This document shows positions 1 through 64,000 of a stretch of 64,000 bases of DNA, piece by piece. Location: the IMG/VR virus record IMGVR_UViG_3300033182_000709, positions 2,698-66,697 of that record. One strand, given 5' to 3'. The DNA is from a virus. How positions within the stretch are numbered: position 1 is the first letter of the stretch; the number at the start of each line of letters is the position of its first letter. The position numbers were made by a program, and so were the translations under genes. The notes below the pieces were generated by a model that had not been told where the DNA came from, made no database searches, and saw only the letters and a program-made list of their open reading frames with translations.

Positions 1-539
1 ATCAAAGAGACAAGTCTCTTGGAGAAAGTACCATTAGAAGCATCTGCATCGTAGATCAAAATGTTACGATCTGCACCAGCAGAAAGAAGTGTGTGCCAAC
101 CGTCATCATTCATCTTCTTAACAAAAGACTTCTGAAGAACTTCGGTTGCACGACCAACAACATCCCAACGTGCATCTCTAGCATACTTCAAAAGGAAGTC
201 GATAGAAGCACCGATGTCATAAGTTGGAACCATGACATAATCACCTTCAACATGACGCTCAGGAATGCGACCATGATTAGGAATGGTGTAAGCAACAAAC
301 TCAGACTCAGTGCCGGGAGCGAGGAAATCCAAAGGAAATTCGCTAGTAGCACCGGGAGCAAGTTGAATTGCTTCAAAAATACCACCAAGGATGTCACCAT
401 CCATAACACCTTTTCTCAAAGGCAACTCAAGAGCCTTGGCAATTTCAGCCATAGCGGTCATAGACTCATTAGAATCATAAGAACCTGCTTTTGCAAGCAA
501 CTGATTCATTTCATCTGTATATTCAAAATACTTACTCAT
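1..539 (-). CDS. major capsid protein (5' part, truncated by window edge)
   Basis: Manual translation from ATG at 539: MSKYFEYTDEMNQLLAKAG...PLDFLAPGTESEFVAYTIPNHGRIPERHVEGDYVMVPTYDIGASIDFLLKYARDARWDVVGRA; open to the window edge; directly follows decoration, protease and portal genes. Confidence 0.8.
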   Translation of the reverse strand, partial: MSKYFEYTDEMNQLLAKAGSYDSNESMTAMAEIAKALELPLRKGVMDGDILGGIFEAIQLAPGATSEFPLDFLAPGTESEFVAYTIPNHGRIPERHVEGDYVMVPTYDIGASIDFLLKYARDARWDVVGRATEVLQKSFVKKMNDDGWHTLLSAGADRNILIYDADASNGTFSKRLVSL

Positions 540-562
540 AAAAACACTCCCTATCTATTTAA

Positions 563-1012
563 TTATACAATATCAACTGCAATTTTAACATAACCATCAG
601 CATCAGCGGTAGAAAGGAATCTACCAACTTGATCACTAGCAGTACCAGTAGTAAACTGACCATTAGCATCAAAGTATGCCTGACCTCCAACAGTAATGGT
701 GATACCAGCAGCAACTTGATCAGTAACAATTGTACCACGACGAAGCAAGAGAACCTTGCTACCAATTTGAACTTCGTCTTGCATATAATTTAAATGCTGA
801 CGGGTCAAATCAAGATTAACAACATCATTCAAAAGAACACCAGCAGGATCTTCATTAGTTGCAGTTGCAACTTGTACAGTAGCATTACTGTCATCCATTG
901 CTGCTCCAGAACCACCAGTATTGTGGGTAACAATAAGACCCCTCTCAGCAGTTTCATTCATGAAAAATGAAAGGTCTGTCAAATGTTCTTGTCTATCAGG
1001 TCTAAGTGCCAT
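563..1012 (-). CDS. head decoration / capsid cement protein
   Basis: 149 aa, Gly/Thr-rich beta-type sequence, positioned between scaffold and capsid genes. Confidence 0.65.
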   Translation of the reverse strand: MALRPDRQEHLTDLSFFMNETAERGLIVTHNTGGSGAAMDDSNATVQVATATNEDPAGVLLNDVVNLDLTRQHLNYMQDEVQIGSKVLLLRRGTIVTDQVAAGITITVGGQAYFDANGQFTTGTASDQVGRFLSTADADGYVKIAVDIV

Positions 1013-1041
1013 ATTACTATTCTCCTAAGTAAAGGAATAAA

Positions 1042-2613
1042 CTATTTCTTTAAAACTTTTTGATTAACCCAATCGGTAAGATTGGAACGTAATGAAGCGA
1101 CTGCTTCTTCTTCAACATCTTCAGATGCAACAGAAAGATTGACTTCTTCTTGAACCTCAGCAGTGTCAAGAACTTCTTCAGATGCTTCAGTAACTTCGGC
1201 TTCTACTTCTTCAGTAGCAGCTTCGGTCTCTTCAACTTCTTCGGCTTTAGCTTCGTCATCTTTCTTCTTCTTATCGTGATCTTCGCACATTGCCTCAGTA
1301 TCTTCTTCAGCCTTGACTTTTCCACCTTTCATGTACTTCTTCATTGCTGAAACAAATACATCAAATTGATCGTCAGAAAGACCAGCGAACTCTTCAACCT
1401 GAGCAGATGCTTCGGCTTCTTCAAGACCAGCTTCAACTAATGAAGCCATTCTCTTTTCTTTCTTTTCTTTATCTTTCATTTCACCCATCATTGCTTCAGC
1501 TTCGTTTAACTTTTCAGTCAACTCAGCAACAGTAGCTTCGAGAGAAGCAACCTTCTCTTCTGCTGCATTGGAAACTGCAACGAAAGACTCTTTTTCAGTC
1601 TCAACATTCTCCAAGCTTGCTTTAAGCTCTTCAATTTGAGCCTCATATTCTTTAACAGAAGCTTCTGACAACTTTTCAGTCAACTCTTTAACTTCTGCCT
1701 TAGAAGAGTCAAGAGCAACTTTCAAGTCAGCAACTTCTTTTTCTAAATAATCTGACATTTCACTCTCCTGTTTAGGTTCAGAGATAGGATTTTCAACAAC
1801 ATTATTTGATACACCTTTTTTGTTGAAACATAAACCATCTATACAAGACGCTTTACTAAATGGAAAATCTCTATCCGAATTAAAAATAATACTATCAGGA
1901 TTTGCTGGATTAGCAACAAAACCTTTTCCACTAAATGTAATGTTTCTTAATAACCTACCAACTTTGTGATCTTGGTAAACACCTTCACCACCATAAGCTC
2001 GTAAGTGTTGGGTTAAAAATGCAGTATTCTCACCTCTAGCAACTACATGGTATTCACCATTGGGTGATTCTACGGCATAATCAAATCCCTTGAAGATACA
2101 CTCCATTGAAACACATTTTTGACCAGACTGAATCTCTCTAATCAGTTGTTCAGATCTAGCCTTGTATTCTGGATCTTGCCACTGTCTATAAATAACAGAA
2201 GCAACTAATATATGATATACATCAGGTAAATCTTTATTTCCGATTTCACCATCTAGTAAATCAAAATTTTTATCAATAGGCCAGTTTCCAATAATGTTAC
2301 CAACGATAACTTTCTCATCATGCTCCAAGTTAGTTGGTTTATACATTGGGGTTTCTCTAGATGCCCATACTTCTTCTGGACTAAAAACATCATCATTCTT
2401 ATTCCATGAAGTACTTACAAGAATAGAGTAAACCTTAAAAACATCATCGTCATCCGCAGATGCTTTTGCCACAATATCTTTTATATCAGTACTAAATGTG
2501 TTACTAGAAGCAACATCATTATCTAACATAGTAGGCATAGTGTAAGCAATAGAAGCATTCGCTTTGATTTGTGTTTCTAAACCAGCATCTATTTCTGCTT
2601 GATAAATTTTCAT
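1042..2613 (-). CDS. prohead protease-like protein with acidic coiled-coil scaffolding C-terminus
   Basis: N-terminal PTNLEHD...SMEC...ITFSGKGFVANPANPDS motifs, long Glu/Ala-rich helical tail, located between portal and capsid genes. Confidence 0.7.
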   Translation of the reverse strand: MKIYQAEIDAGLETQIKANASIAYTMPTMLDNDVASSNTFSTDIKDIVAKASADDDDVFKVYSILVSTSWNKNDDVFSPEEVWASRETPMYKPTNLEHDEKVIVGNIIGNWPIDKNFDLLDGEIGNKDLPDVYHILVASVIYRQWQDPEYKARSEQLIREIQSGQKCVSMECIFKGFDYAVESPNGEYHVVARGENTAFLTQHLRAYGGEGVYQDHKVGRLLRNITFSGKGFVANPANPDSIIFNSDRDFPFSKASCIDGLCFNKKGVSNNVVENPISEPKQESEMSDYLEKEVADLKVALDSSKAEVKELTEKLSEASVKEYEAQIEELKASLENVETEKESFVAVSNAAEEKVASLEATVAELTEKLNEAEAMMGEMKDKEKKEKRMASLVEAGLEEAEASAQVEEFAGLSDDQFDVFVSAMKKYMKGGKVKAEEDTEAMCEDHDKKKKDDEAKAEEVEETEAATEEVEAEVTEASEEVLDTAEVQEEVNLSVASEDVEEEAVASLRSNLTDWVNQKVLKK

Positions 2614-2663
2614 ATTTACCTCATATAGTTATAGGTGTCTTACCTATCCTAAATTACACCATT

Positions 2664-4784
2664 TCATTTTGAAACATAAAAATCTGCATAAAAAGCGGCC
2701 CTTATGTTTCTAATTTCTTCAATACTCAATTTTCTATCTAAAGAAGAAGAGGTATCATCAATCCAATCTTTACACTGTCTACTATGACTTTGAGTAAATG
2801 CTTTAGTCATAGCTTGACCCATATTTTCCAATGTCAAATCCGCAAATGGTTGCAAATTCATCAATATGTTAAACTTGACCTCTTCTGCATTTTCAAACTC
2901 TTCAGCAGTAAGACTTCTCATACTTCCTTTAGTATATTGTTCTAGAATCCCCGGATTCATAAACTCTGCAATTTTGTATTGTGCATCTCTAGCCCATGTT
3001 TGTATAGATGCCTTTAATGCAGGTTTAAATGTTCTCTCTTGCCTTGGACCAGAATCAGTAGAGTTCTTTGGTCTACCTCTTTGACCAGTATCCGCATTCT
3101 CTTGTGGTCTACCCTGAACACCGCCTTGATTCTTTTGTCTTTGTTTGGCCTCTTTCTGTCTCATAGTTAAAACAGAATCTTCTCCCTTTTTCTTCTCATC
3201 TAACACAAGACCAACTTCACTTGGAGATGTAAGACCAGTTTGTAATGTAATCTTTTTCATTTGGAAATCTTGATCTGCCTGATGGAAAGGACTAACCTTC
3301 TCATCTTTTCTATTATTCTCATTAGTAGTTCTTCTAGTTTCCATATCAGGATTAGCCTTAATGTATCTCTGTAGATACTCATCACTAAGAATATTTCTAT
3401 CTGCCATACTCAAAAGAATATTCATAACAGAAGCAGGATCTTCCAAATTCATATAATCAAATTCAACAACAGCAGGATATCTGAAACCCATAGATTTCTG
3501 AACTACTTTAATTTGCTCTTCCCAGAAGTTAATAACAATACTTCTTACATAATTTAACCTCTCAGTTAAAGTTTTCAAAGAAATAAAGTTATTAGTAGTT
3601 CCACTAGCACCAAATGTCCCTGTTAATGTTGGAGGAATACCAAGTGCTGCATAGATAGCCATAAGAGTTGGACGATACTTTTCTTCTCCCAAGAAAGACT
3701 GAACATCAGTGCTTGTTTCGATTAATTCAATATCTGGACCCCAGATAATGTCCTTTGTGCCACCTTGAACATTAGCCCCAAGAATACTCTCCAAGGCACT
3801 AGAAGCTGCTTGCGTAGGAGCAAGCTTATGATCCAAACTGCCAAGTTTCCATACCCTAATTTTTGAGATAGCACCATCCAACGCTGCTTGATCAGCAAGT
3901 TTCAATTTCTCATACAACATCAAATCTCTAAAACAGGCATAAGTCATAGGATCTGCCCATGATTGCCAGTCATCTTTTTTATAGTAATAGACAAAAGTCT
4001 TATCTGGATCTAAAGGAATAGGTTTATTTTCACTAATAGCCCTTTTTAATTCTTTAGGAATCTCAGAAAGAATCTTCTGCATTTCAATGCTTGGATTATT
4101 AGTCATCTTACTCATGTGCATACCATAAGTAGGAGGCACCTTAATAGCATACTTAGTTTTATCTGTTAATGATGCTAAAGGTCCACCAATGACTTCTACC
4201 AACAATGGATCAAGGAAATTGTATTTCCAAGGTATTTCGTTTTTAGCGTACTGTATGTCCCCTCCTATGGGTTGCATATCGGGGGACGCTACAGCACGTT
4301 GCATCTCCAACCGCTTCTTAGCATTAATCTTAGCGGTCTTTGATTTTATTACGACATTTGCTTCTCTAAATAATAAGTTACATAATCTCTCAGAAACAGC
4401 CTGTCCATCAATCCTATTAAACCAATCTTTATAGAAATTCTCTACCCTTTTGTTTCTATGAGCTAACCTAACACCCTGACAAGCAAAATCACCCATCAAA
4501 TCAATAGAGTTACGAATTAACCCAATTCTTCTATAAGAATGCCTTGCATATCCAATAACTTCTTTAGGATTTGTTGGAACCCTAGAATCTGGACGAAACC
4601 AATCAAAGTCTTGTTGTCGTAAACCGGGACGACCACTTAAATCACCTGTAAGGTCAGAAAAGTCCCTACGATAAGAAGAATAACTTCCTTTAGAAACTTG
4701 ATTAGTGATAGCCTCGCCATAATCAGCAAAAGCTTGTTCCATATCTTTTTCAGATGCCCAACTACGATATGCTGGATCAGACAT
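2664..4784 (-). CDS. portal protein
   Basis: 706 aa directly downstream of TerL; IRNSIDLMGDF motif, helical composition, basic low-complexity tail. Confidence 0.75.
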   Translation of the reverse strand: MSDPAYRSWASEKDMEQAFADYGEAITNQVSKGSYSSYRRDFSDLTGDLSGRPGLRQQDFDWFRPDSRVPTNPKEVIGYARHSYRRIGLIRNSIDLMGDFACQGVRLAHRNKRVENFYKDWFNRIDGQAVSERLCNLLFREANVVIKSKTAKINAKKRLEMQRAVASPDMQPIGGDIQYAKNEIPWKYNFLDPLLVEVIGGPLASLTDKTKYAIKVPPTYGMHMSKMTNNPSIEMQKILSEIPKELKRAISENKPIPLDPDKTFVYYYKKDDWQSWADPMTYACFRDLMLYEKLKLADQAALDGAISKIRVWKLGSLDHKLAPTQAASSALESILGANVQGGTKDIIWGPDIELIETSTDVQSFLGEEKYRPTLMAIYAALGIPPTLTGTFGASGTTNNFISLKTLTERLNYVRSIVINFWEEQIKVVQKSMGFRYPAVVEFDYMNLEDPASVMNILLSMADRNILSDEYLQRYIKANPDMETRRTTNENNRKDEKVSPFHQADQDFQMKKITLQTGLTSPSEVGLVLDEKKKGEDSVLTMRQKEAKQRQKNQGGVQGRPQENADTGQRGRPKNSTDSGPRQERTFKPALKASIQTWARDAQYKIAEFMNPGILEQYTKGSMRSLTAEEFENAEEVKFNILMNLQPFADLTLENMGQAMTKAFTQSHSRQCKDWIDDTSSSLDRKLSIEEIRNIRAAFYADFYVSK

Positions 4785-4849
4785 TAAGTTTACTCCTTAG
4801 AAGAATAATGGGTATTGCAATACTATTTATTATATACACCAATACCTAT

Positions 4850-6928
4850 TTATTGTCCATTATTTTTATTGACCATGAAGCATGTGCTGGGAGTATAAGA
4901 ATTTGCCCACTCTGGGCCTACATACATGCGTCCATCACCTTTATCACCTCCACCTTGACCAATTAATCTACCAACATTTACATAAGTAGGAGCAGGAATA
5001 GCTCTTTGCATGGAACGTGCAATCATATTTGCAATAACTAATGCAGAATAACGGTCTTTTCTCATTCGACCTTTTTTACCTGTATCAAGTTTTATTTCTG
5101 GAGTATCAAACCTCTCTCTTCCATTAGCTGTAACACTCACAACCACTGTAGTAAGTTCAGTTTTAAGCTCTTCAATATCCATAACACAGTCTTCAAGAGT
5201 ATCATACAGCTTCAGTGCTGCTGAATCTCCATAAGTTTCTTTTAAACTCTTGAATTGCATTTTATCTTTTTCAGTCATAAGAGAAAGTGTTACAGTGTCA
5301 AATCTAGGAAATAATAATACCTTATCTTCAATATCTTTACGAAGACCATGATTTGCTTTACTAGTCCATTCAGCACTTGCAAAATTTATATATTCTAGAA
5401 TATGATCTCCAGCAATATCATCGGTGGGTTTTTTCTTATTATCTTCAATTATGGGTAGGATTTTTCTCTCTCCGGGTTGCAGCTTATCTTCATCTGCTAA
5501 ACCTTCTGCGATGGCAAAACCACCACCTTGGGAGTCAATACCAATCCTCGCACATGGGAAGACCCTCATAAGTTCACGAACCTTCCTAACGCAGAAACTA
5601 TAATAGTCACTAACATCGGTAAGTCCCATTCTCATTCGTGCTTGAAAATCTTTTTTGTTCGTAGTCCATGAATAAACAAGTCTGTGATGCTCTGGATGGA
5701 GTTCTATGATGATTAGAGCAAAGTTATCCTGTTCACTAGCAGGGTCAATCCCATAGACATACTGCCTATCCTGCTGCCCTCTGGTGGTAACATCAAAAAC
5801 AGAAGGACAATATGAAGGCCACTCAGGTTTCTCTACATTTTTATTGTGTGCAGTTGCTGCTTCAATCAGACTTCTTCTAAAGAAACCTTGAGAATCGGTC
5901 GTGAAGCACGCACCATATTCCATTTGATAGATACCATTATGCATAGTTGCTCTGGCTCTTGTAACCTGTTGATCATCCATAAAGCCCTCTGGAATGAGTT
6001 CATATGGTATTCTCACTACTGAGAATTGTTTCCAATCTAATCTTTTCATATAATCTGGAACTTCACCACCTTCATCAGAATCTGCCATTCTGCGGAAGTC
6101 CCCTTTATTTTTTATTGTAGAACAATATTTCTTCCAGTAGTCTGCGAATGGTTCAAAGTCATAACCACACGTTCCCGCTAGAATAGATTGGTTCTGTTGT
6201 CTATCTCTGTATTCATCTTCTTGATCTTCTGTCCATCTGCCTTCTGCTTGCATCTTTTTACGCTTCGCTGCTTTCTTTACATTATCTGTAGGTTTAGCAG
6301 ACACAGCAGCAAAACCAGCAACAACAGTCTCATAGATATCCACAGGAATAGAATTAAATTCGTCAGCAATAATTGTATGAGCACGAAGACCTCTAATCTT
6401 GCTTCCATCGCCAAGAGGCACTGCCATGGCCCAAGACTCATTAATCTTCATTTGGCACCTGTCAACGTCTCTACGAGGCCCAGAAGCATCAGAACAGATA
6501 CTTTGTAAGAGTGGAGCATTTCTCCAGATTGTATCCATATATTCAAATATAACTTTGGACTGCCTAAAGGCAGAACCTACAATAACTATTTTAGTTCCCG
6601 GCACTAATGCACAGCGTAAAATGCAGTAAACCGCTAGAAGGAATGATTTACCAAAACCACGACTGGCAATATACATAGGGAATGCCTTACCCCATAGTTC
6701 TCTTAATACAACAACCTGCTCTGGTAAGAGTTCTATATTTAATAGAGTTTTAGCGGTCCAGTAGAAATACTTAGGATCTTTCATGAGAGATAGAGCATAT
6801 AGATGTAAATTATCCCTTGCTTTCTGTGGTAATTCCTTGAAGGGATTTTTTAGACCCTTAACATCCTCAGAAGATAGGTTAAGGTATGCTAGGTCATCAC
6901 TATCTACATCATAGAACTTATTTGTCAT
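4850..6928 (-). CDS. terL: terminase large subunit
   Basis: Walker A-like ASRGFGKS, Walker B IIADEF, nuclease motifs YGIDPASEQD and KDRYSAL. Confidence 0.9.
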   Translation of the reverse strand: MTNKFYDVDSDDLAYLNLSSEDVKGLKNPFKELPQKARDNLHLYALSLMKDPKYFYWTAKTLLNIELLPEQVVVLRELWGKAFPMYIASRGFGKSFLLAVYCILRCALVPGTKIVIVGSAFRQSKVIFEYMDTIWRNAPLLQSICSDASGPRRDVDRCQMKINESWAMAVPLGDGSKIRGLRAHTIIADEFNSIPVDIYETVVAGFAAVSAKPTDNVKKAAKRKKMQAEGRWTEDQEDEYRDRQQNQSILAGTCGYDFEPFADYWKKYCSTIKNKGDFRRMADSDEGGEVPDYMKRLDWKQFSVVRIPYELIPEGFMDDQQVTRARATMHNGIYQMEYGACFTTDSQGFFRRSLIEAATAHNKNVEKPEWPSYCPSVFDVTTRGQQDRQYVYGIDPASEQDNFALIIIELHPEHHRLVYSWTTNKKDFQARMRMGLTDVSDYYSFCVRKVRELMRVFPCARIGIDSQGGGFAIAEGLADEDKLQPGERKILPIIEDNKKKPTDDIAGDHILEYINFASAEWTSKANHGLRKDIEDKVLLFPRFDTVTLSLMTEKDKMQFKSLKETYGDSAALKLYDTLEDCVMDIEELKTELTTVVVSVTANGRERFDTPEIKLDTGKKGRMRKDRYSALVIANMIARSMQRAIPAPTYVNVGRLIGQGGGDKGDGRMYVGPEWANSYTPSTCFMVNKNNGQ

Positions 6929-7412
6929 TATAATAATCCCATACTGATCTCATAATTCGGAATGCCATACGCTGTGCTCGTTCGCTATCTCCTGCTGCTA
7001 TGACATGAACACCTTTGTCTATTCTTAAAGTACTAAGCAAGGACATTATATAGTTTCCTTTAATCCGAATTTTACTTCTTATCTTTTTATCCTTTATCGG
7101 GTCTTTACTAAATATAACTCCATCAGGATATCTTTCTATATCTAACCATGTAAATTCTAATATAAGGAACTTATGTGGGAATGTTTCCATTCTGTCCATT
7201 TCTTTCCAAAATCTTTTCTCAGAGCAGTTACCAGCAAGTTCAGATACGGATTCTTTACGTTCTATACAAAGAAGATGTTCCATATCCTCTATGGTATAGT
7301 CACCTATATGAACTTTGGCCTTGGTGGTGCCTGAGCAGTATTGGTCCTCCTCAAACCACCAACCATGACCTTCTTTCTCTCTCGTATCTTTTATTATATG
7401 AAACTTACTCAT
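6918..7412 (-). CDS. ERCC4/XPF-type nuclease
   Basis: IKDTRE...GDYTI...CIERK motif typical of ERCC4 domains. Confidence 0.8.
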   Translation of the reverse strand: MSKFHIIKDTREKEGHGWWFEEDQYCSGTTKAKVHIGDYTIEDMEHLLCIERKESVSELAGNCSEKRFWKEMDRMETFPHKFLILEFTWLDIERYPDGVIFSKDPIKDKKIRSKIRIKGNYIMSLLSTLRIDKGVHVIAAGDSERAQRMAFRIMRSVWDYYNDK

Positions 7413-7749
7413 CTAAATACTCATCTATTTCTCTTGATATTTTTTCATACTGCTCAATCATGTCATCATAATCTTCAAAAGCATCTGGATCGGGAGCAGT
7501 AGGTTCATATGCAACATATCCAAAATCACCCCTTGCTCTCTTCATAAATAACTTACTAATTCTGTCATGCTCTTCATAAATCGTTTTGAGTTCTTTGAGG
7601 TCGCTTTCAACAGTATTCATTTTATTATATAGAAAAAAGAAACATACTAATATCACACCAGATGCAAGCAAGTTTCTCCAAATCCATCTCATTATGAGAA
7701 TAAACTTTTCCTCACCATCTTTTCCAATATCAGGCATCTTTATCTCCAT
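7405..7749 (-). CDS. hypothetical membrane protein
   Basis: One hydrophobic segment (LLASGVILVCFFFLY); overlaps both neighbours in operon fashion. Confidence 0.6.
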   Translation of the reverse strand: MEIKMPDIGKDGEEKFILIMRWIWRNLLASGVILVCFFFLYNKMNTVESDLKELKTIYEEHDRISKLFMKRARGDFGYVAYEPTAPDPDAFEDYDDMIEQYEKISREIDEYLDE

Positions 7750-8038
7750 ATTTTTTAATTTTATCTAGCATTTGCCATTCTAAAACTTTGATAAAGAATT
7801 GTTCAAAATCACGTTCTTTACCTTTGATTTCAGCATGACATTTTTTACACAAAGTAATACCATTTGACAAATCATATCTAAGACCGGGATAAGACCCCCA
7901 AGTCTTTATATGATGGACTTCTAACCGCCCTTTACATTCACATCCGGGCCATTGGCATTTGAAGTCATCTCTTTCTCTAACTTGTCTCCTCCAACTTTTG
8001 TAAGCTGGGTCGTTCCAATTGCGTTTTTCGTGCGGCAT
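7730..8038 (-). CDS. HNH endonuclease
   Basis: RDDFKCQ..C..LEVHHI...NGITLCKKCH motif. Confidence 0.85.
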   Translation of the reverse strand: MPHEKRNWNDPAYKSWRRQVRERDDFKCQWPGCECKGRLEVHHIKTWGSYPGLRYDLSNGITLCKKCHAEIKGKERDFEQFFIKVLEWQMLDKIKKYGDKDA

Positions 8039-9092
8039 CTATATCACTCCTTACCATACGTTGAACAAGTTCTTGGAAAGATACCTTGGGTCTCCAACCC
8101 AACTGTTGGCGTGCCTTTCCGGTATGCCCAAGCAACCAGTCAACCTCACAGGGTCTATAATATTCTGGATCAATAAACACATATGGTTCAAAGTCTGTAA
8201 TACCAATTTCATTAAAAGCCTCCATTAAAAATTCACGAACAGAATGAGTTTCAGAAGTTGCAATAACATAGTCCTCTGGTTCATCTTGTTGAAGCATTAA
8301 ATACATAGCATCAACATAGTCCTGTGCGTGTCCCCAATCTCTATGTGCATCTAAGTTACCTAACCTAAGTTTTGGGAATGATTCTTGAATTCCTGAAGCA
8401 AAAAGAATTTCACTATCATTAGGGTTGCTAAGATATTGATAATTAAGATTCATTTCTTCAAGCCAATTTTTAAATTCACCAACCCACTTAGTTATTTTAC
8501 GAGTTACGAATTGTTCACCCCGTCTTTCACTCTCATGATTGAACAAAATACCGCAGCAAGCAAATAAACCATAAGAATCACGGTAAATCCTTACCATCTC
8601 ATGAGCAGCAAGCTTTGCTACTGCATATGGGCTTTGAGGCACAAAAGCGGTTGTTTCTGTCTGGTATTTAGTATCCCCCATCTGCTCATAATTCTTCCCA
8701 AACATTTCTGAGGTTGATGCTTGATAGAATTTAGTACTAGGTGAGAGTAACCTAATGGCTTCTAGAAAATTAATTGGACCTTGTAAATTAACTTGTGATG
8801 TATATGAAGGTTGTTGAAATGATGTCATTACATGTGACTGGGCAGCAAGATTATATACTTCATGTGGCATATATTCAGCAATAAGATTGTTTACACACCC
8901 AGAGTCGGTAATGTCTGCCTCAACAAGTTTAAAATTATCGTTATTTAAAAGATGTTGAATACGTTCTAATCCTTTCTCGCTAGAACTCCTACGTCGTAAA
9001 CCTACAACAGTATATCCTTTATCTAGTAATAACTCAGATAAGTAAGACCCATCTTGACCAGTGGCTCCAGTAATAATAGCAACTTTATTCAT
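7977..9092 (-). CDS. gmd: GDP-mannose 4,6-dehydratase
   Basis: ITGATGQDGSYL, YNLAAQSHV, FYQASTSEMFG, PQSPYAVAK, LGNLDAHRDWGHA. Confidence 0.95.
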   Translation of the reverse strand: MNKVAIITGATGQDGSYLSELLLDKGYTVVGLRRRSSSEKGLERIQHLLNNDNFKLVEADITDSGCVNNLIAEYMPHEVYNLAAQSHVMTSFQQPSYTSQVNLQGPINFLEAIRLLSPSTKFYQASTSEMFGKNYEQMGDTKYQTETTAFVPQSPYAVAKLAAHEMVRIYRDSYGLFACCGILFNHESERRGEQFVTRKITKWVGEFKNWLEEMNLNYQYLSNPNDSEILFASGIQESFPKLRLGNLDAHRDWGHAQDYVDAMYLMLQQDEPEDYVIATSETHSVREFLMEAFNEIGITDFEPYVFIDPEYYRPCEVDWLLGHTGKARQQLGWRPKVSFQELVQRMVRSDIDAARKTQLERPSLQKLEETS

Positions 9093-9885
9093 CTTCTTCT
9101 TCCTTTATAGTATCAGAATTTAATACAGGTTGATCCAAATTTCCATCTTCGTAAGAGTGGTAATCTCCAAGTCTTTGGAAGGCTTTATCTGCTGCAATAG
9201 CCTGCACTTCCATCTCATATCCATCTTCTTCCATAAACTCAGGCAACTGCTTGAGCCACATAGAGAAATTAGTCTTCGCATCTTCAGCATTTCTTTTTCT
9301 TTGCTCTCTAGTACCTTTCAAGTCCTTCAATAGACGCTCCTTCTTTGTAAGGAGTTTATCGTGTTCGTTGATGTAGGCGGATTTAGATGCGATAGCGGCA
9401 CCAAGTTGAGTGTGGAAAGCGGCAAGTGCCTGTGTATCTTGGAAATCCTTGGGTTTTTCCATTTCCTCAGAAATGAGTCTTTCCAATTTTTCTATTCTTC
9501 GCATATTGTCTTGACGGTCCTCCATACCCCTATTAATAAGGACTTCTGTGCGAATTGTCTCCAGAATCTGCATTTCCTCAGTATGAGTTACATCTTCATT
9601 AAACTGCCGGAAGTAGTCAATCCACTGATGCTCGGCATAGATAAGTTCCGGGTCAGACATTTGTTTCTTTAATTCCCCGTAATAATATCTTGAACGCATT
9701 TCATTAAGAAGATGTGCAGAGTCGTCAAGATCTCTAGCTTTTAAATTTTGCTCATCTATATATCTGCGAACTGGCTCCTCGGTCCTATTTAAATTATCCG
9801 CAATCTCCTCAATAGATAAATCAAAGCAGTTCTCACGAATATATTTCATCTCTTCTAGCGATAGCTTACCCCTCTTCCGAGTCAA
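9085..9885 (-). CDS. putative terminase small subunit (N-terminal HTH, coiled coil)
   Basis: LSIEEIADNLNRT HTH-like start, helical body, upstream of terL; assignment is positional. Confidence 0.4.
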   Translation of the reverse strand: MTRKRGKLSLEEMKYIRENCFDLSIEEIADNLNRTEEPVRRYIDEQNLKARDLDDSAHLLNEMRSRYYYGELKKQMSDPELIYAEHQWIDYFRQFNEDVTHTEEMQILETIRTEVLINRGMEDRQDNMRRIEKLERLISEEMEKPKDFQDTQALAAFHTQLGAAIASKSAYINEHDKLLTKKERLLKDLKGTREQRKRNAEDAKTNFSMWLKQLPEFMEEDGYEMEVQAIAADKAFQRLGDYHSYEDGNLDQPVLNSDTIKEEEDE

Positions 9886-10441
9886 GATTATGCTCCTTTA
9901 AAATAAGTGTTATTTCAAGCAGGACTTGTTCCCTTTTCTGTTTATTCAATTTTAGACCATGAATGAATCTAATCCAGTACTCTCTGAGTTCTACTGGCAT
10001 ATTATAGTCAATTGTATCAAATAAGTGTTTCTTATCTAGTTGTGTTGTTATGTCGTTCTCATTGTAGTTAGTATCATTGTGTTCCACAGCAGTCATAAGT
10101 GACTTTCTCTTTTCTGTGCGTTTTTCCCAACGTGAATATAAATCACATTCTAAACGGTCCTTAAATTTGGTGCATTCATCGTTGCGTAGCAACGGACAAC
10201 GGTCACATGGCTTTTCTGGACGAAAATAGTTATCACGCTTAAAATTATACAATCTATTCCTTACATGCGTCCATAGAAAGTTTTCTAAAGGTCTTTTTCC
10301 ATCGTAATCCTTTAGACCTTCCAGTGCAACCTGCCATGCTTGCTGCTTCATATCTTCTATCTCATGATAACCAAACTTGAAAGTACTAGCAAATCTGTTG
10401 GCTATTTTATCTACAATAGCAATCAATTCTTCTTCTTGCAT
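9866..10441 (-). CDS. sigma-70 family (ECF-like) RNA polymerase sigma factor
   Basis: EIEDMKQQAWQVALEGLKDYDGKRPLENFLWTHVRNRL region-2-like motif; start taken at MQEEEL. Confidence 0.7.
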   Translation of the reverse strand: MQEEELIAIVDKIANRFASTFKFGYHEIEDMKQQAWQVALEGLKDYDGKRPLENFLWTHVRNRLYNFKRDNYFRPEKPCDRCPLLRNDECTKFKDRLECDLYSRWEKRTEKRKSLMTAVEHNDTNYNENDITTQLDKKHLFDTIDYNMPVELREYWIRFIHGLKLNKQKREQVLLEITLILKEHNLDSEEG

Positions 10442-10593
10442 CCACCACCGCCGCAACATCTTGTATTCTCGGATATTAAGTCAGATATGTTTGCACCAGA
10501 AGTAGGAATATTTAAATCTGCCTTAGCTTTTTCATATTCTACATCTTTTGCAACATAGTCGCAACTAGAAACTACTTTATTGTCATTACTCAT
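10423..10593 (-). CDS. small hypothetical protein (56 aa, C-terminal CCGGGGCKKKN)
   Basis: Manual translation with GGAG RBS; overlaps the sigma gene start. Confidence 0.5.
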   Translation of the reverse strand: MSNDNKVVSSCDYVAKDVEYEKAKADLNIPTSGANISDLISENTRCCGGGGCKKKN

Positions 10594-10839
10594 AATTTAT
10601 GATTCTCCTCCCTTACGGGTATATGAATTTCTTAACTCTCTCTATTATATCCAATATCTTGAATTTTGAGTATATTTGTATATACACTTTCAGTCTTAAA
10701 AATGTGTTAAGTTTAAAGAAGTTAGTTTAGGTAATACTATTTTGTATATTTAAGGTTACTTTGTATGGACCGCCTTTGCATTTTACGCACCGGATATCTG
10801 ACTGCTTTCATTTTATAAAAATACCCCTTTTATTTTGCG

Positions 10840-10917
10840 TAAGTCTTTATACTGCAATGACTTAGAGTTACTTACCCCCCGCCGCGAAGACCTAAGTCTT
10901 TATCTGACAACGACTTA
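10840..10917. repeat. paired-palindrome element copy 1
   Basis: TAAGTCTTT-N7-AATGACTTA and TAAGTCTTT-N7-AACGACTTA starting at 10840 and 10893. Confidence 0.9.
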
Positions 10918-10957
10918 GAACTATTCTACTTTTTTTCTTTTTTATCCCCTAAAGTTC

Positions 10958-10985
10958 TTGACATGTGTTGCCGATAATGTATAAT
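10958..10985 (+). promoter_or_regulatory. sigma70-type promoter TTGACA-N16-TATAAT
   Basis: Perfect hexamers; equivalent promoters at 11361, 12105, 12803, 14038, 14786, 16528, 17354, 18132, 19266, 20542. Confidence 0.8.
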
Positions 10986-11023
10986 GAAGGCATAACGAAC
11001 AACACTTTTTTGGAGACTGTAAA

Positions 11024-11221
11024 ATGATGATGATCAGCGTTAACTTCACCGACAAAAATGGCGAATCTTGCTGGGCCGATTTCTCTTCTGCTCAAGCTGC
11101 GGTTGAATACTGCGGTATTGAGAATATCCTATCGTGGGAACACTACGACGAATACGAAGACGAATACGACGGCCAACCCGATTGGGCACAGGAATGGCAC
11201 GATTTTGACCCTGACTGCTAA
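11024..11221 (+). CDS. small acidic phage protein (DGQPDWAQEWHDFDPDC motif)
   Basis: GGAGA RBS after promoter; C-terminal motif recurrent in phage early proteins. Confidence 0.7.
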   Translation: MMMISVNFTDKNGESCWADFSSAQAAVEYCGIENILSWEHYDEYEDEYDGQPDWAQEWHDFDPDC

Positions 11222-11232
11222 TCAAATCGACC

Positions 11233-11310
11233 TAAGTCCTTACCCCACAAGGGGTTAGGGCGATGGGGGCCGGGGCCGCTGGCCCTAAGTCCTTATCTGA
11301 CAACGACTTA
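11233..11310. repeat. paired-palindrome element copy 2
   Basis: TAAGT starts at 11233 and 11286. Confidence 0.9.
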
Positions 11311-11370
11311 CGACGATTGCGAAATACTTTTCTTTTTTTCTTTTTTATCCCCTAAAGTTCTTGACATTGA

Positions 11371-11562
11371 ATGACGATAATGTATAATAGAAGCAACAAA
11401 GGAGATAAGAGAATGGTCAAGATTACTGTCAATGGAAAATGGATCGGATACATTGTCTCAACGGGGTTGACAACCTCAGAGGTAAACGCTAAAGTAAACC
11501 GTATAGTTAACCGTAACTTTCCACCCGGAACCGTTACCACTTCTAAATGGGAATTTGTTTAG
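11371..11562 (+). CDS. hypothetical early protein (start probably 11413)
   Basis: GGAG RBS downstream of promoter 11361. Confidence 0.5.
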   Translation: MTIMYNRSNKGDKRMVKITVNGKWIGYIVSTGLTTSEVNAKVNRIVNRNFPPGTVTTSKWEFV

Positions 11563-11858
11563 TACTAAATGAGGAATGCATGATGAATATCTGCCCTATT
11601 GAAAATGGCTATGCTATCAATGGCACAAGGATTGAAAAGGCTCCAGACTTTGTTCAATACACAAAAAACATATCACTTAGAGTTGGTGATGTTTATATTA
11701 GAAGAAAGGAAGGAGATGCGAAAAGGACGATCAAGGCGATGTATTATATTAATGGCATATTGAGTATAAAATATATAGAAGAGGGTTTAGGACAACTTAA
11801 CTTTACTGTTAATGGTAACTGCCTACCTGAAACCCTTAGAGCATGGGGAAGAACATAA
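11547..11858 (+). CDS. hypothetical protein
   Basis: ORF track; GAGG RBS near internal ATG. Confidence 0.55.
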   Translation: MGICLVLNEECMMNICPIENGYAINGTRIEKAPDFVQYTKNISLRVGDVYIRRKEGDAKRTIKAMYYINGILSIKYIEEGLGQLNFTVNGNCLPETLRAWGRT

Positions 11859-11974
11859 TGGAAGAAACTATTACACAAGCAATCTGGAATGGGTTTTGTA
11901 TTATTACTTTTGTTGGCACAATGTTTGGTGCTATTATGATTACTTTAGTTAACTGTTTTAGAAAAGGATGGTAA
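11858..11974 (+). CDS. small membrane protein (38 aa)
   Basis: Manual translation MEETITQAIWNGFCIITFVGTMFGAIMILLVNCFRKGW; TAATG overlap with upstream ORF. Confidence 0.5.
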   Translation: MEETITQAIWNGFCIITFVGTMFGAIMITLVNCFRKGW

Positions 11975-11976
11975 CG

Positions 11977-12054
11977 TAAGTCCTTATCCCCCAACGACTT
12001 AGGTCTACGGGGGGCCGGGGCCGCCGCCCTAAGTCCTTATGTAGCAACGACTTA
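11977..12054. repeat. paired-palindrome element copy 3
   Basis: TAAGT starts at 11977 and 12030. Confidence 0.9.
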
Positions 12055-12173
12055 CGACGATTCAGGATTTCTTTTCTTTTTTCTTTTATTTGGGGTGGAT
12101 TCTCTTGACATGTTCTGCCGATAATGTATACTAGAGGCATAAGACAGCACGTTACTTTTTAGGAGATTGCAAG

Positions 12174-12380
12174 ATGAACAGCTTCAACACTCAGAACCAA
12201 TGCGACGATTTCAGCAACGAGCCTACTCAAGAGCAGATCATTGAATTGATGCGAGAGGCGGCAGAGATCCAAGATGCCCAGCAAACTTTCTTTGATGACT
12301 TGTTTGAAGAAGGTCACACCGATGAGGCTCACGACGCTTGGAAGGATTCCAAAGTATTCGGCGGAATCTTTTTAGATTAG
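12174..12380 (+). CDS. small acidic hypothetical protein
   Basis: AGGAGA RBS after promoter 12105. Confidence 0.65.
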   Translation: MNSFNTQNQCDDFSNEPTQEQIIELMREAAEIQDAQQTFFDDLFEEGHTDEAHDAWKDSKVFGGIFLD

Positions 12381-12451
12381 GATTGACAAGCCTATGGTTC
12401 AGGGGCTATAATGGTCCCTGTTCTTTCACTTTCTCTTTTGAGGTTTTTATT

Positions 12452-12682
12452 ATGTTCAAGCTCACCCTGACCACTGTTGAATGCTGCTATGATGGTTATC
12501 ACAATGATACTACCATCGCTTTCGGTAAGTCGCCCAAGGAGTGTTGGGCTAAAATGCGTGGACCTAACTACGGTCAACGTATCAACCGTGGGGGTTGTCC
12601 CCTTGGTTATGGCGGTACGCCCGTTCTCTGCGGTGAGAAGCTGGAGAAGAATGGGAAGGTCATCAAAGAGATTTGGGATTGA
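12452..12682 (+). CDS. hypothetical protein
   Basis: MFKLTLTTVECC start with GAGG RBS; stop abuts repeat copy 4. Confidence 0.55.
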   Translation: MFKLTLTTVECCYDGYHNDTTIAFGKSPKECWAKMRGPNYGQRINRGGCPLGYGGTPVLCGEKLEKNGKVIKEIWD

Positions 12683-12684
12683 CG

Positions 12685-12762
12685 TAAGTCCTTGCCCCGT
12701 AACGACTTAGGGCGACGGGGGCCGGGGCCGCTGGCCCTAAGTCCTGATACCACAAGGGTTTA
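12685..12762. repeat. paired-palindrome element copy 4
   Basis: TAAGT starts at 12685 and 12738. Confidence 0.9.
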
Positions 12763-12858
12763 CGACGATTTGGATTATTTCTAAAAATCTTTTCAATATC
12801 TATTGACATTCATTCACGGTATGCTAAAATTGGGTATCAACAACACAAGGAGTTTGAG

Positions 12859-13173
12859 ATGCACGAAGAACTGAAGAGACTAGAAGATGCCGTTATTGAT
12901 TGCTTCATGGTCCCTAAAGAGTGGCTCCCTGAATCGTATCAAGGCAAGCGTTCCCACCGTTCTCTAAAATCAGTCGTCAAGGAAGCACAAAAACGTGGAG
13001 TACTTGAAACGGAACACAAAAAGCTGAAACGGACCAAGGTAGAAAAGATTGCCATTTATCGAGAAAATGTTGAAAATGGTGTGGAGATTGATTGGCAGAT
13101 AGACGATAATAAACTATATAAGAATCAAATGTGTTTCGCACAACTCATGGAGCTAGATTTAGATGAAGATTAG
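12859..13173 (+). CDS. hypothetical protein
   Basis: AGGAG RBS after promoter 12803. Confidence 0.65.
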   Translation: MHEELKRLEDAVIDCFMVPKEWLPESYQGKRSHRSLKSVVKEAQKRGVLETEHKKLKRTKVEKIAIYRENVENGVEIDWQIDDNKLYKNQMCFAQLMELDLDED

Positions 13174-13326
13174 TTTTTTCCTGTTTCATTTTGTTTTGTT
13201 TGTTATTTGCGTGTTGACTTTTTGTTCGGGATGCAGTAACATTAAGAGTAAGCGAGTTGAGGTTATGACTGGCTCTCCAAATGTTTGGACCGCTAACCCT
13301 TCTCAATCCGTTAATGTCAAGGTGGT

Positions 13327-13590
13327 GTGCGAACTATGACAACTAAAATCAGAATGATGCGAAAATTAACCGACAAAGTTTCACCAACTGTGATCTGTGA
13401 ATCATTGCTTGAGTATGAACTACCAAAAGAATTTCAAGAGATGATGGTTGAATGTGACCAAATGATGATGGATGAAGATCCTGAAGCCGAGCTTTATATT
13501 CAGCACATTTTCTCGCAAGTGAATGAACATGTCAATGAATTGTTCGCTGACAGTGGCTTTTTTCCCATAGGATTAGTTGGTCATGAATGA
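13327..13590 (+). CDS. hypothetical acidic protein
   Basis: ORF track, co-oriented with neighbours. Confidence 0.55.
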   Translation: MRTMTTKIRMMRKLTDKVSPTVICESLLEYELPKEFQEMMVECDQMMMDEDPEAELYIQHIFSQVNEHVNELFADSGFFPIGLVGHE

Positions 13591-13897
13591 ACATTGGAAG
13601 CCATCAAAAGAGTTTACTTCAATGGCACAAAAACGACGTTTTGAACAACAGCAAAAAGACTTGGAGAAAATCAGAATGAATAAGCAACTAGCAAAGACCG
13701 AATCACAACAGGCACTTGAAAGATTGGAAATCGTTGAGGGTATCATGGAACAAGTGGAGCAACTAGCAGACCAACCCTTGTCGTGGTATGAAATGAGTCA
13801 ACTCGGTCAGGCTCATGAGCACCTACAAAATATTGCTAAAAAATTAAGTTTTGATTATCATCTTGAGGCAATGAAGGTTGATCCCGACTGTCAATAA
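13577..13897 (+). CDS. hypothetical coiled-coil protein
   Basis: ORF track; stop precedes repeat copy 5. Confidence 0.55.
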   Translation: MVMNEHWKPSKEFTSMAQKRRFEQQQKDLEKIRMNKQLAKTESQQALERLEIVEGIMEQVEQLADQPLSWYEMSQLGQAHEHLQNIAKKLSFDYHLEAMKVDPDCQ

Positions 13898-13908
13898 TCG
13901 AATCGTCC

Positions 13909-13986
13909 TAAGTCCTTACCCCGCAAGGGGTTAGGGCGAGGGGGGCCGGGGGCCGTCGCCCTAAGTCCTTACGCTACAACGACTTA
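13909..13986. repeat. paired-palindrome element copy 5
   Basis: TAAGT starts at 13909 and 13962. Confidence 0.9.
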
Positions 13987-14106
13987 CGACAATCCCAAGT
14001 ATTTTTATTTTTCTGATAAATAACTCAAGAGAAAGGCTTGACATTCCGATAAATAGTAGTAGAATAAGAGCATACAACACAACGCTACTTTTTAGGAGAA
14101 TGTAAG

Positions 14107-14673
14107 ATGGCTACCGTAACTTTCAAAGAATTTGATTTTATCAAGAAAAACATGGAATTTTCCAAACAAGCAGAGAAAGGATACTCAGTTAAGAAAGATC
14201 GAGTAGCATGGAATCTTGTCACAGCAGGAAATAACTGTGGTGATTTTGTGGAAGAAATCGTAGCCCAGAAGTTTCGAGATATGGGATATAAAGCAGAAAC
14301 TACTGTTGGCAAGCATCCTTATGATATAGACCTTACCGATAATGATGGAAATAAATTAACTGTTGAAGTAAAATCTGCCCAATATATCCCGTCGCAGGAA
14401 AAATTTAAGTTTGCACACATTAAACCAAGTCAAGCTGATATTTTTGTATTCTGTGCAATTACAGCCACAGGTTTAGAAATTCGATTTGCAACTAAGGCAG
14501 AGGTAATTCGATATATCAAACAAAGAGGTTTACGCAATCAAGGAAACGGATGGAATCTGACTTGGATGTCTTCAGGTAATTCTAGAGAAGACTTGCGGAT
14601 TCAGTGGCCTACCGAAGATCTTGACACCTTCCCACCTGCGTGGGCTATGAAGCTATCTAGATTTATGAATTAA
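14107..14673 (+). CDS. PD-(D/E)xK restriction-endonuclease-fold protein
   Basis: GDFVEEIVAQKF...HPYDIDL...VEVKSA catalytic pattern; sole gene of its cassette. Confidence 0.65.
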   Translation: MATVTFKEFDFIKKNMEFSKQAEKGYSVKKDRVAWNLVTAGNNCGDFVEEIVAQKFRDMGYKAETTVGKHPYDIDLTDNDGNKLTVEVKSAQYIPSQEKFKFAHIKPSQADIFVFCAITATGLEIRFATKAEVIRYIKQRGLRNQGNGWNLTWMSSGNSREDLRIQWPTEDLDTFPPAWAMKLSRFMN

Positions 14674-14675
14674 TG

Positions 14676-14753
14676 TAACTCCTTACGCCCCAACGACTTA
14701 GGTCTGCGGGGCCGGGGGCGGCTCGCCCTAAGTCCTTACACCACAACAACTTA
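14676..14753. repeat. paired-palindrome element copy 6
   Basis: TAACT at 14676 and TAAGT at 14729. Confidence 0.9.
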
Positions 14754-14819
14754 CGTCAATTTGGATTTTCTTTAAAGTTTGTTGCTTGACAATGCCGATA
14801 ACTATAGTAGAATGATACT

Positions 14820-14897
14820 TGGGTGGGCAGCACTTACAGGCCGATGCCCACATGTGACAAATCCGAAACCTGCGGGACAGTGAGAGGCTGTCTTTTC
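14820..14897 (+). ncRNA. putative small structured RNA
   Basis: Follows promoter 14786-14813; GTGGGCA/TGCCCAC stem; GACAG/CTGTC hairpin plus TTTT; no RBS-led ORF. Confidence 0.35.
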
Positions 14898-15027
14898 TAT
14901 TCTAGCTTCTTTAGATTATTACTAAATAGCACGCGAGCACGCGAGTTTTTTCTAAAGTTTTACTTGACAATTAGCCGATAAATGTTATACTGGAAGAGTA
15001 AACAACACTACTTTTAGGAGAAGCGAA

Positions 15028-15273
15028 ATGAGAGTTATGGAAAAGAATGGAAAACCGCTTGAGGTTAAAGAGCACATTATGACCAAGAACTTTTGGGAAT
15101 TCTTTTTACTGGAGGAACCAGACGAGAATGGAGTGGCATTTGCCTTAGTGTGTGGAGATTATGACGAATTGGGTTATGTATCCTTGGACGAGATTAAACC
15201 ATTCATTATTTCTAGAACAAAACAAATGGATGGAATTATGCCCGCTCCCGGTTATTCTTGGCTTGACAATTAG
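15028..15273 (+). CDS. DUF2958-like protein
   Basis: WEFFLLE...AFALVCG..DELGYVSLDEI pattern; own promoter at about 14964. Confidence 0.55.
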   Translation: MRVMEKNGKPLEVKEHIMTKNFWEFFLLEEPDENGVAFALVCGDYDELGYVSLDEIKPFIISRTKQMDGIMPAPGYSWLDN

Positions 15274-15324
15274 GATTTGTATAGTACAATAGAAGCACAA
15301 CATTACTTTTTTAGGAGAATGGAA

Positions 15325-15648
15325 ATGAGTAAGATTGAGGAAGCTATTGAAGATGTTATCAATGGGCATATTAGTGAATTGGACTTTCATGATATGATTA
15401 CCACTGAGGTTCGTGATACTTGGGACATGGATGAACTGGATCGTGTAGATGAGACAGTTGATAGAGTGGATGCTCTTGAGGCATGGATAGTTGATGCAGA
15501 GGATAAACTGAGTATTCAAAATGTTATTAACTTGGAAAGTTCAGTTAAGAATCTTACTAAGTATACCCAGCAACTAGAACTTCGTATTACAGAACTTGAG
15601 CAACAAGCAAACAAGTCCTTTATTGAGAAACTTATGTTTTGGAGGTAG
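15325..15648 (+). CDS. hypothetical coiled-coil protein
   Basis: AGGAGA RBS; ends FIEKLMFWR. Confidence 0.6.
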   Translation: MSKIEEAIEDVINGHISELDFHDMITTEVRDTWDMDELDRVDETVDRVDALEAWIVDAEDKLSIQNVINLESSVKNLTKYTQQLELRITELEQQANKSFIEKLMFWR

Positions 15649-15874
15649 TGATGAGATACACAAATATGGTAGGAAATCCAGTTGACGGATTCAAATGTTA
15701 TGGTATCTTTGATAATCTACAGGATGCTATTGACTGGCAGGATGGATGTGACGAGTCTTGTTGGGTTGTAGAATTGGAGGTTGAAGATGACAATTAAAGA
15801 ATTGATAAAAGAATTTGTTGATGACCACAAAGCACACTTTGACTGTTATCCAATGGAAGTTGAAGTAAACGATA

Positions 15875-16087
15875 TTGTTTATTCTTGGGATCAGTATTGG
15901 GAGATTTTGGACAATGAGTAAACCTGAATACACACCAGAGAATTGCGAAACATTAGCTAATACTGTTGTAGATAGTATGTCATGGGATGAACTTAGACAA
16001 TTTGTTTATGATGATGTTTATTCTATTATGATGGAAGAAAAAGATGTTTTCCTTGCTAACGTAGAACATTATTGGGAGGGAGATTGA
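15875..16087 (+). CDS. hypothetical protein (start probably MSKPEY)
   Basis: ORF track. Confidence 0.5.
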   Translation: MFILGISIGRFWTMSKPEYTPENCETLANTVVDSMSWDELRQFVYDDVYSIMMEEKDVFLANVEHYWEGD

Positions 16088-16088
16088 A

Positions 16089-16367
16089 ATGAAGAAGAAG
16101 TATAGACTTTTTAGTGATCCCGGTCACGCTTGGCTTGAGGTTGACTTTAACGAACTGGTTAGTTTAGGAATAAATAAAAAGATTACTGCTTGGTCCTACC
16201 ATAAGGGTAACAATGTGTATCTGGAAGAGGATTGTGATGCTCCTTTATTTTTACAAACTAAAAAAGATCTTACAGGTGAGGTAACACAGTATGAAGAGAT
16301 TACAAGCGATTACAATTCTCCAATACGAAACTACAGTCCATATTATTTTGGGACTATGTATGATTAG
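16089..16367 (+). CDS. conserved phage hypothetical protein (DPGHAWLEV...YLEEDCDA)
   Basis: Motif recurrent in phage early regions. Confidence 0.6.
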   Translation: MKKKYRLFSDPGHAWLEVDFNELVSLGINKKITAWSYHKGNNVYLEEDCDAPLFLQTKKDLTGEVTQYEEITSDYNSPIRNYSPYYFGTMYD

Positions 16368-16407
16368 TTGATTCTCCTTGTTGTGTGTTGTGTGTTGTGT
16401 GTGGCCC

Positions 16408-16485
16408 TAAGTCCTTACCCCGCAAGGGGTTAGGGCGGCGGGCCGGGGGGCGGATCGACCTAAGTCCTTACGACACAAGGATTTA
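16408..16485. repeat. paired-palindrome element copy 7
   Basis: TAAGT starts at 16408 and 16461. Confidence 0.9.
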
Positions 16486-16563
16486 CGACTATTTGGGTTT
16501 TTTCTGGTTTTGACTGGAGAAAATCCCTTGACAATGACGATAAGTATTGTATAATGGTAGCAC

Positions 16564-16671
16564 AGGAGAGGATGGTTTTCCTACTGTGGACGCTCGATCA
16601 GAAGCGTAGTCCCAGAGCGGGGATGGGCGTGATGATCCCACGGTATTCTGGTTCGATCCCAGTTTTTCCTA
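16564..16671 (+). ncRNA. tRNA-like structured RNA (108 nt)
   Basis: AGGAGAG/TTTTCCT acceptor-like stem, CTGG-TTCGATC-CCAG T-arm, two internal hairpins; directly after promoter 16528. Confidence 0.35.
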
Positions 16672-16715
16672 CTTTTTTCACTTTTGTTTAGTACTTTAAA
16701 AGGAAAGAAAATGTT

Positions 16716-17006
16716 ATGCGATCTTATACAACTGATGACGGATTTACTGTCCGTGTGTTTAGCACTATGTATCTTGATTGGGGTCTCGAAATTTTGGCAC
16801 CTAGTGGGGAATCTTTGTATTATAATCCCCATTGTATCGCTTCTGATTGTGTAGGATTCTATTGGGAAGATGATGAAGGAGAACCATTAGAGGAAGGTAT
16901 TGATTGGAGCGATGAAGATTGGCAGGAGTATCTTGAATGTGAAGCAGATTCACTAATTGAGTGCTTTGTTGCCGAAGATGATTTTGGAGAAGCATTAAAT
17001 GAATAA
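16716..17006 (+). CDS. acidic hypothetical protein
   Basis: ORF track, AAGGA RBS. Confidence 0.55.
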   Translation: MRSYTTDDGFTVRVFSTMYLDWGLEILAPSGESLYYNPHCIASDCVGFYWEDDEGEPLEEGIDWSDEDWQEYLECEADSLIECFVAEDDFGEALNE

Positions 17007-17223
17007 TGAGATTGAAACCGTATCTATTTGGTGTGACGCACCTGATAGTTATGATGAGATGGTAGGCCAAGAACCATATTTCAGTTGGTTTTGTTGTGAC
17101 TCTTGTAATGAGCGTTTAGGTGGTAGTCGATATGACGTTGTGGGTTTCAACCCCGGCGATGATCCTGACGACTACCTTGAGTTGTCAGTTTGTGTTGATT
17201 GTTATTGTGAGTTAGTTGGTTAG
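16999..17223 (+). CDS. small Cys-rich protein (CCDSC...CVDC)
   Basis: Two CxxC pairs. Confidence 0.6.
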   Translation: MNNEIETVSIWCDAPDSYDEMVGQEPYFSWFCCDSCNERLGGSRYDVVGFNPGDDPDDYLELSVCVDCYCELVG

Positions 17224-17233
17224 TTAATCGCCC

Positions 17234-17311
17234 TAAGTCCTTACCCCGCAAGGGGTTAGGGCTACGGGCCGGGGGGCGGCTCGCCCTAAGTCCTTATACT
17301 GCAACAACTTA
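17234..17311. repeat. paired-palindrome element copy 8
   Basis: TAAGT starts at 17234 and 17287. Confidence 0.9.
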
Positions 17312-17400
17312 CGGCTATTTGCTTTTTTTCTTATTTTGAGTGAAGATTGCCCCTTGACTTTGACGATAACTATTGTATAATGGAAGCAAAGGAGAACGCT

Positions 17401-17748
17401 ATGCTTAAAATCGTTACTAACAATGTGCCTAGAGATGTTTTGAGTGGGTATGAAATGGACCCGCAGATTCTGAGAGATGAATTTGATATTGAAGTCGAAG
17501 GTATGAATGATGACCAGATTGGTGATCTTTGCTCAATGCAGTTTGTAAAGTTTCGGGGTGTTTGGTATGATGTTAGTGACTTTATCACAACGTCACCCGG
17601 ACCTTGGAATCATGGATTGCCTGAAGAATTTAGACAGTGGGATGGGTATGCTTCCGATAGTTTCTTTTCTGGCACCCTCTTGAAATATGCAAGAGACGAT
17701 GATAGAATGGACTTTGACCGAGTGGTTATGGCAACTTATTACAGTTAA
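17401..17748 (+). CDS. conserved phage hypothetical protein (WDGYASDSFFSG)
   Basis: AGGAG RBS after promoter 17354. Confidence 0.6.
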   Translation: MLKIVTNNVPRDVLSGYEMDPQILRDEFDIEVEGMNDDQIGDLCSMQFVKFRGVWYDVSDFITTSPGPWNHGLPEEFRQWDGYASDSFFSGTLLKYARDDDRMDFDRVVMATYYS

Positions 17749-17759
17749 GGAGAAATCGC

Positions 17760-17984
17760 ATGAATGGTTGGAGAAATCGTGAAACGTGGTTAATTAATCT
17801 TTGGTTTGGAGATCATTGGACAGAAGAAGGAGATGTCCAAACGACCAGAGATTACATTGAAGAAATGATAGACGAGCAAAGAGAAAAGATGCCTGATTGG
17901 ATGGTTGATATTTTGGGCGTAAATTTTGTGATGGAAGAAATCGACTGGGATGAATTAGGGGGACATATAGAAGCTATGCCGTAA
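17760..17984 (+). CDS. conserved phage hypothetical protein (MNGWRNRETWLINLW)
   Basis: AGGAG RBS; recurrent phage N-terminal motif. Confidence 0.6.
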   Translation: MNGWRNRETWLINLWFGDHWTEEGDVQTTRDYIEEMIDEQREKMPDWMVDILGVNFVMEEIDWDELGGHIEAMP

Positions 17985-18000
17985 GTGGTGCTGATTGCCC

Positions 18001-18078
18001 TAAGTCCTTACCCCGCAAGGGGTTAGGGCGACGGGGGCCGGGGCCGCTGGCCCTAAGTCCTTACGCCACAACGATTTA
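18001..18078. repeat. paired-palindrome element copy 9
   Basis: TAAGT starts at 18001 and 18054. Confidence 0.9.
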
Positions 18079-18201
18079 CGACGATTTAGAAATACTTTGG
18101 GAATATTCCCGTTTTGTTCTCATGTTTCTCCTTGACAATGACGATAACTATAGTATAATCAAAGGAGTAAGACATGAGTGAGTTTTTTACCTTAGCAGGG
18201 T

Positions 18202-18402
18202 GTGTCACCCTCATCTTTATTTGGAGTTTATGGAATGAAGCTGCTAGGAATTGGGTCTGATTTGGGAACGGGAAAAGTTACGGCAATCCTGAAAAATAAG
18301 GTTGAGATTTCTTATCAGGATGGTACAATAGAGTTTGTAAGTTTCAAGGAAGCAGAACGAAGGTTGTACTTCGATAACCTGCAAGGTTGGAAAAGCGTTT
18401 AA
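18202..18402 (+). CDS. small hypothetical protein
   Basis: ORF track; start uncertain. Confidence 0.4.
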   Translation: MSPSSLFGVYGMKLLGIGSDLGTGKVTAILKNKVEISYQDGTIEFVSFKEAERRLYFDNLQGWKSV

Positions 18403-18422
18403 GTTTCTTTCTTTTTTAGGAG

Positions 18423-18716
18423 TTGTTTGCTATGCAAAAGCGAACCAGTTACGAGTTTGAGGGCAAGTGCGGTTATAGTTACGTCACCAAGGCGTATTCC
18501 TCCAACGATGTGAAGTTTGAGGTTCATTTTCGAGCGAATGAGAATGACACCGATACCGTCCAGTTTGGAGTGGATGCCTCTACTGCTCGCAACATCTTGC
18601 GGTCTTTGACTCGCGCAGTTATCGAATCCGATCCTGAATTGGGTATTGACGCTCTCCGATGCATTGTCGATGAGCATAAGGAAAAGTTGGAACAATCTTC
18701 CGATTGTGAAGAATAA
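18423..18716 (+). CDS. hypothetical protein
   Basis: AGGAG RBS. Confidence 0.6.
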   Translation: MFAMQKRTSYEFEGKCGYSYVTKAYSSNDVKFEVHFRANENDTDTVQFGVDASTARNILRSLTRAVIESDPELGIDALRCIVDEHKEKLEQSSDCEE

Positions 18717-18793
18717 TCCTTGACTTCTGTTTGTTGTGTGCTACAATGGGGTAAAGGCAACAAGGTGTTGCCGCCCCTTCTTTCTCTCTCTTT

Positions 18794-19048
18794 ATGAGGT
18801 ATTTTGTTATGGCTAATGTTAAAAACTTTCGTGACCTTCGTTCCACTCGCTACATCAATGTTGGAGAGGTCGTTTCCGTCAATTATCCCAAACATGGCAA
18901 GCGTAACGTCTTGACCAAGCACTCTGGTGAAGTGGTTGCTACTGGAACTGGTCCCGGTGGTCGATACATTACAATCAAGGGTGAAGGCGGGATTATTCGC
19001 TCGCTATCCGAGGCCAAGATGGTAAAGCTCCGCAAACACCTTGCATGA
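18794..19048 (+). CDS. small basic beta-rich protein
   Basis: GAGG RBS; own promoter at about 18720; followed by terminator. Confidence 0.55.
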   Translation: MRYFVMANVKNFRDLRSTRYINVGEVVSVNYPKHGKRNVLTKHSGEVVATGTGPGGRYITIKGEGGIIRSLSEAKMVKLRKHLA

Positions 19049-19088
19049 TTTTACTGCTCTTTGTTTTATTTATATTTCTTACGTTTTA

Positions 19089-19114
19089 CGGGGTCGCCTA
19101 GCGGCCCCTTTTTT
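19089..19114 (+). terminator. Rho-independent terminator
   Basis: GGGGTCGC-CTA-GCGGCCCC followed by a T run. Confidence 0.75.
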
Positions 19115-19136
19115 ATTAGCATAAGAGAAATCGACG

Positions 19137-19214
19137 TAAACCCTTACCAGTAAACGACTTAGGACGACGGGGGGCCGGGGCCGCTGCCCTAAGTCCTTAT
19201 ATAGCAACAACTTA
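19137..19214. repeat. paired-palindrome element copy 10
   Basis: TAAAC at 19137 and TAAGT at 19190. Confidence 0.9.
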
Positions 19215-19343
19215 CGACGATTTACTTTTTCTAGAAAATAATTCTATTCTGCTAAAGAAAAACGCTTGACATAGACGATAAATATAGTAGAATTAAGGCA
19301 TAACCAAGTCTGTTACTTTTTTCTTTTTTGAAAGGTGAGCAAT

Positions 19344-20312
19344 ATGTCTCATGAAATCGAGTCTGTAAACGGTCGTGCTTCTATGGTTTTCGCTGGGGAA
19401 ACCCCTTGGCATGGTTTGGGTCATCGTCTTGAGGGCAACGAGTCCGCAAACGAGATCCGCGAATTGGCGGGTCTAGATTGGAATGTTGAGGTTGAACCGT
19501 TGTATCGTAAGATCGATGGGGAGTTCGTTGAGTTCCCATTGGCAAACGCCAGCGTCCGCGATATGGATAACTCAAATCTAGGTTGCGTCGGTCCACGTTG
19601 GACACCGTATCAAAACGAATCGATGTTTGAGTGCTTCCGGCCTATGGTCGAAAATGGTCTAATGAAGTGGCATACTGCCGGATCGCTTCGCAATGGTCAA
19701 CGTGTTTGGTGCTTGTGCGAATTGAATCTTGATAATTCGGAAATCACTCCGGGCGACGAAATTCGCAAGTTCGCTATGCTTTCCAACGGTCACGATGGCA
19801 AGCTTGCGGTTCACTTTGGTTTCACTCCGATTCGCGTTGTGTGTGCAAACACTGAAGCAATGGCAAGGGGTTCCAAAGCGTCAAAACTGATTCGCGTGCG
19901 TCACTCGCGTATGGTCGAGCAGAATGTTGAGCGGTTGCGTGACATCATGAATGTCGCCAATCAAGAGTTTGAAGCAACGTGCGATCAATATCGTTTCCTC
20001 GCTTCGCGTGACATCAACAAAGCGGATCTTGAGAAATATATCAAGGTTGTCTTTGACCTTCAGACCAAGAAAGACGATGACATCTCTACCCGTCAGAAAA
20101 ATATCAACTCTCGCATTGTCGAGTTGTTTGAGACTGGTCGCGGTTCTGATGTTGCCGGTTCGACTTGGTGGGGTGCTTACAATGCTATGACCGAATACGC
20201 GAATTGGGAAAAGGGACGAAACGAAGAAAACCGCATGGACTCTGTGTGGTTTGGGCAAAATGCCACGTTTGTCTCAAAGTCGCTAGATGCCGCTCTTGCG
20301 TTGTCTGCCTAA
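19344..20312 (+). CDS. DUF932 / TIGR03299-like phage-plasmid protein
   Basis: ETPWHGLG, GLDWNVE, TAGSLRNGQRVW, NGHDG...FTPIRVVCANT, TWWGAYNAMTEY. Confidence 0.85.
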   Translation: MSHEIESVNGRASMVFAGETPWHGLGHRLEGNESANEIRELAGLDWNVEVEPLYRKIDGEFVEFPLANASVRDMDNSNLGCVGPRWTPYQNESMFECFRPMVENGLMKWHTAGSLRNGQRVWCLCELNLDNSEITPGDEIRKFAMLSNGHDGKLAVHFGFTPIRVVCANTEAMARGSKASKLIRVRHSRMVEQNVERLRDIMNVANQEFEATCDQYRFLASRDINKADLEKYIKVVFDLQTKKDDDISTRQKNINSRIVELFETGRGSDVAGSTWWGAYNAMTEYANWEKGRNEENRMDSVWFGQNATFVSKSLDAALALSA

Positions 20313-20329
20313 CTTATCACTAACCTTTG

Positions 20330-20354
20330 CGGGGGACTTCGGTCCCCTTTTTTT
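20330..20354 (+). terminator. Rho-independent terminator
   Basis: GGGGGAC-TTCG-GTCCCC followed by a T run. Confidence 0.8.
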
Positions 20355-20375
20355 ATGCCGTGACACAAATCGTCG

Positions 20376-20453
20376 TAAGTCCTTATGTAGCAACAACTTA
20401 GGGCGACGGGGGCGGGGGCGGCTCACCCTAAGTCCTTATGTAGCAACGACTTA
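20376..20453. repeat. paired-palindrome element copy 11, with solo palindromes at 20503 and 20578
   Basis: TAAGT starts at 20376 and 20429. Confidence 0.9.
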
Positions 20454-20770
20454 CGTCAAATTCCTAAATTAAGTACTAAACAGGAAGTATTTAGAATAGC
20501 TGTAAGTCTAATAATAGTAAGGGTTTATGTCAAGTTATGTATTGACTATGCCGATGTATATACTATAATAGGTGATGTAAGTCCTTATGTGGTAAGGGTT
20601 TAGGTTAAATTACTCTTTTTTAAAACGGAGGTTCTATGATTCTAGGCTTGATGGTAATCTTTATAATCTTAGTAACTTACGGTGGTGTGTAAACTTAGGT
20701 AAGCTGGGCAGCTTTGGCTGTCTGGCTTTTTTTGTATCATCTATTCTAGATTCTTACCGTTCTTATAGTG

Positions 20771-21170
20771 TAGCACGCGAGTTTTTATAGTACTAAGTGA
20801 AAAACAGATAAAACAAAAATCCTAACAATACATAAGACATACTATATATAACTCCCATTGTTACTATTATATATAATAATACTTGCATATCATCTACTGG
20901 ATCTCTTCTGGGTAACTTCATGTATGTATTTCCTAATATAGATTTTTACGGTCCATAAATGATAGCACGCGAGTTTATATAAAATTATCTTTTGCCTGTT
21001 GTCTTAGTTCTTTAGGATAACACTTAAGAGATATAATTAGTACAAGTGAAGCAAGTAAATAAAATAATGAACCAATTAAAATTCTAAATGTTTTCCACAT
21101 TCTTGAAACTGACATATTTGTATCACCTTATATATCTTGATACGCCTAATAGAAGATAGCACGCGAGTTT
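20771..21170 (+). repeat. TAGCACGCGAGTTT motif x3 at about 193-bp period
   Basis: Copies at 20771, 20963, 21157; a further copy at 14927. Confidence 0.8.
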
Positions 21171-21247
21171 ATGCCGCTTATTGTCTTTTACTATAAATAT
21201 AAAGTGAAGCAAGTATTATAGCAAAAAAAATAAACGAACCATATAAC

Positions 21248-21370
21248 TCAATATAAAAATTCCCCATACCTGTCCTCCCCGCTTCCAGATCTAGACCAAG
21301 ACCTAGACCCGGACCCAGCCCAAGACTTAGACCTAGACCTAGACCAAGACCCAGACATCTTTCCTCTCAT
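21248..21370 (-). CDS. Ser-Arg/Trp/Gly repeat peptide 2 (40 aa), hexamer array
   Basis: Manual translation MRGKMSGSWSRSRSKSWAGSGSRSWSRSGSGEDRYGEFLY; TGATG coupling to upstream ORF. Confidence 0.4.
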   Translation of the reverse strand: MRGKMSGSWSRSRSKSWAGSGSRSWSRSGSGEDRYGEFLY

Positions 21371-21576
21371 CAACCACCCTCCCTGCTTCCAGATCTAGAC
21401 ATAGACCTAGACCTAGACCTAGACCAAGACCCAGACCTAGACCCAGACCAAGACCTAGACCCAGACCAAGACCAAGACCACGACCACGACCACGACCCAG
21501 ACCTAGACCTAGACCTAGACCTAGACCTAGACCTAGACCTAGATCCAGGCCAACACCAAGACACCTTTCCTCTCAT
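21370..21576 (-). CDS. Ser-Arg/Trp/Gly repeat peptide 1, hexamer array
   Basis: ORF track; DNA is (GGTC-NN)n on the minus strand. Confidence 0.45.
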   Translation of the reverse strand: MRGKVSWCWPGSRSRSRSRSRSRSRSGSWSWSWSWSWSGSRSWSGSRSGSWSRSRSRSMSRSGSREGG

Positions 21577-21830
21577 TATTTCATCACCCCATAGCTCTCA
21601 ATAGCCGATGTGCGAATGTGCCAATCGCTGGGTAATGGCTGTGCATCCTGAAATCCATCCTCAGCAAGCGGGCCAGTCTCGTAAATTATTTTGGCATCAG
21701 ACAGTTTAATGTCGCTGTCACTAACCCCGTCCAGCACTCCAGCGTAAATATAATTCATGCACCAGATTGCCACTCGCTCACCCAGCAAGCCGTCCAATCC
21801 GCCACCAGTCGTTTCCACAATAGTTTTCAT
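21576..21830 (-). CDS. small putative Sm/LSm-like beta-barrel protein
   Basis: LLGERVAIWCMNYIYAGVLDGV...TSAIESYG pattern; GGGGAG RBS; fold call is by resemblance only. Confidence 0.45.
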   Translation of the reverse strand: MKTIVETTGGGLDGLLGERVAIWCMNYIYAGVLDGVSDSDIKLSDAKIIYETGPLAEDGFQDAQPLPSDWHIRTSAIESYGVMK

Positions 21831-21994
21831 TTCAAATCTCCCTTTAGTATCCCATGTCCAAATAAAAATTCCCCATACCTACCCTCCCCTTGCGGGTACT
21901 CCTAAATAATGTATCGTTACCTTGTGGATGAGACAAGATTGAAGGGGTCATCCCCTGCCGAAACAGGCCGCACTTCTAGATACATGTAATTATA

Positions 21995-22201
21995 CTATGA
22001 ATCTGACTGATTATCATATACATTCTTGAGTGTTTCGTAAAATTCTCCAGCACTGGACTTGTGCTCATGTAATTCATCTACTGTTATAATTCCTTTTTCA
22101 ATTAAAATATTAGATATGGCCCATAACATAATAGTTAACTCTTTATCTTTATTAGTACTAAATACATTCAATGATATGTCTTTAAGTAATTCTTCTGACA
22201 T
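21995..22201 (-). CDS. hypothetical protein
   Basis: ORF track. Confidence 0.5.
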   Translation of the reverse strand: MSEELLKDISLNVFSTNKDKELTIMLWAISNILIEKGIITVDELHEHKSSAGEFYETLKNVYDNQSDS

Positions 22202-23383
22202 TTAAAATCCTGTTTAAAAAAGTATATACTTCGGGCCACGAAGTAAAAATATAATTTAGTATTATTTAGAATAGTCTTACTCACTCTTACTTACTACTAT
22301 ATCTGTATATCCCATATTACAATACGTTCTATACTGTTATCGGATTGAGTATGTGCCTTACAGTTATCTATTTAATAAGGAAAGTATACTATTACTACTG
22401 TTCGTAAGTACTATTATTATACCTGTGGCGAATGTTAATCAAGGAAATAAAATATAAAGAAAGTGTAAAATTGTCAAAATCTCAAGATTCTCATGGACTT
22501 TGTAGAAACTGATGGTATAATTACTTGAAGCAAGTTAGGATGACATAAACAAGCTGATTACTGTGTTTTAGGTCATTTTTTAGGTATTTTTACTACTAAG
22601 GGTTACTATTACCGCATTGGAGGTGTGTCCAGACGTTACTAAGTTAATAAAATACGCCCTTAAGTTATTCAAATATACACTATTTGAGTACTAAAATGTG
22701 GTGTAAAATGGGGAAAAGTGGGGTAAAATGTGCTAAAAACCCTCTTATTGGGGGGTGCCCACCTTAAATCTGATTAAAACAACTGTTTAAAACAACTGTT
22801 TGAAACACATGTTTAACTAGTATATATATATATGATTGTATTACTATTATTGTTATTTATGTTTTTGTTAATGTATGGATGTATGAATGAGTAGATTTTT
22901 GAAGAGTAGTTTATACTTTATCTTATGGGTAGTATTTATCGTTATTCCCTGTGTTTTTTGGGGTTTTTACTTCTATTATATGGTATCTTAGGGCGTGAAG
23001 AATGGACTTACATATTAAATTTATCTTGACACTTATTGCTTGTATGCTATCCTATTATATCGGGTATAAAGTTGGTATTTATATGACCTTTAAGAACTTT
23101 ATTGAACGGGCCTTAAAATCAAAAAAGAAGTAAATCAAATATCCTTATTTCAGACTTATATATCTAATTAGAAAGTAATTGAATGTTAATCAACTTGGTA
23201 ATCATTTATGTAATGGATTATAAAGGACTTTATACTGATGACAGAGACTGAACTAAAATATTATGAAATAAAAAGGTTCGTAATGAAGGTTATCAGGTTA
23301 TATAATAATGAAGAGAATGAATGGGAAAGAGGTTATAGTGCATGTGCAAAGGTTATTTTATCAAAAATGAATCCTAATAGTGA

Positions 23384-23719
23384 TTGGAAACATTGTGGAG
23401 AAAAGAAATGAGTTGGTTAGATTTAGTTACTGCTTATCTTGGTGCTATTGCATCTGGAGATGTTAGGGCAGTTAAACAGTTAGTATCAGAAGATGTTCAG
23501 TACAAAGATGAGATTATAGAACTCAATGGTATTGATGAGTTATTAACTATTGTTGGACCTGACTATAGGATGCAAATACAAAATTGGGCATATAAAAATA
23601 AACTAGTATTTGTAGAATATACTTACTGGGACTATACAGGCGATTATTCAAAAGATATGGTTGGTGTATATAATATTAACCCCATGGGAAAGATTTCACA
23701 AATTAGGATGTATTCATGA
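23384..23719 (+). CDS. SnoaL/NTF2-like protein
   Basis: YLGAIASGDVRAVKQLVSEDVQYKD pattern. Confidence 0.55.
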   Translation: METLWRKEMSWLDLVTAYLGAIASGDVRAVKQLVSEDVQYKDEIIELNGIDELLTIVGPDYRMQIQNWAYKNKLVFVEYTYWDYTGDYSKDMVGVYNINPMGKISQIRMYS

Positions 23720-23967
23720 AGATTCCAAATGTAGAAGATAAACACATGGATAGGGCATTGGAGTTTGTATTAAAACTTCCTGATAATGATTCTTTAAAAA
23801 AACTAATACAAAAAGAAAACCCCGGAATGTATGAAGTACTAAAAGGACAACTAAAAGTATTAGCATACAATGGAGAATCAGAAGAATACATTCAAACGTA
23901 TCTTACTGGATTTTATAGTTGTTTCTTTATGGTTAGGGAAGCAATGAAAGATGAAAATTTGAATTAA
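23716..23967 (+). CDS. hypothetical protein
   Basis: ATGA overlap with upstream ORF. Confidence 0.5.
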   Translation: MKIPNVEDKHMDRALEFVLKLPDNDSLKKLIQKENPGMYEVLKGQLKVLAYNGESEEYIQTYLTGFYSCFFMVREAMKDENLN

Positions 23968-24095
23968 ATGTATTTTAATATATTGGTATATAGTATTTTT
24001 AATTTAGTTGCCATGACCGCTTATTTCAAGAATTTTTGGCATAAGAATGCCGAAGCACAAGATATCATGGTATACTTAATTATACATATTTTGAT

Positions 24096-24284
24096 GTGTC
24101 TTATTTTTATAAAGGTGTTTGGAATATGAAAGGTTCGGTTGAGTCGATTAAAGATAGGATTTATGAATTGAGTTTAAGGATTGATAAGGAAACTTATAAT
24201 CCAAATGGATCAAGGAGTGAGATCAAAAAACTTATTAAACAAAAATCTAAACTGGAGAAACAACTAGAAAAGATTAATCGTTAA
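24096..24284 (+). CDS. small coiled-coil protein
   Basis: ORF track. Confidence 0.4.
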   Translation: MSYFYKGVWNMKGSVESIKDRIYELSLRIDKETYNPNGSRSEIKKLIKQKSKLEKQLEKINR

Positions 24285-24501
24285 TTTTTTTTGGAGTTTC
24301 AAAATGTTAAAGTATCTTCATAGTTGTGATTATGAGGAATTGATTGCAAGGGTATCTTTTTGTGTCTTTATTGGTTTTTGTTTTTATCTATTAGTAAATA
24401 GAGCAGTTTTTTCAGTAGTAATGAAATACTTTAATGATGGGGTCTATTTTTAGTGTATAAATAGTTGTAACTATTCTTTGTTCAACTATGGAGGTATGAA
24501 A

Positions 24502-24651
24502 ATGCCCAGAAAACCACTTTTTAATGGTCCTATCATGACTTTTGTTAGAAAGCACAGGATTATCAGAAGAGTCGCTTTGGTAGGTGGTATCGTAGTTGGA
24601 GTTTACTTTGCCGGAGTAGCAATGGGATGGTGGCCTAATATTTTAGGATGA
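24502..24651 (+). CDS. small membrane protein (49 aa)
   Basis: Manual translation; GGAGG RBS; single TM segment; GTGTATAA motif upstream, hairpin-T run downstream. Confidence 0.55.
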   Translation: MPRKPLFNGPIMTFVRKHRIIRRVALVGGIVVGVYFAGVAMGWWPNILG

Positions 24652-24784
24652 AATATAAAAGGTCTTATGACCTAGCTTTGTGGCACTAGGGGTGGGCCTT
24701 GTATCTTTCAAGTAACCCACCTTTTTTTGGATTTCTATCAAGTAGTCTGTTGACAATACCGATATCTATTGTAGAATCAAAGCG

Positions 24785-25000
24785 TTGTCACTAACTTACT
24801 TTCTGGAGAATGGAATGAGTAAAAAAATGACTATTGCTTACTTTAAAGAAGCAATCAAACAAGATGGTAATGTACACTATGGAATTAATGCATTACTCTA
24901 TGTTTTACGACAAATTGAATATGCACATACAGATGGTCAAATAACTGATAAACAAAAGGATAAACTTTGGCATTGGGCTTATGATAAATATGCAGAATAG
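24785..25000 (+). CDS. hypothetical protein
   Basis: GGAGA RBS; N16 promoter at about 24751. Confidence 0.55.
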   Translation: MSLTYFLENGMSKKMTIAYFKEAIKQDGNVHYGINALLYVLRQIEYAHTDGQITDKQKDKLWHWAYDKYAE

Positions 25001-25081
25001 TTTCAAGAATCCACTTGACACTGACGATACCTATAGTATAATTGAAGCATAACCTGTTACTTACTTTACGGAGTTTTTACG

Positions 25082-25279
25082 ATGGCACTCTTTGATGACT
25101 TGAAAAATGCGGCACAGGAAATGTTTGACTGCGAGCAGAAAGAAGATCAAAAGATTGGTAATGTTCAGATACCATACAAGATCTGGATTAATTTTAAGAA
25201 AGAGTTTGAGATTAACTTTGTTGAGCCAGAAGATGATCAGGATTGGCAAGATTACAAGGGGGATATTCATGCGACATGA
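25082..25279 (+). CDS. hypothetical protein
   Basis: GGAG RBS; N16 promoter at about 25015. Confidence 0.6.
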   Translation: MALFDDLKNAAQEMFDCEQKEDQKIGNVQIPYKIWINFKKEFEINFVEPEDDQDWQDYKGDIHAT

Positions 25280-25908
25280 TTGATGATGAAATTGCTTTTG
25301 TTAGTATTTGTCTTGTATTGTTTGTATCTACTTTATTAATCGCTTTTAGTTTTAGGAAAAAGAAAATGGGAACTGATATCTATTCTGGTAAAGGTGTTAT
25401 TGCTGATATTGATGATATTGTTCGTTTCGTAAATGGTAAGAATAAAAGGATAGTTATTAAAACCTGCCAAGAATGGTATAATGGAGTTCTTGATGAATAT
25501 AAAGAGAATCCAGATGAATGGAGAAAACAGGTTGTAGATGATTTTGATGGGATTTATAACATCTCTACTAAAGCAACTATTGCTGAGGTTCGTAGAGCAT
25601 TACAATCAGTTGTTAAAGTTGAAGGTGAAGTTGCAAAGTATGGTGACTGCTATGTGGAACACTCTGATTACTTGATGGATTTATTTAGTACACTATTTGA
25701 AGTATGTGGTTTAGATGTGCCATACTTAGAGAATGTTACTGCTTTTGGTAGTGCTAGGTATAATGGTTGGGATGTACCTCTTGGAGTTGCTTGTTTTATC
25801 TTTTCCTCTGACGAATGTTTTGTAAGGACTTTATCAGAAAAGGGCGAGAGCCTACAGAAAATGATTGGTCATTGTCATGAAACTGAGTGGACTGAAATGA
25901 GTTATTAA
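25243..25908 (+). CDS. hypothetical protein
   Basis: ORF track; start uncertain. Confidence 0.6.
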   Translation: MARLQGGYSCDMIDDEIAFVSICLVLFVSTLLIAFSFRKKKMGTDIYSGKGVIADIDDIVRFVNGKNKRIVIKTCQEWYNGVLDEYKENPDEWRKQVVDDFDGIYNISTKATIAEVRRALQSVVKVEGEVAKYGDCYVEHSDYLMDLFSTLFEVCGLDVPYLENVTAFGSARYNGWDVPLGVACFIFSSDECFVRTLSEKGESLQKMIGHCHETEWTEMSY

Positions 25909-25917
25909 TTATACAGA

Positions 25918-25970
25918 TTGGGATTCAGCCGATAATTTAGGCATGATCTAAATTCACGTCGTAATCCCAA
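25918..25970 (+). ncRNA. 53-nt stem-loop unit A (candidate guide RNA)
   Basis: TTGGGATT-C-AGCCGAT-AATTTAG-GCATGAT-CTAAATT-C-ACGTCGT-AATCCCAA. Confidence 0.65.
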
Positions 25971-25975
25971 CTTAT

Positions 25976-26046
25976 AGGACAGAGAATCGGTTATTCAAGT
26001 AATTCTTATAAAGTTGCCTCCGCAGGTTCAACTCCTGCCTGTCCTA
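25976..26046 (+). tRNA. tRNA-Ile(TAT), atypical short D-arm
   Basis: AGGACAG/CTGTCCT acceptor stem, GCAGG-TTCAACT-CCTGC T-arm, CT-TAT-AA anticodon loop. Confidence 0.6.
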
Positions 26047-26081
26047 CTTTTTGTTTCTTTTTACTTTTTTGGAGTATAATT

Positions 26082-26285
26082 ATGAAGACGTTTCTAGCAG
26101 GTGCATTAGGATTTTTTCTTTCTCAAACTTTATGTCTCACTACATATATAGTATGGGAAGAGTTTAGACCTCAAAAACCTATGCAGTTCAATCTTATGTT
26201 GGTTCCACCCGGAACACAGGTTGATCCTAATAAGTTTAGTAGTGAAGAAATTTATAAAGTAGAAGAATATAAAAGTGTAAGTTAG
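26082..26285 (+). CDS. small membrane/secreted protein
   Basis: GGAG RBS, hydrophobic N-terminus. Confidence 0.5.
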   Translation: MKTFLAGALGFFLSQTLCLTTYIVWEEFRPQKPMQFNLMLVPPGTQVDPNKFSSEEIYKVEEYKSVS

Positions 26286-26292
26286 TTTTATT

Positions 26293-26363
26293 GGCACTAT
26301 AGTTAAATGGTATAACTATTGATTTGTAATCAATGATTTTCAGTTCGATTCTGAATGGTGCCT
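26293..26363 (+). tRNA. tRNA-Thr(TGT)
   Basis: Canonical cloverleaf, TT-TGT-AA loop, TTCGATT T-loop. Confidence 0.9.
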
Positions 26364-26368
26364 CTTAC

Positions 26369-26442
26369 GGTTGCGTAGCTCAGTGGATCAGAGCAAGCGG
26401 TTTCTACCCGCTAGGTCGGGGGTTCAAATCCCTCCGCAACTA
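26369..26442 (+). tRNA. tRNA-Arg(TCT)
   Basis: Canonical cloverleaf, TT-TCT-AC loop. Confidence 0.9.
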
Positions 26443-26444
26443 CT

Positions 26445-26520
26445 TCCCTCTATGGGAATAAACATGTAGATGTTATTATTGAAATTATTCTGGACGGGGC
26501 TTCGATGCCCCCACCTCCAC
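26445..26520 (+). ncRNA. ssrA: two-piece tmRNA, acceptor piece
   Basis: GACGGGGCTTCGATGCCCC-CACCTCC-A 3' tRNA-like end; ACATG and GTTATTAT pair with the downstream coding piece; 5' boundary approximate. Confidence 0.75.
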
Positions 26521-26587
26521 TTTTTTTCGACCATCTCCACTATTTTTGGTATATAATAAGATATACTATTAAATAAAGGGGGTTGGA

Positions 26588-27145
26588 ATGTCAAAGATAA
26601 CTTTAACATGTGATACTTGTAACAAAGAATTTGAAAAAGAGAGGAACGAATATAACAGAAGAATAAGGTTGGGTAAGAATAAGTTTTACTGTGGGTTGTC
26701 TTGTGCTGGTAAAAGTCCTGACAATACCAAACACATTAATGATGTTAGGTCTAATTTTCCAGTTTGGAAACTTTCCAATCCAAAAAAGCATGACCAATAC
26801 AGTATATTTCGTCCAACCTTAAAAGCTATCAGACAAAGAGTCAAAGATAAACCAAAAGATTTTGACCTTACGGCTGAATATCTCAAAGAAATTTGGGATG
26901 AGCAAGACGGTAAATGTCCTTTCACTGGTTTTGACCTTGAGTTAAGAACATACTCTTCAAGACGCAACTTTAGAGATAAAACACTTCATATCAAGAGTGC
27001 AAGTCTTGACAGAATAGACAACACAAAAGGGTATGTTCAAGGTAATGTTAGATGGGTTTCTGTTATGTTTAATTTTGCTCGCAATACTTTTTCAGATGAA
27101 GATGTTGTTGAGTTTGCACAGGCCATTGTAGAAAATCGGGGGTGA
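26588..27145 (+). CDS. Zn-finger plus His-Me (HNH-like) putative homing endonuclease
   Basis: CDTC...YCGLSC N-terminus; CPFTG...SLDRIDNTKGYVQGNVRWV..FN C-terminus. Confidence 0.75.
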   Translation: MSKITLTCDTCNKEFEKERNEYNRRIRLGKNKFYCGLSCAGKSPDNTKHINDVRSNFPVWKLSNPKKHDQYSIFRPTLKAIRQRVKDKPKDFDLTAEYLKEIWDEQDGKCPFTGFDLELRTYSSRRNFRDKTLHIKSASLDRIDNTKGYVQGNVRWVSVMFNFARNTFSDEDVVEFAQAIVENRG

Positions 27146-27300
27146 ATTGGTTTCGACAGGTAATAAGATATAATAACTGCATGTGGTAGTTGGTCCAAGG
27201 CTACCTTAAAATGGACTAAACTTTATTTGCAGAGGAAACTCTTGCACTTGCAGCGTAAGCTGTCTGGGGCGGTCTGAGCCTTATTACCCAATCAGACCAG
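27138..27300 (+). ncRNA. ssrA: two-piece tmRNA, coding piece (tag AEETLALAA)
   Basis: GGGGGTGAATTGGTTTCGAC 5' end; pseudoknot GGTAG/CTACC with GTCCA/TGGAC; tag frame 27229-27258 ending TAA; 3' boundary approximate. Confidence 0.8.
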
Positions 27301-27341
27301 TTTTTATGCCCAACCGTTTTCTGTAAAAAAACGGGGATTAT

Positions 27342-27413
27342 TCCGAAGTAGCTCAATGGTAGAGCGGGTGGCTGTTAACCACTAGGTTACTGGTTCAAGT
27401 CCAGTCTTCGGAG
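27342..27413 (+). tRNA. tRNA-Asn(GTT)
   Basis: Canonical cloverleaf, CT-GTT-AA loop. Confidence 0.92.
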
Positions 27414-27436
27414 CTTTACTTTTATAGGAGTTTATT

Positions 27437-36322: not shown

Positions 36323-36764
36323 GTTGATGAGAATGGAAATAAAGAGATTATTCGTTGCGTTATTATTTTTATTGTTTGTTTTTTATAGTTGTTTAGATTT
36401 TAGTAAAGTTTCCTATCGTGGATTACCGATAACTATTGAACACGAAAAGGGAACTATTAGGTCTGGTGTTGATAGAGAGGGTAATCCTTGGCAACAAGAG
36501 ATGTTTCATCACTATGGATACTTTAATGGTATTATAGGAGCAGATGAAAAAGAGTTAGATGTTTATTATAATCCAGATGGTAAATCTGATAAAATCTTTC
36601 GTGTTATTCAACTTGATACCTTGACAAAAGAGTTTGATGAGTATAAAATAATGATAGGCTTTGACACTATTGAAGATGCCAAACAAGGATACTTGGTTCA
36701 TTATCCAGATGGATGGGTTGGTTTTGGTGGTATTGAAGAAATAACTTTGGAGGAAATAAAATGA
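36291..36764 (+). CDS. inorganic-pyrophosphatase-like domain protein
   Basis: GLPITIEHEKGTIRSG.D..G.PW...HHYGY...GAD...LDVY...FDEYKIM.GF...A...YL.HY. Confidence 0.7.
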   Translation: MILIGWITLTRLMRMEIKRLFVALLFLLFVFYSCLDFSKVSYRGLPITIEHEKGTIRSGVDREGNPWQQEMFHHYGYFNGIIGADEKELDVYYNPDGKSDKIFRVIQLDTLTKEFDEYKIMIGFDTIEDAKQGYLVHYPDGWVGFGGIEEITLEEIK

Positions 36765-36880
36765 CATTATTAGGATGTAGTCAGTGTTGGTTTAGTATTA
36801 CTCAAGTAGTAAGTTTTGCTGTTGTTTTTGGTGGTTCTATGCTTTATTGTATAAAAGATTTTACGAAACGGAGTTGACAA

Positions 36881-37099
36881 ATGATAGGTGGTAAACAATT
36901 AACAGTTGTAATTCTAGGTATTGTTATCATCTTTCTCATCATTTATGATATTTTTGCTTTGACATTCTTTGGTATTGACAGTACAATAAGTGTTGTGCTT
37001 AATGAATGGTCTTTTCAGGCACATCCACTCTTTGTATTTTCTTTTGGTATGATTATTGGTGGTTTGATTGTTCACTTTTTTAGATGGAAACCTAAATAA
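36881..37099 (+). CDS. small two-TM membrane protein
   Basis: Two hydrophobic helices. Confidence 0.6.
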   Translation: MIGGKQLTVVILGIVIIFLIIYDIFALTFFGIDSTISVVLNEWSFQAHPLFVFSFGMIIGGLIVHFFRWKPK

Positions 37100-37521
37100 T
37101 GAAACTTAAACGAGGTCAGAAACTTTGTCCTAAGTGTGGAGAGGTTCAAGCTGCTCGTCAATGTGAGTGTAAACATTGTGGTTATCAGATGCGTCAGCGT
37201 AAGAATAGAACACAAACAGTTCACGATTGGACAGAACTGGAGAAGGGAGACTTCATTAAAGTATTTCAAGGGACTGGTTCTTATTATCTCAATAGTGAAG
37301 GTGATAAGGTTTATCTATCTGTTCCGGGTGCATATAAAGTTTATTCAACAGATGAAAATGGTATTCATTGTTATGGAGTAGGTAAAAGAAATAGTGGTAT
37401 GAACTACGTCTACATGGGACCACATATGAAATCCCCTGTATTTAGTAGCATCTATCGTAACCCACACAAAATTGTAAAAATTAAGGCACCAAGAGCATTT
37501 ATTTCTAAAAATGGGGTATAA
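37099..37521 (+). CDS. Zn-ribbon domain protein
   Basis: CPKCG...CKHCG. Confidence 0.65.
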   Translation: MKLKRGQKLCPKCGEVQAARQCECKHCGYQMRQRKNRTQTVHDWTELEKGDFIKVFQGTGSYYLNSEGDKVYLSVPGAYKVYSTDENGIHCYGVGKRNSGMNYVYMGPHMKSPVFSSIYRNPHKIVKIKAPRAFISKNGV

Positions 37522-37555
37522 TTATTTATGTCCCACATATTTTTGGAGGTAAAAG

Positions 37556-38137
37556 ATGGCAACAACAGCAACAGTTACAATATCTTCCGATATTTACTAT
37601 ACTGTGGTAGAGGAAGTAGATCAGTTTAATGTAAATAGGTATTCTAATTCTTTAGATTATTCTCTAGTATATAATTATGGAACAGGGCAACTCGGTAGTG
37701 GTATCAATAGTGGAACTCCAACTACTTCTCAAGTAAATTTATTTGTAAAGAGTTCTGGAACTATATCTGGTGGTGAGAATGTTGTAATAGACTTTGAGGC
37801 ATATCCAAAATACAATATAGGTCTTGAGTCTACAATTTCTTTTAGTGGGTTAAAAGGTCTTGTTATAGAAAATGTGAATAGTGGAACTGGAGAAATATTA
37901 AATATAAGAGCAACAGGGTCAAATGCTTTTACAAATATGTTTAATGGTGGTAGTGGCAACGTAAATATTAACCCATTAGGGACATATATGTATACAGATA
38001 TATACGATACAGATGTAACATCTTCTAATAGATTATTATACATTCATAACGACACTTCAACTGGTATAGATTATCAAATTGTAGCAGTTGGTGTTGATCC
38101 TAGTATATTAGTAACAGATTCTATTGGAACTCCTTAA
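37556..38137 (+). CDS. probable virion structural protein
   Basis: Thr/Ser/Gly/Asn-rich beta composition; GGAGG RBS; GGGGTATAATT motif upstream. Confidence 0.45.
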   Translation: MATTATVTISSDIYYTVVEEVDQFNVNRYSNSLDYSLVYNYGTGQLGSGINSGTPTTSQVNLFVKSSGTISGGENVVIDFEAYPKYNIGLESTISFSGLKGLVIENVNSGTGEILNIRATGSNAFTNMFNGGSGNVNINPLGTYMYTDIYDTDVTSSNRLLYIHNDTSTGIDYQIVAVGVDPSILVTDSIGTP

Positions 38138-38147
38138 AGAGGTAATT

Positions 38148-38756
38148 ATGAAGGGTAGACTTAAAGGGATGAGGGCTTATCTGATAGGTCCAATGGATGA
38201 GTGTGGAGATTTAGGTAAAGGTTGGAGATTAGATATACAAAAGTTCCTATGGGGTCTGAGATGCGGAGTTTTGAATCCTTGCGACAAGGCAATTAATGTA
38301 GGAATTGAAGATGAAGAACTCCACCTAAAATTAGGTAAATTAAGAGAACTAATTAAGTACAATGAAAATGCAGGTTGTGGCAAACTTGTAGATGATTGCT
38401 ATGATGAAATAGAAAAGTTAATGAACCCTGTTGTTGCTATTGACTTTGCCATGGTTGATAGGGCAGATTTTATTGTAATGTTTATTGATAGAGATATGCA
38501 TATGTGTGGAACTTATGCAGAAGAGACTTTAGCAGTTTCACAAAAGAAACCAGTTGTTATTTGTTGTCGTCAAGGAAAACATGCTATTCCTAATTTTTGC
38601 TTTAAAAGAATGGGAAGGCATAACATGATGTTTAGTAACTGGGATGGTGTTAAAAGTTATTTAATTAGTGTTGATGCCAATCCACAGTTTGAAGATCCAA
38701 GTAATACATGGAAGTTTTTCGATTACGATAAAGTATATAATGGAAAATTAAAATGA
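38148..38756 (+). CDS. nucleoside 2-deoxyribosyltransferase-like protein
   Basis: AYLIGPMD...WR...VLNP...DFAMVDRADFIV...GTYAE. Confidence 0.7.
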   Translation: MKGRLKGMRAYLIGPMDECGDLGKGWRLDIQKFLWGLRCGVLNPCDKAINVGIEDEELHLKLGKLRELIKYNENAGCGKLVDDCYDEIEKLMNPVVAIDFAMVDRADFIVMFIDRDMHMCGTYAEETLAVSQKKPVVICCRQGKHAIPNFCFKRMGRHNMMFSNWDGVKSYLISVDANPQFEDPSNTWKFFDYDKVYNGKLK

Positions 38757-39181
38757 AACAGTATAACATACCAAATGGTGGGTATATACCAGTAGATAAT
38801 GTTACTTATTTGATGGAAAATGATATCAGTCAAATAAATAAAATACCATACCTACAAGATTATGAAGGTTATGCGGTTATAACAGTTGGACCGATTTATC
38901 TGGATAAAGAAATAAATATAGAAGATTTTATACAAGACAAAGCTATAGTGACCAATGAAGACAAAAATATATTCATTATAAATTGTCAGCATCGAGACCT
39001 TTCAGATAAATCCTTAATGATGTCACAAAAGTTTAATATAGATGATGCACTATGTAACAATTCTTTAACGGATCACTTTTCTGAAAGGTGTGTTAAAGAT
39101 TTAGAAGTAGATATAGGACATCAGGATTTACATGAAGAACTAAAAAAATATTGTTATAAGGAGCATGTATATGAAAGTTGA
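38753..39181 (+). CDS. hypothetical protein
   Basis: ORF track. Confidence 0.5.
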   Translation: MKQYNIPNGGYIPVDNVTYLMENDISQINKIPYLQDYEGYAVITVGPIYLDKEINIEDFIQDKAIVTNEDKNIFIINCQHRDLSDKSLMMSQKFNIDDALCNNSLTDHFSERCVKDLEVDIGHQDLHEELKKYCYKEHVYES

Positions 39182-39572
39182 ATTTTATGTAGTAGAAAAC
39201 TTAACAGATGTTTGGACTCTTGCTGGTGAGCAAGGGGAAGGACTTGCTATATGTCATGCGGCAGATGTTGAACCAAAAGTAGATTTTAATCCTGAAAATT
39301 ATAAAGCAGATTTTCCTTTGGTTTACTTATCTCCTGATAAGAAAGTTTTTGTTGTAAATTGTGACCATTTATGGTTAACTAATGTATTAGATTTGAAGAG
39401 ACCAGAAGACTATATATCATTTGATATTGGTGGTCCAAAGAGATGTGTGGTTAGTATGGATCTTGCAAATGATTTTGTTGGATGTGAAGTGCCTTCTGCA
39501 CCAGCACCTGAACCTGAATCATTCACACCAGTAGATTATCCAGTAGACGAATTGCCAGATAATGAAGAATAA
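39165..39572 (+). CDS. hypothetical protein
   Basis: ORF track. Confidence 0.5.
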   Translation: MYMKVEFYVVENLTDVWTLAGEQGEGLAICHAADVEPKVDFNPENYKADFPLVYLSPDKKVFVVNCDHLWLTNVLDLKRPEDYISFDIGGPKRCVVSMDLANDFVGCEVPSAPAPEPESFTPVDYPVDELPDNEE

Positions 39573-39643
39573 TCTTCACTTATCATAAAATTAATGGTAT
39601 AATTAGGGGTAGAGAAATCTGCCCCTTTTTTATTGGAGTTGTA

Positions 39644-40003
39644 ATGCAAAATATAGTAAGTAAAGGTTGGGGATATGAACTTTGGGTAGAGAATAATGAA
39701 CTCTACTGTGGTAAGCATTTACATGTATTACCTACTAAATGGTGCTCTGTTCATTATCATAAAAATAAGAAAGAAACATTCTATGTTATCGGTGGTGAAC
39801 TAAAATTAGAATATTCTAACAATTTAGAGTGGAGTAGTCCTCATGATATTGAGACTATAATTTTAAAAAAGGGAGATTGCTTTACTTTAGAGACTTTAGT
39901 CGCACACAGATTTACAAGTAATACAAGTTATCCATGCGACTTTATAGAATTTTCTACTCATCACGAAGATTCAGATTCTTACAGGGTAATAAAGGGTGAC
40001 TAA
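39644..40003 (+). CDS. cupin-fold sugar isomerase-like protein
   Basis: KGWGYELW...SVHYHKNKKETFYV...HRF...IEFST. Confidence 0.75.
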   Translation: MQNIVSKGWGYELWVENNELYCGKHLHVLPTKWCSVHYHKNKKETFYVIGGELKLEYSNNLEWSSPHDIETIILKKGDCFTLETLVAHRFTSNTSYPCDFIEFSTHHEDSDSYRVIKGD

Positions 40004-40759
40004 ATGAAGATTGCTATTGTAGGAGATGCATGTACGGATATCTATGTCTATGGATCATGTGAGAGATTGTGCCCAGAAGGTCCGGTGCCAGTATTAAATA
40101 AAATGCATCAAATTGATTCTGGTGGTATGGCATTGAACGTATTTAATAATTTAAAAACATTTTTTGGAAAAGATATTCGTCTTTATTCTAACGATATCAA
40201 TAATATGATGAAGGTAAGATATGTCGATGAGAAAACAAATCAGTTATTATTAAGAGTAGATCACAATGATATCTGTGATAGGATTACTAAAACTACAATA
40301 CAGGAAGTTAAAGATGAAAAGTATGATGCAATAGTTGTTTCGGATTATTGCAAAGGGTTTATGACTGATGAAGATTTAATCGAACTTGGTCAGGCGGCAC
40401 CTATATCATTCTTAGACTCAAAAAGAAAACTTACTACAGATATTGCATTCTCCTATAATCTAATTAAACTTAACGAATACGAATATCATCAAAATATGAG
40501 AATTGTAAAAGCATCGCCTCAGAGATTTGTTATTACTTTAGGTAGTAAGGGTGTGAAATTTATGGATAATAAATATGATCCACCTAAAGTATTACAAACA
40601 TATGATGTATCTGGTGCTGGAGATACATTTTTAGCAGCAGTTGTGGCCCAAGTTATTCAAAATGAAGGTATACATACGGCAATAAAGTTTGCTCAAGAAT
40701 GTTGTAATAAAGTTATTCAAGAAAGAGGTACATGTGTCTACAAAAAAGATATGGACTAA
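40004..40759 (+). CDS. PfkB-family heptose-7-phosphate kinase (HldE/RfaE domain I-like)
   Basis: IVGDAC.DIY.YG...RLCPEGPVPV, VSDYCKG, DVSGAGDTF. Confidence 0.85.
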   Translation: MKIAIVGDACTDIYVYGSCERLCPEGPVPVLNKMHQIDSGGMALNVFNNLKTFFGKDIRLYSNDINNMMKVRYVDEKTNQLLLRVDHNDICDRITKTTIQEVKDEKYDAIVVSDYCKGFMTDEDLIELGQAAPISFLDSKRKLTTDIAFSYNLIKLNEYEYHQNMRIVKASPQRFVITLGSKGVKFMDNKYDPPKVLQTYDVSGAGDTFLAAVVAQVIQNEGIHTAIKFAQECCNKVIQERGTCVYKKDMD

Positions 40760-41129
40760 TGGTTGTTACGATATACTTCATGTAGGTCATATTGCTTTAT
40801 TTGAATATGCTAAATCTTTAGGTGGTCAACTGATTGTTGGTATTGATAGTGACAAAAGAGTTAAGAAATTAAAGGGAGAAGATAGACCTTTCAATTGTGA
40901 GTCTGATAGAAAGAAAATGCTTGAGTCTATTAAGTATATAGACAAAGTATTTATTTTTGATAGTCAGGAGCAAATGTGTAATATTGTAAGGTATAATTCT
41001 ATAGATGCCATTGTGGTAGGTGATGAATATAAAGGTCGTCATGTGACTGCTTCAGATATTGTTGATGAGGTCATCTACTTTACAAAAATTAAAGGTTATT
41101 CTACTACTTCAATCTTGGATCAAAAATGA
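40734..41129 (+). CDS. heptose-1-phosphate adenylyltransferase (HldE/RfaE domain II-like)
   Basis: WTNGCYDILHVGH...LIVGIDSD..VKKLKGEDRP...GYSTTSI. Confidence 0.85.
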   Translation: MSTKKIWTNGCYDILHVGHIALFEYAKSLGGQLIVGIDSDKRVKKLKGEDRPFNCESDRKKMLESIKYIDKVFIFDSQEQMCNIVRYNSIDAIVVGDEYKGRHVTASDIVDEVIYFTKIKGYSTTSILDQK

Positions 41130-41968
41130 AAAAAATTCTTATTACAGGGCATATGGGATTCATAGGTTCTTGTTTCTTAAAGTCTCTCTCGGACACATAT
41201 GAAATTATCACATCTGATTATAAGGGTGGAGACTATTGTCCAGATAACCTACCAGACTTGTCTGATGTAGATATTGTCGTCCATATGGGTGCAATGTCAT
41301 CTACAAACTCTACGGATAGAGAAGAGGTGTTTACAAGGAATATTATGAGCACCTTAAACATAATTGAAAAGGCAAAGAACGCTAAAATTATCTATGCGTC
41401 TTCCGCTTCTACATATGGATCTATTAATGCAAAGAGATCAGAGTCTGATAAACTACAACCTGAATCACTATATGCTAAATCAAAAGCAGTTATTGATGAT
41501 ATAGTACTAAAATATCTTCCTCATAGAAAGATTGTTGGACTACGATTTTTTAATGTTTGCAGTTTTAGTTTTGAAGGACATAAGACACAGCCTAGCCCAA
41601 CCTATAGTTTTTATAAGCAATTAAATGAAACGGGTCAGGTTAAGTTATTTAATGGCTCTGACAATATCTTTAGAGACTTCATTTATATAGAAGATGTTGT
41701 AAAAGTTATGCACTACTTTATTGATAATCAAGTAAATGGAAGTGTTGTTGTCAATGTAGGAACAGGTAAGCCAGTATCGTTTGAGCAGATCGCTGATAAG
41801 ATGATTGATAAACTTGGTTTTGGTGAAAAAGTATATATTGATAGACCTTCAGATATACTCAACTCTTATCAGACCTATACTGAAGCGGATTTGAAATACT
41901 TAAGAACTTTAGGATATGATAATAAAATTCCAACGATCCTTGATTATATAGAGGAAAGAGCACTGTGA
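41126..41968 (+). CDS. hldD: ADP-L-glycero-D-manno-heptose 6-epimerase-like SDR
   Basis: ITGHMGFIG, HMGAMSST, YASSASTYG, YAKSK, GLRFFNV, RDFIYIEDV, YQTYTEAD. Confidence 0.75.
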   Translation: MKKILITGHMGFIGSCFLKSLSDTYEIITSDYKGGDYCPDNLPDLSDVDIVVHMGAMSSTNSTDREEVFTRNIMSTLNIIEKAKNAKIIYASSASTYGSINAKRSESDKLQPESLYAKSKAVIDDIVLKYLPHRKIVGLRFFNVCSFSFEGHKTQPSPTYSFYKQLNETGQVKLFNGSDNIFRDFIYIEDVVKVMHYFIDNQVNGSVVVNVGTGKPVSFEQIADKMIDKLGFGEKVYIDRPSDILNSYQTYTEADLKYLRTLGYDNKIPTILDYIEERAL

Positions 41969-42348
41969 TAGATAATGATCAAGTAAAACACATAGCAGGA
42001 CAATTAAATAATAACGATAAGAAAAAGCTACTATTTATAGTTCCCGAAAGTGCAGGAGATATATTTTTATCTACAAGCTTGTTGCCTTCTATGTCTAAAA
42101 ATTATGATGAGTATGAGATTTATTTTGCTTGCAAACCAGAGTATAAGGATATACTAATTAATAATCCATACATTACTAAAGTTTTAGACTATCTACCTAT
42201 TATGGATAATCAAATACTAATGGAAGGAACTGCTCAATGGAAGGGACTCTTTGATATTTCAATTATGGCGACTGTATTAACTCAAAGGGTTATTAACTAT
42301 TTAAATAATGGTGAAACAAGAATTATGTTTGACTTGAGGGAAGATTAA
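41965..42348 (+). CDS. GT9-like glycosyltransferase N-terminal half
   Basis: SAGDIFLST.LL...ILINNPYI. Confidence 0.6.
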   Translation: MIDNDQVKHIAGQLNNNDKKKLLFIVPESAGDIFLSTSLLPSMSKNYDEYEIYFACKPEYKDILINNPYITKVLDYLPIMDNQILMEGTAQWKGLFDISIMATVLTQRVINYLNNGETRIMFDLRED

Positions 42349-42902
42349 TGCACATTTTAGAAACTTATGCTTTACTGTCTGGATGTAAGATTAGTAAGTG
42401 TTTTATTCAAGAGATGCCAACTGTATTGCCAATTGGAAAATACATTACCTTTCATCCTCATAGCACAAAGGGTGACAGTAAGCAGTACGATAAATGGGAT
42501 CTCGTTTTAAATTTATTAAATGACAATGATAAGTTTGACTATGAAATAATTCAAGTGGGAGATACTAATGACAGAAAGTATGTAGATAATACATCTTACT
42601 TGGGAAATACAAATAGGTGGCAACTCGCGTATCTAATCAAAAATAGTTCTTTACATCTGGGCTATGATAGCTTTCCTATACATCTAGCATCTCATTATGA
42701 TATACCTCTTGTAGGCTTGTATTCGTATCATATCAATACATGCGGCCCATATTTCTCTAGTAAAGATAAGGCTAGATTATTTGAGCCAGACTTTACAAAG
42801 ATCAAGCCAACATTTAGCTATAATGATCCTCATAGACTTATCAATACAATTGACCATATGGATGTATACAATTCTATAATTGACCTTTTGGGGATTAAGT
42901 AA
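42348..42902 (+). CDS. GT9-like glycosyltransferase C-terminal-type domain
   Basis: IIQVG...LHLGYDSFP.HLA...P.VGLY. Confidence 0.6.
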   Translation: MHILETYALLSGCKISKCFIQEMPTVLPIGKYITFHPHSTKGDSKQYDKWDLVLNLLNDNDKFDYEIIQVGDTNDRKYVDNTSYLGNTNRWQLAYLIKNSSLHLGYDSFPIHLASHYDIPLVGLYSYHINTCGPYFSSKDKARLFEPDFTKIKPTFSYNDPHRLINTIDHMDVYNSIIDLLGIK

Positions 42903-43822
42903 TGAATATTAATGTAAGGATGGAGGGCGGATTAGGAGATCATCTACTAGCTAATAGATTTATTCCTGCTATACTTGATAAGTACCCTAATGCCAATATA
43001 AATGTGTTCTCAGATACAGAGGGGAATCACAGGACTTTAAATTTATTATTAAAACTTTTCCCACATTTTTATAGAAGTGGAGAGGTTATAGAAGAGAGGG
43101 AAAGTAAAGAATTTTTAATCAATAGTAAGTTTGGGCGAGAAAATTATCCTGCTCATATCAAAAATCACAAAAAAGAAACATTAAATAAGCTGTATGATTG
43201 CGATAAATTTTATGACTTACACATTGACGGCTTGAAATGGTTGGACTATGATTTTGAATGGTTAAGGTATTATTATCATTTCCCCAAACCGCTATTTGAT
43301 TTTGAAGAAAATGGATATAAAGATGATTATTTACTAGTACATCTACATTCAAGACCAAATTCGCCGTATAATTTAGAACAGGGATATGTAAATGCGTTAT
43401 TGCATACTCTTAGTAGGTATATTAAAATAGTTATTGTTATAGAAAAACAATATATGGATTACTATAATGATTTTTTCAATCATCCAAATATAACTATTAA
43501 TACAGCAGATTCTATTGAGGATATTTTTCAATTAGCAAAAAATTGTAAATGTTTTTTAGGTATAGATAGCGGTATTAGATATATACCATATCATTTTGGT
43601 AAACCCGTTTTCTTATTCAGTAAATATTGTAGTCAATACGGACAAGTTGCACCATCGCATTTAGTTAGATGGCTTATATTTGATAAAAATGTATTCCCTT
43701 TAAATTTTGATGTGAACATTGTTAGTCAAATGATTCAAAATGTGTTTAATAATCCCGCGAGCGCTTTGTTTCCTGAAATATTAAATGATCTTAATTCTTA
43801 TATTGTTAAAAGGAATATATAA
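42902..43822 (+). CDS. GT-B glycosyltransferase (GT9-like)
   Basis: GGLGDHL...FLGIDSG. Confidence 0.6.
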   Translation: MNINVRMEGGLGDHLLANRFIPAILDKYPNANINVFSDTEGNHRTLNLLLKLFPHFYRSGEVIEERESKEFLINSKFGRENYPAHIKNHKKETLNKLYDCDKFYDLHIDGLKWLDYDFEWLRYYYHFPKPLFDFEENGYKDDYLLVHLHSRPNSPYNLEQGYVNALLHTLSRYIKIVIVIEKQYMDYYNDFFNHPNITINTADSIEDIFQLAKNCKCFLGIDSGIRYIPYHFGKPVFLFSKYCSQYGQVAPSHLVRWLIFDKNVFPLNFDVNIVSQMIQNVFNNPASALFPEILNDLNSYIVKRNI

Positions 43823-44551
43823 ATGTTAGGTATCCAGTTAGATAGTTATTTAGGTATTGGAGATGCTATTCAATTTACTCATATACCTGAAAATATTTAC
43901 CACAACACAGGGCAGAAAGTATATGATGTTTCTAACTCGTGGGTTTTTGATCACAACCCATATGTTATTAGAGGGTCTGTACCAAGTAATATCAATACGC
44001 TGAATATGTGGAATGTATCTCGCCATTTTCCAGCAGAGGGCTTTAAGTCTCATGCTGATAGATTTTTTATGTTTTTCAATAATGCGTTCAAAACATCATA
44101 TTCTCCCTGTTTAAGGCACCCTAGACTATACTATAATGAAGAAGGAAAAATAAATACTAATAGGATTCTTGTACATACAACTGGCAAGTCAGAAACAGAA
44201 CCGATGCACGATAATGTCATTAATCATATCTCAGAAACATATAAGGATTTTGAGATAGTGCAAATAGGTGGACCCAAAGATAAACCAACTCCATTCAAGA
44301 AAATGTTGGGGTTGGGACTATGGGAGACAGCCAAGTTGATATCTGAATCTATGATGTTTATTGGTATTAATAGTAGTATGATGAATATGGCGAATTGCTA
44401 CACAAGGGTTCAGAAAAAAATACTCTTGCCGAGAGACATCGAAAGTTTTTTACCTATGTCTCATCATAACGTATGGTTTGACCATGGAAATATGTATTAT
44501 AACAATACAGAAATAGATACTGGTGCAACTTATTCATATACTAAAATCTAG
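43823..44551 (+). CDS. GT-B glycosyltransferase (GT9-like)
   Basis: GIGDAIQF...IVQIGG...FIGINSS. Confidence 0.6.
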   Translation: MLGIQLDSYLGIGDAIQFTHIPENIYHNTGQKVYDVSNSWVFDHNPYVIRGSVPSNINTLNMWNVSRHFPAEGFKSHADRFFMFFNNAFKTSYSPCLRHPRLYYNEEGKINTNRILVHTTGKSETEPMHDNVINHISETYKDFEIVQIGGPKDKPTPFKKMLGLGLWETAKLISESMMFIGINSSMMNMANCYTRVQKKILLPRDIESFLPMSHHNVWFDHGNMYYNNTEIDTGATYSYTKI

Positions 44552-44563
44552 AGGATAATTATT

Positions 44564-45138
44564 ATGGGTTCATTAAAAAGATTTGACGTATGTAAATATG
44601 GATGTAATATCTATATCGAAACAGGTACGGGTTCCGGGTCATGTCTAGACAAGGCAGTTAATTCTAAATGCTTTGATAAGTGTTATTCGGTAGATATAGA
44701 TGCAAAAATGGTTAATCGTGCTAGGCAAAGATTTCCTTCTTCGCAAATAGAAATAGGTACTTCTGTTGAAATTTTAGAAAAATGGTTAAGTTCTGGTGAT
44801 ATCAAGCAGGAAGATAATGTTCTGTTTTTTTAGATGCTCATTTTCCAAATGCAGATTTTAATGGTGCAAAATTCGATGTATCGGCTCTAAATGCCGTCCC
44901 CTTACAAGAGGAACTCGCATTAATTAAGAAATACAGAGGTAGTTCTAATAACTATATTATTTGTGATGATGCTAGAATTTATAGAATTGATGAGTATCAA
45001 AATGGTAATGTTGAATGGCTACAGGTTCCCGGTGGTATGTCATTTATTTATAATATGTTTTCAAAGGATCAGGTTTCAATAAACCTTTTGGATGAAGGTT
45101 ATATTCTTATAGATGATAGGGGAAATAATGAATATTGA
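44564..45138 (+). pseudogene. SAM-dependent methyltransferase interrupted by a frameshift in a T7 run
   Basis: IETGTG.G motif I in frame 1, stop at 44833; LDAH...ICDDAR continues in the -1 frame from 44830 to TGA at 45138. Confidence 0.7.
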
Positions 45139-45787
45139 TAACTCGGTAGATAATTTTTATCAAAAAAATGCATCATCTAACTACGAAGATCATTATGATG
45201 TAGAACACGGTCCAAGAATTGATTGGATTGTTGATAGATTCAATCTAAAATCAATAGAAAATAAAAGAATTATTGATGTTGGGTGTGGAAAAGGAAACTT
45301 TTTCAAGAGACTTAATCCTAACAATTTTTTTGTGGGTATAGATGGTGCTAAAATTAATAAGAAGTTATGTGATTTCTTTTTACTTAAAGTAAATCTAGAC
45401 TATCCATTCTCTTATCTATTCGACAATGAGGAGAAGTTCGATTTCTTAATCGCTAGTGAAGTTATAGAACATATCTCTGGTCTAGATAATATTTTATTAG
45501 AGATGAAAGGATTGTTAAAAGAAAATGAGAAAGCTTTATTTACAATACCTCACGTTTCAATTACCCATCCAACTATTTATCCCGGTATATTTTATCCAGA
45601 AAATAATTTTAAAACATTTATTGAGCAATATGGTTGGATTGTTGAGGAAGTAGATTATTGTAATATCGGTTGTAAGTCTGTCTGTTTTCTAGTTAGAAAT
45701 GCCCCACTTACAGAGTCAAGACCTATGTTTGTAAAAAATGAACCAAAGTTTTATGGTAAAACACCAAGGGAGTATACGAATCTATGA
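45128..45787 (+). CDS. class I SAM-dependent methyltransferase
   Basis: IIDVGCGKG, FDFLIASEVIEHI. Confidence 0.85.
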   Translation: MNIDNSVDNFYQKNASSNYEDHYDVEHGPRIDWIVDRFNLKSIENKRIIDVGCGKGNFFKRLNPNNFFVGIDGAKINKKLCDFFLLKVNLDYPFSYLFDNEEKFDFLIASEVIEHISGLDNILLEMKGLLKENEKALFTIPHVSITHPTIYPGIFYPENNFKTFIEQYGWIVEEVDYCNIGCKSVCFLVRNAPLTESRPMFVKNEPKFYGKTPREYTNL

Positions 45788-46605
45788 GGGCTATAGGTTG
45801 GAATTTGGGTCAACGTGGAGATATTATTATGAACACCGTAGTTGCTAGGGGGTTCAAAGAGATGTATCCTAATAGTCATTTGACGCTGGGGATATATAAA
45901 GAATATAGTGATATGCAAAGTTTATTTAAAAATCATAAATACATAGATGCGGTTCACTGCTACGACAGTTACCACGGTTGGCCTAATACAAAAGATGTGG
46001 ACTTCCTGAGAAAAGAAAATTTTGATATAGTATTCAATGGAATGCCTCAACATAAAAGAGCAGATTGGTATAATCATTGTGTATCTCAGACAGAAGAATC
46101 CTGTCTGATGAACGATATTACTCCACCTAAAGATTTACAATGTAATCTAATAAAATGGTTTAACGACAATGAGAATTACAAAAATTGTGTATGCATAGCC
46201 CCTTTTACATCGTCAGCACCTAAAGATTTATCTATTGATAGAGCAAATGAAATCGTATCTATGGTAAGGAGACAGGGTTATGAGGTACTTCAACTTAGTT
46301 CTGCTAATCAGCCCCTGTTAGAAAATGTTATTTATGAAGATACAGACTATTTCAATAGCGTAGTCAATATGTTAAGTTGTAAGTTACTTATCACTGTCAA
46401 TACTGGTATGTCTTGGGTAGCTTCTGCGTATAGTCATAAAACATTAGGTCTTTATTCTATAGAAAGTTGGGGTTATAAAGGTTTAAACTCTTCAGTGATT
46501 TATGAACCAATTAATCCAAATGCCGTTTATCTTAGGGGGAACCATCCTAATACTATTGATATGAATTTAATTGAAAGCACCTTCCAAAAAATTATAAAGG
46601 AATAA
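45784..46605 (+). CDS. GT9-like glycosyltransferase
   Basis: QRGDIIM...LITVNTG.SW.A.AY. Confidence 0.65.
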   Translation: MRAIGWNLGQRGDIIMNTVVARGFKEMYPNSHLTLGIYKEYSDMQSLFKNHKYIDAVHCYDSYHGWPNTKDVDFLRKENFDIVFNGMPQHKRADWYNHCVSQTEESCLMNDITPPKDLQCNLIKWFNDNENYKNCVCIAPFTSSAPKDLSIDRANEIVSMVRRQGYEVLQLSSANQPLLENVIYEDTDYFNSVVNMLSCKLLITVNTGMSWVASAYSHKTLGLYSIESWGYKGLNSSVIYEPINPNAVYLRGNHPNTIDMNLIESTFQKIIKE

Positions 46606-46608
46606 AAT

Positions 46609-47421
46609 ATGTTAGTTGATTGTTTTCCGTTTTTTAATGAATTAGATTTACTCGATATTAGGCTTCACGAATTAGATGAAATTGTAGATTATTTTATCAT
46701 CGCAGAGGCAAACAAGACACAAAGTCTTATAGATAAACCCTTTTTCCTTGAGGCAAATATGGATAGATTTGCTAGATTTAAAGAAAAAATTATCTATCTA
46801 AAAATTACAGAATGCCCTAGTAATGATGGCAACTTATGGACTATGGAAAATTTCCAAAGGAACTATCTAATTAACGGTCTGTCTCAACTAAACATATGTT
46901 CTACTGATAGAATTATGATTTCAGATCTCGATGAGATTCCAAATGCTAAAGTGTTAAAGAATGCGTTAGATAATGATTATAGAGATCTAGATGTGTTCAC
47001 TTGCGACATAGATTTCTTTGTTTACTTTATGAATCTAAAGGCAAAAAATAAAATTTGGCCCGGAACAGCAGTGTTTAAGCCAGAGCTATTACAACGTGCG
47101 ACTATCCAAAATATCAAAGATGGTAAAAATCATTATCAAAAATTACCAAACGCTGGATGGCATCTAAGTTGGCTGGGAGGTTATAAGAAAATTATTGAAA
47201 AGGCTTATTCGTGTATTGAGCCGTATGATAAAACAAAGATTCCTAGTGAAGAGCAGTTCAAGGTTTATTTCGACCAGTACTTGAAAAATCCAGATAAAAA
47301 ATTCATCCATATTGAAAATTTAAATATGGTAGGTATCGAGCTAGGGATTACTGACGATACTAATTATCCGTCTTACGTTGTTAATAATCCACATATTTAC
47401 AAAAAATACTTTTACAAATAA
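46609..47421 (+). CDS. GT17-family (MGAT3-like) glycosyltransferase
   Basis: DCFPFFNELDLL.IRL.EL...VDYF.I.E, ENFQRN, ISDLDEIP, AGWHLSW. Confidence 0.85.
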   Translation: MLVDCFPFFNELDLLDIRLHELDEIVDYFIIAEANKTQSLIDKPFFLEANMDRFARFKEKIIYLKITECPSNDGNLWTMENFQRNYLINGLSQLNICSTDRIMISDLDEIPNAKVLKNALDNDYRDLDVFTCDIDFFVYFMNLKAKNKIWPGTAVFKPELLQRATIQNIKDGKNHYQKLPNAGWHLSWLGGYKKIIEKAYSCIEPYDKTKIPSEEQFKVYFDQYLKNPDKKFIHIENLNMVGIELGITDDTNYPSYVVNNPHIYKKYFYK

Positions 47422-47436
47422 TATTAGAGGCTAATT

Positions 47437-48180
47437 ATGAATGATAAAATTAATACCATTAAATCTCTACTAGTGCCATATGAATATAAACATCTACAGA
47501 GATATGGTGGTAATTATGATGGTGCCTATATACTTTCATCCGCCCTACTAGATGATACAGACATAATCTACTCATATGGAGTTGGTCCTGAAGAAAGCTG
47601 GATCACTTTTGACAGGCATATGACAAAATTACAAAAGCACGTTTATATGTATGACAATTTAAAAAATGGATTTTGGACATCCGATCCATACATTCATTTC
47701 AAAAGTCAATATGTAAATTCTACAAATATTTACAAGCATATTGTAGATAATAATCATACAGAAAAAACAAATATGGTTTTAAAAATGGATATTGAAGGGA
47801 ATGAGTTTGAGACACTTTTATATTGTCCAGAGAAAATTTTTGATCATTTTAATCAATTAGCCATTGAGATACATGATGTCGTGAACTCTCATCTTGAACC
47901 ACAATATTTGATCAATGCCTATAATCAAGAGTTAAGATGGCAAAATAAGATTGACCTATTAACCCTTATTAACAAACACTATAAATTAGTACATATTCAC
48001 GGTAATAATAATTCTGCTGCTGTTGTAGAGGGGATTCCAGATGTATTAGAGCTACTTTATATTAGAAATGATTGCATTTTTGAAGAATCGTTGTTGCAAG
48101 AAAGTTTTCCAAGGTACGGGTTGGATTTTCCAAATAATCCTGCTGCGGCAGACATAACATTAGATTGGTGGATTAAATAA
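47437..48180 (+). CDS. FkbM-like methyltransferase
   Basis: RYGGNYDGAY, YSYGVG, LKMDIEGNEF, VHIHGNN. Confidence 0.8.
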   Translation: MNDKINTIKSLLVPYEYKHLQRYGGNYDGAYILSSALLDDTDIIYSYGVGPEESWITFDRHMTKLQKHVYMYDNLKNGFWTSDPYIHFKSQYVNSTNIYKHIVDNNHTEKTNMVLKMDIEGNEFETLLYCPEKIFDHFNQLAIEIHDVVNSHLEPQYLINAYNQELRWQNKIDLLTLINKHYKLVHIHGNNNSAAVVEGIPDVLELLYIRNDCIFEESLLQESFPRYGLDFPNNPAAADITLDWWIK

Positions 48181-48191
48181 GGGTTTATATT

Positions 48192-48542
48192 ATGATTGAA
48201 TTATTGGTAGATGAGGCGTATGCATTTGATTACTTGGCTATTTTAGATGTAAAAAACACACTACATCCTTCTGTGGAAAAAAAAGAAACATATAATGAAT
48301 GCTGTAATCATTTGAGTTCACAGGTTGATAATTTTGACGAGATTGTATCTTCTCAAGAATATCAGGAGTTATTTGATATCAATAAGATAACATTTTTTCT
48401 AATTGATGAAATGAGGTGCGGTAACGAGATTACTGCAAAACAAATTGATGATGCAAATATCGAAAGATTTAATAAGAAAAAAGCTTTACAGGATAAATTT
48501 TTCAATAGTAAATTGAGAGAAGAAAAAATCTTGTATAAATAG
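48192..48542 (+). CDS. hypothetical protein of the glycosylation cluster
   Basis: VDEAYAFDYLAIL.VK motif. Confidence 0.6.
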   Translation: MIELLVDEAYAFDYLAILDVKNTLHPSVEKKETYNECCNHLSSQVDNFDEIVSSQEYQELFDINKITFFLIDEMRCGNEITAKQIDDANIERFNKKKALQDKFFNSKLREEKILYK

Positions 48543-48554
48543 GAGTAGATAATA

Positions 48555-48983
48555 ATGAAGAGATATGGAATAGTTTCTGGATATTTTAATCCAATCCATA
48601 GAGGGCATATCGAATATATTAATGCTGCCAAGCAGGATTGCGATCATCTTGTAGTTATTGTTAATAACGATTATCAGGTTAAGCTAAAAGGTTCTACTCC
48701 TTTTATGGATACTAAGCATAGGGCGTTTATTGTTAAAAATCTAAAATCTGTAGATGAAGTATTTTTATCTATTGATGACGATAGATCTGTTGCTAAAAGT
48801 ATTAGTATGTTGGCACTAGATTATAATGATAAAAATTTAGTATTTTACAATAGTGGTGATAGAAATCCAGAAAATTATGAAAGTCAAGAAGATATTGTCT
48901 GTCATAAATATCATATAGAGACAAAGTTCCTAGATTTACCCAAAGTTTATTCTTCTAGTGAACTTAAAAAAAGTGTATATTAA
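48555..48983 (+). CDS. cytidylyltransferase-like (HIGH) nucleotidyltransferase
   Basis: VSGYFNPIHRGH...IVNND. Confidence 0.85.
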   Translation: MKRYGIVSGYFNPIHRGHIEYINAAKQDCDHLVVIVNNDYQVKLKGSTPFMDTKHRAFIVKNLKSVDEVFLSIDDDRSVAKSISMLALDYNDKNLVFYNSGDRNPENYESQEDIVCHKYHIETKFLDLPKVYSSSELKKSVY

Positions 48984-49018
48984 TATATAAGATTTCTTTT
49001 TTAAATGAGGATAGAAAT

Positions 49019-49291
49019 ATGCCTTTGAAAAAATGTTCTGAGGATAAACAAAGTGGATGGAAGTGGGGAGATGAAGGAAAATGCTATACTGGACCAGAAG
49101 GTAAGAAAAAAGCAATTAGGCAAGGAGTTGCTATTGAAGGTCCAGAAAAGTTTTCTAAGAAAGTCAAGGCAGGCGAACTAGAATTTGCAGAAAAAGATTG
49201 GGAATATATTGATGATGCATTGGGTCATATTGGTTTAGGTATTGGTGATAGACTTGCTTATGCAGTTGATTTACAGAGGTATTTAAAATGA
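49019..49291 (+). CDS. conserved phage hypothetical protein
   Basis: GWKWGDEGKCYTG...A..QG.A motif. Confidence 0.6.
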   Translation: MPLKKCSEDKQSGWKWGDEGKCYTGPEGKKKAIRQGVAIEGPEKFSKKVKAGELEFAEKDWEYIDDALGHIGLGIGDRLAYAVDLQRYLK

Positions 49292-50214
49292 GTGATTATA
49301 ACAGTCCTAGAGAATTATTAAATGCTTATAGGAATGGTTTTGTAGGAGTTGATTGTGATGAAGAAGATGTAAGAAAACTTCTTGGTGAACTTCCTATGCC
49401 TATGTTTGGTGCTGCGGCATACGAACTTTATGGTGCTGGAGAAGGTAAAGTCAGTGCTCCATTTAAATCTTTACTTAAATTTGATCCCGGCTTTGGTCCT
49501 TCTGAGAGACAAACTACAGGTGATTGTGTATCTCATTCTACTAGAAATGCTGTAGATATTACTAGAGCAGTAGAAATTGATATTAAAAAACAACCTGAAG
49601 AGTTTGATGCTAGAGGTGCTACTGAAGCAATCTACCAATCTAGAGGTCACAGAGGTCAAGGAATGTCTTGTTCTGGTGCTGCTAGATATGTTCATCAGAA
49701 TGGTGGATTATTGATTAGAAAAGATTATGGTAAAGTAGATTTATCTAAATATAATTCTAGTCTTGGTGCAAATCATCGCATCCCTAATAGTATTTATAAA
49801 GATGAAGCAAAGAAACATCAAGTCAAAACTATCTCATTGATTACAACTGTATCAGAGGCTAGAGATGCCTTAGCTAATGGTTATGGAATTTCAGTTTGTT
49901 CTGGTTATGGTTTTTCAAGTAAAAGAGATAAATATGGTATTGCTAAAAGGAGTGGTGGTTGGTCACATGCTATGGCATGGATTGCTTGTGATGATAGTCA
50001 TGAAGTTTATAAAGAAACTCTCTTTTTAGTACAAAACTCATGGGGTAAATGGAATAGTGGTCCTAAAAGATTAGGTCAACCAGATGGTAGCTTTTGGATT
50101 AGAGAAAAAGATGCTAGAGGTATGTTGTCTGGTAGAGGTTCATGGGTATTTAGTGATGTTGATGGATTCCCTGCAAGAAAATTACCTGATTATGGAACAG
50201 GAGATTACCTATAA
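49288..50214 (+). CDS. papain-like (C1) cysteine peptidase
   Basis: Q..GDCVS (Cys), SHAM (His), VQNSWG (Asn), GSFWI. Confidence 0.85.
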   Translation: MSDYNSPRELLNAYRNGFVGVDCDEEDVRKLLGELPMPMFGAAAYELYGAGEGKVSAPFKSLLKFDPGFGPSERQTTGDCVSHSTRNAVDITRAVEIDIKKQPEEFDARGATEAIYQSRGHRGQGMSCSGAARYVHQNGGLLIRKDYGKVDLSKYNSSLGANHRIPNSIYKDEAKKHQVKTISLITTVSEARDALANGYGISVCSGYGFSSKRDKYGIAKRSGGWSHAMAWIACDDSHEVYKETLFLVQNSWGKWNSGPKRLGQPDGSFWIREKDARGMLSGRGSWVFSDVDGFPARKLPDYGTGDYL

Positions 50215-50579
50215 TGAATAAAATACTTTTAGTTATTGCTGGTTTATTAGGTATGGGTGCTGCTATTGAAAAGGAACACCTTGATTTTAGACCTGAAATA
50301 TCTACTGGGATTACAAATGTCGTTCTTGGTGGAGAGGACGACATCCCAGTGGTTCCTCCAGATGAAAACAATAATTGTCCATGCAATAAAAAAACGGGTA
50401 TAATTACTCAAGGTGATGGTCATCAAACTAAATGTCCATGTGACAATGGTGAATGTGGATGTGTAAATAAACCATCAGGACCAGAACCACCAACACCAGA
50501 ACAAGAGGATTGTGATCAAAATACAAGTTCTCCTCGTAAGGGTTTATTGCAAAGAATTTTTGGAATTTTTAGGAGATAA
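50214..50579 (+). CDS. secreted Cys/Pro-rich protein
   Basis: Signal peptide; CPC...CPCDNGECGC. Confidence 0.6.
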   Translation: MNKILLVIAGLLGMGAAIEKEHLDFRPEISTGITNVVLGGEDDIPVVPPDENNNCPCNKKTGIITQGDGHQTKCPCDNGECGCVNKPSGPEPPTPEQEDCDQNTSSPRKGLLQRIFGIFRR

Positions 50580-50581
50580 GT

Positions 50582-50929
50582 ATGTCAGATCCATCCAAGC
50601 AAGTTATAGATTTTACTAATAAGGTATTTGATGATATTGATAATGATAAGTATGGATTTGATCCATTATTGATTATTGCAATCGCTAATATTATTATTAA
50701 TCTTATCAAAGCAATAAATGTTATTTACTTTTCTAAATCTTCTAAAAACATTCATAACTTCATTAAAAAACGTGGTTTAATGATGAGGATATTAATGAGG
50801 AGAGAAGCAAGAAAAGAACTGAAAGAATATACTGATGATGAAAGAGATGCTGTTATCTCTTCTATTGGTAATGTAGTTCGTGACTATGGAGAAAGCGAAT
50901 TTAAAGATTTAGTTTCCTCAATTAGATAA
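50582..50929 (+). CDS. membrane-associated hypothetical protein
   Basis: Hydrophobic segment LLIIAIANIIINLI. Confidence 0.55.
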   Translation: MSDPSKQVIDFTNKVFDDIDNDKYGFDPLLIIAIANIIINLIKAINVIYFSKSSKNIHNFIKKRGLMMRILMRREARKELKEYTDDERDAVISSIGNVVRDYGESEFKDLVSSIR

Positions 50930-50942
50930 TGGGAGAAAAGTT

Positions 50943-51116
50943 ATGGATAAATTGCAAAGTATTTGGAAAAGTCGTCGTGTTTGGGTTGCTGTTGCTGGTG
51001 TTGCTGTAGCATGTGCAAATAGCCTTGGAGTTGAAGTTGATCCAGAAACAGTTCAGTATGTTGTTCTTTTAGCTGCCTCTTGGATTGTTGGTGACTCACT
51101 ACGCAAAACGGAGTAA
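50943..51116 (+). CDS. holin-like small membrane protein (57 aa)
   Basis: Manual translation MDKLQSIWKSRRVWVAVAGVAVACANSLGVEVDPETVQYVVLLAASWIVGDSLRKTE; two TM segments; GGAG RBS. Confidence 0.55.
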   Translation: MDKLQSIWKSRRVWVAVAGVAVACANSLGVEVDPETVQYVVLLAASWIVGDSLRKTE

Positions 51117-51117
51117 T

Positions 51118-51426
51118 ATGATGTTTGAAAATCTAGATATTGTTCAGGTGATCTTGATTGGATTAGGACTTGTTATTGTTGCTTCTGTATTTTTGAAGTC
51201 TGATGAAAAGAAACCTGATCCTGTAATTCCTCCTCCGGTTGTACCACCACCTGTTGTGCCTTCACCAGTTTTGGATGACGGTCACGATTTTATGTGTTTG
51301 GTGCAGAAATGGCATGATCTCAAAGCATGTGCTCACGAACAGGGATTGCATGAGGTATGTAAAGTACTTGATACAGATGTATTTCCCTTGTTGAATAAGC
51401 CAGAAAAACATGAGGTTAAATCATGA
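51118..51426 (+). CDS. membrane-anchored Pro-rich protein
   Basis: N-terminal TM segment then PPPVVPPPVVP. Confidence 0.6.
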   Translation: MMFENLDIVQVILIGLGLVIVASVFLKSDEKKPDPVIPPPVVPPPVVPSPVLDDGHDFMCLVQKWHDLKACAHEQGLHEVCKVLDTDVFPLLNKPEKHEVKS

Positions 51427-51944
51427 AAGATTCTACTAAATTAAGCATTGGGTTACTTATTGTAGCCCTTGGTTTATTTTGGCCTAAAATTAAAGAAGGA
51501 GTTCTAAATAACTTACCTGATGATAGCTTTGGTTCTTCTACAGTAAATGTGGTTTTTGAAAAGGTTGATGAGCCATCTGATGCCTTGAAAGAAGAAGTTG
51601 CTGGTATTCGTGATCTTGTTATTGGTGATACTGCGGAAACTATTCGCGAAGCTGATGATGATAGAATCAGATTAGCACAGTTCTATGCACAATTATCACA
51701 TATTGTTAGAAAAGAACCGGGATTTTTGAAGACTACAGGACAATTTAGAGAGTATAATTCTACTGCTGGTCAGATTAACTACGCAGGTATTTCCTTGAAA
51801 GGTAAATATACAGGTCTTGGTCAAGCAATTGATCAAGCAATTGTGGATCAGATAGGTCTAGAAAATATTGAATTAGATATTGACAGACGGGATGATCTTG
51901 CTAAAATACTTGCAGCTATTTCATGGGAACTCTGGCATGAGTAA
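51423..51944 (+). CDS. membrane-anchored helical protein
   Basis: N-terminal TM segment. Confidence 0.6.
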   Translation: MKDSTKLSIGLLIVALGLFWPKIKEGVLNNLPDDSFGSSTVNVVFEKVDEPSDALKEEVAGIRDLVIGDTAETIREADDDRIRLAQFYAQLSHIVRKEPGFLKTTGQFREYNSTAGQINYAGISLKGKYTGLGQAIDQAIVDQIGLENIELDIDRRDDLAKILAAISWELWHE

Positions 51945-52134
51945 TGAAGAAGAGAGATTTGGCGGTGGCATTATAGAAAATGCCATTGATGGTATCTTAA
52001 AGAAATATAATATTTCTCGTAAAGATATTGATAAGGTTAAGTCGATTATAGATAAAGTTGAGATTAGTCATGTTGGTAAATCTACTGTAATCGAAATTAA
52101 TCTGAAAAAACTCAAGATTGTAATTGACAGTTAG
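51880..52134 (+). CDS. small hypothetical protein (start probably MSNEE)
   Basis: ORF track. Confidence 0.45.
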   Translation: MTDGMILLKYLQLFHGNSGMSNEEERFGGGIIENAIDGILKKYNISRKDIDKVKSIIDKVEISHVGKSTVIEINLKKLKIVIDS

Positions 52135-52199
52135 TGAATTTGACGTATAATTAAGCATACGTTTTTAGTGTTTCTTCACTTTTTATAGAGGACTGTTTC

Positions 52200-52430
52200 A
52201 TGAGAACTAGTGAAACTACAGATTGGAATGTTTTGTTGGGATGCGATAACACTTTGCAAGCATTAGCAGATTTTGCGTTTAATGACGTTTCTGCAAGTGC
52301 TACGACTAAAGCACTATCATTTACTGATGCTGCTGGTCAGTTTCGCAATTTGCTTCGTTCCAACGGGACGCAGTACGCTCGTCGCCTTGCTCGTAAGGCT
52401 TTACGTTATCGTGGTTATGATGTTGTTTAG
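52200..52430 (+). CDS. small basic hypothetical protein
   Basis: N16 promoter at about 52124; GAGG RBS. Confidence 0.6.
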   Translation: MRTSETTDWNVLLGCDNTLQALADFAFNDVSASATTKALSFTDAAGQFRNLLRSNGTQYARRLARKALRYRGYDVV

Positions 52431-52439
52431 GAGATTTGT

Positions 52440-52835
52440 ATGAGTGATTTGAATCAAGTTATTATTAGTGGTCGCTTGACTAGGGATGCTTCTTTGAAAA
52501 CCCTTCCTTCTGGATCTAGTGTGGCAGAACTATCTGTTGCTTCTAATCGTATTTGGAATGATAGGAATGGTGAAAAACAAGAAGAGACTGTTTTTGTAGA
52601 CGTTGATCTATGGGGTAAGCAGTCAAACTATTTTGGTAACAATCTAAAGAAGGGTGATTACGTCATGGTGACTGGTCGTCTTCGTCGTGAAACATGGGAA
52701 ACTGATGGGCAAAAGCGTTCAAAGATTTCCTTGCGTGCTGACAAGATTGATCTCCCTCCAAAGGTTGTAAATAGTTCTGTTGCTAAAGAACCGGAAGTAA
52801 ACTTTGATGAGCCAGTAGGTTCTGCTCCATTTTAG
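52440..52835 (+). CDS. ssb: single-stranded DNA-binding protein
   Basis: LNQVIISGRLTRD...VDVDLWG...VTGRL...acidic tail ending PF. Confidence 0.95.
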   Translation: MSDLNQVIISGRLTRDASLKTLPSGSSVAELSVASNRIWNDRNGEKQEETVFVDVDLWGKQSNYFGNNLKKGDYVMVTGRLRRETWETDGQKRSKISLRADKIDLPPKVVNSSVAKEPEVNFDEPVGSAPF

Positions 52836-52854
52836 TTGATTTCTCTTTATAGAA

Positions 52855-52890
52855 ACCCATCAGTGACACTGTTTGCTGGTGGGTTTTTTT
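52855..52890 (+). terminator. Rho-independent terminator
   Basis: ACCCATCAG...CTGGTGGGT followed by a T run. Confidence 0.7.
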
Positions 52891-52900
52891 AGGTATTATT

Positions 52901-53362
52901 ATGGATAAAGTTATAAATAAGAAAGTTGTCCTAAATACCCTAGATTTGTTTCAAAATCAATTTGGTTGGACAACTGATGAAGATCAAAAATCTATCTTTC
53001 TAGATGAGTTTCTTTTCTTAAAAGATTTTGAAGATAATGAATTTGCAGTAAGAGCAGAAATAAAAGACGAACTTTGGAAAAAAGGTGGTAGAATTAGATA
53101 TAGCACCATCATTACTTCTGCTCACGATGACTATATTAATTATGATATAAATACAGAGGTAGATTACTTTGTTTTCTTGAATAAGAAATGTGACCAAGCA
53201 TTCATTTGTAAGAGAGAAGATTTAGTACAGAAAGACAACCTTATCTTCCGTAATCAGGAACATGAAGGTAAGACACATTATAATAAACCTTGTTATGAAA
53301 TACACATGAGTATGTGTGAACTTTATGAAAAAAGAGAGGATGGATGGTATGAAAAAGATTAA
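52901..53362 (+). CDS. hypothetical protein (possible nuclease fold)
   Basis: ORF track. Confidence 0.5.
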   Translation: MDKVINKKVVLNTLDLFQNQFGWTTDEDQKSIFLDEFLFLKDFEDNEFAVRAEIKDELWKKGGRIRYSTIITSAHDDYINYDINTEVDYFVFLNKKCDQAFICKREDLVQKDNLIFRNQEHEGKTHYNKPCYEIHMSMCELYEKREDGWYEKD

Positions 53363-54419
53363 TGTTATGGCAGCAGTGAATCCTTTAGGTTACGGTGTTG
53401 CCGGATTGAATATCTTAAAGGAACTAGATAAAGTTGCTGATGTAGCATTGTTTCCTATTGGTCAACCTCAACCAACAACACAAGAGGATGCTGATTTTGT
53501 TCAAGGTCTCATGAATAAACAAAATGACTTTGACGCTTCTGCTCCTTGTTTGAAAATTTGGCATGAGCATAGTCTCGCAGAAAGAATTGGTAGAGGTAAA
53601 TATTATGGATTTCCAATATTTGAATTGAATAAATTTGATAAACGTAGATTGAAAAATCTAGACTGTTGTGATGAAGTCATTACATGTACCGATTGGGCCA
53701 GAGATATTGTCTTAGAGCAAACTGGAAGACCTGAAAATGAAGTTCACACTATTCCACTGGGAGTCGATAGATCAGTCTTTAATGAAGATAAAAGTAATGT
53801 TTCTGGGACTCAGTTTGTAATATTTAATTGCGGTAAGTGGGAAGTGCGTAAAGGTCATGATGTGCTTTTTAGGGCATTTAAAATGGCATTCCCAGATGAA
53901 GTTAGGGATGTTAAACTTTTCATGATGTGTGAAAATCCTTTCCCTCAAGCGAAGCAGCAATCAGAACAGTTCCAAAATATGTATGCTTCTGATATTAGAG
54001 TGAAACTTATTCCAAGGGTGAATACTTCTGAAGAGGTTGCACAAATTATGGGGCAGGTTGATTGTGGAGTTTTCCCTGCAAGAGGTGAAGGTTGGAATCT
54101 AGAACTACTAGAAATGATGAGTATGGGTAAGCCAGTCATCGCTACTAACTATTCTGGTCACACACAATTCTGTGATACATTGAATTGTGCTCTTGTTGAC
54201 ATTGAAAAAACAGAACCGGCATTTGATGGTGTTTGGTTTGACGGTAAGGTTGGAGAGTGGGCAAGTCTTGGTCAAGATCAAGTTAAGCAACTTGCTGATC
54301 ATATGAGAACTGCTTATGAAAGTTGGAAAAAAGAACCAGTAACTAATCCTGCTGGTATTGAAACTGCAAAGAAATTTACTTGGGCACATACAGCAGAAAA
54401 ACTATTAGGTGTACTATGA
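53349..54419 (+). CDS. GT4 glycosyltransferase
   Basis: GYGVAG...KWEVRKGHD...FPARGEGWNL.LLEMMSMGKPVIATNYSG. Confidence 0.9.
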   Translation: MKKINVMAAVNPLGYGVAGLNILKELDKVADVALFPIGQPQPTTQEDADFVQGLMNKQNDFDASAPCLKIWHEHSLAERIGRGKYYGFPIFELNKFDKRRLKNLDCCDEVITCTDWARDIVLEQTGRPENEVHTIPLGVDRSVFNEDKSNVSGTQFVIFNCGKWEVRKGHDVLFRAFKMAFPDEVRDVKLFMMCENPFPQAKQQSEQFQNMYASDIRVKLIPRVNTSEEVAQIMGQVDCGVFPARGEGWNLELLEMMSMGKPVIATNYSGHTQFCDTLNCALVDIEKTEPAFDGVWFDGKVGEWASLGQDQVKQLADHMRTAYESWKKEPVTNPAGIETAKKFTWAHTAEKLLGVL

Positions 54420-54961
54420 CAGATGATATGTGGGATTTTGAGTATACAAATCCTATAAAGACTCGTAAATATTATTGGGATAATGTCTATCTTTTAGATG
54501 CAGTTTATTGGTCTAGAAAAAGTCATGACCCAGAAACTCAATGTGGATGTGTTATCGTAAATCCTATGGATAACACTCCCGTTTCTCACGGTTACAATGG
54601 ATTCATTAGGGGTATTAATAACTCTAAACTACCAAATAAAAGACCTGATAAGTATCCATTTATGATACATGCTGAAGCGAATGCAATTTATAATGCAGTT
54701 CGTCAAGGTAAATCTACACAAGGCATGAGGGTTTATGTTACAGGTAAACCCTGTGCCTCTTGTTATCAGATGATGCATCAGTGTGGTATTGATGAAATAG
54801 TTTATACTAATGTTTCTAAACCAAAAATGATTGACAATTGTGAATCTTTTGATAGAATAAGAGATGTTCTTGGCCTTGGTGGTCCTGAACTTATTTTTAT
54901 TGACAAGTCCACATTGGACTACTCTTTTTTCAATGAATGTATAAGGGAGATTAATAAATGA
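54416..54961 (+). CDS. dCMP deaminase
   Basis: S.D..TQCG, HAEANA, PCASC. Confidence 0.9.
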   Translation: MTDDMWDFEYTNPIKTRKYYWDNVYLLDAVYWSRKSHDPETQCGCVIVNPMDNTPVSHGYNGFIRGINNSKLPNKRPDKYPFMIHAEANAIYNAVRQGKSTQGMRVYVTGKPCASCYQMMHQCGIDEIVYTNVSKPKMIDNCESFDRIRDVLGLGGPELIFIDKSTLDYSFFNECIREINK

Positions 54962-55374
54962 GTGGATTGGACGATCATAACGCAAGAATGAACATGTTGA
55001 ATAACGATACTGTATTGCAAGCCTTTGTTGAGGATGATATTATTTATATAAACGAAGAAGATAAACCAGAACCCACATTGTCTTTATTTATTGATAATGT
55101 TGTTCAGTGGCATCATGATAGAAATCTTATTGATGGGAGTACTGATAAAGACCAGACTCTAAAACTACTACAGGAACTTGGTGAGTTATCTGATAGTGTT
55201 TGCAAAGGTAAAGATATCAAAGATGATATTGGTGATATGTTGGTTGTAATGCTCAACATCACTACTCGTAATGGAGTTACTCTATCTGAATGTTTAGCAA
55301 GAGCATGGGATGATATCAAAGACCGTAAAGGCAAAATGGTTGATGGCATTTTTGTGAAAGAAGCAGATCTATGA
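54958..55374 (+). CDS. MazG-like NTP pyrophosphohydrolase
   Basis: LKL.QELGEL...DDIGD.LV.L. Confidence 0.85.
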   Translation: MSGLDDHNARMNMLNNDTVLQAFVEDDIIYINEEDKPEPTLSLFIDNVVQWHHDRNLIDGSTDKDQTLKLLQELGELSDSVCKGKDIKDDIGDMLVVMLNITTRNGVTLSECLARAWDDIKDRKGKMVDGIFVKEADL

Positions 55375-55559
55375 TTTTTAGACTTGGGGAAAAGTATCGG
55401 ATATACCCTCCCGGTTCTTTATGGACTTATGAGGGCATAGATACTGGAGAGCATGTTTTTACTATGGCAGAGGGAAAAATATCTTGGAAGATCCCTCCTC
55501 ATTTACTTAAACATTACAAGATTGTAGAAGATGAAAATACAAAACGAGACGAAACTTGA
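55371..55559 (+). CDS. small hypothetical protein
   Basis: ATGA overlap with upstream ORF. Confidence 0.45.
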   Translation: MIFRLGEKYRIYPPGSLWTYEGIDTGEHVFTMAEGKISWKIPPHLLKHYKIVEDENTKRDET

Positions 55560-56598
55560 CTTTGATGATGTTTTACTTGTGCCTCAAAGATCAAGAACGG
55601 CGAGTAGGAAACAAGTAGATATTCAAAAGAAGTATCTATTCTATCATTCTCATCGTGAATGGAATGGTGTTCCTATCATGGCGGCGAATATGGATACTAC
55701 TGGAACTTTCGCTATGGCAGAAGCAATGGCGAGAATGGGACATATCTGTTGTCTACATAAACATTATGATGTTAGAGATCTTGTTGGATTTTATGATCAA
55801 CATAATATCGCTGCTCTTCAATACATTTGGTATTCTATGGGTATGAAGCCTACTGAGTTTATTAAACTAAAACAATTTCATACTGATAGTGGTCTACAAC
55901 CGAACATTTGTATTGATGTGGCGAATGGTTATAGTGAAGGATTTGTAGACTTCTGTAGAATGGTCAGGAAAGACTTTAGAAAGTCTATTATTATGGCAGG
56001 TAATGTTGCTACTCCAGAAATGGTTCAGGAACTTATTCTTCATGGTGGAGTTGACATTGTAAAAGTTGGTATCGGTCCCGGTTCTGCTTGCACTACAAGA
56101 TTGAAAACTGGAGTTGGCTATCCTCAACTTTCTGCTATTGATGAATGTGTTCATGCAGCACACGGTTTAAAATCAGAAGATAAGCGTCACGGTCTTGTAT
56201 GTGGAGATGGTGGTTGTAGACTACCTGCTGATGTAGTCAAGGGATTCGCTGCGGGTGCTGACTTTATGATGCTTGGTGGTATGCTTGCTGGTACAGATGA
56301 GTGTGATGGCGAGTGGGAATACAGCCAAGAAACAAAAGAAAAGAAAAACCTTGTCTTCTATGGTATGTCTTCTAAGAAAGCACAAGAGAAACATGGAACT
56401 GGATTAAAAGACTACAGAAGTAGCGAAGGAAGAGTTATGAAAGTCCCTTATAAAGGTCCAGTTGCTGATGTTCTTAGAGATATTGATGGTGGTATTAGAA
56501 GTGGTTGCACTTATACTGGTGCTACAACACTAAAAGATTTACCTAAAACTGCTATGTTTGTAAGAGTGAATAGAACTCATCATGATAGGAGCGTGTAA
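55531..56598 (+). CDS. guaC: GMP reductase
   Basis: KLDFDDVLLVPQRS, PIMAANMD, IDVANGYS, KVGIGPGSACTTR, FYGMSS, SEG. Confidence 0.92.
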   Translation: MKIQNETKLDFDDVLLVPQRSRTASRKQVDIQKKYLFYHSHREWNGVPIMAANMDTTGTFAMAEAMARMGHICCLHKHYDVRDLVGFYDQHNIAALQYIWYSMGMKPTEFIKLKQFHTDSGLQPNICIDVANGYSEGFVDFCRMVRKDFRKSIIMAGNVATPEMVQELILHGGVDIVKVGIGPGSACTTRLKTGVGYPQLSAIDECVHAAHGLKSEDKRHGLVCGDGGCRLPADVVKGFAAGADFMMLGGMLAGTDECDGEWEYSQETKEKKNLVFYGMSSKKAQEKHGTGLKDYRSSEGRVMKVPYKGPVADVLRDIDGGIRSGCTYTGATTLKDLPKTAMFVRVNRTHHDRSV

Positions 56599-56600
56599 GG

Positions 56601-64000: not shown

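Follow-up and report, generated by a model that had tools for sequence, protein, structure and literature searches.

Paired near-palindromes at fixed spacing upstream of phage early promoters as candidate docking sites for a DNA-bending protein

RESULTS

Eleven paired-palindrome modules in a block of small ORFan genes

The window, a 64-kb stretch of phage DNA taken from an 81-kb contig, contains a 10-kb block of small ORFan genes in which a paired-palindrome module recurs eleven times. Each module consists of two 25-bp near-palindromes, A and B, joined by a 28-bp GC-rich linker. A sequence-only reading of this DNA had described eleven such pairs at invariant 53-bp spacing, a linker of fixed length and variable sequence, and two solo palindromes at +74 and +75 bp, and all of these were recovered. 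The distance from the start of A to the start of B is exactly 53 bp in 11/11 pairs, and the linker measures 28 bp in every module while its sequence varies; pairwise module alignments revealed compensating +1/-1 indels in its G/C runs. The solo palindromes start at 20503 and 20578, 74 and 75 bp on. When the consensus given by that reading was searched on both strands with up to 3 mismatches, 43 matches were found, compared with 0.06 expected from shuffled sequence. All of them fell within the block, and the whole-genome motif search that had been suggested detected no further copies in the rest of the 81-kb contig. The modules and solo sites are as follows.

Module 1, 10840..10917, + strand: sites A (10840-10864) and B (10893-10917), atypical C-rich linker
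Module 2, 11233..11310, + strand: A site is a AAGGGGTTA variant
Module 3, 11977..12054, + strand: from the motif search
Module 4, 12685..12762, + strand: B site (12738) degenerate, with TG where the others have TT
Module 5, 13909..13986, + strand: from the motif search
Module 6, 14676..14753, + strand: from the motif search
Module 7, 16408..16485, + strand: from the motif search
Module 8, 17234..17311, + strand: from the motif search
Module 9, 18001..18078, + strand: from the motif search
Module 10, 19137..19214, + strand: canonical intrinsic terminator closely 5' at 19090-19108
Module 11, 20376..20453, + strand: canonical intrinsic terminator closely 5' at 20331-20348
Solo half-degenerate palindrome, 20503..20527, + strand: lacks the left TT, 15 bp 5' of the -35 of the last promoter
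Solo palindrome, 20578..20602, + strand: closely 3' of the -10 of the last promoter

Among the right half-sites of the window modules, 20/22 contain CAANNNNTTA; the left ones give TAANNNNTTA when the opposite strand is read. Three sites are listed as degenerate, namely module 4 B, solo 20503, and module 1 with its C-rich linker. The palindromes are longer than 25 bp, each extending to ~37 bp (TnGnCs ... sGnCnA), and the linker centre forms another, GGCCGGCC-like palindrome. Module 1 sits in a divergent region with no + strand gene upstream.

Modules precede sigma-70-type promoters at helically phased distances

Downstream of every module come an AT-rich stretch and a TTGACA-16/17-TATAAT promoter, so that a near-consensus sigma-70 promoter lies 3' of each of the 11 window modules. 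Below, the score is the number of matches out of 12, and the distance runs from the start of B to the start of the -35.

Promoter after module 1, 10958..10985, + strand: sigma-70-type, 12/12, distance 65 bp
Promoter after module 2, 11361..11388, + strand: 12/12, distance 75 bp
Promoter after module 3, 12105..12132, + strand: 11/12, distance 75 bp
Promoter after module 4, 12803..12830, + strand: 11/12, with TG, distance 65 bp
Promoter after module 5, 14038..14065, + strand: 11/12, distance 76 bp
Promoter after module 6, 14786..14813, + strand: 11/12, distance 57 bp
Promoter after module 7, 16528..16555, + strand: 12/12, distance 67 bp
Promoter after module 8, 17354..17381, + strand: 11/12, distance 67 bp
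Promoter after module 9, 18132..18159, + strand: 12/12, distance 78 bp
Promoter after module 10, 19266..19293, + strand: 11/12, distance 76 bp
Promoter after module 11, 20542..20569, + strand: 11/12, distance 113 bp, solo site on either side

The distance from B to the -35 is quantised, with a Rayleigh maximum at 10.5 bp (R = 0.64; n = 125 distinct spacers), a test whose p-value overstates independence because the modules are related to one another. Throughout the family, modules lie 5' of promoters and almost never 3' of them, and their orientation is uniform in 45/47 loci. No promoter scoring >=10/12 lies near ~30% of strict pairs, and three strong promoter-like sites in the block of the window lack a module. 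None of the RNA runs searched covers this region. An operator-like position, as seen for the solo palindrome at 20578..20602, is rare in the family.

The element and its spacing are conserved in one phage family

The same element was found on more than 100 related phage contigs, and a family sample of ~480 modules was assembled from 102 related IMG/VR loci. The sequence-only reading had named loss of the spacing in relatives as evidence that would speak against it; the spacing is conserved. Of 485 family modules, 414 have a spacing of 53 bp, 56 of 52 bp, and 9 of 51 bp, and the value is uniform within a genome (for example, 7/7 modules at 52 bp in L115 and 7/7 at 51 bp in L096). The invariant bases, YAA-N4-TT-N7-AA-N4-TTR, are T/A only. 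GTCC/GGAC within the N4 stretches, the flanking TnGnCs/sGnCnA, and the GGCCGGCC linker centre are conserved as well. Between the window and its relatives, DNA-level similarity in the early block is limited to the modules and the DUF932 gene, a pattern indicative of strong purifying selection acting on the modules.

Occurrence of the element is limited to a single phage family. Searches of cultured phages returned no match to 4 kb (megablast), to one module with its promoter (blastn), or to the 706-aa neighbouring protein; TerL (tblastn) gave only 23 to 25% identity, to Bacillus and other phages. Thus, these nucleotide and protein searches, which may hide near-identical records, revealed no apparent cultured relative. 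With a best TerL match of 23% identity, to Bacillus siphoviruses, the phage is not T4-like. A literature search with motif strings and for IHF-palindrome early-promoter repeats found no description of the element.

Palindromes resemble two mirrored IHF cores

In 435 profile-defined family modules, TT at palindrome positions 8-9 and AA at positions 17-18 are near-invariant, and both are kept in 20/22 palindromes of the window's paired modules. These steps lie 9 bp apart, as do the two central ApA (TpT) steps of IHF sites, in which a TTR element follows 4 bp beyond CAA (PMC1874591; bioRxiv 10.1101/382655). Positions 23-25 read TTA, with G in ~10% of modules, and positions 1-3 are the mirror image; TTR thus stands 4 bp 3' of the CAA element, which is present in 20/22 right half-sites of the window. 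The W, A, and T positions of the IHF consensus are mostly unmatched there: in a strict-core scan, 39/48 window half-sites matched 0 or 1 of the 4 extra WATC positions of the E. coli-type consensus. This WATC part is largely missing from the window's own lineage, which does not carry the full 13-bp consensus. Some lineages have complete 13-bp consensus sites, and WATCAA is fully matched in L017, L070, and L056; one L017 palindrome has a perfect consensus in both halves, and AATCAACGACTTA recurs in L070. Half-sites with 3 or 4 of the 4 extra positions are over-represented (244 versus 170 expected). The likeness of the half-sites to IHF sites, noted in the sequence-only reading, thus extends to the kink and TTR geometry of the invariant positions and, in some lineages, to the full consensus. 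The palindromes look like IHF/HU-type docking sites composed of two mirrored IHF cores.

Search for the binder and the host

No PF00216 (HU/IHF) gene was detected in the window contig or in five complete relatives, so the binder would come from the host or represent a protein family not yet recognised. Pfam and PHROG searches classified the early ORFs as ORFans, with named matches only to DUF932, DUF7249, and, weakly, NOV_C; no DNA-binding domain was found in the 21 small early ORFs scanned or in the 188-aa ORF of the block. A 64% match to the GMP-reductase gene was found in a Flavobacteriales MAG in which a module-bearing contig is present as well. This match is probably a binning artefact and was discounted as evidence of the host. 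A Bacteroidota host is argued against by strong Shine-Dalgarno sites and the TTGACA/TATAAT promoters. A DUF1501 atlas search was uninformative on the host.

Palindrome stems lack covariation and are distinct from terminators

Some features would suit RNA hairpins that terminate, process, or stabilise transcripts, DNA cruciforms, or G-quadruplexes. In the window genome, a perfect CCCC-GCAA-GGGG hairpin is found in five A sites, the same five modules account for every G-quadruplex motif of the 64-kb window (five in all), and some modules fold better than shuffled controls. Covariation was sought in hairpins A and B, the linker, and the outer stem, and none was found. In the window hairpins, 0/18 pairs were changed on both sides, with covariation not above that of shuffles; compensatory changes that would keep pairing, as in Rfam or attC-like structures, numbered 0. 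Across 477 family modules, the observed Watson-Crick fraction equalled that expected under independence, mutual information at variable stem positions was <=0.1, and A-C was as common as G-C at pair 19/37. Mismatches are conserved, for instance C-C at stem position 7/19.

A conserved RNA structure was rejected, the predicted folds of the 11 modules being inconsistent between copies (z, -0.8 to -3.5), and so was a G-quadruplex as a family feature, its motif occurring in only 4/157 family modules. Rfam matched only tRNAs at the gathering threshold in the whole window, with no match to a module. The terminator scan listed canonical terminators at 19090, 20331, and 20701 and none of the palindromes, whose stems are not followed by the U-tract of an intrinsic (Rho-independent) terminator. 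The modules are not the predicted terminators, because module 1 has no upstream + strand gene, and hence no upstream transcript on its own strand, and modules 10 and 11 have terminators of their own. The absence of covariation and of U-tracts and the presence of separate terminators likewise speak against a terminator or attenuator stem-loop of the kind found in T4-type PeSLs. Judged by these sequence comparisons, the modules are not RNA or DNA hairpins.

DISCUSSION

We propose that the modules are paired sites for a dimeric DNA-bending protein, probably of the host IHF/HU family, which would form a phased architecture at early promoters, and that they may also be PeSL-like recombination linkers; we give this reading a probability of about 0.6. 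Each 25-bp near-palindrome (~37 bp when extended) would be a dyad-symmetric site for a dimeric minor-groove bender of the IHF/HU kind, most likely host-encoded. The DNA would be kinked at two flexible TT/AA steps, separated by 9 bp and each accompanied, 4 bp further out, by a TTR element. The stiff GC-rich linker would hold the two sites 53 bp apart, about five helical turns. At 45, 55, 66, 76, or 87 bp, the pair is in helical phase with the AT-rich UP-like stretch and the strong sigma-70 promoter of the unit, which has an extended -10. In the mechanism we infer, sharp bends at the two sites, being in phase, would turn the upstream DNA back onto RNA polymerase and so boost or insulate each early transcription unit. 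The modules would probably double as linkers for homologous recombination, like the PeSLs of T4, because each small ORFan cassette is bordered by ~150 bp of nearly identical sequence. Paired bender sites on one helical face had been predicted before, and the absence of covariation, the IHF geometry, the spacing, and the phasing are consistent with them; among the roles then suggested, promoter activation or architecture appears best supported.

Several observations fit this proposal less well. The WATC part of the IHF consensus, in its E. coli-type form, is largely absent in the window's lineage, and GTCC/GGAC, TnGnCs/sGnCnA, and the GGCCGGCC centre are not obviously explained by IHF. Natural sites of heterodimeric IHF are asymmetric, whereas the module palindromes are dyad-symmetric. 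Between lineages with spacings of 51, 52, or 53 bp, twist varies by as much as ~70 degrees, so a protein-protein bridge or a lineage-specific binder fits better than pure helical phasing. The failure to find an HU/IHF gene in the contig and five complete relatives, the strict pairs without a promoter, and the promoter-like sites without a module also count against it.

A bolder form of the bender proposal, speculative and in our estimate doubtful, applies to a large family of uncultured marine phages whose genomes measure 150 to 230 kb. Here a homodimeric HU/IHF-family host protein or an unrecognised phage bender, sitting on paired dyad-symmetric U-turn sites, would close a ~53-bp micro-loop before every early promoter. 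The loop would activate the promoter, shield adjacent strong transcription units topologically from one another, and provide portable linkers for exchanging ORFan cassettes, and would constitute an undescribed class of phage cis-element.

Like IHF sites, the module palindromes combine ApA/TpT steps 9 bp apart with a CAA element and TTR 4 bp beyond it (PMC1874591); they differ in being dyad-symmetric with a core in both halves, in being paired at a fixed 51 to 53 bp around a GC-rich linker, and, in the window lineage, in largely lacking the WAT part and having no A-tract while conserving extra G/C positions. According to titles cited in PMC3820752, the phage Mu early promoter, Pe, is under positive control by IHF. 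The modules are similarly placed tens of base pairs 5' of a sigma-70 promoter with an AT-rich upstream region, and a host architectural protein serving phage early transcription, as at Pe, is a candidate here. Unlike the IHF site at Pe, the module is repeated at every early promoter, at least 11 times per genome.

Phage SPO1 encodes TF1, a homodimeric HU-type protein with site preference that binds near early promoters. Its footprint of ~37 bp is similar to the extended module palindrome, and it needs hmU-containing DNA. The module-bearing phages differ from SPO1 in that no PF00216 gene was found in the six records searched and hmU-containing DNA is not indicated.

Alternatively, and in our view rather unlikely, the palindromes might be operators of a phage-encoded dimeric regulator or a host regulator other than IHF/HU, acting as a cooperative tetramer across the 53-bp gap, which could shut off or time all early promoters. 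Such a protein would fit with the G/C conservation outside the IHF elements (at GTCC, at TnGnCs in the flanks, and at the GGCCGGCC centre), with limitation of the element to one phage family, and with a lineage-specific, genome-uniform spacing, expected if sites co-evolve with a lineage-specific protein. Moreover, solo sites stand on both sides of the last promoter, and one of them overlaps the start of transcription, as an operator would. However, every invariant position is A/T and the geometry is that of IHF/HU, whereas helix-turn-helix operators usually show G/C-specific major-groove contacts ~10 bp apart. Sites 45 to 140 bp 5' of the -35, almost never over the promoter, are poorly positioned for a repressor, the early ORFs scanned lack a DNA-binding domain, and some lineages have the full IHF consensus.

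It is improbable that the modules serve chiefly as recombination linkers or represent selfish repeats under concerted evolution, akin to T4 PeSLs or MITEs, with a palindromic form that is incidental or serves a recombinase. The modules flank ORFan cassettes with a median length of 1.1 kb, and several rearranged HSP pairs overlap at modules. Similarity between related loci ends within 25 bp of a module in 18% of cases versus 7% for random positions, a 2.5-fold enrichment that is modest and partly expected for any intergenic site and that hints weakly at a recombination role. PeSLs, like the modules, are repeated intergenic cassettes in an ORFan-rich early block, with a strong sigma-70-like promoter, an AT-rich upstream region, and a G-run/C-run element, GGGG...CCCC in PeSLs, joined to early promoters (PMC2839356, PMC4122927); PeSLs are likely substrates for modular shuffling, as the modules may be. 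In PeSLs the stem-loop works as a terminator and has no fixed position relative to the promoter, whereas module spacing is fixed and helically phased, and the conserved part of the module is a pair of A/T-invariant palindromes without covariation. Recombination as the main function would leave unexplained why particular positions stay invariant across genomes with no other similarity at the DNA level, as well as the indel-compensated fixed spacing and the 10.5-bp promoter phasing. Transposition is opposed by uniform orientation and confinement to a single block. E. coli BIME/REP clusters and Neisseria Correia elements are likewise intergenic mosaics of GC-rich palindromes and an IHF site, and Correia elements also carry promoters, while BIMEs also bind gyrase (PMC3184786). 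The modules differ from both in being phage-borne, promoter-phased, and uniformly oriented in one block, not dispersed or transposed. The arrangement of BIMEs is the inverse of that of the module, in which IHF-like sites flank a GC-rich centre.

That the palindromes act as RNA hairpins, cruciforms, or G-quadruplexes is highly improbable, this reading being largely refuted because covariation is absent.

If the paired-bender reading is correct, every early promoter across a whole family of large uncultured marine phages is wired to one shared two-site docking element for a DNA-bending protein, with precise spacing and helical phasing. This would be an unusually clean natural case of architectural transcription control, with hundreds of sequence variants and built-in natural spacing experiments in the form of 51-, 52-, and 53-bp pairs and 10.5-bp promoter steps. 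The module may serve as a compact, portable upstream element for synthetic promoters and as a sequence tag for the early, host-takeover region in metagenomic contigs of the family. It would also represent a second, independent PeSL-like cassette organisation outside the T4-like phages.

An early-block motif of the window

The window belongs to an 81-kb IMG/VR viral contig of about 37% GC with an estimated completeness of roughly one-half, and the phage was found repeatedly in metagenomes from marine water, from sediment, and from fish-associated material. From 10.8 to 20.7 kb, the window carries a block of small + strand ORFs, the early block, bordered on either side by minus-strand genes, which on the left include those for the terminase large subunit and an epimerase. 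The genes separating the modules are ORFans; the exceptions are a DUF932 protein and a handful of DUF matches. Canonical intrinsic terminators lie at the following positions:

19090-19108, just before module 10
20331-20348, just before module 11
20701-20728, closing the + strand early block; minus-strand genes begin near 20.8 kb

Searching with the palindrome consensus, allowing up to three mismatches, returned 43 strand-matches versus 0.06 expected, which establishes the motif proposed by the sequence-only reading as real. All of them fall in the early block and none elsewhere in the 81-kb contig. The 11 start pairs (sites A and B of each module) at exactly 53 bp were confirmed, as were the solo palindromes at +74 and +75 after the last pair.

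The 64-kb window has only five canonical G-quadruplex motifs, all within modules and each beginning with GGGGTTAGGG:

11251, + strand, module 2
13927, + strand, module 5
16426, + strand, module 7
17252, + strand, module 8
18019, + strand, module 9

The A sites of modules 5, 7, 8, and 9 hold a CCCC-GCAA-GGGG hairpin, of which module 2 has the version CCCC-ACAA-GGGG. The G-quadruplex motif is not a family feature, being present in 4/157 modules elsewhere among the matches listed. A GT-rich simple stretch (GTGTGTTGTGTG...) occupies 16383-16407, directly ahead of module 7, and separates the A site of that module from the stop codon of the ORF before it.

Conservation in a family of uncultured phages

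With a 16-base pattern, at least 119 loci were retrieved from IMG/VR, and a profile derived from the 11 copies in the window gave 645 matches in 102 of these loci, among the matches listed. In five complete relatives (153-229 kb), the sites are again gathered in one block of 15-25 kb each. When the early block of the window was compared with these relatives, the sole DNA-level similarity consisted of the modules, in some cases along with their promoter, and of the DUF932 gene; thus, conservation is stronger in the modules than in the coding sequence around them. A cultured relative was not found, TerL identity to Bacillus and other phages being at most 23-25%. A 2.1-Mb MAG labelled uncultured Flavobacteriales (L128/G006, contigs C20 and C55) includes contigs of the phage family, with a module pair at 53 bp and a GMP-reductase homologue that is 64% identical. 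These contigs probably reflect a binning artefact or hint weakly at the host, and the Shine-Dalgarno sites and promoter type argue against a Bacteroidota host.

Among the matches listed, A-B start spacing in 485 full modules was 53 bp in 414, 52 bp in 56, and 51 bp in 9, and an independent strict pattern yielded 196, 31, and 4 pairs at these respective spacings. Spacing is uniform within a genome: locus L115 has 7/7 at 52 bp and locus L096 has 7/7 at 51 bp, and in most remaining loci among the matches listed every pair is at 53 bp. The L096 linker differs from the others in being T-rich on one side. Linkers average 72% GC versus 42% for the loci (among the matches listed), and those of the window show cancelling +1/-1 indels in G/C runs, by which 28 bp are kept.

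Helical phasing with early promoters

Downstream of each window module come a T-rich stretch and, after it, a predicted promoter of the TTGACA-16-TATAAT class scoring 11-12 of 12, the distances from the site B start to the -35 start being 57, 65, 65, 67, 67, 75, 75, 76, 76, 78, and 113 bp. Among the matches listed, 163/233 strict family pairs have a promoter of at least 10/12 no more than 160 bp away and on one side only, module orientation is uniform in 45/47 loci, and the sites precede promoters, almost never following them. B-to-(-35) distances in the family are quantised at about 45, 55, 66, 76, and 87 bp, and the Rayleigh statistic is highest at a 10.5-bp period (R = 0.64, n = 125 distinct spacers; both among the matches listed), with a p-value that relatedness among the modules inflates. 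Many lineages contribute to the five separate distance peaks, among the matches listed. The family data thereby bear out the earlier proposal that element-to-promoter distances change in steps of one helical turn.

The consensus of module-associated promoters comprises a AAATTTTT-like upstream tract, CTTGACA, a spacer motif CCGATA(A), and an extended -10 TGTATAAT. The spacer motif, which resembles the H-NS high-affinity motif TCGATAAATT, appears between -35 and -10 in promoters such as:

16528-16555
18132-18159

Strong sigma-70-like matches (11-12 of 12) with no module upstream are also present in the early block:

12383-12412
14964-14991
15263-15290

Palindrome halves resembling IHF sites

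A canonical IHF site has WATCAA near its centre, TTR four bp 3' of it, sometimes an A-tract, and two base steps, usually AA, at a separation of nine bp, at which prolines intercalate (PMC1874591); one of these kinks, 9 bp apart, is inside the consensus (bioRxiv 10.1101/382655). In the module palindrome, nine bp separate a TT step (8|9) and an AA step (17|18), and outward from each step the sequence reads (C/T)AA-N4-TTA, so that the palindrome corresponds to a mirrored pair of IHF cores with a common centre. All invariant palindrome bases fall within IHF elements. The palindrome at 1937-1961 of family locus L017 matches WATCAANNNNTTR at 13 of 13 positions in both halves, the central base being common to both, and locus L070 carries AATCAACGACTTA repeatedly (for example, 851-875). 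In some divergent family members, one or both halves are a perfect 13-bp IHF consensus. Half-sites that match 3-4 of the additional IHF positions W, A, T, and C are over-represented in the family, at 244 versus 170 expected, among the matches listed. The window lineage retains the kink steps, CAA (20/22 right halves), and TTR, but without WAT, its half-sites mostly having 0-1 of the extra IHF positions.

Given its dyad symmetry, the palindrome would more readily suit a homodimeric protein of the HU/IHF family than the classical heterodimer. A PF00216 (HU/IHF family) gene was detected neither in the contig of the window nor in the five complete relatives; hence, the candidate binder would come from the host or, if phage-encoded, belong to an unrecognised protein family. 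The main rival to an IHF-like binder is a dimeric regulator, phage-encoded or otherwise non-IHF, and this reading is favoured by additional conserved G/C positions, by spacing specific to the lineage, and by an operator-like solo site overlying the start of the last promoter. The G/C positions are the more weakly conserved GTCC/GGAC inside the palindrome and TnGnCs and sGnCnA outside it; with the outer ones included, each palindrome measures about 37 bp, and the remaining 16-bp core has a GGCCGGCC centre.

Conserved positions rather than base pairing

Structural readings of the modules, as RNA or DNA, are largely excluded by lack of covariation, inconsistent folds, absence of a U-tract, separate terminators, and no Rfam match. 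Compensatory changes affect 0/18 stem pairs in the window, where covariation is not above shuffled controls. In 477 distinct family modules, among the matches listed, the Watson-Crick fraction at each variable stem position does not exceed the independent-column expectation, mutual information there is at most 0.1 bit, and at one stem pair A-C equals G-C in frequency. Predicted RNA folds vary among module copies, a U-tract follows none of the palindromes, and a search of Rfam gave no match to the modules. A separate canonical terminator precedes module 10, and another module 11, each by a few tens of bp, and module 1 has no + strand gene upstream. Conservation resides in T-A-A (positions 1-3), T-T (8-9), A-A (17-18), and T-T-A (23-25), with 1.4-2.0 bits each; it is a set of positions and not base pairing.

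Proposed role of the modules

The best-supported reading of these sequence patterns is that the module is a paired, in-phase candidate site for a dimeric DNA-bending protein, as the sequence-only reading had proposed. The overall cassette layout is similar to that of the promoter-early stem-loops (PeSLs) of phage T4 (PMC2839356). It is plausible that the modules secondarily serve evolution as recombination linkers. Of the similarity breakpoints between related loci, 18% lie no more than 25 bp from a module, versus 7% for random positions (among the matches listed), a modest enrichment that is partly expected at any intergenic site. At each early promoter, the paired bound sites would create a fixed upstream architecture, for which IHF-stimulated early promoters of phages, Mu Pe among them (titles cited in PMC3820752), would be the analogue.

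Follow-up and report, generated by a model that had tools for sequence, protein, structure and literature searches.

A two-piece tmRNA gene in a phage tRNA cluster with a PacI-like endonuclease gene in its spacer

The window, by which we mean the whole stretch of 64,000 nucleotides that was analysed, comes from an 81-kb IMG/VR virus contig whose record is about 53% complete. A tmRNA locus sits inside the phage tRNA cluster of this stretch, with tRNA genes on both flanks as called by ARAGORN, and a gene for an endonuclease lies between the two tmRNA pieces. The features are the following:

26369..26443, + strand: tRNA-Arg(TCT) (ARAGORN; Rfam tRNA, 68.1 bits)
26445..26519, + strand: tmRNA acceptor piece, 5' limit approximate (pairing, Rfam alignment, ARAGORN constructs, cofold)
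within 26462-26492, + strand: P2 strands of the acceptor piece
26496-26511, + strand: T-arm (GGGGC 26496-26500, loop TTCGAT, GCCCC 26507-26511)
26512-26518, + strand: acceptor 3' strand CACCTCC, followed by the discriminator A at 26519
26520..27137, + strand: intervening segment, 618 nt (comparison with sister alleles)
26531..26540, + strand: second copy of the acceptor 3' strand, without a T-arm, CCATCTCCAC, at the left edge of the cassette
26552..26583, + strand: TATAAT (26552-26557) and Shine-Dalgarno sequence AAAGGGGG (26576-26583) (sequence comparison)
26588..27145, + strand: endonuclease gene, 185 aa, with an N-terminal Cys4 zinc finger and a PacI-like HNH (His-Me finger) domain
27138..27300, + strand: tmRNA coding piece, 3' limit approximate (pairing, Rfam alignment, ARAGORN constructs, cofold)
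27138-27144, + strand: acceptor 5' strand GGGGGTG
27157-27184, + strand: P2 strands of the coding piece
27185-27217, + strand: PK1 (GGTAG/CTACC, GGTCCA/TGGACT)
27229-27258, + strand: tag, GCA to TAA, reading AEETLALAA and stop
27271-27298, + strand: post-tag hairpin
27314..27335, + strand: A/T-rich hairpin CCGTTTT...AAAACGG after the coding piece (sequence comparison)
27342..27414, + strand: tRNA-Asn(GTT), the next gene of the tRNA cluster (ARAGORN; Rfam)

The window carries a circularly permuted, two-piece tmRNA gene of a phage. The 3' tRNA-like half (26496-26519) lies upstream of the 5' half (27138) on the same + strand, and the acceptor stem is formed in trans by the seven base pairs of GGGGGTG with CACCTCC, including G3-U70 and followed by the discriminator A. 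The pieces are further joined by ACATG (26462-26466) with CATGT (27180-27184) and by GTTATTAT (26472-26479) with ATAATAAC (27170-27177). The original prediction had named the G3-U70 acceptor stem, the pairing between the pieces, PK1 and the tag, and every one of them was found at the positions it gave. Two deviations were seen: the T-loop has 6 nt where the consensus has 7, and CCA is absent from the gene. The 24-nt T-arm and acceptor sequence recurs unchanged in 24 viral contigs, some of them with tmRNAs that ARAGORN accepts. Upstream, the 3' end of tRNA-Arg(TCT) directly abuts the acceptor piece, so that its 3' processing probably fixes the 5' limit of this piece. Downstream, the hairpin at 27314..27335 is possibly a weak terminator, one that the terminator scan does not call; in the related locus L033 the same CCGTTTT...AAAACGG hairpin is followed by a T-run.

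A search with permuted tmRNA models had been suggested as a check, and its outcome is divided. ARAGORN misses the tmRNA in the native gene and reports a permuted tmRNA with the tag AEETLALAA in all four constructs with a shortened spacer. The Rfam model RF04321 (tmRNA_permuted) spans both pieces, aligning end to end from 26462 to 27258 and treating the spacer as a single, very long insertion; the score is 34.5 bits (E 4.9e-5), under the gathering score of 47. Sister alleles that are free of the insert score 89-96 bits with the same model. With the alphaproteobacterial model RF01849 the window itself gives no match, and the sister alleles reach 51-59 bits over model positions 40-278 of 355 (gathering score 50). 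Unconstrained RNAcofold of the two pieces returned the 7-bp acceptor stem, the T hairpin and 25 more pairs between the pieces at -82.0 kcal/mol, compared with -68.4 +/- 3.6 for shuffles of the acceptor piece (none of 200 as low; z = -3.8). The cofold and the covariance-model alignment both show the P2a, P2b and P2c pairings.

Covariation was assessed by searching each sequence for its best local duplex, with shuffles as control. Among 12 related contigs we found six different complementary T-stems, six different complementary versions of PK1 stem 2 (6-9 bp) and seven post-tag hairpins, and in L112 and L119 the acceptor stem is GGGGATG/CATCTCC, a compensatory variant of GGGGGTG/CACCTCC. Five of the alleles carry the endonuclease gene; their helices differ from one another, and the divergence of their endonuclease genes amounts to dS 0.3-1.25, so that selection on the tmRNA must have continued once the insertion had occurred. 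For a relative, an RNA-library contig spans 27138-27262, which proves nothing about maturation. A tmRNA interrupted by a group I intron was considered and ruled out: Rfam gives no group I match even with E values as high as 10, nothing interrupts the T-loop, and the halves stand in permuted order.

Comparison with sister alleles defines the insert. The empty alleles (L111-113, L118-120) read CACCTCCA-CTTAC-GGGGGTG, with a spacer of the five nucleotides CTTAC, so that about 613 nt of the 618-nt segment are an inserted cassette; the filled alleles are the window and L030-33. Near-identical tmRNA alleles therefore occur with and without the endonuclease gene, a presence/absence difference at one fixed site. 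As the two tmRNA pieces mature, the 618-nt segment would be lost. At the left edge of the cassette stands a pseudo-3'-end, CCATCTCCAC, that matches the acceptor variant GGGGATG/CATCTCC of other alleles; simple homing does not account for this copy. The TATAAT lies within a block conserved in L030-33, and this block and the Shine-Dalgarno sequence are likely the expression signals of the endonuclease gene, as judged from comparison of the alleles. A consensus promoter scan does not call the TATAAT because there is no -35; promoter and terminator sites in the scan were no more numerous than in shuffles and none lay at the expected places, and given this null result the block is to be read as only a conserved motif.

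The open reading frame in the cassette matches a PHROG annotated 'endonuclease' (2.5e-27), while Pfam gives nothing on the frame itself and only weak zinc-finger matches across the family. The AlphaFold model of the 185-aa protein has a pLDDT of 83.6, and its top Foldseek hit is PacI (3ldy_A; E 1.4e-3, probability 1.0), with other HNH nucleases ranking next. The family profile shares with PacI the motif D-R..G-Y..N..N at a weak score (E 0.016, 19% identity); in the window it is D141-R142..G148-Y149..N153..N162, aligned to PacI, and S139, D141, R142, G148, Y149 and N153 are invariant in 49 sequences. In PacI a tyrosine replaces the catalytic histidine (PMC5714182), and the canonical HNH catalytic histidine is likewise missing from the 185-aa protein; for this reason nuclease activity is argued by comparison with PacI, on sequence scores that are weak (E 0.016). 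At the N-terminus, the zinc finger is similar to the MYM/FCS type and to that of ribosomal protein L24e. The gene is under purifying selection, with dN/dS of 0.11-0.28 and dS of 0.3-1.25 among the five filled alleles. A paralogue elsewhere in the same phage genome stands among other genes and has a different, HTH-type N-terminus.

The family is repeatedly found beside tmRNA genes. Among 80 viral homologues, 41 touch a tmRNA gene: 10 are inside a spacer, 20 follow a standard tmRNA at a distance of 36-105 nt, 9 immediately precede a permuted one and 2 lie on the other strand. About half of the 80 have no tmRNA detected within 1.5 kb. These tallies overstate the number of independent cases, since many of the 80 loci repeat a single phage, nearly unchanged, from one sample to another. 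Three loci did not enter the firm tallies, namely L106 (a tmRNA called on deletion constructs only), L072 (a poor T-arm) and L095 (an unusual tag of 33 aa). In bacteria, 14 of 16 homologues lie downstream of chromosomal ssrA in filamentous cyanobacteria of several genera. On the nuclease tree the in-spacer state requires at least four changes, or three without the doubtful L106, and the endonuclease clade of the window is sister to genes that follow standard tmRNAs (support 96/89). By this tree, entry into a spacer occurred at least three times. With no tmRNA detected within 1.5 kb of about half of the homologues, and nine placed before the tmRNA gene and not after its 3' end, a single site cannot be the only target.

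We propose, with a probability of about 0.7, that a two-piece tmRNA gene of a working type stands in the tRNA cluster and that a free-standing homing-type endonuclease gene has colonised its spacer. The tRNA/tmRNA cluster would be transcribed as a precursor; RNase P would cut at G27138, and the tRNA 3'-end enzymes together with a CCA-adding enzyme would finish the acceptor piece at A26519. The two RNAs would then be joined through P1 and P2 and charged with alanine, and the paired tmRNA with host SmpB would tag stalled proteins with AEETLALAA. At the DNA level, the nuclease would cleave cassette-free tmRNA genes at the conserved junction where the 3' and 5' acceptor strands meet, or close to it, and repair of the cut would copy the cassette in. 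The insertion would cost the tmRNA little, because the spacer is discarded in RNA maturation. The 81-kb record yielded neither SmpB nor a CCA-adding enzyme, an absence that is uninformative since the record is about half a genome.

The 3' end of the endonuclease gene adds a further aspect to this proposal. Its stop codon TGA (27143-27145) falls inside the 5' acceptor strand of the tmRNA, and in nine of nine in-spacer loci the stop lies 5-52 nt past the tmRNA +1, with none earlier in the frame. With the stop in this position, the expected RNase P cut would strip it from the endonuclease mRNA, and each matured transcript would leave a stop-less message, limiting nuclease output. It is possible, and we offer this tentatively as a conjecture with the odds against it, that the family is a PacI-like one specialised on tmRNA genes with the spacer as a safe harbour: RNase P would make the nuclease mRNA non-stop, the embedding tmRNA would rescue the message and tag the product for degradation, and nuclease dosage would thus be set by tmRNA maturation and function.

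The origin of the permuted order is a separate matter. The original prediction gave permuted tmRNAs as known from Alphaproteobacteria, some Betaproteobacteria and some Cyanobacteria, a range that is too narrow: 53 of 133 distinct phage tmRNAs, mostly marine, are two-piece (PMC9004378), and scans of viral contigs give many more. It had further suggested an independent permutation in a phage lineage of planctomycetes, separate from the alphaproteobacterial, betaproteobacterial and cyanobacterial two-piece lineages, which we consider rather improbable. Together with L030-33 and L110-L120, the window forms part of a phage two-piece tmRNA clade that has some marks of its own, namely tags of the AEETLALAA and ADESLALAA kind as opposed to the ANDN type of the other phage two-piece tmRNAs found, an unusually short clade spacer of 5 nt, and no encoded CCA; outside the clade, a crude alignment score places L014 nearest, a phage tmRNA of standard form with the tag GETQLALAA. 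Planctomycetota carry almost only standard tmRNAs, as far as a supplement row can tell that runs 2512 genomes, then 1914, then 1 in a part where the headings are not shown. The host assignment, however, rests on one domain match, a DUF1501 gene in the phage record whose domain was confirmed. Against a separate origin, the sister alleles score 51-59 bits with the alphaproteobacterial Rfam model, just over its gathering score of 50, and alpha-type two-piece tmRNAs are known to pass between marine phages that infect different hosts (PMC9004378). In pairwise comparison over the 5' 125 nt, standard, alpha-type and beta-type tmRNAs all come out with nearly equal similarity, so that no lineage can be assigned from these scores.

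A different function for the protein has also to be weighed. Instead of being selfish, it could be a dedicated partner of the tmRNA, in precursor processing, in trans-translation or as a nuclease that creates stalled ribosomes, kept beside ssrA for joint work. Indeed, the gene is adjacent to tmRNA genes on the same strand both in phages and in the chromosomes of several filamentous cyanobacterial genera, its zinc finger is like the MYM/FCS type and ribosomal protein L24e, it is under purifying selection, and no SmpB is present in the phage record (about 53% complete). Yet near-identical tmRNA alleles do with and without it, its position varies from after to inside to before the tmRNA, half of the homologues are not beside a tmRNA, and the same phage has, surrounded by other genes, the paralogue whose N-terminus is of HTH type. 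Among solved structures the nearest is, moreover, a site-specific DNA endonuclease. We thus regard a partner role as unlikely and retain the homing-type endonuclease.

It is equally necessary to ask whether the insertion killed the tmRNA gene, leaving halves that are relics no longer maturing and an endonuclease as the only functional product. A 618-nt spacer with its own promoter-like element is far beyond the usual length. ARAGORN does not recognise the native gene, Rfam puts it under the gathering score, the T-loop has one base less than the consensus and there is no encoded CCA. However, five diverged filled alleles (ORF dS up to about 1.2) keep their T-stems, PK1, P2 and an open tag frame through compensatory changes, the 24-nt T-arm/acceptor sequence is shared by 24 viral contigs that include ARAGORN-accepted tmRNAs, and the cofold recovers the full architecture, all of which makes a dead gene very unlikely.

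The earlier concern that assembly had rearranged a standard gene into the permuted order is, for practical purposes, excluded: the contig is one metagenomic assembly and, among the matches listed, no public contig covers the whole stretch, but the same order and junctions recur in four other contigs from three other metagenomes (L030-33), the same order without the insert in L110-L120, the left junction is bridged by a 521-nt contig of seawater origin from a different study, extending from the tRNAs past position 26519 into the ORF, and tRNA genes flank both sides. At the right junction, among the matches listed, no contig crosses with at least 31 letters on each side (contigs and small shares of RNA runs), and the uncovered stretch 27002-27118 carries no information on assembly. 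A blastn search of the locus against 50,697 GenBank phage records gave no match.

A colonised spacer, as we propose it, can be set beside several known systems. T4 SegB and the T5 F-Tfl HNH nickases are free-standing homing endonucleases in phage tRNA regions. The gene in the window is, like them, a free-standing nuclease placed among genes for stable RNAs in a large phage, and its inheritance together with the surrounding DNA is presumably favoured. They lie between genes, whereas the window gene lies inside an excised spacer and reads into the mature RNA, and its family, unlike theirs, is tied to tmRNA genes across phages and cyanobacteria. With PacI and His-Me finger group 20, which is described as mostly viral (PDB 3ldy; PMC5714182), the protein shares the D-R..G-Y..N..N motif and the tyrosine in place of the catalytic histidine; unlike PacI, it is fused to an N-terminal Cys4 zinc finger, and unlike this restriction enzyme its gene behaves as a mobile insertion beside tmRNA genes.

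The tmRNA itself resembles the two-piece tmRNAs of marine phages and Alphaproteobacteria (RF04321/RF01849; OM43 phage Melnitz, pelagimyophages; PMC9004378, PMC11915505) in placing the 3' tRNA-like half first, in its G3-U70 acceptor stem in trans, inter-piece P2, PK1 and tag ending in LAA, and in its marine-phage setting. It differs from them in its 618-nt spacer with a full endonuclease gene, where sister alleles have 5 nt, and the clade differs in its lack of an encoded CCA and in tags of the form A[ED]E[TS]LALAA, not of the ANDN type. In the tmRNA database the longest gene (1152 bp) contains a repeat element, one tRNA-Ala lies in an intervening sequence, and homing endonuclease genes are reported only inside T-loop group I introns (PMC11915505). 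Those introns with LAGLIDADG genes are similar in that a nuclease gene occupies a segment removed from the RNA and the tmRNA survives (PMC11915505); unlike them, the window has no intron, the site is the permutation spacer, the nuclease is PacI-like HNH and not LAGLIDADG, and removal of the spacer would be tRNA-end processing without religation. A homing endonuclease gene is reported between the halves of split-intein 'fractured genes' (PMC2677866), and rRNA genes of CPR bacteria are reported to carry insertion sequences with homing endonucleases (PMC11270868). There, too, a nuclease gene fills the gap of a gene that is reassembled, or works in pieces, after expression; they differ from the window in the host gene (protein or rRNA as against tmRNA), the chemistry of reassembly and the nuclease family.

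Two-piece phage tmRNAs are already published, and what is new here is the mobile PacI-like gene in the 618-nt spacer. In a literature collection with few subscription journals, searches found no endonuclease gene in the spacer of a two-piece tmRNA and no HNH family beside ssrA. The spacer of a two-piece tmRNA, usually taken as short and meaningless, is here a landing pad for a mobile nuclease gene, one that would be a tmRNA-targeting homing endonuclease with the excised spacer as its safe harbour. This gives homing nucleases a second route, besides T-loop group I introns, to live inside tmRNA genes. For annotation, it explains why standard tools miss such genes, as ARAGORN fails and Rfam stays below threshold. 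The matched filled and empty alleles are a natural experiment on stable-RNA processing with a 0.6-kb cargo, and the endonuclease may be a new rare-cutting reagent for a highly conserved sequence. The stop codon past the RNase P site in nine of nine loci suggests a coupling of RNA maturation, non-stop mRNA and trans-translation.

The locus most likely works as a two-piece tmRNA with a homing-type nuclease in its discarded spacer. It lies in a tRNA cluster (ARAGORN, Rfam), with tRNA-Ile, tRNA-Thr and tRNA-Arg upstream and tRNA-Asn downstream, and all element coordinates of the original prediction proved correct on re-reading the sequence.

Elements of the locus, in window positions
26369-26443: tRNA-Arg; the acceptor-piece elements start directly after it
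26462-26466: ACATG, acceptor piece
26472-26479: GTTATTAT, acceptor piece
26496-26511: T-arm, GGGGC-TTCGAT-GCCCC
26512-26518: CACCTCC, acceptor 3' strand, then A26519
26531-26540: second, T-arm-less copy of an acceptor 3' strand
26588-27145: endonuclease ORF, 185 aa
27138-27144: GGGGGTG, acceptor 5' strand, 618 nt beyond A26519, then GGTTTCGAC
27170-27177: ATAATAAC, coding piece
27180-27184: CATGT, coding piece
Coding piece: pseudoknot, GGTAG/CTACC and GGTCCA/TGGACT
27229-27258: tag frame, GCA GAG GAA ACT CTT GCA CTT GCA GCG TAA
27342-27414: tRNA-Asn

The permuted, two-piece tmRNA is confirmed by ARAGORN on trimmed constructs, the RF04321 alignment, cofolding and covariation. ARAGORN called no tmRNA on the native sequence; after the spacer was shortened to 20-60 nt, each of the four constructs gave the call 'tmRNA*, permuted, tag AEETLALAA'. 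RF04321, the general permuted model of Rfam, aligns end to end over 26462-27258, its full model length, at 34.5 bits (E 4.9e-5), which is below the gathering score of 47, the spacer being aligned as a single very long insertion. Unconstrained RNAcofold of 26445-26519 with 27138-27300 recovers the acceptor stem with its 7 bp as well as the T hairpin, plus 25 more inter-piece pairs, at -82.0 kcal/mol versus -68.4 +/- 3.6 in acceptor-piece shuffles (n=200), none of which was as low.

Relatives were gathered by IMG/VR scans with short patterns and the spacer protein, and the clade around the window shares the tag type A[DE]E[ST]LALAA. Four contigs (L030-33) have a layout identical to that of the window; in L110-L113 and L116-L120 the insert is absent. 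Without it, RF04321 gives 89-96 bits, and the alphaproteobacterial model only just attains its gathering score (51-59 bits against 50). Across 12 sequences, the T-stem comes in six distinct complementary versions (e.g., GGGGC/GCCCC, GAGGC/GCCTC, TCGGA/TCCGA, GGCGG/CCGCC), stem 2 of PK1 in six distinct duplexes (6-9 bp) and the post-tag hairpin in seven versions, while the acceptor stem alternates between GGGGGTG/CACCTCC and GGGGATG/CATCTCC. This covariation means that the RNA is selected for tmRNA structure, including in the five insert-carrying alleles. An assembly rearrangement of a standard gene, the scenario that could have undone the original prediction, is ruled out, as both junctions are common to four other contigs from three metagenomes, and a 521-nt contig from seawater, assembled in an unrelated study, spans 26300-26659 and so includes the left junction. 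The observation stands, and its interpretation is partly supported: a permuted two-piece tmRNA gene in a phage holds, and an independent permutation and a planctomycete host are tentative. The sole host hint in the window is a DUF1501 protein at 59423-60676 (Pfam E 7.6e-64).

The cassette is an insertion. Insert-free sisters read ...CACCTCCA-CTTAC-GGGGGTG..., with a spacer of 5 nt as against 618 nt here, so about 613 nt were added; the filled alleles share the left edge CACCTCCACTT and the right edge C-GGGGGTG. In L111-L113 and L118-L120, CTTAC alone separates the discriminator from G1, a very small gap by the standards of permuted tmRNAs, and no CCA is encoded. The left edge of the cassette carries the second acceptor 3' strand (..CTCCA, in many cases with a T-run behind it), 10-25 nt past the real tmRNA 3' end. 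It is located at about 1442-1452 in L030-33, and in L034, L046, L047, L052 and L067 it lies beyond the tmRNA 3' end but before position 1500. Such copies are also seen behind several standard tmRNAs, and they often equal the acceptor variant found in another allele. They could be remnants of former host genes or play a part in how the precursor folds.

Upstream of the spacer ORF lie a TATAAT block, which is conserved, and a Shine-Dalgarno sequence. The ORF matches the PHROGs 'endonuclease', 'endonuclease VII' and 'HNH endonuclease' (best E 2.5e-27); a Pfam search with it matched no family. Invariant in 49 homologues are four N-terminal cysteines (C8, C11, C35, C39), L99, W103, Q106 and C110, and the motif S139, D141, R142, G148, Y149 and N153; no histidine is conserved among them. 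The nearest structure to its AlphaFold model (pLDDT 83.6) is PacI, a restriction enzyme of the HNH type (3ldy_A, E 1.4e-3, probability 1.0), ahead of Gme-HNH, Cas9-HNH, Cap5 and T4 endonuclease VII, and the family profile matches PacI at E 0.016, aligning D-R, G-Y, N and N. PacI is a documented case of tyrosine in place of the catalytic histidine, in a mostly viral group (PMC5714182). Among five close copies, dN/dS is 0.11-0.28. The same phage has a 167-aa paralogue outside the window (L138:1297-1800, about 79861-80364 of the record) that shares the motif SLDRID..GY..N, with an HTH-like N-terminus replacing the zinc finger; swapping of DNA-binding modules is usual among free-standing homing nucleases. 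Its neighbours are unrelated genes (246-aa and 353-aa ORFs), and no tRNA or tmRNA was found near it.

The family is tied to tmRNA genes well beyond this phage. Among 80 viral loci found with the endonuclease protein, 41 touch a tmRNA gene; many are near-copies recovered in separate samples, so these tallies exceed the number of independent cases.

Position of the endonuclease gene
Within a permuted tmRNA, in its spacer: 10 (L030-33, L060, L061-63, L079, L088)
Behind a standard tmRNA, 36-105 nt past its 3' end: 20
Immediately upstream of a permuted tmRNA: 9
Beside a tmRNA, opposite strand: 2

The in-spacer loci cover four or more types of tmRNA, with the tags ADESLALAA, ANDDNYGMEVALVA, ANDNVSYEDFALAA and ANDNVSYGDYALAA. 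In the ML tree, the in-spacer state requires a minimum of four changes (three if the doubtful L106 is left out), and the clade of the window is sister to genes following standard tmRNAs (support 96/89). In one group of viral contigs (L043, L045, L048, L053-L058, L064, L065, L096, L104), the tag of the standard tmRNA is unusually long, at 24 residues (AKTAKYKGHISARVSLVEMTASVA or a variant of it), and an endonuclease gene comes after each tmRNA. In L092 and L095, an opposite-strand standard tmRNA lies right after the endonuclease gene, just past position 2055; the 33-residue ARAGORN tag of L095 may be a miscall. A search of 185,579 prokaryotes, one genome per species, gave 16 bacterial loci, 14 of them in filamentous cyanobacteria (Scytonema, Calothrix, Rivularia, Oscillatoria, Stigonema; L121-L135) downstream of a chromosomal ssrA of standard form with ANNIV... 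tags. The distance is 68-125 nt in seven. In the remaining seven it is up to about 0.7 kb, and the match begins only at residue 34-67, so that their N-terminal region may be a different or an interrupted one.

We infer the steps from transcription onward as follows. The two-piece tmRNA would rely on host RNase P, 3'-end enzymes, CCA-adding enzyme, AlaRS and SmpB. The tRNA-Arg and tRNA-Asn of the phage likewise lack an encoded CCA, so all its tRNA-like ends need the CCA-adding enzyme; genes for this enzyme and SmpB were not found in the 81-kb, half-complete phage record. The putative nuclease would be a homing-type enzyme whose target is the tRNA-like end of tmRNA genes, which is conserved. What comes directly after this 3' end in a permuted gene is discarded spacer, which would make insertion nearly harmless. 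L031 (1350-2200) looks recombinant, its acceptor-piece 5' half being identical to the L112 type and its T-arm and coding piece of L032/L033 type, with P2a left mismatched (GCATG vs CAATC); from its sequence, this mosaic looks like the expected product of co-conversion around a homing site. In nine of nine in-spacer loci, the endonuclease ORF stays open as far as tmRNA +1 and meets its stop codon within the mature RNA, 5 nt in for the clade of the window (TGA of GGGGGTGA) and 10-52 nt in elsewhere. Since tRNA-processing enzymes make the coding-piece 5' end (PMC11915505), each maturation event would part the ORF from its stop codon, a geometry which suggests that nuclease expression is limited by tmRNA maturation.

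Phage two-piece tmRNAs are already published (PMC9004378), with 79 phage entries in PMC11915505, and the tmRNA of the window is itself another member of this kind. Among intervening sequences, the latter paper points to a repeat element (longest gene, 1152 bp) and one tRNA-Ala, and it reports homing endonuclease genes in tmRNA only within T-loop group I introns, whereas the gene here sits in the permutation spacer. Our literature search found no paper in which a tmRNA spacer harbours an endonuclease gene, and none on a nuclease family tied to ssrA. What is new here is the nuclease-filled tmRNA spacer, together with a tmRNA-linked nuclease family.

Follow-up and report, generated by a model that had tools for sequence, protein, structure and literature searches.

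Between the genes for tRNA-Arg(tct) and tRNA-Asn(gtt), the window (the whole 64,000-nt stretch of DNA that was analysed, which comes from a marine phage) carries a tmRNA gene split into two circularly permuted pieces. The intervening segment (26521-27137) contains a leader and almost all of an ORF for a nuclease-like protein (Table 1). In the closest relative (L085), tRNA-Arg(tct) likewise precedes the acceptor piece.

Table 1. Features of the two-piece tmRNA locus and its intervening ORF, in window positions.
Feature	Position	Strand	Basis or remark
tRNA-Arg(tct)	26369..26443	+	directly 5' of acceptor piece; ARAGORN, Rfam 68.1 bits
tmRNA acceptor piece	26462..26520	+	RF04321 alignment, acceptor/T-arm pairing search, co-fold with coding piece
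P2 strand of acceptor piece	26462-26492	+	pairs with 27157-27184
T-arm	26496-26511	+	stem GGGGC/GCCCC, 6-nt loop TTCGAT
Acceptor 3' strand CACCTCC	26512-26518	+	discriminator A 26519
Intervening segment, 617 nt	26521..27137	+	acceptor/T-arm pairing and co-fold; missing from predicted mature tmRNA
Leader hairpin	26525..26588	+	GGGGG (26578-26582) and A of AUG pair with second-copy region
Second, degenerate copy of tmRNA 3' end	26532..26540	+	CATCTCCAC vs CACCTCCAC, 8/9 match
-10-like box TGGTATATAAT	26547..26557	+	in hairpin loop, no -35 element
185-aa ORF, ATG start, TGA stop 27143-27145	26588..27145	+	ORF list; PHROG 3322
tmRNA coding piece	27138..27310 (3' limit approximate)	+	RF04321, ARAGORN on ORF-deleted construct, co-fold
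Acceptor 5' strand GGGGGTG	27138-27144	+	5' end of coding piece
P2 strand of coding piece	27157-27184	+	followed by PK1, tag frame and one more pseudoknot-like element
Tag reading frame GCA GAG GAA ACT CTT GCA CTT GCA GCG TAA	27229..27258	+	AEETLALAA and stop
tRNA-Asn(gtt)	27342..27414	+	just 3' of coding piece; ARAGORN, Rfam 73 bits

On the intact window, neither ARAGORN nor Rfam at gathering thresholds reports a tmRNA, false negatives that are due to the 617-nt insert; a search of the phage's own record with RF04321 gives no match either. In E-value mode, RF04321 (tmRNA_permuted) aligns to 26462-27258 with 34.5 bits (E 7.6e-5, gathering threshold 47) and accommodates the ORF region as a single long insert, RF01850 matches partially at 27134-27306, and upon in silico deletion of the ORF body ARAGORN calls a permuted tmRNA with the tag AEETLALAA. 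The relative L085, which has the same layout, scores 65.5 bits with RF04321. When the two pieces are co-folded, they are held together by 32 intermolecular pairs, with a 7-bp acceptor stem (27138-27144/26512-26518) that includes the G3:U70 alanine identity pair (G27140:U26516), an intact T-arm and a long P2, while the acceptor piece encodes CCA only in part. Base changes in the acceptor stem are compensated across the insert, with four variants in relatives (GGGGGTG/CACCTCC, GGGGGCG/CGCCTCC, GGGGATG/CATCTCC and GGGCGTG/CACGTCC). The features by which a two-piece tmRNA is recognised were thus found, that is, an acceptor stem, a T-arm, a P2 joining the pieces and a tag frame that has a resume codon and ends in hydrophobic ...LAA, and the locus is confirmed as a real two-piece tmRNA. 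Since the 53%-complete phage record holds no SmpB gene, host SmpB would be needed for trans-translation.

Circularly permuted ssrA genes are already known in marine myophages (OM43 phage Melnitz, pelagimyophages; PMC9004378), and the gene described here shares its piece order and tRNA-like domain with the two-piece tmRNAs of marine myophages, Alpha-/Betaproteobacteria and cyanobacteria. The intervening segments described in those are short and non-coding, whereas this one is 617 nt long and protein-coding; the only unusual contents reported for permuted intervening sequences in PMC11915505 are a tRNA-Ala gene and a repetitive element.

A sequence-only reading of this DNA had described a complete ORF in a gap of roughly 617 nt, and both stand as described: the gap begins at 26521, next to ...CCAC, and ends at 27137, next to G1, and the TGA that ends the 185-aa ORF overlaps the start of the coding piece, where it forms tmRNA nt 6-8. 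Also borne out are its zinc-finger call, as C8, C11, C35 and C39 are invariant in the family alignment, and its failure to see a group I intron core. A group I intron is rejected, because RF00028 has no match within 25800-27600 at E up to 10, and the same model detects introns in L001 and in crAss-like loci. The assignment to the His-Me nucleases was right as to the fold but not as to the residue that names them, since an invariant Arg (R142) occupies the canonical HNH His position, with no conserved His anywhere in the family alignment and an invariant Tyr. The family therefore departs from the general HNH pattern, in which a catalytic His ends the first strand, and fits that of His-Me group 20, in which His is absent and an omega-loop Tyr is found (D141-R142...Y149...N153...N162 versus D-R...G-Y...N...N in PacI). 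In PacI this Tyr takes over the role of the absent His (PMC5714182).

Profile and structure comparisons converge on PacI. The ORF matches the PHROG 3322 endonuclease family (E 2.5e-27); Pfam and NCBIfam have no family for it, a DNA search of GenBank phages returned tRNA-sized matches only, and the neighbouring protein (27437-27832) has no relatives among viral contigs. An AlphaFold2 model (mean pLDDT 89), with strands at 137-142 and 154-158 and a helix at 159-165, finds PacI, an active restriction enzyme, as its best Foldseek match (3ldy_A, E 9.4e-4, probability 1.0), with further HNH matches to the Gme HNH enzyme, the Cas9 HNH domain, Cap5 and T4 endonuclease VII, and profile alignment sets LDRIDNSKGY..N..N of the family against VDRSDSFEGY..N..CN of PacI. 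Fourteen residues are invariant across 65 family sequences, and dN/dS values of 0.11-0.34 indicate purifying selection. On the predicted structure, the ORF thus encodes a nuclease domain of the PacI-type HNH (beta-beta-alpha-metal) fold, with D141-R142, Y149, N153 and N162 as its characteristic residues, and its product is a putative DNA nuclease; the catalytic His being missing, activity rests on analogy with PacI. The two proteins (PacI belongs to His-Me finger group 20; 3ldy, 3m7k) have in common the fold, zinc-binding elements, D-R in place of D-H, the G-Y and two Asn. They differ in that identity is only ~16%, that the N-terminal module of the phage protein is a CxxC...CxxxC ribbon resembling nucleic-acid-binding ribbons such as the MYM finger and L24e, and that PacI is a bacterial restriction enzyme whereas the ORF is a phage gene tied to a tmRNA.

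The family to which the ORF belongs comprises ~100 protein clusters with at least 311 viral-contig matches. It is unnamed and previously undescribed, and no prior report was found. Placement was counted over 89 loci with a full-length member and over 62 unique members with context. Most of the latter (44/62) follow a one-piece tmRNA and start 36-91 nt beyond its 3' end, 14 are enclosed by a permuted tmRNA, one is found just upstream of a one-piece tmRNA and three are unplaced; over all 89 loci, 66 ORFs lie 36-91 nt 3' of a one-piece acceptor strand, 16 within a permuted gene and one upstream, and in three of the remaining six, which are unplaced, ARAGORN finds a tmRNA upstream. In the sampled marine and environmental phage contigs, the family is therefore near-completely linked to tmRNA. 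The linkage is not exclusive, as crAss-like members (35-41% identity) have no tmRNA neighbour and abut group I introns in two of three records. The intervening segment is not the primary niche of the family: since 44/62 members follow one-piece tmRNAs, the location in the gap is simply the position after the acceptor 3' end as it becomes in a permuted gene.

Loci with and without the ORF, whose comparison the sequence-only reading had proposed, are found in three tmRNA lineages. The first is the window's own, in which a related phage (L194/L228) has no ORF and a gap of 17-19 nt, the tag peptide being identical to that of the window. The second, also permuted, displays a clean indel (33 nt in L176/L185 versus 577 nt with the ORF in L179/L181/L186), the right boundary of which falls inside the ORF in the L176/L179 pair, so that loss fits better than fresh insertion. 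The third is a one-piece lineage of 22 contigs sharing an exact 26-nt tmRNA 5' end, 17 of which have the ORF, while in the other five the next gene follows the tmRNA directly. The ORF is thus polymorphic for presence at the same site in three lineages, which, together with its location beside a conserved gene whose pieces keep their covariation and an intact tag, is what is looked for in a homing endonuclease gene. The earlier proposal of a selfish nuclease in a neutral, intron-like segment agrees with the nuclease fold, the ORF-less alleles and the lack of an intron core, but does not hold in full, since the segment is not the main niche of the family; the tie to the origin or spread of the permutation that it also raised may or may not exist. 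Relatives are not scattered at unrelated positions, which would have spoken against it: in the sampled marine and environmental contigs they occupy the same post-acceptor site, and only the crAss-like members lie elsewhere. On a wider scale, the ORF accompanies 2/31 classifiable tmRNAs picked on viral contigs with a generic motif, and permuted tmRNAs that have no ORF are widespread on such contigs (11/14 sharing a T-arm 28-mer, 3/5 permuted genes in the generic-motif sample). Free-gap pairwise identity of tmRNA modules is uninformative in this respect, as all values fall within 66-83% and the ORF-less loci were chosen by exact T-arm match.

The leader of the ORF has an architecture of its own, which is alike in one-piece and permuted tmRNA genes. 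The 5' arm of its hairpin consists of a second copy of the tmRNA 3' end, which pairs with the Shine-Dalgarno sequence of the ORF. In most of 55 unique leaders such a copy lies ~20 nt downstream and co-varies with the acceptor strand of its own locus (0/2000 permutations reach the observed value). It is possibly an operator or a target mimic; a target-site duplication or a displaced att-type 3' end is rejected, since the copy sits between tmRNA and ORF, ~10 nt from the real end. The window leader folds with -17.9 kcal/mol (z -2.55), and an RBS-sequestering hairpin is predicted in at least 33/52 unique leaders (mean z -2.9). A TATAAT-like box (at least 5/6) occurs in 33/55 unique leaders, 3' of the second copy and 5' of the Shine-Dalgarno sequence; in the window it is a candidate ORF-specific promoter of late type. 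Since a sigma-70 promoter and terminator scan called neither this box nor any other + strand promoter before the ORF (nor a terminator), and since the -10-like motif is not enriched within the window, we infer rather than observe this promoter.

Two readings in which the ORF is not a mobile element can be weighed against these data. The protein could be a non-selfish accessory factor, RNA-binding or RNA-processing, that matures, stabilises or loads tmRNA and is encoded next to it for co-expression. This would agree with the near-complete linkage to tmRNA in the sampled marine and environmental phage contigs, the co-divergence of ORF and tmRNA, the purifying selection, the absence of the canonical catalytic His and the likeness of the Zn ribbon to nucleic-acid-binding ones (MYM finger, L24e). 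We nevertheless regard it as improbable, because (i) close relatives, and tmRNA alleles that are nearly identical, do without the ORF in three lineages, as do most sampled viral-contig tmRNAs, (ii) crAss-like members live away from tmRNA and abut group I introns, (iii) the structure is matched best by that of a DNA restriction enzyme in which the motif varies in the same way and (iv) an RBS that is sequestered on read-through transcripts argues against simple co-expression. That enzyme, PacI, is the nearest solved structure, and His-Me group 20 is mostly viral, its viral members having been proposed as viral restrictases (PMC5714182), which would suit a restriction-like or exclusion nuclease directed against host DNA or rival phages and parked by the tmRNA without mobilising itself. 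This we consider very improbable, as it leaves unexplained both the fixed position at the acceptor 3' end (44 one-piece and 14 permuted unique loci) and the leader's co-varying copy of the tmRNA 3' end; moreover, cutting the tmRNA locus of competitors would in practice equal homing or marker exclusion.

The reading we prefer, to which we would give a probability of about two in three, takes the ORF for a selfish gene of the free-standing, homing-endonuclease-like kind, whose specialised site is the DNA immediately past the acceptor 3' end of the tmRNA. In a one-piece gene this site is the 3' flank, and in a permuted gene the same site is the intervening segment, which tRNA-type end processing would discard, by RNase P cleavage at G27138 and by 3' trimming and CCA addition after A26519. 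Processing of the flanking tRNAs may do the rest, the 3' end of tRNA-Arg freeing the acceptor piece 5' end and the 5' end of tRNA-Asn trimming the coding piece 3' end. Because the segment would be discarded in this way, the insert would leave the tmRNA functional. The protein would cut ORF-less tmRNA alleles of co-infecting phages, upon which repair would copy the ORF in, or would at least bias inheritance of its own tmRNA locus. On tRNA/tmRNA read-through transcripts, the second copy of the tmRNA 3' end would keep the RBS base-paired, and, as with T4 I-TevI and segB, only transcripts initiated from the loop's -10-like box would be translated. Since the stop codon of the ORF falls within the 5' end of the mature tmRNA, the same transcript could act as nuclease mRNA or as tmRNA precursor; the RNase P cut would strip the stop codon from the nuclease mRNA.

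Such a selfish gene would have several counterparts. The nearest is T4 segB, one of the free-standing seg/mob nuclease genes among phage small stable-RNA genes, which lies between tRNA-Arg and tRNA-Ile, targets the tRNA intergenic region and has a hairpin-sequestered RBS and a late promoter, the position of which limits translation to late transcripts (PMC2988022). The ORF described here similarly lies between tRNA-Arg and tRNA-Asn, beside a tRNA-like element, and shares the arrangement of hairpin and -10 box. It differs in being of the PacI-type HNH rather than the GIY-YIG family, in having a tmRNA for neighbour, and in sitting within the transcription unit of the RNA gene, between its pieces, with its stop inside the mature RNA; furthermore, activity and homing have been demonstrated for SegB, whereas the present family is known from sequence and predicted structure. 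Nuclease genes also occur in tmRNA group I introns: of 883 tmRNA genes in intron form, 36 contain one of the homing-endonuclease type (PMC11915505). Like those LAGLIDADG genes, the ORF lies in a part of a tmRNA gene that is predicted to be absent from the mature RNA; unlike them, it belongs to another nuclease family, is located after the acceptor 3' end rather than in the T-loop, and is in no intron, its removal being predicted to occur by end processing of the permuted precursor, not by splicing. Finally, fractured protein genes, found mainly in phages and metagenomes, come in two pieces, between which a free-standing endonuclease gene of the homing type is lodged (PMC2677866). Here, too, a gene is split around a nuclease gene and its products would reassemble after expression, but the fractured genes are collinear protein genes joined by protein trans-splicing, whereas ours is a permuted RNA gene whose products would be held together by base pairing.

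How the ORF and the permutation came together is approached through trees that are unrooted and, in the case of the tmRNA tree (130 nt), only moderately supported. By and large, the tmRNA tree repeats the branching of the ORF tree, a pattern that speaks for long joint inheritance and against frequent hopping; permuted genes do not form a single clade in the tmRNA tree. Conceivably, the ORF was there first, behind a one-piece tmRNA, and the gene became permuted with the ORF in place, for instance if a tmRNA-ORF unit was duplicated in tandem and its outer parts were lost, so that the ORF was trapped in the segment or helped to create it; on this view, L194 and other compact permuted genes lost their ORF at a later stage. 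This scenario, which is compatible with nuclease function, we hold to be possible but well short of even odds. It agrees with the ORF tree, in which the sisters of the window clade (13 permuted rows) are one-piece (L093, L139) and a one-piece member (L106, on an unresolved branch) falls within that clade, and with the tmRNA tree, in which ORF-less L194/L228 are nested within the ORF-bearing clade and L100, a permuted gene on the L001 contig, groups with one-piece tmRNAs near L093. The leader architecture shared by both gene forms, the L176/L179 indel boundary within the ORF, suggestive of deletion, and L094, in which the ORF end overlaps the 5' end of a complete one-piece tmRNA as expected of a tmRNA-ORF-tmRNA intermediate, point the same way. 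On the other hand, (i) no tandem tmRNA-ORF-tmRNA locus is found among the 89 loci, (ii) ORF-less permuted tmRNAs are widespread in the viral-contig samples above, and marine myophages and their hosts have two-piece tmRNAs with no such ORF (PMC9004378), and (iii) the second permuted lineage bears the ORF in one sub-branch only (L179).

A more elaborate version of the selfish-gene reading, which we find doubtful, would make the nuclease gene and the tmRNA an interlocked unit. RNase P maturation would turn the nuclease message into a non-stop mRNA, a substrate that tmRNA tags for destruction, so that the rescue RNA would throttle its own parasite. The same unit may also have generated permuted tmRNAs, by duplication of, or recombination between, ORF-flanked tmRNA genes, in which case compact two-piece genes would be remnants left after ORF loss.

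Introns, inteins, intergenic sites and fractured protein genes are known places of survival for homing endonuclease genes. If true, the selfish-gene reading would extend this list by the linker that a permuted RNA gene discards, in which tRNA end-processing replaces splicing. Independently of this, phage tmRNA genes are marked by a nuclease family of some size that has no name yet, and since a long coding linker hides a tmRNA gene from standard tools, phage tmRNAs have been counted incompletely. The family is well suited to tests of how permutation originates, because one-piece, permuted and ORF-less forms of close tmRNAs coexist. Its enzymes, if active, would be new rare-cutting nucleases of the PacI type with long conserved targets, and the same phage genome encodes a second paralogue of the nuclease domain.

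On the unaltered window sequence, ARAGORN calls no tmRNA, and Rfam at gathering thresholds returns no tmRNA match in the window. In E-value mode, the Rfam model of permuted tmRNA (RF04321) spans both pieces (34.5 bits, E 7.6e-5, gathering threshold 47), its alignment taking the ORF region as a single long insert, and ARAGORN calls a permuted tmRNA with the tag AEETLALAA once the ORF body has been deleted in silico. Co-folding of the two pieces yields a 7-bp acceptor stem that includes a G3:U70 pair, an intact T-arm and a long P2 helix, with 32 intermolecular pairs in total, and the acceptor-stem strands co-vary across the ~600-nt insert in relatives of the same layout (GGGGGTG/CACCTCC, GGGGGCG/CGCCTCC, GGGGATG/CATCTCC, GGGCGTG/CACGTCC). 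Acceptor-stem co-folding, covariation and the ARAGORN call after ORF removal therefore establish that the two-piece tmRNA is real. The sequence-only reading of an ORF that occupies the gap and whose stop codon overlaps the coding piece is borne out (the TGA corresponds to nt 6-8 of that piece). The T-arm loop has 6 nt (TTCGAT) where 7 are usual, a deletion visible in the Rfam alignment, and other reduced or odd T-loops (TGCAAT, GGGCAGT, ACTCGTT) occur in permuted and one-piece relatives alike. In the tRNA cluster around the locus, tRNA-Ile(tat) scores only 30.5 bits with Rfam, every one of its D-arm pairs being flagged as non-standard, and may be a phage tRNA that lacks an arm or is atypical in some other way. 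No SmpB gene was found in the parent record, an 81-kb IMG/VR virus sequence that is partial (CheckV completeness estimate 53%).

Coordinates of features in the window and at the loci of relatives (L handles: viral contigs, assemblies and GenBank phages)
Feature	Locus	Position	Detail
tRNA-Ile(tat)	window	25976-26047	ARAGORN
tRNA-Thr	window	26293	ARAGORN
tRNA-Arg	window	26369	ARAGORN
tRNA-Asn	window	27342	ARAGORN
RF04321 match	window	26462-27258	Rfam, E-value mode
Acceptor piece	window	26462-26520	
T-arm	window	26496-26511	
Acceptor stem	window	27138-27144 with 26512-26518	co-fold
Gap	window	26521-27137	617 nt
Second copy of tmRNA 3' end	window	26532-26540	degenerate
ORF	window	26588-27145	+ strand, 185 aa, TGA stop
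Coding piece	window	27138 to ~27310	
dCMP deaminase homologue	window	~54416	51-55% identity
Cys-rich LDHDHD-type gene	L002	from ~3520	
Four tandem tRNA-Thr genes	L003	2038-2408	
dCMP deaminase gene	L086	3485-4087	
dCMP deaminase gene	L091	3211-3645	
RNA element, crAss-like	L237	2009-2278	cr128_1
RNA element, crAss-like	L238	2024-2283	cr6_1
RNA elements, crAss-like	L236	2286-2383, 3030-3187	
RNA element, crAss-like	L238	2321-2442	
Paralogue	L240	G000:C1:80074-80343	outside window
tRNA-Leu(tag)	L001	5724-5800	
Group I intron core	L001	5824-6012	RF00028

Phages are already known to carry two-piece tmRNAs (PMC9004378), and group I introns of tmRNA genes house LAGLIDADG homing endonuclease genes in 36 of 883 cases (PMC11915505). 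Free-standing homing endonuclease genes lie in the tRNA clusters of T4 (PMC2988022), and 'fractured' protein genes have an endonuclease gene between their halves (PMC2677866). The only unusual contents of permuted intervening sequences listed in the 2025 tmRNA database paper are a tRNA-Ala gene and a repetitive element (PMC11915505), and our literature search turned up neither a permuted tmRNA whose intervening segment encodes a protein nor a family of nucleases specialised for the 3' flank of tmRNA genes.

A tie to phage tmRNA genes is apparent in the 89 loci with full-length family members that were gathered from viral contigs and assemblies (every relative comes from metagenomes) and classified using ARAGORN and a search for acceptor-stem partners beside a T-arm. 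In 66 loci (44 unique proteins; configuration B), the ORF starts 36-91 nt past the acceptor 3' strand of a one-piece tmRNA; in 16 (14 proteins; configuration A), it lies within a permuted tmRNA gene as in the window; and in one (one protein; configuration C, L094/L095), it immediately precedes a one-piece tmRNA, its stop codon falling at tmRNA nt 8. The other six loci (three proteins) are without a class, three having an upstream ARAGORN tmRNA and two being cut by the contig end. An Rfam cross-check matched the permuted model at L085 (65.5 bits, RF04321) and RF00023 at L002, L003 and L094. The in-gap site is therefore the site just past the acceptor 3' end of a one-piece gene. At clade-A loci, the ORF always ends within the tmRNA 5' region, its stop starting at tmRNA nt 6, 11 or 23, and at L179 it extends 55 nt into the coding piece. 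In a large one-piece lineage, the next downstream gene codes for a protein rich in Cys that bears an LDHDHD-type motif (HNH, endonuclease VII-like), and this gene lies directly 3' of the tmRNA where the ORF is absent (L257, L245), so that two different nuclease genes cluster at this flank. Tandem tRNA-Thr genes with anticodons tgt, agt, ggt and cgt directly precede one one-piece tmRNA (L003). A dCMP deaminase gene comes right after the tmRNA module at L086 and L091 and past the coding piece at L194, and the window's homologue is 27 kb from the tmRNA; the module thus occupies different neighbourhoods among related phages.

Comparison of ssrA loci with and without the ORF, suggested alongside the original proposal of a selfish nuclease, reveals a dispensable and sporadic gene in each of three lineages. 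In the window's own tmRNA lineage, loci L194 and L228, from a related phage sharing four (L194, up to 85% identity) and three (L228) window proteins, match the window in tag peptide exactly and in PK1 almost exactly, lack the ORF with a gap of 17-19 nt, and, in a tree built on the 5' module of the tmRNA, are nested in the ORF-bearing clade beside L085. In a second permuted lineage, the gap is 33 nt in L176 and L185 but 577 nt in L179, L181 and L186, which carry a family member 38% identical to the window's ORF protein; flanks are common on both sides, and the right indel boundary falls within the ORF. In a one-piece lineage with an exact 26-nt tmRNA 5' end in common, the ORF is present in 17 of 22 contigs and absent in five, in which the tmRNA directly precedes the next gene. 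A generic tmRNA motif picked out further tmRNA genes on viral contigs, of which 31 could be classified, and only two of these carry the ORF.

Could the permutation itself have arisen in situ, the ORF being older than the permutation in the window's lineage, as the suggested tie between nuclease and permutation might imply? In the ORF tree, one-piece loci (L093, L139) are sisters to the window's clade of 13 permuted rows and another (L106) falls within it, albeit in a placement without resolution, but the same tree requires at least two origins of the permuted-with-ORF state. Likewise, tmRNA and ORF trees are broadly congruent, but permuted genes are not monophyletic in the former (trees are unrooted, and the tmRNA tree was built on 130 nt). 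ORF-less alleles of the window's lineage look like losses, and an ORF end that runs into the 5' end of the tmRNA is also seen where the tmRNA is complete (L094); however, none of the 89 loci has a tandem tmRNA-ORF-tmRNA arrangement, and permuted tmRNAs without the ORF are common on viral contigs and already known in marine myophages (PMC9004378). On balance, we consider it less likely than not that the ORF is older than the permutation in this lineage.

The ORF protein matches no model in Pfam or NCBIfam and falls in 'endonuclease' families of PHROGs (phrog_3322, E 2.5e-27). A database search places its relatives in 106 clusters; ~100 are full-length (170-200 aa), and none bears a name other than 'hypothetical'. 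AlphaFold2 models the protein confidently (mean pLDDT 89), and Foldseek ranks PacI, a restriction enzyme, first among the matches to that model (E 9.4e-4, probability 1.0), with further HNH domains behind it. In a profile search, the family motif LDRIDNSKGY..N..N lines up with VDRSDSFEGY..N..CN of PacI. Invariant in a 65-member alignment are C8, C11, C35, C39, W103, Q106, C110, S139, D141, R142, I143, Y149, N153 and F176, and no histidine is conserved across these members. In the His-Me classification, PacI belongs to the mostly viral group 20 and lacks the catalytic His, an omega-loop Tyr substituting for it (PMC5714182). The zinc finger and His-Me fold of the sequence-only reading were thus correct, the variant being the His-less, Tyr-bearing PacI type, and by analogy nuclease activity is plausible. 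Selection maintains the ORF, as dN/dS values of 0.11-0.34 in the window's clade indicate.

Between tmRNA 3' end and ORF, one-piece and permuted forms have identical leader parts, in the order ~10-nt spacer, degenerate second copy of the tmRNA 3' end, T-run, -10-like box (TGTGTATAAT, TGGTATATAAT or TGATATATA) and Shine-Dalgarno, which pairs with the second copy in the predicted fold. The window leader folds at -17.9 kcal/mol (z -2.55), with GGGGG (26578-26582) and the A of AUG paired. The same fold is predicted for at least 33 of 52 unique leaders (mean z -2.9), several misses tracing to wrongly assigned start codons, and the hairpin arms vary by lineage with complementarity kept (for example, GCCTCCACTA/TAGTGGAGGC in locus L115). 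This design is that described for I-TevI, I-TevII, I-TevIII and segB of T4 and Aeh1 mobE, in which a hairpin blocks translation of read-through transcripts and a late promoter within it yields translatable ones (PMC2988022). A promoter in the window's leader is unsupported by a sigma-70 scan, and the motif is not enriched within the window. The second copy tracks the acceptor strand of the same locus more closely than pairing with the Shine-Dalgarno would demand (observed value reached in 0 of 2000 permutations). Hypothetically, it could be akin to the operator of I-TevI, an element similar to the enzyme's homing site that also overlaps the gene's promoter (PMC2988022).

Beyond the anatomy, fold, tmRNA linkage, polymorphism, selection and hairpin, which the data show, we favour a reading in which the ORF protein would cut ORF-less tmRNA loci of co-infecting relatives, repair then copying the ORF in; minimally, it would bias inheritance of its own tmRNA locus, in the way that SegB of T4 biases that of the tRNA region. 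In a permuted gene, the insert would do no harm, being discarded through RNase P cleavage at G27138 and trimming of the 3' end after A26519. Translation would be confined to transcripts starting within the hairpin. With the stop codon inside the mature tmRNA, any one transcript would act as mRNA for the nuclease or as precursor of the tmRNA, but not as both. RNase P cleavage would leave a nuclease mRNA without a stop codon, which, speculatively, might itself be a trans-translation substrate.

Family members also occur away from tmRNA genes. Full-length members annotated 'endonuclease' in GenBank crAss-like phages are 35-41% identical, none of the three loci examined has a tmRNA nearby, and two of the three members abut an opposite-strand group I intron (RF00028, 86-97 bits), with RAGATH RNAs near. 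The window's own phage encodes a more distant nuclease-domain paralogue (L240), a 177-aa open frame with 36% identity over residues 86-180. These settings are typical homing endonuclease surroundings and argue against a dedicated tmRNA cofactor. The introns beside the crAss-like members carry no annotation, and the RNAs near them are RAGATH-7-assoc, RAGATH-9 and RAGATH-20. On L001, a 130-kb contig whose ORF is 61% identical, a group I intron core (55.4 bits) lies directly 3' of tRNA-Leu(tag).
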